The position numbers and the translations under genes were made by a program. DNA of 64,000 nt, taken from assembly GCF_006345805.1 (NCBI RefSeq), contig NC_043019.1, forward strand, positions 25,853,360 to 25,917,359, read 5' to 3'. The notes under the pieces were generated by a model. It made no database searches and was not told where the DNA came from. It saw only the letters and a list, made by a program, of their open reading frames with translations. Shown here in pieces: positions 1-64,000 of this stretch. This DNA is from Octopus sinensis. Taxonomy: Eukaryota. Position 1 is the first letter of the stretch. Each line of letters starts with the position of its first letter.

Positions 1-25732: not shown

Positions 25733-26873
25733 TGTAGTATGTATGTATGTAGGTATGTATGTATGTATGTATGTATGTATGTATGTATGTATTATGTATG
25801 TATGCGTGTGTATCTATATAAATATATATGTATATATATATATATTATATATATATATATATCGGTAATGAAATTTGAAAAGAAAATACGAAACCGGTTA
25901 TTTCTTCAAAAACAATGTCACTACACACAAAATTTTATAACATTTTCCTAATATGACGATTTAAATATTCTTTAACCATATAATACAAGTCGTCTGTAGT
26001 TTTTTTTATTCCATTTTTTATTCCATAAGATTCTTTCGTTTAACAGATGCGCGCTCGCACACACACACACGGACACACTCACACATTCATACACAATCAG
26101 AGAGAAATCTACAAAAAACTTTTCCATCAGTCAATCAATTGATTTTGGTTTTTTTATTATAAGTTTATTAGTTGTTTTTTTTTATTCCAATACAGGATAT
26201 CAAATAAAGCTTTGAAGTAAAAGAATTCCAGACAATTCTACTCATCAAATCAAACAACCTCAGCCATTCCATTCCACACGCAACGTAATCACAATCTACC
26301 AAATATTGGTGAAGAACTACAAATATTATCTTCATTCCTCAATTGGCAATGATAACTCTGTTCCCCCAACTGATTACGACTTTCCACTCTAGTTAGTTAT
26401 CGTCTGCTTTTCTTTCTTTTTTTTTCAGTCAATTTATAGTTTTTTTTGTGTGTGTTTGTGTGTCTGTCTGTGTGTGTGTGTCGGTATGTGTTTGTCGATA
26501 TGTGTTTGTCGGTGTGTGTGTGTGATCATTTTTTTTGTTTCGTTTTTGTTTTCTCCATTTTTTTTTCTTTTTTCACAAATCCTTCACTCTTGAAGAAAAT
26601 AAAACAAAATGATTTGACATTCTTAATTACAGATAATTCATTTCATATTTCGTTCTAATTAACCTTTAAACAAAATAACTTTAGTTTAAATTACAAATAT
26701 CAAGAGTTGCTTTTTCTAGTCAACTTAAAAAAAAAACTTTTGATCTTGTTTCAAATTTATGGTTCATAACTTTTCCAAATGTTAATTTTTAAATATGTAT
26801 GTGTATATGTGTGTATGTGTGTGTGTGTGTGCGTATTCATGTGTGCATGTGTGTGTATATGTGCGTGTATCTA

Positions 26874-26913
<40 letters not shown>

Positions 26914-26918
<5 letters not shown>

Positions 26919-27219
26919 AAGAGAATTTGAAAATACAGAGGTCTTTCAAAGATGTTTATTGACTTGACCAGTTTCACTTTTTTAAAGAAAAGATTATCAA
27001 AAGCAAAATGTAAGTCTTTGTGTAGCCTTTGTTTTTGTTAAAAAATGGTTATCATAGATGTAATAAAATACATTTTAATAACATCTATGATATCCATTTT
27101 TAACGACACAAAGCTACACAAGACTTACATTTTGCTTTTTTAATCTCTTTTTAAAAAGTGAAACCGTAAAGTCAATTGACATCTTTAAAAGACCTCTGCG
27201 TTTCAAATCCTCTTTCCTA
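26914..27219. repeat. About 305-bp imperfect fold-back palindrome with decayed hammerhead motifs in both arms
   Basis: The arms mirror about 27070. The left arm on the minus strand reads gctt-TTGATAA-t ctttt..aaaag t-GAAAC-tg-GTC-aagt. Flanked by (TA)n. Confidence 0.85.
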
Positions 27220-27263
27220 AATATTTTCACACTGCGGTACCATGCAGTTTACTTTGTAATATA

Positions 27264-27315
<52 letters not shown>

Positions 27316-27378
27316 GATATATATATTATATATATATATATATATAGATATATACTCATATATATATATATATATATA

Positions 27379-27703
27379 TACAAGATAAGAAAATGGAGAA
27401 ATACATCTAAATCAAATATCAATTATCAGATATACTCAATCACATACTTATTAAACCACCACATAAGAGACTGTAGGGTTAAACTAAAAAAGCAAACAAA
27501 TCAGTGTACCCCAGTGTATTATAACAACATTACTCTTTTATGTACACTTTTTTATGTACATTCCTTTATGTACACTGATTTGTTCTGCTTTTTATATTTA
27601 ACCCTATAGTCTCTATGTGGGTGGTTTAATAAAGTATGTGATTGAGTATTATCTGATAATTGATATTTGATTTAGATGTATTTCTCCATTTTCTTATCTT
27701 GTA
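27379..27703. repeat. Fold-back palindrome, arms about 130 bp
   Basis: tacaagataagaaaatggagaaatacatctaaatcaaatatcaattatcagat... is mirrored at 27570-27703. Confidence 0.9.
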
Positions 27704-29117
27704 TTAGTAATTTGTGGTAAATCATTTAACTTTTGCCCATATAATACAGTAACTGAATTGATTGCATCGCAATCCTTAAGTTTTTGTATTACTACTTTGT
27801 TTGGTACTTCACTACAGTATATTGGATATATGTTATCCCATAGAGGTTGCATTTACAACCCCTATCTCAATTTGTATATATATATTATATATATATATTA
27901 TATATATATATTATAATATGCGTATATGTATAATATATTGTATAATAAAATTGGATTCAATCCTAAATCTGATTTTTCCCTGTAAATTTGGATTTAATTC
28001 CCTAATATGTATTATATATACATATATATTATATATGTATAATATATATATATTAATGTAATATATATATATAATATATATATATGTATATAATATAGAT
28101 ATATATATATATAGAGAGAGAGAGGAGAGAGAGAGAGAGAGGTTGTGGTACAACAAGGCGCAATGTATATATATATACTCTCACCTTGGCTCAGCTCCAT
28201 ATGGCATAATGTGTCCATTGCATCAGATATTCGTAGAAGCGATTCTTCTCCAAATGTTAACTATGTGAGACAATGTAACTACAATCACCACAAATCATTG
28301 TAATTATTATGTAGATACATTCTCTTTCAGTTGTTATTTCATTTGATTCACCATTGCCAGTTTTCTTAAGGGGATATCTATTAAATGCTTCCACAAGAAA
28401 GATATATTTGCATTTGGTTTGGTGAACTGTAGAACGTATTCCAATCTACCTCTCCGCTCGACCCACCTACTCTTGAGATTTTCATTACAATAGACCTTCA
28501 CGTCGCGATTTTAGTGAAAATGTGCACCCACCTTGCAGGAAAACTTACGCTATCTTCATTCCATAAAATCTCCCAACCGCTTGACTTGACGGCTCCCTGC
28601 AGCAAGTCCAAACAAACGGAATTAATTTCAATGTTGTCAAAAAAGAATTGTTCAATTAAATCCAACGCTGACAACGCACATTACTCTGGTAACTTCACAT
28701 TGACCCCTTATGGTTACAAAGAGAGTCGCAGCTGCATTCTAACTGCAACTGATGTAGCCATCTAACGTGAATTTGAACTAGTTTCAGCGTTATGAAACAG
28801 CCTTATATAAACAGCCTTATATAAAAATTTTTCATCTTCTGTACATTTTACTAGATGCCACTCATAATACTTAACTCTTCGCGTGGAGCCGTCTTCATTA
28901 AGAGTATGGACTAATGCTGGAAAAAAAAGTTTCCAAAGGGCATCTTCCAAAATGTCATGGAGCCTGATTGTTAAATGCCAATCTCACAACGGATTTCTGA
29001 AAAGAAATTTTGGAGATTACACAGAACTGTCCAACCGCAATTGTTCTCTCTTAGTGCTTATGGGCGATCGCAATTATTATGAGTGGCTATGGCTTCTATC
29101 ATACTGTGGATTCTTAT

Positions 29118-29515
29118 TTATTTGTCCTCGGGGTTATCCTTCCGGCGGATATCATTATATAGTGTCCTAGTTAAAGCATCATGACTCATCGGAAGATAAT
29201 ACCGTGAAGATATTTTCGGACAACTGCTTATGATGTGGGTGATATTTTCGGCATTAACTCCACAAAGTCTGCATCGGTTGTCACAGTTTACTGTTTTTCT
29301 TGAATCTCTGTCCCTTTTGTGCATTAAGTATTTGGTTGATATTTCCTGTCCTTGGAGTGCAAATGTATACCTTTCAAAGTGGGAGGTAGCAATCCGGTTA
29401 TTGGTCGATGATAGACTGCTTTGATAATCAATGCTACCATTATCTTGGAGTTTCCTACTAACATATCCATGCATGGTCTTCTGTTCATATATGCTCATCT
29501 TTTCATCTGATGATA
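29118..29515 (-). pseudogene. R4/Dong-clade LINE fragment with CCHC knuckle
   Basis: KTMHGYVSRKL...QGQEISTKYL...CDNRCRLCGVNAENITHIISSCPKISSRYYLPMSHD. Its 5' end abuts (CATA)n. Confidence 0.85.
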
Positions 29516-29721
29516 CGTCGCGGTAGAGACGTGCGACTTCTTTGTATGTATGTATGTATGTAAGTATGTATGTATGTATGTATGTATGTATGTATGTATG
29601 CATGTATGTATGTATGGAACAGCTGCCATTCCACTACATGTCCGGTAAGTTCACTGTAATCAATTTACTGTTTGGTGAGGAGGGGTCAATAAAATAGTTT
29701 TTAATTGTTAATGGTGTGATA

Positions 29722-30032
29722 ATTGCTTGCATACAGCTTTTCGAGATCAGTGACGAAAAGTTTCTGGAAAAACGATATAAATATTTGCATTGGGACCCCT
29801 TTCATCGAAAACCAGTGATTGTCGTACGCTGAAGACATGTCAATACCTAGAAACTGCAGTCCGTGCGTATCACTTAGGTTGACGAGGGAAGGGTGACCTC
29901 CCTTTGCAAATACCATAAGGGCACAGAAAGTGTGCCTAAAGCCAGCTGGAGACGATGTTCTCCTGGGGCTACAAGCTACAGTAACACCCACCCTTAGTGG
30001 TTAGCTATACTGAGATGGCAAGTATACCTCAC
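29722..30032 (+). mobile_element. Retrozyme-like element, partial monomer (same family as 45675-46164)
   Basis: Colinear, highly similar match to 45803-46114. It contains a hammerhead at 29814-29874. Confidence 0.85.
29814..29874 (+). ncRNA. Type I hammerhead ribozyme
   Basis: agtgat-tgt-cgtacg-CTGAAGA-catgtcaatacct a-GAAAC-tgca-GTC-cgtgcg-t-atcact. Stem II is weakened in this copy. Confidence 0.8.
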
Positions 30033-32060
30033 TATAGATGTATTTTCTCAGTAAACTTTCCTCGCGGTGAAATTTCTTCACGGTGAACTGATGGCGGTTA
30101 ACTTACCTGTAATCATTCCACTGCGTTTAGGAGTCTTTAGGAGTTGAGACTCGTATATCTAGGACCCTACTGCTGCGCCAATTACAGAATACCAACCCCA
30201 GAATTACTGACTTTCTTAATAGTTTCGCCTGTAGGGATGGTGCTGTGTCCACGGCCTTCGGATGCAGCGCTCCGAAAAAGGCGAGGCAGACATTATCATT
30301 GATAATTCCAAGCTGACTGCAGCAGGAACAAAACAAATATGGACAGTACTGGAATTCCAGGGGGCGGGGGATAGGATATTCTTGAAAAGAAGGATTGAGT
30401 GTAGTGATGCAGTGGCCTACTGGTGGGAAGACGAACGAACCAGCTGTGCATGAGTGGAGGAAATACAAGACTAGCCAATTGGAGGAGCAGAGTCTATTGT
30501 AGTAGCGGTTGAAAAGATAGAGAGAGAGGACAGAGCAGGATACCTTATTGCACATGCTCTTCATTATATTTATAATATTGGTTTCAAATTTTGGCGGAAG
30601 ACCAGCAGTTTGGGATAGGGTAGGGGCTCAGTCGATTACATCGACCCCAGTGTTTAACTGGTACTTAATTTATCGACCCCGAATGGATGAAAGGCAAAGT
30701 CCACCTCGGTGGAATTTGAAATCAGAGTATAAAGAGAGACATTATATTTGTAATATTGATTTCTAACATTGGCACAAGACCCATATTTATAGAAGAAGAG
30801 TAAGGTCGAAGGGGGAGATTAAATATTGTACATTACAACTACACCGCCTTTGCATTGATTTATGATATCGATTCAATTGTATTGATAAATTATTGCTTCA
30901 TAACAACGCCCACCATTCACTGGTTCATTATGATTTCTTGATTGCTGGAGGGTGGCGAGAGTGCATTCAGGTGAATTGAACCGACTTTTTTTTATTGTGC
31001 TTAAAATATCGACCCTGGAAAAACGAAAGGCAAAAATCATACCCGGCAGAATAGAGGAATGAAACGAAAATATCTTATGCATTTTACCCTCTTTCTCTCT
31101 CTCCCTCTCTCTCCCCCTCTCTCTCTCTCTCTCTCTCTCCTCCTCTTTTGCTATCTCCATCTCCATCTCTCTCCCTCTCTTCACCACTTTCTCCCACTAG
31201 CACCCTTACTTAATTTCTCCCCCACCTTTGTTTCTTTCTTCCTCTCAATCTCAACTACCCAACCGTGTCCGCCTGCTCAATAATACCAATTTGTTTTGTT
31301 CCAATTGATGGTTTAATGCTAGAATGCAGACGATCTGGTTTCCATTTGCGGAAGATACAAGCTAATTCCTTGAGGACAATTCTCCTTTCATGCTTACAGC
31401 AACGCAGTAAACAAGAAAAAAAACCCAATACGTTTCGTAGACTCATCTCTTACAATGCTATGATACAACTTTAACGTATACAAAACGAAATCATGCCAAG
31501 CACTTCATGGTTAAACAGAGAACTCTCTTTAAATTTGTGCCATTCTAACAACAAACTTCATTGACAGGACTAGGTCTCGCTTATCTTATCCCACACAAAG
31601 TATTTTTAATCCCAAATCCCCAGACAGAATCTCTGTCAAGAATTCGTGGTTCCTTTCTTTACTTCCGTCCGATGTACCCTAACCACTGTGTCTCAGTTTT
31701 TCAACAGATCTGTTGTTTTCCGCATAGTTTGGGATTTCAAGTGTAGGATGTATAGCACCATTCCATTGAATATAGTACAAGCTGTCCTTTATATATGTGT
31801 ATTATAAATATGCGCACACATAGATACTCATACATACACACATACATATAGACGCTTCAAAGTTTGTTTATAAAAATGCAAATATATTTACAAGCAATAT
31901 TAAATCTCTGAGCGAGAAGTAAACAGTAGCAGCACGGAATCGTGAAGTATATTTGCCAGCTCAATGTGGCGCTCCCATAGAGGACAATGCTACTGTTGTT
32001 TATAGCCCCCAGAAAGACATATCCACCAGCTGGATTTACTCCCTAATATTATTATTATGA

Positions 32061-32096
<36 letters not shown>

Positions 32097-32156
32097 TGGA
32101 AAATGAGTGAAATCCTTGGCACAGTTAGGTATATTTCAAAAAAAGAATGGCTTCCC

Positions 32157-32387
32157 TGGTAGTTCTAATCAATTTAATTTTCTAATAACATAATATACTT
32201 TTACAGTTTGGTTTTAGATTTAGTAAGTTCTTTGCTAACTTTTCTGGAGAACTTTTTCACATTCATTGGTGGCAATCGTCAAACTGATCAAATTCTTCCC
32301 CACCAAAGCTAACAAAGAACTTACTAGATTTAGTAAGCCAAACTGTAAAATTATATTATTAGAAAATTAAATTGATTAGAACTACCA
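32157..32387. repeat. Fold-back inverted repeat, arms about 90 bp
   Basis: tggtagttctaatcaatttaattttctaataa...cagtttgg...tagtaagttctttg is mirrored at 32305-32387. Confidence 0.85.
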
Positions 32388-32417
32388 ATGTAGTATATAC
32401 ACACATACATATACATA

Positions 32418-32456
<39 letters not shown>

Positions 32457-32544
32457 GATTATTATTATTATTATATATTATATTATTATTATTATTATTA
32501 TTAATATCTATTATATTAGATTATTATTGTTATGGTTATTGTTA

Positions 32545-32583
<39 letters not shown>

Positions 32584-32764
32584 GTTATTGTTATTATTAT
32601 TATTATATTATTATATTTGGGAACTCCTATTTCAGGATAACCTTATTGTACGGAATAGCATAGAAAACTATACCAATAAAATAATATAAACATTTAATAA
32701 ACCTACTATAAAATACAATAAAATTATTTGAAAAAAATTTTGAAAAAATCTATATAACTTACTC

Positions 32765-32795
<31 letters not shown>

Positions 32796-33435
32796 CATAA
32801 AGGATGTGTTATAATACTATTCCACATATACAAAAACAGCCATTCCAACAATCCAACACACCACCATCAACAGCTGCCCCACGAATATCATTATGGTTTC
32901 GACACCTAGGCAGCACCATTCAATCCGGCGGTGTCAACAGCATTAAAATAAGTGTTGTTTGGGAACAAACATACCAAAGAAACTGCAAACGACCTGCACA
33001 AAGGATTTGTTGTTTTTCTACAGAACAAAACGCAGACCCCACATCCTAGTATAGGAATTCAAATCACGATTTAGCGATCGTGAGTGTAACACCCTAACCA
33101 CTACCCCATGCGCCTTCACACATATAGTGTGTGCATGTGTGTGTTTTATATACGACGGGCCTCCTTCCGTTTCCGTTTACCAAATTCACTCACGTGGTGT
33201 TGATCGACCCGCAACTATTGTAGAAAACAATTGCCCAGTAATCTGAGCAGGTGGCCTGAACCCGAAACTGCGTGGTTTGAAACGCGAGTTTCTTAACCAA
33301 ACAACCCTTCATTAAATCTTAATATTTTCGATTCTTTTAATGAATAGTTCCCCCTCCCCCATCACAACAATCACTAATCATCCTAATAGGATGGAAAATA
33401 TCACAACCGATGTTGATGAAGGATAGGAAGCAGTG

Positions 33436-33466
<31 letters not shown>

Positions 33467-33606
33467 TATATGTATATATATTATATATATATGTATGTAT
33501 TATATATATACATATGTATATATATATATAATATATATATTACATACATATATATATATATATATATACATACCATAATATATATATATATATACTATAT
33601 ACATAC

Positions 33607-33697
<91 letters not shown>

Positions 33698-33836
33698 TAT
33701 TATATATATTTTATAATTTGTGAAATAAATGTTACGAGCTAACGGGGAAATATTGATTATTTTAAAATCGATCACATGATTTACAAATTATATTCCCTCT
33801 TCCCCGCAAGAAACAAATAATAACAGTAACGATCAC

Positions 33837-33837
<1 letters not shown>

Positions 33838-33920
<83 letters not shown>

Positions 33921-33934
33921 TATCATCATCATCA

Positions 33935-33980
<46 letters not shown>

Positions 33981-33995
33981 CATTATTATTATTAT
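33838..33995. repeat. (ATT)n/(ATC)n microsatellite (a larger similar block at 39304-39650; (GAG)n/(GAA)n at 39779-39899)
   Basis: Directly visible. Confidence 0.95.
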
Positions 33996-34410
33996 CTTTA
34001 TGGAGGAAGAAAAGGAGGAGGCGGAGGGGTGAAGAATGAGAAGGAGGAGGATTAGTAGGAGGAGAATGGCAACAATGATGCTGATGATGACGACGACGAT
34101 GATGACTTTTTCTTCATTGGCTACAAGCGCTGTAGAATACATTTAGATCAATACGAAGACAAAGAACAGAGTAAACGATAGAAACAATAATTTGCAAAAA
34201 AAATCTGAACGAGATCCACATTTAATGGCATTAGATCAACCCCCAGTACACAACAGGTACTAATTTTACTGACCGTGAAAGAATGAAAGGCAAAGACGAC
34301 TTAGGCTGAATTTGAACTGAGAACGAAAAAACGAATGAAATGCTGTTAAGCATTTTACCCAGCGTACCTTACGACTCTGTCACCTTGTCACCTTAATAAT
34401 AATAATAATA

Positions 34411-34462
<52 letters not shown>

Positions 34463-35798
34463 CTTCGTAATACAGTGTAGGTAAAAATGCACCGGTGTCT
34501 TTAGTCATCTGTCAAGTCACAACAAGGACCCCATCCCGCTGAAAAGGTCCCTAAATAACGGTTATTTAAAGATGTTGAACAAAATACACATGTTTCCAGA
34601 GGTGGATTATCAAAACCCCACAGAGTTCCTTTCAACACATGGCTATGATGCTCCCCCTCTACTTCTGCTCATGATCAGATTCACATATCGTCAGCCACTA
34701 AGGGACATGGTCAACTGATCGGTGGTATTGAGCAGAATATTTGCTGTAGCCCATCTTTTGTACCAAGACATAAGAATGTACATAACACTTGCAATCAGTT
34801 AAGATTAGTAGCCATGAGAGCCACAGGCTGGTACTGTATCAGGGCATTTATCAAGACAATCACTTGGCTTTTCCACGTAATTGAAACACACTTCGTCCTC
34901 AATAAATGCTTCGTCACTTCGTCTTCCTTCAGTTCGTTTTGTAGTTTTATCAGTTCTTCGTTCGCATTTTTTTTTTTTTGAAGAACTTCAGAAGAAATTC
35001 AGTTTAACTTGGAATGGTTCCTCCCCCTCCTTCTCCTTCTCCTCACACATGTTGTCTTCCTTGGGGCATATTCTTTTGGCCTTCAGCAATCTTTTCAGCA
35101 ATCTGCCATCTTTTGTTCGCTTTCCAATTCCTCTTCATCATCAAAACGTGATGGGAAAGTGCTGATGGTTATGTCAGAGAGCGAGGGGTCACTAGGCCTC
35201 CTGGTTGGTTCCTGGAATCGTGGATGACATGGGTGCTTTCACCACTGCCCAATAGCGCCCTCAGAGTAGAACCTCTGTAGACAACTGAGGCCGTTAATAT
35301 ATTAAGTTATTTAGTTGATTTTTATTCCAATTCTTCAGGGCAGAAATCTCTGAAATAGTCTGTATATGTAACAGCTGAGCTATCTGGCCTGAACGCTTTT
35401 CTCTCGGTACCTACTTGTGCGGCACAACTCTGGGGGCATTTTGTGGCCCTGTAGAGTAAAGAAAACTCATATTTGTGACCACCTACCGTATGAGAAAAGG
35501 AACCACTTAAGCTCGCTGTCAACGTCGGCACCGATGTCTTTTACGATGACACTTGTGTTTCTTCGCCCCAAATATTATGACAGTAATTAATGAACATGTG
35601 TAGGATGCACAATTTTGAATATTTCTCCTCTGCATACTTAATTTTAAAAATAACACACACGGTGCTATGTGCTCCACACGCTTTATGTAAACGAGTCACC
35701 TACGTATCAGCGAGGTTAATATAAAAAATGACAAAAAAGATAAAGCATCCTTCTTGAGCACTATGGGCTTGCAAGGACCGGTGGCATATATATATATA

Positions 35799-35922
35799 TA
35801 TAATCAAAATAAGCAAGCAACAAGAATGACTCCGGTAATTTGGTACGATCGTTTCGTACGATGTAGTACGAAACGATCGTACCAAATTACCGGAGTCATT
35901 CTTGTTGCTTATTTTGATTATA
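35799..35922. repeat. Near-perfect hairpin (45-bp perfect core, 6-nt loop) containing a hammerhead 3' half
   Basis: 35815-35859 is the exact reverse complement of 35866-35910, with loop gatgta. The right arm begins gtac-GAAAC-gatc-GTA-ccaaatt. Confidence 0.92.
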
Positions 35923-36045
35923 ATCACCCCACGTATTTCTATGGATAACACCATACAAAATTCTGGTGCATCTAAATTAAGTACCATATTCATTTGAATC
36001 TAAATTTTTGCTGAACTTATATATATAAATATATATATATATTTA

Positions 36046-36226
36046 ACCCCTGGATGGGATGCCGGTCTGTAGCAGGATTATTCATTTTTGCCAGTTGAGC
36101 AGACTGCAGCAACGTGAAATAGAGTGTCTTGCTCAAAAGGACAATAGATCGCCTGTTCGAGGAATCGAAACCACAATCTTACGATCATGAGTGCAGCACC
36201 CTAACCACCAAGCCGCACACCTCCAC
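36046..36226 (-). mobile_element. tRNA-derived SINE, type D (+ copy at 57359-57577)
   Basis: A/B-box head (GTTTCGATTCC) followed by ttgagcaagacac..atttcacgttgct..ctcaactggcaaaaatga..catccaggg in both copies. Confidence 0.65.
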
Positions 36227-36513
36227 AACAAGGCATGTCTCTAATTGTTCTTTGAATAGCTCAAGTAAGTGTCCGCATAGGTAGGCTAACTTCCCTCTTT
36301 CGTACGTCTGTGAGATAGCTTCAGATAGAAAAAAACATCTATTTTTGACGCATAATGCTGCCATGCTGTTTTTTCATTCGTCTAATTGCTGCACGCCTGC
36401 AGCTTCGCTATTTCAAGTTTTGCATCCAAAAAAAGCTGGCGCTCCATTTATGTCTTCCTCGTTATTTTCATCTGCCGACGATTGTGTGTCTGTGTGTGTG
36501 TGTGTTTGTGTGT

Positions 36514-36578
<65 letters not shown>

Positions 36579-37217
36579 TGTGTGTGTATGTCTGCAAGCG
36601 CTAATGCTTTGTTGTCGAAAAAAGTCACTAGAATTTTTCATAAAAATGCTATTACTGATAGAAGATGTTATCTTTATTCCTTCAAATCCTGCCTATCTTA
36701 CCGTACAATTGCACAATATTTTTGTTGTTTTACTTTTTCTTGAGTATTCTCAATGTTTTTTTTTTCAAGTGCAACAGAAGGAATTAATTTTCATTTACGA
36801 TCTTATTTCAGACAGAATCTTCCAAAGTCTTAAATCTTAATTTTTCCAACAACTTTTACTTTATCATTTTTTAATTTTTTTTTTACTTTTACATTTTAAT
36901 TTTTGCTCTTCTTCGTAACATTCGCCATTCTGTTGCTACTACTTAACAACAGTGAGCTCCACAGTTCTGTCAGTGGTTGACCTGAAGCCCCAGACACAGT
37001 GCGTTAACAGTGACAGGATATTGACATCCATTTCGTTTCTGTGGATTATTTCATTTAGCGATGAGGAAATCAGGTCCATCATTAGCTGACCTTTAGTTTG
37101 TTCGCCAAACTTTCGCCAGTCACTTATGTCGCCATCTACATTCAACAAACTGCGCTAAATTATCATGTGACATAATACTAACTAGACTTATATACAACGT
37201 CCCCTGTACTGCAAAAT

Positions 37218-37432
37218 ATTGATTTCAAATTTTTGCACAAGGCCAGTAATTTCGAGGGTGGGGTAAGTTGATTACATCGACCCCAGTGTTCAACTGGTAC
37301 TATTTTATCGACCCCGAAAAGAGGAAGGGCAAAGTCGACCTCGGTGGAATTTGAATTCAGAACGTAACAACGGATGAAATGCCGCCAAGCATTTTGTACA
37401 GCGTGCTAACAATTCTGCCAGCTCGCCGCCTT
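37218..37432 (-). mobile_element. SINE type C (diverged)
   Basis: Reverse complement of the 42805 head and central domain. Further partial copies near 11120, 12605, 30575, 34225, 40680, 53490, 58110 and 61140. Confidence 0.8.
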
Positions 37433-37448
37433 CTTTGTACTGAAAATG

Positions 37449-37917
37449 AGAATTAAGAATATAGTGAAAAGAAAATAATAGGCGTAAAAAATGTTTTAGG
37501 TTAAAAATTAGAAAAAAATATTTCTACGGCCGTTTCAGGGGCTCAATCCTCTGAGTAAAATGTGAATCTTCAAATTCATTTTCAGAGAACGTCTCCTTCA
37601 TCAAGTAGAAAGTGATGTTTACGGTAGAAATGCATTCAGCGCGTTGCCAAGATTTATCTATGCAAATGGTGGAAGTCTATATGCATAGATATATCTTTTC
37701 TTCCATAAAAGATTCCAGTTACCTCATATCTTGGCAACGAGCTAAATGCATTTCTGCCCTATATATCACTTATTCCCTGATGAAGGAGACGTTCTCTGAT
37801 TCACATTTTCCTCAGAGGATTGAACCCCTGAAACGGCCGTAGGAATATTTTCTTCTAATTTTTAACCTAAAACATTTTTTACGCCTATCGTTTTCTTTTC
37901 ACTATATTTTTAATTCT
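37449..37917. repeat. About 470-bp fold-back palindrome built from two inverted hammerhead-containing units
   Basis: Arms about 37449-37653 and 37727-37917 are reverse complements apart from substitutions and one indel. Confidence 0.92.
37771..37847 (+). ncRNA. Type I hammerhead ribozyme (intact core)
   Basis: tattcc-CTGATGA-agg...(ctctga/tcagag)...cct-GAAA-cggccg-TA-ggaata. Stem I is a perfect 6 bp, stem III is the palindrome ACGGCCGT, and predicted cleavage is after A37841. Confidence 0.85.
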
Positions 37918-38252
37918 TCTTTTAAAAACATTTTTATCTATACTTCATTATATCATTACTATGTTCGTATATTCATATATTTATATACTCCTATATATAT
38001 TTTAATATTCATATTTTTATATTTTTACATGTATTCTTATACGTATTTTTAATATATCAATATATGTTTTTTGGAGAATTCTTTATCTTAAATTAAATCC
38101 GTATAAATACATGTTCGTCGTAGTTTGCCTGATTTGAACTTTCTCCATTCCATTTATTATATTTGTCTAACATCTCAGGTTCAACTTGAGCACTTCTGTG
38201 TCGTCTGTATCTTTCGTAAGAAAAATACAACTATAAATATATATATATATAT

Positions 38253-38291
<39 letters not shown>

Positions 38292-38300
38292 TGTGAGAGA

Positions 38301-38368
<68 letters not shown>

Positions 38369-39304
38369 CGCTCATGAAAGGAAAGGTGGTTTTACGTTTC
38401 GAGAGCAAAGCTCTTCTTCAAAAGCAGGAGACAGAAGAAAGTCCAAGAGAAAAGGAACACGGAGGAAAAAAATCACCAACGATCCACCCCGTCTACCAAA
38501 TCCGCTCACAAGGCTTTGGTCGTCCCGAGGCTGAAGTATGTGTTTGGGAAGAGAGATTCTTACCACACAGCCACACATACTTAAAATCTAAAATAAACTA
38601 TGAAAATTATAGAACTAAATTGTATTAAACAGATTCAAATTTATTTATACATCTCCATAGCAAAGTCTGTTTGATATTTACTAATCCAATTAACATACTC
38701 AAAAATATATCTCACTCCAATGTTTATACAGGAAAATGTTAACAGAATGAAAATTAAACAAAGACAAGTAAAGAACATGGTTTTATTCAATAGATGCAGG
38801 TACAAATTTAAACAAATCTAAAGCAGTGCAATGTTTAATCATCAACATTTTGCTTAAAAACTAAAGAACAAAACTATTTTTAACACAATATAAGCACATT
38901 AATCCACTAGGAAAACAACGTCTGCTTACCTAATACTGTATATAGTATGATGTTGCACAGTGTTTCCGGATTTCTGGAAATTCCGAATTCCTGGAAGCCG
39001 TATAAGCGGTCCATTACTGTTGTATATTATGAAAGTCTACTTTGACATATGTGAAGAAAAAAAGGGTTAATTCGCTACGGCAGAACCTAATTCTCATTGA
39101 ACTTTGCAAATATAGGATGTCGTTAAGTGTCATTGAGTGTGTGTGTGTGTGTGTGTGTGGCGTGTGTAAAGCTGTTCTACTTACAATCCCTGACAGGTGG
39201 CGTTTGGTGTCATTAGATTAGATTACAGCTAAAACAAAACTAATTCTTCTTCTTGCCGAGATACTATTTCAGAAGCAAGATCAACGATAAAATTAATGAA
39301 GTTG

Positions 39305-39362
<58 letters not shown>

Positions 39363-39409
39363 TAATAATAATAATTATTATTATGATTATTATTATTATT
39401 ATTATTATT

Positions 39410-39447
<38 letters not shown>

Positions 39448-39617
39448 TAACATCATCATCATCATCATCATCATTAATATTATCATCATCATCATCATCA
39501 TCATCATCACCACCATCATCATCATTAATATTATTATTATTATTATTATCATCATCATCATCATCATCATCATCATTAATATTATTATTATTATTATCAT
39601 TATTATTATTATTATTA

Positions 39618-39650
<33 letters not shown>

Positions 39651-39960
39651 ACTTTCAAAACAGTGAAAGTAAGAGCATCACAACAACCCACAGCAGCACA
39701 TACCTAAGGCACGCAGAGCTGCGCTTGGTAGTGCGGTGAAAGCACGTGATAAAAATAAGACTACTGAATAATAATAATGAGGAGGAGGAGGAGGAGGAAG
39801 AGGAGGAAGAGGAGGAAGAGGAGGAGGAGGAGGAGGAGGAGGAGGAGGAGGATGAGAAGAAGAAGAAGAAGAAGAAGAAGAAGAAGAAGAAGAAGAAGAA
39901 TTTCTAGTGAAGGCACAGGGCCATGAAACTTCGGGGGAGTGGACGAATCAATTACATCGA

Positions 39961-40652
39961 TTCCAAGAAAAGCAACAACGCAACAGAAAGGGCGAGGAAT
40001 ATTAATGCAATGTATGGGGATCGGACAATAAGCATAAGCCAGTGTCAACAACGGTTCCAGAAATTCGAAGCCGGCAACTACAGGCTAAAAACCGGGCCTC
40101 GTCCTGAAACATCTGTAGAGATCGACGTGGTTGTCCTGAAAACCCTAGTGGAACAAAATCCCATTGTAACTGTTGAGGAACTAGCAGAGAAGCTTGGATT
40201 TGGTCATTCAACCAGTCATTCAAGTAAGCGCTAGAAGAAAACCGACCATCTTTGGTTTCAAGACGAAAAGGGTTCTTCCATCAGGATAATATTCGGCCAC
40301 ATACAGCTAGGATGACATTCCAAAGGCTGGAGCAATTTGAGTGGGAAACGATGCGTTACCTACCATATTCGCCGGAATTGCACCATCTGATTATCATTTA
40401 TTCCGCAGTCTTCAAAATCATTTGGATGGAAAACGTATGAATTCTGTAGACGAGGTCAGAACAGTACTGGGGGAGTATTTTCCGTCACGGACAAGTGAAT
40501 TTTGGAAGAGGGGGCCTTGCAAGTCTACCAGATAGATAGAAGAGCATTGTAGAAAATGAAGGAGAGTATAGTTTACATTGAAAAAGAACTTTATCTTAAT
40601 TTTGAAAAATAAAAGACGTATCAAAAAACGCATTATTTATGGGATGTTTCAA
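39961..40652 (+). mobile_element. Internally deleted mariner transposon (pseudogene)
   Basis: HTH region ARNINAMYGDRTISISQCQQRFQKFEAG...VEQNPIVTVEELAEKLG. Catalytic C-terminus HQDNIRPH...PYSPE/LAPSDYHLFRSLQNHL. The 3' TIR-like cgcattatttatgggatgtttcaa is followed by TA. Confidence 0.88.
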
Positions 40653-41540
40653 TATTATATTAAACTACATTATACTCAGGGCGTCAAGCTAGCAGAACCT
40701 TTAGCACGCCGGCAGAAAATGTTTAGCTGTATTTCGTCCGTCTTTATGGTCTGAGTTCAAATTCCATCGATTTCAAATTGCCTCTCATCTTTTCGAGGTC
40801 TATAAAATAAGTACAAGTAAAACACTAAAAGTAGGGAACACTGTAATCGACTTACACCCTGCCCCAAAATTTCAGGCTTTATATCTATAATGTTGTTTCC
40901 TACTCGGGCCATGCCTGGCTCATAAGGGCTGGTTTCCCGATTTCATTAGCGTATGGGTTCCCCACCTGGACGAGACGCTCGTCGCAAGTGAGCTGCTAGA
41001 TGCAGGAGGAAAGAGTGAAAGTTGTGGCGAAAGAGTCAGCAAAGTTTCGCCATTACATTCCGCCAGAGCCGCGTGGAGCTTAGGTGTTTTGCTCATAAAT
41101 ACACACATCGCCTGGTCTGAGATTCGAATCCTCGAACTCGCGATTCCTCGACCGATCTATAACACAAAGTATTATTTATGTGTTCGTGTTTAGCACTAAG
41201 ATTCACCAGAAGACCAAAGAGTACATCTGAACTGTGTTTAAGTGTAACTCACTAAATATGGACGATGAATAATTGCTATCACGTGATACTGCAATAGGTC
41301 GGAAGAATAAATATGGAAAGGACAAATGTTGGATACACCACATAAGAAAATAGTCTGTACTACATACGTATATACGTGTGCGTGTATGTGTGTGTGCGTT
41401 TGTGCGCGCGTGTGTGTGCGTGTGTATCTGTGTGTCGTGTGTGTAAGTGTGTGAGTGCATGTGTGTGAATGTGTGTGTATGAGTGTGTGTGTGTGTATGA
41501 GTGTGTGTGTGTCTGTGTGTCTGTGTGCGTATTATATATT

Positions 41541-41955
41541 GGTGCAGGTGTAGCTGTGTGGCGAGGTTTGCTTCTCCACTACATGTTTCCAGGTTCGATC
41601 CCACTGCATGGGATCTTAAGCGTCTTCTACTAATAGCCTCGAGCCAACCTAGGCCTTGTCACTCGATTTGGTAGATGAAAACTGAAAGAAGCCTGTCGCG
41701 TGTGTGTGGTGTGTGTGTGTGTGTGTGTGTGTGTGTCGTTGTGTCTGTGTTTGTATCCGACCACCGCTTGACAACCGGTGTTGGTTTGCTTACGTCCTCT
41801 TCACTTAGCGATTCGGCAAAAGGGACCGATAGACTAAGTACCATAGCTTTACAAAAGTAACAAGTATTAGGGTCGGTTCGTTCGACTGTAAATTTTCTAA
41901 TTTGGCGCTGCAGCATGGCCGCAGCCTAATGACTGAAACAAGCAAGAAATAAATG
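41541..41955 (+). mobile_element. SINE type B
   Basis: B box GGTTCGATCCC, internal (TG)n, colinear with 10073-10453. Confidence 0.8.
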
Positions 41956-42009
41956 ATAAAAGACATGTGTATGAGCGTGGTGTACGTGTGTGAGTGTGTA
42001 TTTATATAG

Positions 42010-42396
42010 CATGGAGGCGCAATGGTCCAGTGGTTAGGGCAGCGGACTCGCGGTCGGAGGATCGCGGTTTCGATTCCCAGACAGGGCATTGTGAGTGTTT
42101 ATTGAGCGAAAACACCTAAAAGCTCCACGAGGCTCCGGCAGGGAGTGGTGGTGAACCCTGCTGTACTCTTTCACCACAACTTTCTCTCACTCTTTCTTCC
42201 TGTTTCTCTTGTACCTGTATTTCAAAGGGGCCAGCCTTGTCACACTCTGTGTCACGCCGAATCTCCTCGAGAACTACGTTAAGGGTGCACGTGTCTGTGG
42301 AGTGCTCAGCCACTTGCACGTTAATATATCACGAGCAAGCTGTTCCGTTGATCGTATCAGCTGGGACCCTCGTCGTCGCAACCGACGGAGTGCTCC
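42010..42396 (+). mobile_element. SINE type A, full length with TSD
   Basis: Matches 7591-7985. TSD atttatatag at 42000-42009 and 42397-42406. Confidence 0.9.
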
Positions 42397-42511
42397 ATTT
42401 ATATAGAAATAATTGTTTAGCAGATGTCGTCTATGATGGTTCGTATGACTGCTAAAAAAAAGTGTTGAAAACAAAATTCATTCATTCGTTTCAGAAAATG
42501 GGGAAAAAAAC

Positions 42512-42575
<64 letters not shown>

Positions 42576-42804
42576 AACGAGGAGAAGAAAAGTTAAAGGA
42601 AGACGATGAATGAGAAATTGTAGCAGAAATTACAAAAAGACAAGAGGAGAAAAAAGACCAGAGTGAAGAAAATAATGGAAGAAAAACTAAAAGAAAAAAT
42701 AGGATTCATGTGTGAAGGAAAAAAGAAAATGTTGCATGTTGAAAGTAGAATATATAGACTATTGTTAAATATAGTAGAGATGAATCGGTAGTCTATAGAG
42801 ACAG

Positions 42805-43037
42805 TAAGGCGGCGAGCTGGTAGAAACGTTAGCACGCCGAGCGAAATGCTTAGCGGTATTTCGTCTGCGTTACGTTGTGAGTTCAAATTCCGCCGAGGTC
42901 GACTTTGCCTTTCATCCTTTCGGGGTCGATAAATTAAGTACCAGTTACGCACTGGGGTCGATGTAATCGACTTAATACCTATGTCTGTCCTTGTTTGTCC
43001 CCTCTGTGTTTAGCCCCTTGTGGGTAATAAAGAAATA
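42805..43037 (+). mobile_element. SINE type C, full length with 18-bp TSD
   Basis: B box GAGTTCAAATTCC and central gactttgcctttcatcctttcggggtcgataaattaagtacc. TSD ggtagtctatagagacag at 42787-42804 and 43038-43055. Confidence 0.9.
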
Positions 43038-43609
43038 GGTAGTCTATAGAGACAGGAGAGGAAGAGTCTAAAGAAATATAACGAGGGTAGGGATGAAAAT
43101 GTTCACAAAGCCAAAAATGACGTGATAGATAGATAGATAGATAGATAGATACATACATACATGCATACATACATACATACATACATACATACATACATAC
43201 ATACATACATACATACATACATACATACATACATACATACATACATACATAGTAGGTAGTACATATAGATATACTCTAGTCTAATCAACCGCGCATATTG
43301 TGTAGCTTTTCGTATGGAATCATTTAGCGAGCAATGGCATTAGAAATGGAGAGGCAGAGAAACAATTGTAACTAATGGTAGTAAAGTTGTGTTAAATTCA
43401 TTCTTCGTCTTTTTACTTGTGTAATATGTTATTCCTTGTCAGAATTATGCACAGCCTTTACCGGTTAGGTACCATGGAGGTTTCTGCAGCCGTGAAGTTT
43501 CAATTTTTCCCAAAGTTCTAATTTGAGAATGTAGATATCTAGGAGTCCATGTTTGGTTCTGCATACCCCAATTTTCCACCCAAATTGGATCAACACGATA
43601 TATATATAT

Positions 43610-43653
<44 letters not shown>

Positions 43654-43903
43654 CGTATATGTTTGTCCCCCCCCCAACATCGCTGACAACCGATGTTGGT
43701 GTGTTATGTCCCCGTAACTTAGCGGTTCGGAAAAACAGACCGATAGAATAAGTACTTAACTAACAAAGAATAAGTCCTAGGGTCGATTTGCTCGACTAAA
43801 GGCGGCACTCCAGCATAGTCGCAGTCAAATGACTGAAACAAGTAAAAAGAATACACACACACACACACACACACACACATTTATATGTGTGTATATATAT
43901 TAA

Positions 43904-43934
<31 letters not shown>

Positions 43935-44749
43935 CGCGCAATTATATCAGAATTTCCAAGCGTTTTCACACAGTCTTTATCATAAAGGATTGATCAATGC
44001 AAGACTTTTGCTGTGCATGGAAATCGAACACGGCTCCAGGTGATCGCGAGCCAAACTGTTTAATCATGATTTATAATAGCATTACATTATACCACATAAT
44101 ATAAATATATAGTTTAGTATTAACATTAATCCACGTTAACATAATTCACGCCGATATTAATAGTAATATTTGATATAAAGTGTATTTTCAGACAATATTT
44201 AACAAAATTATCAGTGACGTTTGAAAGAATATTAAGTGGTATGTGTGTGTGTGTCAGAGTGTGTGTCAGTGTGTGTGTCAGTGTGTGTGTGTGTACTGTA
44301 AGGTAATGTGTGTGTATATTGTGTGCGTGTGTTGTATTTGTATAAGTATGATGTATGTTAAAATCTTATCTGAAATGTTGAGTAAGTTATCACACAGATC
44401 AATAGGAACAGTGTGTGAAAGCAGTTTCTATGGCGCTGATGGTGGCGCCCGTAATGGGATGGTGGTGGTGGCGGCGGCGGCGGCGGTGGTGGTAGTGGTG
44501 GTGGTGGTGGTGGTGGTGGTGGTGGTGGTGGTGGTGGTGGTGGTGGTATATGATGGAGATGGCAGCATTGGTGGTACTTATAGTAACATTTACATTAGTG
44601 ATGAGGATATTAACAGTTAATAGTGGCAATCACGGTGATTGTGGTAATGATGGTGTTGGTGGTGGTGGTCGTCGTGGCAGCGGTGGTGGTGAGGCCGGTA
44701 TTGTCTTTTTACTTCCGTTTGAGAAATTTGTTTTGTTACATTTGTGTAG

Positions 44750-44782
<33 letters not shown>

Positions 44783-44795
44783 TATTATATATATA

Positions 44796-44843
<48 letters not shown>

Positions 44844-45103
44844 TATATATATGTTTGTGTGTATGTATATATTACCAATTCAGCATCTTGTATACATATA
44901 TTTATACACATACACAAATCTACGTGCGCACGTATATCTATGCTTATGTATATGCATGTATATATATATATATATATACACGTGTGTGTATATATGTGTG
45001 TAATATTACATTAACATCTATTAAACATATATATATACATATATATGTATGTATTATCACACCAATTGTACATGTGTGAGTTTGTATGTGTTTATATATG
45101 TGT

Positions 45104-45147
<44 letters not shown>

Positions 45148-45157
45148 CATACATACA

Positions 45158-45190
<33 letters not shown>

Positions 45191-45674
45191 GTGTGTGTGT
45201 ATGTGCATATATGTATTCATATATGTATGTATGTAGGTGGGTAGGTAGTTAGGTAGGTAGGTAGGTAGGTAGGTAGGTAGGAGGTAGGTAGGTAGGTAGG
45301 TAGGTTTGTAGGTAGGTAGGTAGGTAGGTAAGTAAGTAGATAGGTATGATTGAAATGTTTTATGATTTAAATTCTTACAATAAAAATAGGAACAACTTTC
45401 TAACAAAGAAACAAAAAATTTATCACCAGTCTTTTGATAAGAGCAGCGATAAGTCTTACACGTGGAACTTTAAAATATCTTGCATATGTTTATTGTTCCT
45501 CTTATTTAGTGTAATTGATTACTCTCTTGTTCGCTCCCTTTATGTGCGTGTGTGTGTGTCTCGGTCTTCTGTATTTAATTATTTAAATTCTTCCTCTAAA
45601 GTAGGTGTTGGTTTCTAACCAAAGATACAAAACTCCATCTTTGGAATGTAAATAACGAAAATAATGTCATATTT

Positions 45675-46164
45675 GGAGACGATGATCTCCTGGGGCTACA
45701 AGCTACAGTAACACCCACCCTTAGTGGTTAGCCATATTGAGATGGCAAGTATACCTCACATTGTCGTGCAGTTACTGTTTACATCTCGTTCAGAGATTTA
45801 TTATTGCTTGCATACAGTTTTTCGAGATCAGTGACGAAAAGTTACTGGAAAAACGATATATAAGGATTTGCATTGGGACCCCCTTCATCGACAACTGGTG
45901 ACTGCCGTACGCTGAAGACAGGCAAATACCTAGAAACTGCAGTCCGTGCGTGTCACCTAGGTTGACGAGGGAGGGATGACTTCCCTTTGCAAATACCATA
46001 AGGGCACAGAAAGTGTGCCTAAAGCCAGCTGGAGACGATGATCTCCTGGGGCTAAAAGCTACAGTAACACCCACCCTTAGTGGTTAGCCATATTGAGATG
46101 GCTAGTATACCTTACATTGTCGTGCAGTTACTGTTTACATCTCGTTCAGAGATTTATTATTGCT
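45675..46164 (+). mobile_element. Retrozyme-like non-autonomous retroelement: 356-nt monomer, 134-bp terminal direct repeat, 12-bp TSD
   Basis: 45675-45808 is repeated at 46031-46164 (period 356). aatgtcatattt lies at 45663-45674 and 46166-46177. There is a central hammerhead, multiple hairpins and no credible ORF. Confidence 0.88.
45897..45957 (+). ncRNA. Type I hammerhead ribozyme (best copy)
   Basis: ggtgac-tgc-cgtacg-CTGAAGA-c agg caaata cct a-GAAAC-tgca-GTC-cgtgcg-t-gtcacc. Predicted cleavage is after C45944. Confidence 0.87.
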
Positions 46165-46486
46165 CAATGTCATATTTTACAGCGGAGAAATGTCTTGCCT
46201 AGTTTTACTCTTCCGCTTACAAATTGAATTTGTAACGTGTAAATCAGTGGATTGATATCTTTTCCTGAAAATCCAAGTTTGTCCAGACTAACAATAAGGC
46301 ATTTGCTTAGAAAACCAAGTACTCCAGCTGTTATTGGTATAAATGTTAATTTCTAATCCAGATATAGCTGCTGGAGGTTTCCAAGTACTTGTCCATAGTT
46401 ATCCTTTTTTTCGTCCATTTTCAAAAATATAATCACATCAGTAGAACAGCTGACCTTTATGACGGTACATGTCTGTCTGTCTGTCT

Positions 46487-46634
46487 GTATGTATGTATGT
46501 ATGTATGTATGTATGTATATATGTATGTATGTATGTATTAATGTATATATGTATGTATGTATTAATGTATATATGTATGTATGTATATATGTATGTATGT
46601 ATTAATGTATTTATGTATTATGTATGTATGTATG

Positions 46635-46665
<31 letters not shown>

Positions 46666-46937
46666 ATATGTATGTATGTATTAATGTATATATGTATGTA
46701 TGTATGTATACATGTATGTATGTATGTATGTATTAATGTATATATCTATATATGTATGTATTAATGTATATATGTATTATGTATGTATGTATGTATATAT
46801 GTATGTATGTATGTATGTATTAATGTATATATGTATGTATGTATGTATATATGTATTAATGTATATATGTATGTATATATGTATTAATGTATATATGTTT
46901 GTGTGTATGTATGTATGTATGTATGTATGTATGTATG
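46487..46937. repeat. (TATG)n with recurring higher-order unit attaatgtatatatgtatgtatgt
   Basis: Directly visible. Confidence 0.9.
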
Positions 46938-47145
46938 TGTGTGCAATCAAGACATAATAAAGAAGAATGGAGAATTATACATCTTCATAATGTCTTTATT
47001 ACTGTATTATTCCCATGAAATTCACGTTAAAGACCAATCCGACACGTGTTTCTGCTGAATAGTGTCCTAACGTCCTAACAGTTTTGTCCAAAAAATTTTT
47101 ACCCTTGTAGATGATCCCTATTCCTTCTCGCTACGTATAACACAC

Positions 47146-47177
<32 letters not shown>

Positions 47178-47184
47178 TAAAAAA

Positions 47185-47225
<41 letters not shown>

Positions 47226-47827
47226 ATATATATATATATATATTATATATATATATATGTATATGTATATGTATATATATGTATATGTATAAATATGGAC
47301 GTATAGAATTATATTTATATTTATACAAAAAAATTATATGTGTATATATTCAATAAACTATACATTTAGCCCGGTTCAGTCTTGCCACCAGATGTAGCTG
47401 CATGTTACCTAATCAACATCATACTAGATTTTATGATTTATCTTCATGACATTTGGGTTGCGCGGGAGCGGGAGCGGGTGATCACGTGTGTAATGATATC
47501 TTTTTCGGACGTGTGACATAATTGACATATTTTCGTCTCATCTTAGTTTAAGCGCTTCACTGCATCCTTTAAAATGAATTTAAAACATCACTTGAGTATT
47601 AAAACATGAATAAAACATGAATAAAACATCCAATAATTGATACCCAGATCGATACACAGATCTTTAAATGAATTAAAGGTTTTCTGAGGTTTCATGCTAT
47701 AATTATATATTTTTTAGATTCAGCTCACTCCTTTTTTTTTTTTAACTTCATTAATGCTTTAGGGTTATGTCTTGATTTTCGCATAGCAAAGACCTAATCT
47801 TCGTAATGTTCCGAGATGTAATGCTAC

Positions 47828-48240
47828 AAGGCGTGGCTGTGTGGTAAGAAGCTTGCTATCCAACCACATGGTTCTGGGTTCATTCCTACTGCGTGGAACT
47901 TTGGGCAAGTGTCTCGGGACGGCCAAAGCCTCGTGGGTGAATTTGGCGAACGGAAACTGAAAGAAGCTTGTCGTATATATACAGGTGTGTGTATGTTTGT
48001 GTATGTGCGCGTGTGTGTGTGTCGTGTCTGTGTTTGTGTGTGTGTAGATATCTCATCACCGCTTAACAACTGATGTTGTGCTTACATCCCTGTAACTTAG
48101 CGCTTCAGCAACAGAGCACAATAGACTAAGGTCCAGGCTGTAAAAAAGTAACTACTTGGGCTCATTCATTCAACAAAAATTCTTTCACTATGGTGATTCA
48201 GCATGGCCGCAGTCTAATGACAGAAATAAGTAAAAGATAA
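47828..48240 (+). mobile_element. SINE type B (diverged)
   Basis: Colinear with 10073-10453. Confidence 0.75.
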
Positions 48241-48514
48241 ACGAAACCCAAGAAAGGTTACACATCCACTCAATGCCGTCATTGTGGCCAAGTTTACGGA
48301 AAATATACCCATGGATAACCTCTTTTACATATATATGCAATGTTTCTCTGCCAAGCGTTGCTTGCAGTACGCTAGTCCAATAGTTATGGGTCAATATTTA
48401 TCATCAGAGACAAAGTAATTTTTGACAATTACACTGTGTGTGCACACGTATGTGTGTGCACATGTATGTGTGTGTGTGGTGGTAGTGCTGGTGCTGGTCG
48501 TCGTCGCAGGGATC

Positions 48515-48787
48515 TGTTATTGAATTTTATTTCTAGATGCATTGTTGTCAGTGAACGAACCGTTTTCTAACCTAGATTCAAATTTGCTTCTTTGGAATTT
48601 CAACATAAACAGGATAGTTATGCATGGTTACGTGTAGTCAGTGTATGCGCAGATCTGTAGGCTATGTTTTATGTATGTATCTTCACACATGTAGTTGCAT
48701 GTCTAAGCATTTGCATATGTACTTAAATGCCAAACTTTAGAGAAGTTTTATATATTTCGACAGTACCTTCCATTGACTGCTTGTATA
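48515..48787 (-). mobile_element. R4/Dong-clade 3' end (same family as 2090-2560)
   Basis: Reverse-complement similarity to 2260-2560. Confidence 0.65.
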
Positions 48788-49037
48788 AGTAATCTCATGT
48801 ATCTATATATGTGAGTGTATGTGTGTGTGCATGTATATATGTGCCTGTATATAAATGTGTATATGTGTGTATGCATACGTTTGTATATGTACGTATAACT
48901 ACACTATACGCCTGTTTCTCAATATATATCAGTGTGTATTTGTATGTATTTTCATATATATGTAAGTTTTAATACATATACTTACTCGTTTTCCTCTTCA
49001 CATACACAATATGTTTATATATACGACAGTATATACG

Positions 49038-49080
<43 letters not shown>

Positions 49081-49259
49081 CACATATACACATATAACAT
49101 ATACATACACACATATATGTATATGTGTGTATGTATGTATATTATGTATATATATAAATGCGTGTGCGTGTTTATATATATATATATATATATGTTATAC
49201 ATATATCTGTGTTTGTATATCTACATATATATATATATATATCATACGTACATATATAT

Positions 49260-49329
<70 letters not shown>

Positions 49330-49861
49330 TGTATGTACTTATGTATATAAGACTGCATATATGTATATAATGTATGTGTCTCTAAATTTACATGAACGCA
49401 AAGGTACGTATATTTATATATGTCTATGAAATGTGTCTATGAATATGTATGTGTGTGTGTATGTGTTTGAGTGTGGGGGGAGGTTCTTTCTCTTAAAATG
49501 TTCATTTTCTTCCAACCATTATAATCCGAGAACAAATAAATAATATAATTATCTAATTTTCTTCTTCTTTTTCTTCTTCTTGATGTTATTTGTTTTACTT
49601 CTATCGCTGTTATTTTTTTTTTACTTATTTCAAATCCCCTCCTCCTCCAATTTACTTACACACCCACACACATATGCTCGCTCACACACACAACACACAC
49701 ACACACACACACACACAAAGTCGCTTTCTTTCTAACACTCCTTTCCCCCTTCCTATCTCTGTCTTTCCCCTTCCTCCAAGCTTTCAGATCAAGTATGTTT
49801 TTTCTCTCTCCCTCTTTCACTCTTTCTCTTTCTCTCTCTCCCTCTGTCTTTCTTTCTCTCC

Positions 49862-49892
<31 letters not shown>

Positions 49893-50032
49893 CATCCCCT
49901 TCTCCTTCTCTTATTTGTTCTTACACTAATTTTGGTATTGTTATTTGGTGCTGGTGGTGCAGGTGTTATTTTTCCCTTCTCTTCTTTCTTGTATGCAGAG
50001 ACACTCACGCACACACACACACACACACACAC

Positions 50033-50073
<41 letters not shown>

Positions 50074-50092
50074 ATGTACATGATCTCTCTCT

Positions 50093-50152
<60 letters not shown>

Positions 50153-50330
50153 ACTCGCTTTCGATCGCTTTTATTTCCTTGGCTGTTGATTTATTTGTGT
50201 GTACTTGTAATACAAATACCCATATTTATGAACATATGCGTATGTAAGTATATCTTTATAGGTATGTATTTGTATTTATGTATGTGTACGTATATAAACA
50301 TATATGTATGTGTGTATATGAACCATTGTA

Positions 50331-50384
<54 letters not shown>

Positions 50385-50684
50385 CTTTACTCTTTACTCT
50401 TTTACTTGTTTCAGTCATTTGACTGCGGCCATGCTGGTGCACCGCCTTTAGTCGAGCAACTCGACCCCGGGATTTATTCTTTTGTAAGCCCAGTACTTAT
50501 TCTATCGGTCTCTTTTGCCGAACCGCTAAGTGACGGGGTGTGTATTTTATTCTTTTATTCTTTTATACGTTTCAGTCATAAGGTTGTCGCCATGCCAAGC
50601 ACTACCAGTGTAATTGGCTTTTGGTGAAGGGGAGAGTTCAATACTGCTGCCCTTTTTTTTAGTTTTCTGCCGTGGTATTTGTTC

Positions 50685-50909
50685 GAGCTGGCAGAACCGT
50701 TAGCACGCCAGGCGAGATGCTTAGCGGTATTTTGTCTGTCGCTGCGTTCTGAGTTCAAATTCCGCCGAGGTTGACTTTGCCTTTCATCCTTTCGGGGTCG
50801 ATAAATTAAGTACCAGTTACGCACTGGGGTCGATGTAATCGACTTAATCCGTTTGTTTGTCCTTGTTTGTCCCCTCTGTGTTTAGCCCCTTGTGGGTAGT
50901 AAAGAAATA
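50685..50909 (+). mobile_element. SINE type C with 11-bp TSD
   Basis: Near-identical to 42805-43037. TSD ggtatttgttc at 50674-50684 and 50910-50920. Confidence 0.88.
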
Positions 50910-51414
50910 GGTATTTGTTCATCAGGGTCCTTGGATAACGAGAGGTGTTGTTGTTTCTTGAAAATATTTACCCTTACTCTACGAAAATCCTTCAGATATT
51001 TTGGCAAGGCGTTAAATGGCTATGGGCCCTGAAATCCCACACTATTGCAGTACATGTTCCTCACTCTAGACGGGATTGTTGGGACCTTTGGAACAGTGAA
51101 GCAACGTTCAGTTCGGGGGCTGGTAGAGCCTCGATACAAAAGTTTGGTGCCAGCCCCCTCTCCAAGGATTTTCCATGTTTGTGTGTGTGTTGGTGTGTGT
51201 GTGTGTGTTTTTGTTATACAGAGAGAGAGAGAAAAAAATAGAGAGTTTATATCTTATCAGATGAACAGACGTACAGAGCGAGAAGCACAGATTAGTGATG
51301 TATGGAGTTATAAGCTTCGAAAAAGTCTCACCGTCCATACATCCGTACGTGTACATATATATATGTGTGTGTGTGTGTATCTGTGTGTGTGTGTGTGTGA
51401 GTGTATGTGTGTAT

Positions 51415-51501
<87 letters not shown>

Positions 51502-51552
51502 TATGCATGTATGTAAGTATTTGTGTATGTATATATATATATATATAAATAC

Positions 51553-52411
51553 TTTCAACAATTGAGGGTAAAATTAATTAATTATTAATCAATTTCACCA
51601 AGTATCAGTATGTAAAGGGACCATTTAAGGCGAATTCAAATTATTACATTATATAAAAGGGCTTAGTAAATAAAATTACTTTGCCACATACTGAACTCAT
51701 TAGAAATAGCAGCTAAAAAAATTTTTTAACTATTCTAATACTTAAAGAAAATCTCTCTCATATAGTGTTTGCTCAAGTCAACTCACGAAGGTATGGGGGT
51801 AAAAACATTAAATAATCACAAATGCAAAGGTTATTTGAGAACGTACGTTTCTAGATTAGTCAAATCGACATTTCTTTCGTCAGCTCAGAACTCCTTGATT
51901 CGGATCTGGGAACACTGAAAGTGGGAGCATACCCTTTTGGCTTCTTATCACTTCCGGAGATCTGCTCGAACTACCAGTGCTAACAAATTCAAAATATGCA
52001 AGCGAAGAATTTCTGCTCCCTTTACACCAGCGTGGGTTAAAATTGGTAAAACACTATGTTTTATCGGTAAAAACCGAAGCATTAAATAGAGAGAAATGAA
52101 TTATAATTTCAACAATTGATGGGTAAAATTAATTAATTATTAATCAATTTCACCAAGTATTCAGTATGTAAAGGGACCATTAAGGCGAATTCAAATTATT
52201 ACATTATATAAAAGGGCTTAGTAAAATAAATTACTTTGCCACATAGACACTCATTAGAAATAGCAGCTAAAAAAATTTTTTAACTATTCTAATACTTAAA
52301 GAAAATCTCTCTCATATAGTGTTTGCTCAAGTCAACTCACGAAGGTATGGGGGGAAAAACATTAAAAAACACAAAATGCAAAGGTTATTTGAGAACGTAC
52401 GTTTCTAGATT

Positions 52412-52413
<2 letters not shown>
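51553..52413 (-). mobile_element. Hammerhead-bearing partial tandem (554-nt monomer, about 1.55 copies) inserted in (TA)n
   Basis: 51553-51859 is repeated at 52107-52413 (period 554). There is a complete hammerhead at 51836-51887 and a truncated one at 52390-52413. Confidence 0.85.
51836..51887 (-). ncRNA. Type I hammerhead ribozyme
   Basis: Minus strand reads tgag-CTGACGA-a aga aat gtc gattt gac taa tct a-GAAAC-gtac-GTT-ctca. Stem III is the palindrome ACGTACGT. Confidence 0.8.
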
Positions 52414-52460
<47 letters not shown>

Positions 52461-52505
52461 ATATATATATATCTATATATATATATATGTATATATATAG
52501 TATGG

Positions 52506-52552
<47 letters not shown>

Positions 52553-54184
52553 GATGGATGGATGGATAGATAAATATAGAGATATGTGTATGTATTTGTG
52601 TGTATGCTTCTATGTAAGTGTGTGTGTCTGTGCATGTGTGTGTGTCTGTGCCTGTGTGTGTGTACAGTACAGAAAGATGACCATCTACAGGTGGTTTGTC
52701 TCTATGTATAGATAAATTTTCAAGAAATTACTAGCTTTATAGAAAGCTATCGAGTAACCTTATACGTGCATAAGAATTCTAACCACCCTCAACTGTTATT
52801 AAGAATCTTGCAAATGATATAATTAAAGGAATGTACAAACTACCCACAGACAAGTACGTGACACAATTTCAAGAAATTAAGTATTGTTTTATCAATCCAT
52901 GTCATTTTCTCAATGGAGTTCATCCAAAATTGCTTGGACGAGCGCACATGATACGACATGGTCAATGGCAACAAAGTGATTCCACATGTGAATTTTAATA
53001 CGGATGAGTGCATGTGTATATTATGTGTGTTGTGTGTGTGTGTGTGTGTGTGTGTGTCTGTGTCTGTCTGTCTGTCTGTCTATGACGAGCTTCTTTCAGT
53101 TACTGTCTCCCAAACCCATTCACAAAGATTTGATAGGCCCAAGATTATAGTAGAAGACACTTTCCCAATGTTCCATACAGTGGGACTGAACCCGGAACTC
53201 TGTGGTTGAGAAGCAAACTTATTACCACACAGCCACGCCTGCGCCTGAGAGTCATTGCAGTTCATTATATGACACAAAGCAAGAATAAATGAAACAGCTT
53301 TTATATTTGAGCTAACCTATTTAACATGATTGCATCATCAATTTTATTTCATTTATTCTTGCTTTGTGTCAGCAGAATAGTAAATAACATAAGACATATT
53401 CATGTAAGTTAACCTGGAACTTTAGGTCTTAATTATAAGCCCAGCGATGACAACATTTTCGTTACGATATTATTACAACTATACAATTACGGTGACAAGC
53501 TAGCATGATCGTTAGCACGTCGGGTAAAATATTTAGCGGGACTTCCATCTTAACTTTCTGAGATCAAATTCCACCAAGGCCGATTATCTTTTCTTGATCG
53601 ATGAAATAAGTACCAGTTGAGTACTGGAGTCGATGTAATCAGCTTATCTTCACCCTCAAAATTGCTGGCCTTGAGCCAAATTTTGACATCATTAATACAA
53701 CTATAATTCCTGTTGTTGCGCGCAAAGAAAAGCTTCAAAGGCAATCATTTCATAGAGGGAATAGGAATGAAAATGTTGATGGACCTAGGAAAATTATTAT
53801 TGCTCCAAACTGAACATAAAAAAAGTAATAATGAAATGGAGGAGATGACTTAATTACAAAAAGCATATGAACAAGTTTGTGTTTTCGAAATAACATTAAA
53901 AGAAACAAGTGATAGTTATAAACGAGTGCCCGTGTGTGTGTGTGTGTGTGTGTAAATATGTTTCTCTCCTCTAATCGATAGTTGTACTAGCAACGAGAGA
54001 CACCACACAAACACCACACTGATGACAATTTACTGGTGAAAGGAAAATTAGAAAAACTGTTGGAGAATGGTTCATACGCATATTGGTAGGTTTCTACATA
54101 TATACACATACTTGTCTCTGTACACATGCGCATACAAGATACCATTGTATGTATAGGTTTATATACATATTCCTTTCTGATATA

Positions 54185-54250
<66 letters not shown>

Positions 54251-54595
54251 GTAATAATAATTGATATAGGATAAAAAATTTTCGGGGAAAAATAATTTTA
54301 TCAATGGCCAGCATATCAAAAAATGCCTTTAAAGGTAAAATTTATACATAATTTACAAGATAAGGGCAGGAGAAAAATTCTAATGCAAGATACGCCGAAA
54401 ACAAGTCTGCTCGGGACTTGGTGCTTGCTTCTTCCGTGGGTATGAATAAGTATTTCATTTATATCTCGCGTATGTGCCGCTAAAGAGGGGAAAATTTCTT
54501 GTGAATTAACCCCGAATTTGGACCAATACGGTAATAACGAATTTTTTAGAGATTTCTATCGGTTTGTTTCGAGACGCATAAATTTAATGGTTATC

Positions 54596-54626
<31 letters not shown>

Positions 54627-54683
54627 TATATATATATATATATCTATATATATCGGTGTGCATTCAAAGCAATGAATAGTTGT

Positions 54684-54728
54684 ATTCAAAGCAATGATTA
54701 GTAACTTACGAAACCGGTATGCTTGAAT
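54684..54728 (+). ncRNA. Degenerate minimal hammerhead motif
   Basis: attcaaagca-ATGATTA-gtaa c ttac-GAAAC-cg-GTA-tgcttgaat. Stems I, II and III are intact and there are two core substitutions. Confidence 0.6.
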
Positions 54729-54928
54729 TTCTTTAATAATTTCAAAATAATGACTTTTATTACTTTTATTCCTACCTCAGTTCATCTAATTGTACATATC
54801 TTTCGTTACTTTTCATAAAAAGCCTTTACTTCTTTTATTTACAATGTACATTTTCGTCTATTTTTCTTACTTTCCCCTTACATTACCACGTATAGTTTCT
54901 ATTTTCTTTTTGTAACATATTTCTCTCA

Positions 54929-54983
<55 letters not shown>

Positions 54984-55154
54984 AGCACCGAGCAGTGTTT
55001 AGGCATATGCAAAATGTAGGTGGTTAAATTATGTTTGGGATATATTTCAACTGCTAAGAGGCAAATTCACTGCAATTACCGTGGAGAAAAATTCTCTCTT
55101 AGGATAAAATGGTGTAAAAACATCATATCTGTCTAGTGTCGCCCTCTTTCAGGA

Positions 55155-55197
55155 TTCTCTGATGCGTTTCTAGCTCTGCAGCCGTTATCAATGAGAA
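55155..55197 (-). ncRNA. Degenerate minimal hammerhead motif
   Basis: Minus strand reads ttctca-TTGATAA-c ggct gcag agct a-GAAAC-gc-ATC-agagaa. Confidence 0.4.
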
Positions 55198-55484
55198 ATA
55201 TATAAGAGATGCAATTCTGGGCAGAGTTATCAATATATGCTTTGATAGGTCTGTATAACGGACAACAATTATTTCGCATTAAACTACGCAATCACTGAAT
55301 ACTTTTGTTACACGACATATTTAGTATTCTTTAACTACACGAGTAACGTCGAAGTTTCGCTCTGCTTAACTTTCAAACTCATAAAGGCTAAACAGGCAAA
55401 AACTTCGTAGTCACTGTCAACACCATTCTTGTTAAACAACAACAGTATGTAATATATATATACATATATATATTCTCGTTAAAC

Positions 55485-55522
<38 letters not shown>

Positions 55523-55608
55523 GCCATATATGTATGCATAAATATTGTATGTATTGTATGTATATATACACACGTATATATGTATGTACATATACATGTA
55601 TGTATACG

Positions 55609-55677
<69 letters not shown>

Positions 55678-55926
55678 CATATATATATGCATATATACAC
55701 ATATATATGATAGTGCGTGTGAGTGTTATGCGTATGTATGTTTACATAAAATCTTGTGTCTTCAGACTCAATAACAATAGAAACTATAGTACATTGTACA
55801 CACGCACACACAAACACGCACATACACCCACACAATTTCACACACACGCACAAACACACACGCACACACACATACGCACGCACAAAAAAGCCTCCCTCAA
55901 AAATATGTATGTTGTTTTGAAAGAGC

Positions 55927-55997
<71 letters not shown>

Positions 55998-56496
55998 TGT
56001 GTCGGAGCGGAGGCGAAAAGCGAGACAACTGTTGAAATGTCATCAAGTGTAAAGGTTGTTTCATAAATTATGTAAAGACGACAATGATTAGTTGGTCGAT
56101 GGCCAACCGATTGAACAGAAGACGATGCGGGAGGAGAGGAGGAGGAGGAAGGAGAAAAAGAAGATGAGAGAGGCATTGTGCGAGGTCCACTCTCACTCAG
56201 TGTCGTCATGTGGCACGTCACTGTCTGGATTCATATACATATATATATTACACACACACATACACATATATATGCATATATATATACACACATATATAAA
56301 TGTATATATATATACATATATGAATATGTATGTATGGATGAATGCATTATTGTATATATATATACACATCTATATATGTGTATGGATATATATATATAAT
56401 TATATATATATATATATATATATCTATATATATATATGTATGTATGTAATATATATATATACATCTATATATATGTATGTATATATATATATATGC

Positions 56497-56536
<40 letters not shown>

Positions 56537-56604
56537 GTATTGTATATATTATATGTATATATATTATATATATAGATATATATGTAGATGTATATATGTA
56601 TGTA

Positions 56605-56667
<63 letters not shown>

Positions 56668-57055
56668 TGAACGAATTGATGTACTTTATATGCATATATT
56701 ACTGAGCACGTTACGCGTGTTTGTGTGTGTTTGTGTCTGCTGGAAGGCGACAATTCTGCATTCTATATTCTGTGTTTCCATTGTTTATAAATTATGTATT
56801 CAAGTTGCACCATTGGTTATGAGATAATTTCCTCGCACCCATCTTTTCCAACCGTATGTAATGTTTGTAACAATAAGAAAACATTCTTTATCAGTTACGG
56901 AAGCACTGTTACTTCAAATTAACGGGGATGCTTTCTCGAAACGAATAGTGCAGTTTAGAAGGCTTTCAACATTCTGTCAGTATGACATACAGATCACTGT
57001 TTAACTATATCAGCCAGAAGCAGGTTTTCCTTTGACACACGGTGCTCGTGGATTC

Positions 57056-57100
57056 TTACTTCTGATGAAATTTAAAGATGCAAAAATCTAGATAAAGTAA
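57056..57100 (+). ncRNA. Degenerate hammerhead motif
   Basis: ttactt-CTGATGA-aatttaaagatgca-AAAA-tctaga-TA-aagtaa. Stem I is a perfect 6 bp, stem III is the palindrome ATCTAGAT, and G12 is lost. Confidence 0.55.
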
Positions 57101-58392
57101 TGCCACTGCCGCTGTTGGTTGATTTTCACCTGCTGGTGATATATTTCTGCTTTTAACACTATACGTCTAAAAGAGACATTATCTCGTAACGAACACTTCT
57201 GTTTCGAAGTCTTTCAACGGTGTATATGCTTTAAGTATGATATAGAGATCGCTGATATGAACACGTATTTCAGACCAATTATCAGTTTTTCTTTATTACC
57301 AATTTTCTGCTCTATAACGATGTCAGATGTTAATATTGGTATGTTATTGTATATCCTTTGGCGGCGCACAGCTTAGCGGTTAGGGTATCGGACCCATGAT
57401 CGTAAGATTGCTGTTTCGATTCTAGGACCAGGCGATGAATTGTGATTTTGAGCAAAACACTTCATTTCGCGTTACTCTATTCCACTCAGCTGGTGAAAAT
57501 GAGTAATTCTGTGATGGTGCAGTGTTTCATCCAGGGAGGAACATAAACGCCAGAGAAACCGGGAAATCGGACCTGTGCTCCCTACTGAGTAATAATGGGC
57601 AAACCCGTTGCATCTCCCGGTTGCTAGACAATCTAAACGCTCTTGAGAGTATGTGTCACAGATAAGCAGGCCCCATGGCAGTGTGTGTTGAATAGTGCGC
57701 TTCAAAATTGAACTTGACAACATGGTTGTTGTGTAGAAGTAGAACACCCCTATTTGGTTGGCTCCTAATGGACTGCACCACATTATAAAACTTTATATAT
57801 AAAGAACGTGAAATTCACGAATTGACGAACACGGAAAACAGACAGTCATTCAGAGCCTTCATTCTTCAGTCAGAAACCGATTCATCATGGCAAATTTCGG
57901 CTGTTTAATTCTTGCGCAGAGAGTGTGGGATGAGAGTCGGTGAGCTATGTAAAGTCAAGAGTTGCGTTTTGTCGAGTGTGATTACAAGTATTGTGTAGCT
58001 TGAGTAGAACAGTTGGCAAGGGCGTTATTTATTATCCCATTATATCGCACGTCGAACATGCGATACAACAATTAGAACGGCTTGGATGTTACTTAACATA
58101 TCTTTCCTAACTTTAGAACAAGATCAGTAATTTTAAGGTGAGGGGCAAAGGGAGACTGGTTCTTTATTTTATCAAGCCCGAAATGATAAGAGGCAGAGTC
58201 GACCCCGGCAGACTTTGTCCTCAGAAAGTAAAAGGCCGGAGGAAATAATGCGAAGCATTCTGTCCGACGTGCAAACGATATAGAATGTTTCTGAAGGTTT
58301 AGTCTAAAAAATAAATACACCAATCATCGCTTTACATCTCGATGTAAACAGTCCAAATAACGAATTATATTTGTGTGAGTGGAACTACATAT

Positions 58393-58439
<47 letters not shown>

Positions 58440-58469
58440 TATATATATATATATATATATTATATATAC

Positions 58470-58500
<31 letters not shown>

Positions 58501-59684
58501 GGTTGGTAGGTTGGTAAGTAGATATTATACATACGTATAAATATCATATATACCTACAAACATATACACACACAATTACTGTCTCTGATTTTTACATTTG
58601 TTGTTTATGTAATATTATATATATATATATACGCGCACACATAAGTCTATGTATGTGTGTGTGTTTATGTATGTATGTGTGTACATAAGATGATACATGA
58701 AAAATAGACATTTCCATGCAATCATTTATTTTTCATTTCAATTTGAACAAAATGTCTTAATCTTAATTTTAGTTTTAGGTATTTTATTTCGCAATTTATA
58801 TTTTTCTCTATATGTATGTATGTATGTATGTATGTGCGTGTATATGTACGGGCGTATGTTTGGACGTATGTATGTAGACATATAAATGTATGTGCTTATA
58901 AATACATGTATGTTTGTATCTACATATATGTATATATGTATGTATGTATGAACGTATGTGCGTATATATACTTTTGTATGTATGTGTGTATGCACATATG
59001 TATGTGTGCACGCACGTATACATATATGTGTGTGTGTGTATAGATGAATATAAATGTAGATGTCTATATGTATGTACTTCTATATATGTCAATGTATGTA
59101 TATATTACCGTACATATGTAAGAAACAAAACACCTGAAAAATAAATTTAAAAAACTGGGAAATATAAACGAGATAAAGCCATTTTGTTGAAAATGAAACT
59201 GAAAGTAAATAAATTTGTTTCGATGATGTCATGTTGTTTTATGTTAGTTTTTGTTATTTTCTCTCTTTGTCTTGCTTTTTGTTGTATTTTAATAGTTGTT
59301 TGTTTGTTTGTTTGGGTTTTTCTTTTCTGAAGACAAGTGAAATATTTCTTACGTCTCCAACTGACCGACTAAAAGGAGGCCCCACGCCACCCTAATTCTT
59401 AGTGAACCAATATTCATCTATACACACACACATATATATGTATACGTGCGTGCACACATACATATGTGCATACACACATACATACAAAAGTATATATACG
59501 CACATACGTTCATACATACATATATACATATATGTAGATACAAACATACATGTATTTATAAGCACATACATTTATATGTCTACATACACACGTACATACA
59601 TACGTCCAAACATACGCCCGTACATATACACATACATATGTGCATACACACATACATACAAAAGTATATATACGCACATACGTT

Positions 59685-59728
<44 letters not shown>

Positions 59729-60198
59729 GTAGATACAAACATACATGTATTTATAAGCACATACATTTATATGTCTACATACACACGTAATAATAATAAT
59801 GGGTGGTGGGGTGGGTGGGAATAAAAAAATGAATAAAGAAATACAGAAATGAAGAATGAGCGAGTGAAAGAAAGAACGAGCAAACGAACGACTGAACGAA
59901 TGAGAAAAGAACAAAAGAATGTAGGCATGTATGAAGGAAGGTTGAACAATAGAGATGTGTAACGTTGCAGGGAGGAACTTTCTTCGGAAATACACAGTAT
60001 CATATGCATGGACATACACACACACACACATACAAGTCTATGTATGTGTGTGTGTTTATGTATGTATGTGTGTACATAAGATGATACATGAAAAATAGAC
60101 ATTTCCATGCAATCATTTACTTTTCATTTCAGTTTGAACAAAATGTCTTTATCTTAATTTTAGTTTTCGGTATTATATTTCGCAATTTATATTTTTCT

Positions 60199-60866
60199 TT
60201 ATATGTATGTCAGCATCTCTATCGCTTCGGGCACTTCCTTGTAATATTCTGGGGTTACGGCTCCGATTATTTCAATGCCGTACCCCCAGAAATTCCGGCA
60301 TTCGGTTCTGCTTACCAGCTGAATCTCCAAGTCTGGGCTTTCTTTTTGTAGCTTCGAGTCAAAAATGGCCACTATTACCCACTCAGGTTCTATCCTTGAA
60401 TGTACTCTTCCAACTCTAATTTTTATCAATGTCTTTCTTGGAATGCTAGGCAATAGCAACCATTTCTTCCCTTCTATCACCTGTTTACAATTTATCGCTG
60501 CATCTTCTTCATTTTCGAATATGGCTGCCACTGTCCCGTATTCCTTTCCTCCATTGAGGAAGATTATTTTCTCTTCAAAACTGCTCATGGTTAGTTTTTC
60601 TATTTCCTCCTCTGGAGTTCTCTCCACTCTTCTATTTTCGTTCGAAAAATTACCGTTCTCTTCTTAATTTTCTTCATCGATTCTTCAGGTATGACTAGTC
60701 TTACTTGTGTTTCTCCAGCTTCCACCATACTGCTGTACTTTTTCAATTTCTTTACATCCCATTCCATTTGTTCCTGCTTCAGTCCGCGTGTATTCTTGGC
60801 TTCCCGCGTTTCCGCAGCCTCTGCATACGTCTTTATTTCATCTCCTATCTTCATTCCGCCCAACAT
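60199..60866 (-). pseudogene. Frameshifted, 3'-truncated ORF1/gag-like protein of a non-LTR retrotransposon
   Basis: Two overlapping non-repetitive ORFs (60600-60866 and 60199-60627) join by one frameshift. They contain an N-terminal KTYAEAA motif and RRM-like segments (YGTVAAIFENEEDA; KIRVGRVHSRIEPEWV). The family assignment is inference. Confidence 0.5.
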
Positions 60867-62029
60867 GGTGGCTTCGCATTGAGTCGGCCTTACTTTCCAA
60901 AAAACACAGAAGAGTGACCTAGAGTAGTATGGCCTGCTAGTTGGAGATGCCTATCTAGCTCTTGTAAATATATAAGAATTCTAGTGAAATAAATTCACTG
61001 ATTTCAAAAATAGAAATAATACATTTCTAAATCTCTCAGAGAGATTTATGCAGTAGTGATACTATAAAGTAGTTGTATACTGTCAACTTAATGTGATAGT
61101 CCCATGAAGGGAATAATACTACTGCTATTTAGCCCTAGGAAGGATGAAAAGCAAAGTCGACGCCGGCGGCGTTTGGCCTCAGAGCATAATGGCAAATGTG
61201 AGGGAAGGTTTTGTTCGGCGTGCTAATGATTCTACTGACTCAACGCCTTTTAATGTTTTAATAATAGCAGACGATCGCGAATCTAAATGTATTTGGAGAA
61301 ATATTCATAATTGAAGAGCAAGATAATGGAGATAGGCACTGATGGATAATGATACTGGCTAAGAGAGAGGGGGCAGAGATAATGGTAAAGAGAGAGAGAG
61401 AGAGATAATGACACGAGGAGGCATTGAGAGATGAGAAAGAACGACAGATTAATGATGTGAGAAATCTGACTGATTTATTGGCATTGAGATGGTAACAATG
61501 GAAGAACTTTCAGTAATTTTGTACTTTTAGTTGAGCGGACAGCAATTTAAAAAGATGGGGAAATGTAAACAAGAAGATTGGAAAATAGTGTATTGGGATT
61601 AAAATGGTAACAATTGTACAGTTTTTCAATAGCTTTGTGGTTTCTTTAGTAGTTTGTATAAATGTTTAGTGCCATGGGAAATGGTGATAATAAGAATTAT
61701 TGGAATTAAAATCAAAATAATACAACTCGTTTTAATAATTCTGTAATAGCAGAACGTGTAGCAGTTTGTAAAGAAGATTGAAAGGAACTAAATTTTGGGT
61801 TAAAATATGAATAAAAGAACTATTTTTTTGTTCAAATCTGAAATGCCAGAAACTGTATTAGATTTGAAAGGAGGAGAATAATGAAAGAAAATTTTTATAA
61901 AAAAAAAGAAAAGAGAGGGTTCGTTTTAATTTCGAAACGATGTAAATATTTTCAGGCTGTACATTTCGGTTATGATCTGAGGAGTGAAGACAAAAGAAAT
62001 ACAGAACTGGAATTAATTTGGTAATTTCT

Positions 62030-63626
62030 ACGACTTCCCCAGCTTCAATTTCTGGCCTCCTAATTCTCCCGTTTCTAATCTCATGGATTGCAATGAGTGG
62101 GGCGTGGTTGAGAAAGACAACAAACACGCTGCCTGCAGCACCAAGGCCGAGTTGGTGGTCAAGATCAAGGAGGTGCTCGAAAATCTTCCCAGGGACACGA
62201 TGAGAAACACATGCGCCAGTTTCCGGAGTCGTCTTGACGCCGTGATGGAAGCTGAGGACAGCTACTTTGAGTAAACTTCGAGGTTAAGCTGAAAAGTTCA
62301 TAGGTTGACTAAGAAGGAGTTATCATACAGTAATTAAACTTGGCATGCATTAAATTCTACATTTACTGATGCTAACAGCATCTTTTCTATCCCGATAAAC
62401 TCACATTGGAAACAGACTTAAGGATTTGGGAAAGTGGTACTAGAAACATTTCGTGAAAATTGATAAAATTTGGCACTGTTGGGTTATCAAATATCTGCAG
62501 AAAAAGGGGTTAGCCCCCAAGGACATTCATGCTGACACAAAAAGTGGGCAGCTGAATTCAAGAGGAGTAGGGAGAGTCTTGAAGATGACCCGAGATCTGG
62601 ACGTCCTGCCACAGCCACCACCCAAGAAAACATCGACCGTGTTAACCACATGGTGATGGATCACAGACATTTAAATGTTAATCAGATAGCTAGTGCTGTA
62701 GGCATCTCCCATGAATGAGTTGAGAACATTCTGCGTAACGAACTTGGCATGTCGAAGGTTTCCGCTTGTTGGGTGCCACGACTTTTGATGCCTGATCAAA
62801 AGCACACCAGGTTGGTCATGTCGCAGGCGAACTAGGCACTTTTTGAAGAAAATCCAGCCGGTTTTCTTGAACGTTTCTTCACCCAAGATGAATGTTGGGT
62901 TCCCCACTTTGAGCCAGAGACCCAACGACTGTCCATGCAGTGGAAACACCCATCTTTTTCTCCACCAAAGAAAGTCAAGGTGGTGTCATTGGCAGGGAAG
63001 GTGATGGTCTCTGTCTTCTGGGATGCAAAGGGCATTGTGTTCAGTGACTACTTTCAGAAAGGCCATACTATCAATGGAGAATACTATGCCAACCTGTATG
63101 ACGCAGCTGCGAAAGGCAATCAAGTCAAAATGGCCAGGAAAACTGATGAAAGGGTCCTGCTTCACATGAACAATGCTCCTACATGCAAGTCTGTGGTTGT
63201 AATGGCTGCTGTGCGCGACTGTCTTTGAACTGGTTGATCACTCTCCATATTCTCCTCATTTGGCACCATCTGACTATTTTCTGTTCCCCAACATGTAAAA
63301 ACACTTGGCTGCGAAGCAGTATCAGACCGATGGTGAGGTTGTATCTGCCGTTAAGGACTTTTTTCAAGGTCAGGATGAGAGCTTCTGTACGACAGGAATC
63401 CAAACGCTGCAACAATGAGGGAAGAAATGTATGGAGACTATGTCGAAAAATGAAACACATTTGGTCAAGTTTGACCATTGCATCGTGGTCAGCCTATGAA
63501 CTTTTCAGACAAGCTCTCCCACAATCTCCCAATCATAATTTAGTTGGTATACGTTTATTTTTGGATGTGATTTTGTGTTCTTTTTTCCGTTAATTGTCAA
63601 TTGTGAAATTTAGCCCGAACACCCTG
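62030..63626 (+). mobile_element. Tc1/maT-like transposon 3' part, split by a mariner insertion
   Basis: NFWPPNSP..(fs)..MDCNEWGVVEKD..STKAELVVKIKEVLENLPRDTMRNTCASFRSRLDAVMEAEDSYFE* (62040-62274). The 3' UTR resumes at 63517 and ends in TIR-like cccgaacaccctg + TA. Confidence 0.7.
62279..63516 (+). mobile_element. Near full-length mariner transposon (pseudogenised transposase)
   Basis: TIRs cgaggttaagctgaaaagttcataggttgact / ggtcagcctatgaacttttcagacaagctc. Motifs VIKYLQKKG, EDDPRSGRP, WVPRLL, TQDECW, KVMVSVFWD, HMNNAP and PYSPHLAPSDYFLF, with stops and frameshifts. Confidence 0.93.
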
Positions 63627-64000
63627 TATGTATATATGTATGTGTATGTATGTATGTATGTATGTATGTATGTATGTATGTATGTATGCATGTATGTATG
63701 TATGTATGTATGTATGTATGTATGTATGTATGTATGTATGCATGTATGTATGTATGTATGTACGTATGTATGTATGTATGTATGTATGGTATGTATGCAT
63801 GTATATATACATGTATATATGTGTGTGTGTGTTTATATTATTAATACATAGACAGACACACACACGCATACACATATATGTGTATATGTATACGTATATA
63901 TATACGTACGAATGTATTTATGTATGTATGCATGTATGTATGTATGGTATGTATGGTATGTATGCATGTATGTATGAATATATATGTGTGTGTGTATGTT
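63627..64000. repeat. (TATG)n/(TG)n microsatellite
   Basis: Directly visible. Confidence 0.95.

What the first reader, a model, noticed from the sequence alone, without database searches (positions are those of the whole stretch)
51553..52413. Second, unrelated hammerhead partial tandem with a 554-nt monomer in (TA)n
Seen: a 307-bp direct repeat with period 554 and no ORF. The minus-strand hammerhead is complete at 51836-51887, while the upstream copy is cut off inside stem II at 52413. Predicted cleavage sites 52394 and 51840 are exactly one monomer apart. Stem III is the palindrome ACGTACGT, which suits dimeric cleavage as described for minimal PLE hammerheads. Inference: a second retrozyme or tandem pLTR family that targets (TA)n.
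Basis: partly seen in the sequence, partly recalled or inferred. Interest (0 to 1): 0.75.

Follow-up and report, generated by a model that had tools for sequence, protein, structure and literature searches.

The report
Penelope-mobilised hammerhead retrozyme in TA repeats
This is one copy of a protein-free jumping repeat, present thousands of times in this genome and sitting in TA microsatellites, that carries a predicted self-cutting RNA motif and is likely pasted in by a borrowed Penelope-type retrotransposon enzyme reading round a small RNA circle.

Summary
Observation confirmed: 307-bp direct repeat, period 554, minus-strand type I hammerhead at 51836-51887, second copy cut in stem II, predicted cut sites 554 nt apart, no coding ORF. 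It is not a local duplication: 7,964 genome matches to a 3'-end 31-mer, 4,373 to the hammerhead. Of 42 complete unbiased loci, 41 have (TA)n on both sides and 29 are head-to-head; 27 of those 29 end at two different fixed sites 92 nt apart, one per arm. That is the Penelope 'tail' footprint, also seen on ORF-bearing Penelope-like elements in this genome. The catalytic core is conserved across subfamilies 6-23% apart, and monomers fold as rods. A 24-unit array with near-identical units favours read-around of a circle, but cleavage, circles and the dimer are untested, and the GUU site and missing G10.1-C11.1 pair may weaken the ribozyme. Verdict: new member of the animal non-LTR retrozymes. The scan noted this architecture before on other DNA of this genome.

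The parts
51553..52413 (-). Whole insertion: one arm of 1.55 units, 5'-truncated at 52413, 3' end at the family's 'long' site (junction blurred over 51549-51553)
51840..52393 (-). Cut-to-cut monomer, 554 nt, 33% G+C, predicted rod-like fold
51836..51887 (-). Complete type I hammerhead motif; predicted cut between 51840 and 51839 (GUU); helix III palindrome at 51841-51848
51827..51896 (-). Hammerhead with predicted extension of helix I beyond an internal loop
   Evidence: read from sequence; 3 pairs in the consensus fold
52390..52413 (-). Truncated upstream hammerhead (3' strand of stem II onward); predicted cut site 52394/52393, not expected to be usable alone
51550..51741 (-). Conserved 3' module (about 200 nt) holding both reverse-transcription start sites; second copy at 52102-52295; shared with two more distant families
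51645..51655 (-). 'Short' 3' end site of the family (internal, unused in this copy)
51553..51644 (-). 92-nt tail between the short and long 3' ends
51530..51547 (.). (TA)n target remnant at the element's 3' end
52414..52528 (.). (TA)n target remnant at the element's 5' end

Best explanation
This is a 5'-truncated, 1.55-unit copy of a dispersed, ORF-less hammerhead repeat family that sits in (TA)n and ends at one of two fixed sites, and it is likely a non-autonomous retroelement (non-LTR retrozyme) whose RNA is predicted to self-cleave, would be ligated into a ~555-nt circle, and is likely copied into the genome by a Penelope-like RT/GIY-YIG protein supplied in trans. Steps: (1) tandem copies are transcribed (inferred); (2) the hammerheads cut, probably as dimers through the palindromic helix III, releasing a rod-shaped monomer whose ends lie together in helix I (predicted); (3) a host ligase closes it (by analogy with PMC7229834); (4) a Penelope-like protein binds the conserved 3' module, cuts (TA)n on both strands and primes each DNA end at one of two AU-rich loop sites 92 nt apart (sites shown by genomic ends, enzyme inferred); (5) each cDNA runs round the template for 0.1 to more than 20 turns; two cDNAs join head-to-head, or one is kept alone as here (architecture shown, order of events inferred). 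Class assignment about 0.9; the circular template about 0.6.
For: Copy number: 7,964 and 4,373 pattern matches, controls 0. Unbiased set (43 loci from the first 31 Mb of contig C1, 1 dropped for an N gap): 41 of 42 TA on both sides, 29 of 42 head-to-head, 27 of 29 with one long and one short end (binomial about 8e-7, by hand); other loci 41 of 44 (7 of 82 dropped as cut by an edge or N). ORF-bearing RT + GIY-YIG elements exist here (775-781 aa open frames) and show the same footprint: family A ends at two sites up to about 40 nt apart before (TA)n (16 short, 7 long among 23 distinct loci, counted by eye) and one family C insertion is head-to-head with one short and one long end. Selection on the ribozyme: 10 of 11 core positions invariant over 8 subfamily majorities against 333 of 554 columns overall, N7 takes C/U/A, and helix I shows a U-A to C-G double change in one subfamily. 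Circular folds of 6 of 6 subfamily units tested have z -4.4 to -7.1 (15 shuffles each); 16 of 136 consensus pairs have double changes. Arms reached q270 228 times and q300 211 times, so most run through the cut site; 85 of 188 arms exceed one unit. In a ~24-unit array with proper ends, 20 of 24 variable columns among 21 units are singletons and the rest are not in adjacent blocks. 26 of 171 locus-private substitutions are in all units of their locus; 7 of 87 cross both arms.
Against: No donor element found: no Penelope 3' UTR among 75 targeted loci, nor in all 333 loci, carries the family's 3' module, and the tail (92 nt) is over twice that of families A and C. The triplet is GUU in 107 of 119 units, pair 10.1-11.1 is never G-C, and one large subfamily has U4C, so cleavage may be weak; 8 of 9 predicted Xenopus retrozyme dimers did not cleave in vitro. 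In the one reconstituted Penelope system uncleaved RNA was the dominant template and priming needed no homology, whereas both sites here have TATA-like microhomology. 137 of 171 private substitutions are in single units, and within-locus distance (median 1.1%) is barely below the nearest other locus (1.3%). The structure was derived from the alignment it was scored on, and the sequences are related, so the covariation controls are optimistic. The window's own cut-to-cut monomer folds less well (z -2.8) and its two copies share no private substitution.
Confidence: 0.62

Rival explanations
1. Same non-autonomous, Penelope-mobilised element, but the template is an uncleaved linear read-through transcript of a genomic array; the hammerhead is weak or acts at another step, and long arrays grow later by recombination.
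For: Hammerhead mutants did not affect insertion by the Anolis element in vitro. GUU, A.A at 10.1-11.1 and U4C variants. Most arms are short (median 472 nt). Shared private variants are equally expected from a homogeneous source array.
Against: A 13.5-kb arm with star-like, block-free variation would need a 24-unit source transcript; the core is conserved with N7 free; the GUA subfamily has more hammerheads per locus than GUU ones (mean 3.9 in 24 loci against 1.9 in 53, medians 2 and 2, Mann-Whitney p 0.016; 6 rows of other families dropped from the 100 listed; confounded by subfamily age), the opposite of what read-through predicts if GUA cuts better.
Confidence: 0.25
2. The repeat is the pseudo-LTR or truncated end of an autonomous Penelope-like element whose ORF-bearing copies are rare and were missed.
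For: It has every Penelope insertion feature; only a few hundred of several thousand places were read; the GIY-YIG searches scored 150 of 5,029 and 150 of 8,452 candidates.
Against: The unit repeats directly head-to-tail with no intervening sequence; 0 of 117 complete loci run into an ORF; no protein similarity of the element to the Penelope ORFs found (best E 3.8).
Confidence: 0.08
3. A satellite grown by unequal crossing-over, or a local duplication or assembly artefact.
For: The two window copies differ mainly by small indels, as long-read errors do; two loci on different contigs share flanks.
Against: Thousands of dispersed copies on both strands, fixed 3' ends, variable 5' ends and different flanks at each locus.
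Confidence: 0.03

Closest known systems
Metazoan non-LTR retrozymes (Cervera and de la Pena 2020, PMC7229834; Li, Clavereau and Pollet 2026, bioRxiv 10.64898/2026.07.22.740005)
   Same: Tandem non-coding units with one type I hammerhead each, low G+C, self-paired fold, co-existence with Penelope-like elements.
   Different: Unit 530-567 nt (above the 170-400 nt of the 2020 paper, inside the 51-972 nt of the 2026 preprint); strict (TA)n targeting, head-to-head arms and two fixed 3' ends were not in the passages I read; no sequence link to a pLTR was found here; cleavage and circles are untested.
Penelope-like element insertions (Craig et al. 2021, PMC8557442; Frangieh et al. 2024, PMC11167929)
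   Same: Partial tandems, inverted 5'-truncated copy, tail at one end from two internal RT start sites, microsatellite bias, hammerhead.
   Different: No ORF; tail 92 nt rather than 30-40 nt; both start sites have TATA-like microhomology to the target; arrays reach more than 20 units.
Minimal and dimeric type I hammerheads of PLEs and amphibian satellites (Cervera and de la Pena 2014, PMC4209133)
   Same: Short palindromic helix III suited to a dimer.
   Different: No G10.1-C11.1 pair; GUU triplet in most subfamilies; interrupted helix II.

Membership tests
Metazoan non-LTR retrozyme | Type I hammerhead motif in each repeat unit | tested here: met
   Core present across 119 full units from 58 loci with few exceptions per position; 2,927 + 648 exact pattern matches, a few from other families
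Metazoan non-LTR retrozyme | Tandem arrays with at least two complete hammerhead units | tested here: met
   Met by the family (arrays up to about 24 units). This copy alone has one complete and one truncated hammerhead
Metazoan non-LTR retrozyme | No protein-coding capacity | tested here: met
Metazoan non-LTR retrozyme | Low G+C, unit of some hundred nt, self-paired fold | tested here: met
   33% G+C; 528-567 nt, within the 51-972 nt range of the 2026 preprint; z -4.4 to -7.1
Metazoan non-LTR retrozyme | No LTR, PBS or PPT | not tested
   No LTR-type framing seen in the locus maps; PBS and PPT not searched
Metazoan non-LTR retrozyme | Self-cleavage of the RNA | not testable with these tools
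   Needs a transcription assay
Metazoan non-LTR retrozyme | Expressed as linear and circular monomer RNA | tested here: inconclusive
   Only contigs of runs guessed to be RNA were available
Autonomous Penelope-like element | RT + GIY-YIG ORF in the unit | tested here: not met
   No ORF; no linkage in 333 loci
Penelope-type insertion footprint | Partial tandems and inverted 5'-truncated copies | tested here: met
   29 of 42 unbiased loci inverted
Penelope-type insertion footprint | Tail at one end only (two RT start sites) | tested here: met
   68 of 73 inverted loci have one long and one short end; tail 92 nt, not 30-40
Penelope-type insertion footprint | Microsatellite target bias | tested here: met
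   41 of 42 and 68 of 75 with TA on both sides
PLE minimal hammerhead | Palindromic positions 15.2-16.2 and loop 3 | tested here: met
   8-nt palindrome nearly invariant; 10-nt near-palindrome in the sister subfamily
PLE minimal hammerhead | Conserved G10.1-C11.1 pair | tested here: not met
   A.A, U.U, G.U or A-U
PLE minimal hammerhead | Cleavage depends on dimer formation | not testable with these tools
   Energy favours the duplex; no assay

The most novel reading that the evidence does not exclude
The family's insertions record rolling-circle, double-ended target-primed reverse transcription: a Penelope-like enzyme primes both ends of a cut in (TA)n at two loops of one self-cleaved, circularised, sometimes A-to-I edited RNA and reads round it up to more than 20 times, and array length tracks ribozyme strength (GUA longer than GUU). 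The subfamilies would then be a natural allelic series linking hammerhead activity to retrotransposition.
Probability: 0.35. Interest if true: 0.72.

Novelty: new member of a known kind. Interest (0 to 1): 0.5.

Why it matters
Which enzyme moves animal retrozymes, and from what template, is stated as open in both retrozyme papers, and how Penelope elements make tandem and inverted insertions is stated as open in PMC8557442. This family gives thousands of young insertions with mapped start sites, a conserved 200-nt module that is a candidate protein-binding site, natural ribozyme variants (GUU, GUA, U4C, two helix III lengths) and intact candidate enzymes in the same genome, so both questions can be tested in vitro. 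The class itself is known, and the scan has noted the same footprint on other families.

Tried and rejected
Rfam: no hit at gathering score. Donor search: GIY-YIG family search, 20 longer loci, a second endonuclease family, six other hammerheads with the same palindrome and a scan of all 333 loci gave no Penelope element carrying the family's 3' module; adjacent pairs (L090, L091, L191, L241, L250, L252) are separate insertions into the same TA tract. A loose end seen in two runs was followed as a possible ORF junction and proved to be a sister retrozyme subfamily (201 matches, about 77% identical). RNA: no RNA holder listed; contigs of four runs guessed to be RNA cover 18-22 of 30 bins, which shows neither strand, expression nor circularity. 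Pile-up of 5' ends at the cut site: 14 breaks in the 18 nt just 3' of it against 6.2 expected (p 0.005), but unrelated windows near q175 and q351 are as high, and only 1 of 188 arms starts exactly at the cut: weak at best. Target-site duplications cannot be read inside (TA)n. Literature: searches for octopus + hammerhead ribozyme, retrozyme + cephalopod, and Penelope-like + twin priming + inverted + microsatellite listed no description of this family; Repbase, Dfam and all supplements were not seen, so it may be catalogued there.

Full report
Observation. The repeat, its period, the minus-strand hammerhead, the truncation in stem II, the 554-nt spacing of the predicted cuts and the (TA)n flanks are all as described. 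Rfam finds nothing and the 52-nt motif alone does not fold better than shuffles, so the case rests on the family. The element has no similarity to the window's other hammerhead region.

A dispersed family. A DNA search gave 120 matches from 40 scored of 2,219 candidates, full-length ones 90-97% identical. Whole-genome pattern counts are 7,964 for a 3'-end 31-mer and 4,373 for a hammerhead 28-mer at up to two mismatches, with 0 control matches; these count units, not loci, and span subfamilies. 119 full units from 58 loci fall into 8 clusters 6-23% apart; three clusters are one locus each and one is two loci. A conserved module of about 200 nt at the 3' end is also found in a ~600-nt hammerhead repeat and in short ~260-nt head-to-head elements.

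Insertion anatomy. I fetched all 43 loci behind the first 100 listed exact matches (first 31 Mb of C1). One was dropped for an N gap. Of 42, 41 have TA runs on both sides, 12 are single arms like the window copy, 29 are head-to-head with 3' ends outward, 1 is complex. 3' ends fall at two sites: window 51553 (long) and about 51645 (short). In 27 of 29 inverted loci one arm ends long and the other short; in the other, non-random loci 41 of 44. Neither arm is regularly longer (35 of 68), and the arms meet with small overlaps or gaps. Both sites continue in the element with TATA-like letters, so the junction has microhomology with the target. In the consensus fold both lie in unpaired AU-rich loops. 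Craig et al. (PMC8557442, passages) describe partial tandems, inverted copies, a 30-40-bp tail at one end and microsatellite bias for Penelope-like elements; Frangieh et al. (PMC11167929, parts 1-2 of 4) show the tail lies between two internal RT start sites and that the enzyme cuts and extends both strands of AT-rich DNA.

Candidate enzymes. The genome holds many RT + GIY-YIG elements, several with 775-781-aa open frames (Pfam GIY-YIG above cut-off, RVT_1 just below it). Their CxxC linker suggests the Neptune clade (label by eye from the description; no tree built). Family A ends at two sites up to about 40 nt apart in (TA)n, and one family C insertion is head-to-head with one short and one long end. 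So the same footprint is made by autonomous elements here. None shares the retrozyme's 3' module: the donor is inferred by footprint, not identified.

The ribozyme. C3, G5, A6, G8, A9, G12, A13, A14, A15.1 and U16.1 are invariant across the 8 cluster majorities, against 60% of all columns (0.6^10 about 0.006, by hand, ignoring relatedness); N7 varies freely; U4C occurs in one cluster, together with a U-A to C-G change in helix I. H17 is U in 107 and A in 12 of 119 units. GUU is listed among active NUH sites in a review (PMC3138052, passages); that it cuts more slowly than GUC or GUA is recalled, not from a call. Helix III is unstable as a hairpin (+2.4) and stable as an 8-bp duplex (-9.8 kcal/mol), matching the dimer model of PMC4209133 (passages). 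Other hammerheads met in passing have different palindromes at the same place. Against strong activity: no G10.1-C11.1 pair, and 8 of 9 Xenopus dimers were inactive in the 2026 preprint (parts 1-3 of 5).

Template. Arms usually run through the cut site (228 passages at q270, 211 at q300), 85 of 188 arms exceed one unit and 27 exceed two, so the template mostly has an intact junction: a ligated circle or an uncleaved multimer. For the circle: rod-like folds with ends joined in helix I, a ~24-unit arm with proper ends and star-like variation, and more hammerheads per locus in the GUA subfamily (confounded). For a linear share: a mild excess of breaks just 3' of the cut and one arm that starts at the cut after a short stutter. 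Variants shared by all units of a locus (26 of 171) fit either. PMC7229834 (passages) shows circles for coral, mussel and axolotl retrozymes and names Penelope elements as strong candidates for mobilisation. RNA data here were uninformative.

This copy. It likely arose from priming at the long site, a pass through the cut junction, and a stop 1.55 units later, 19 nt beyond the second cut site; a second arm was not made or not kept. With one complete hammerhead and a dimer-type helix III it would probably not release a monomer by itself.

Novelty. A new member of a known class. Six literature searches listed no account of this family; supplements and repeat databases were not seen. Earlier notes of this scan describe the same two-armed, two-site footprint on other DNA of this genome, some of it possibly related families; none matched this sequence or place. 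I had reached the reading before the first look-up; the editing test and the single-event test on a long array came after reading them. Those notes call the genome an octopus; I did not test that. Interest 0.5.

Noticed in passing
window 37443-37923: The window's other hammerhead element: an inverted pair (78% identical arms) with a type I motif near 37777 on the + strand and a different helix III palindrome; no similarity to the 554-nt family.
   Followed up: partly
window 13907-19092: About 4.5 kb of (GGGTTA)n preceded by 450 bp of (TAGGGT)n, telomere-type repeats inside a long contig.
   Followed up: no
window 11932-12575: 295-bp unit repeated 2.2 times, each unit ending in (ATA)n, 96% identical; no hammerhead core found by my pattern.
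   Followed up: partly
window 50686-50846 and 53498-53646: Two diverged copies (72-88%) of a SINE-like repeat flank the element at a distance; label by eye.
   Followed up: no
L161-L190 (e.g. L166:740-1030): Older family of ~260-bp head-to-head insertions in (TA)n made only of the conserved 3' module, one arm with a ~95-nt tail; no linked hammerhead seen in these loci; 2,474 first-look candidates. They look like MITEs but likely arise by the Penelope route.
   Followed up: partly
L257:2900-5001: A ~600-nt tandem hammerhead repeat sharing the 3' module at about 68% identity, with compensatory changes in the 11-bp helix, directly beside a copy of the 554-nt family.
   Followed up: partly
L085, L089, L092 and other family A loci: Young Penelope-like family with 781-aa RT-GIY-YIG frames, an overlapping upstream frame of up to 479 aa, and a hammerhead-like motif that appears to have U3 and A8 in place of C3 and G8 (by eye).
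   Followed up: partly
L090:4157-4175: One arm starts exactly at the predicted cut site, preceded by a short repeat of the first 9 nt, as if the RT stuttered at the 5' end of a cleaved RNA.
   Followed up: yes
L010 (C10) and L012 (C5): Same insertion with the same flanks on two large contigs, but a core variant is spread differently over the units: segmental duplication with conversion, or assembly redundancy. One of the pair was dropped from most counts.
   Followed up: partly
cluster 5 (e.g. L217, L218, L222): Large subfamily with a 17-nt deletion, U4C in the core and a compensatory change in helix I, still forming long arrays.
   Followed up: partly
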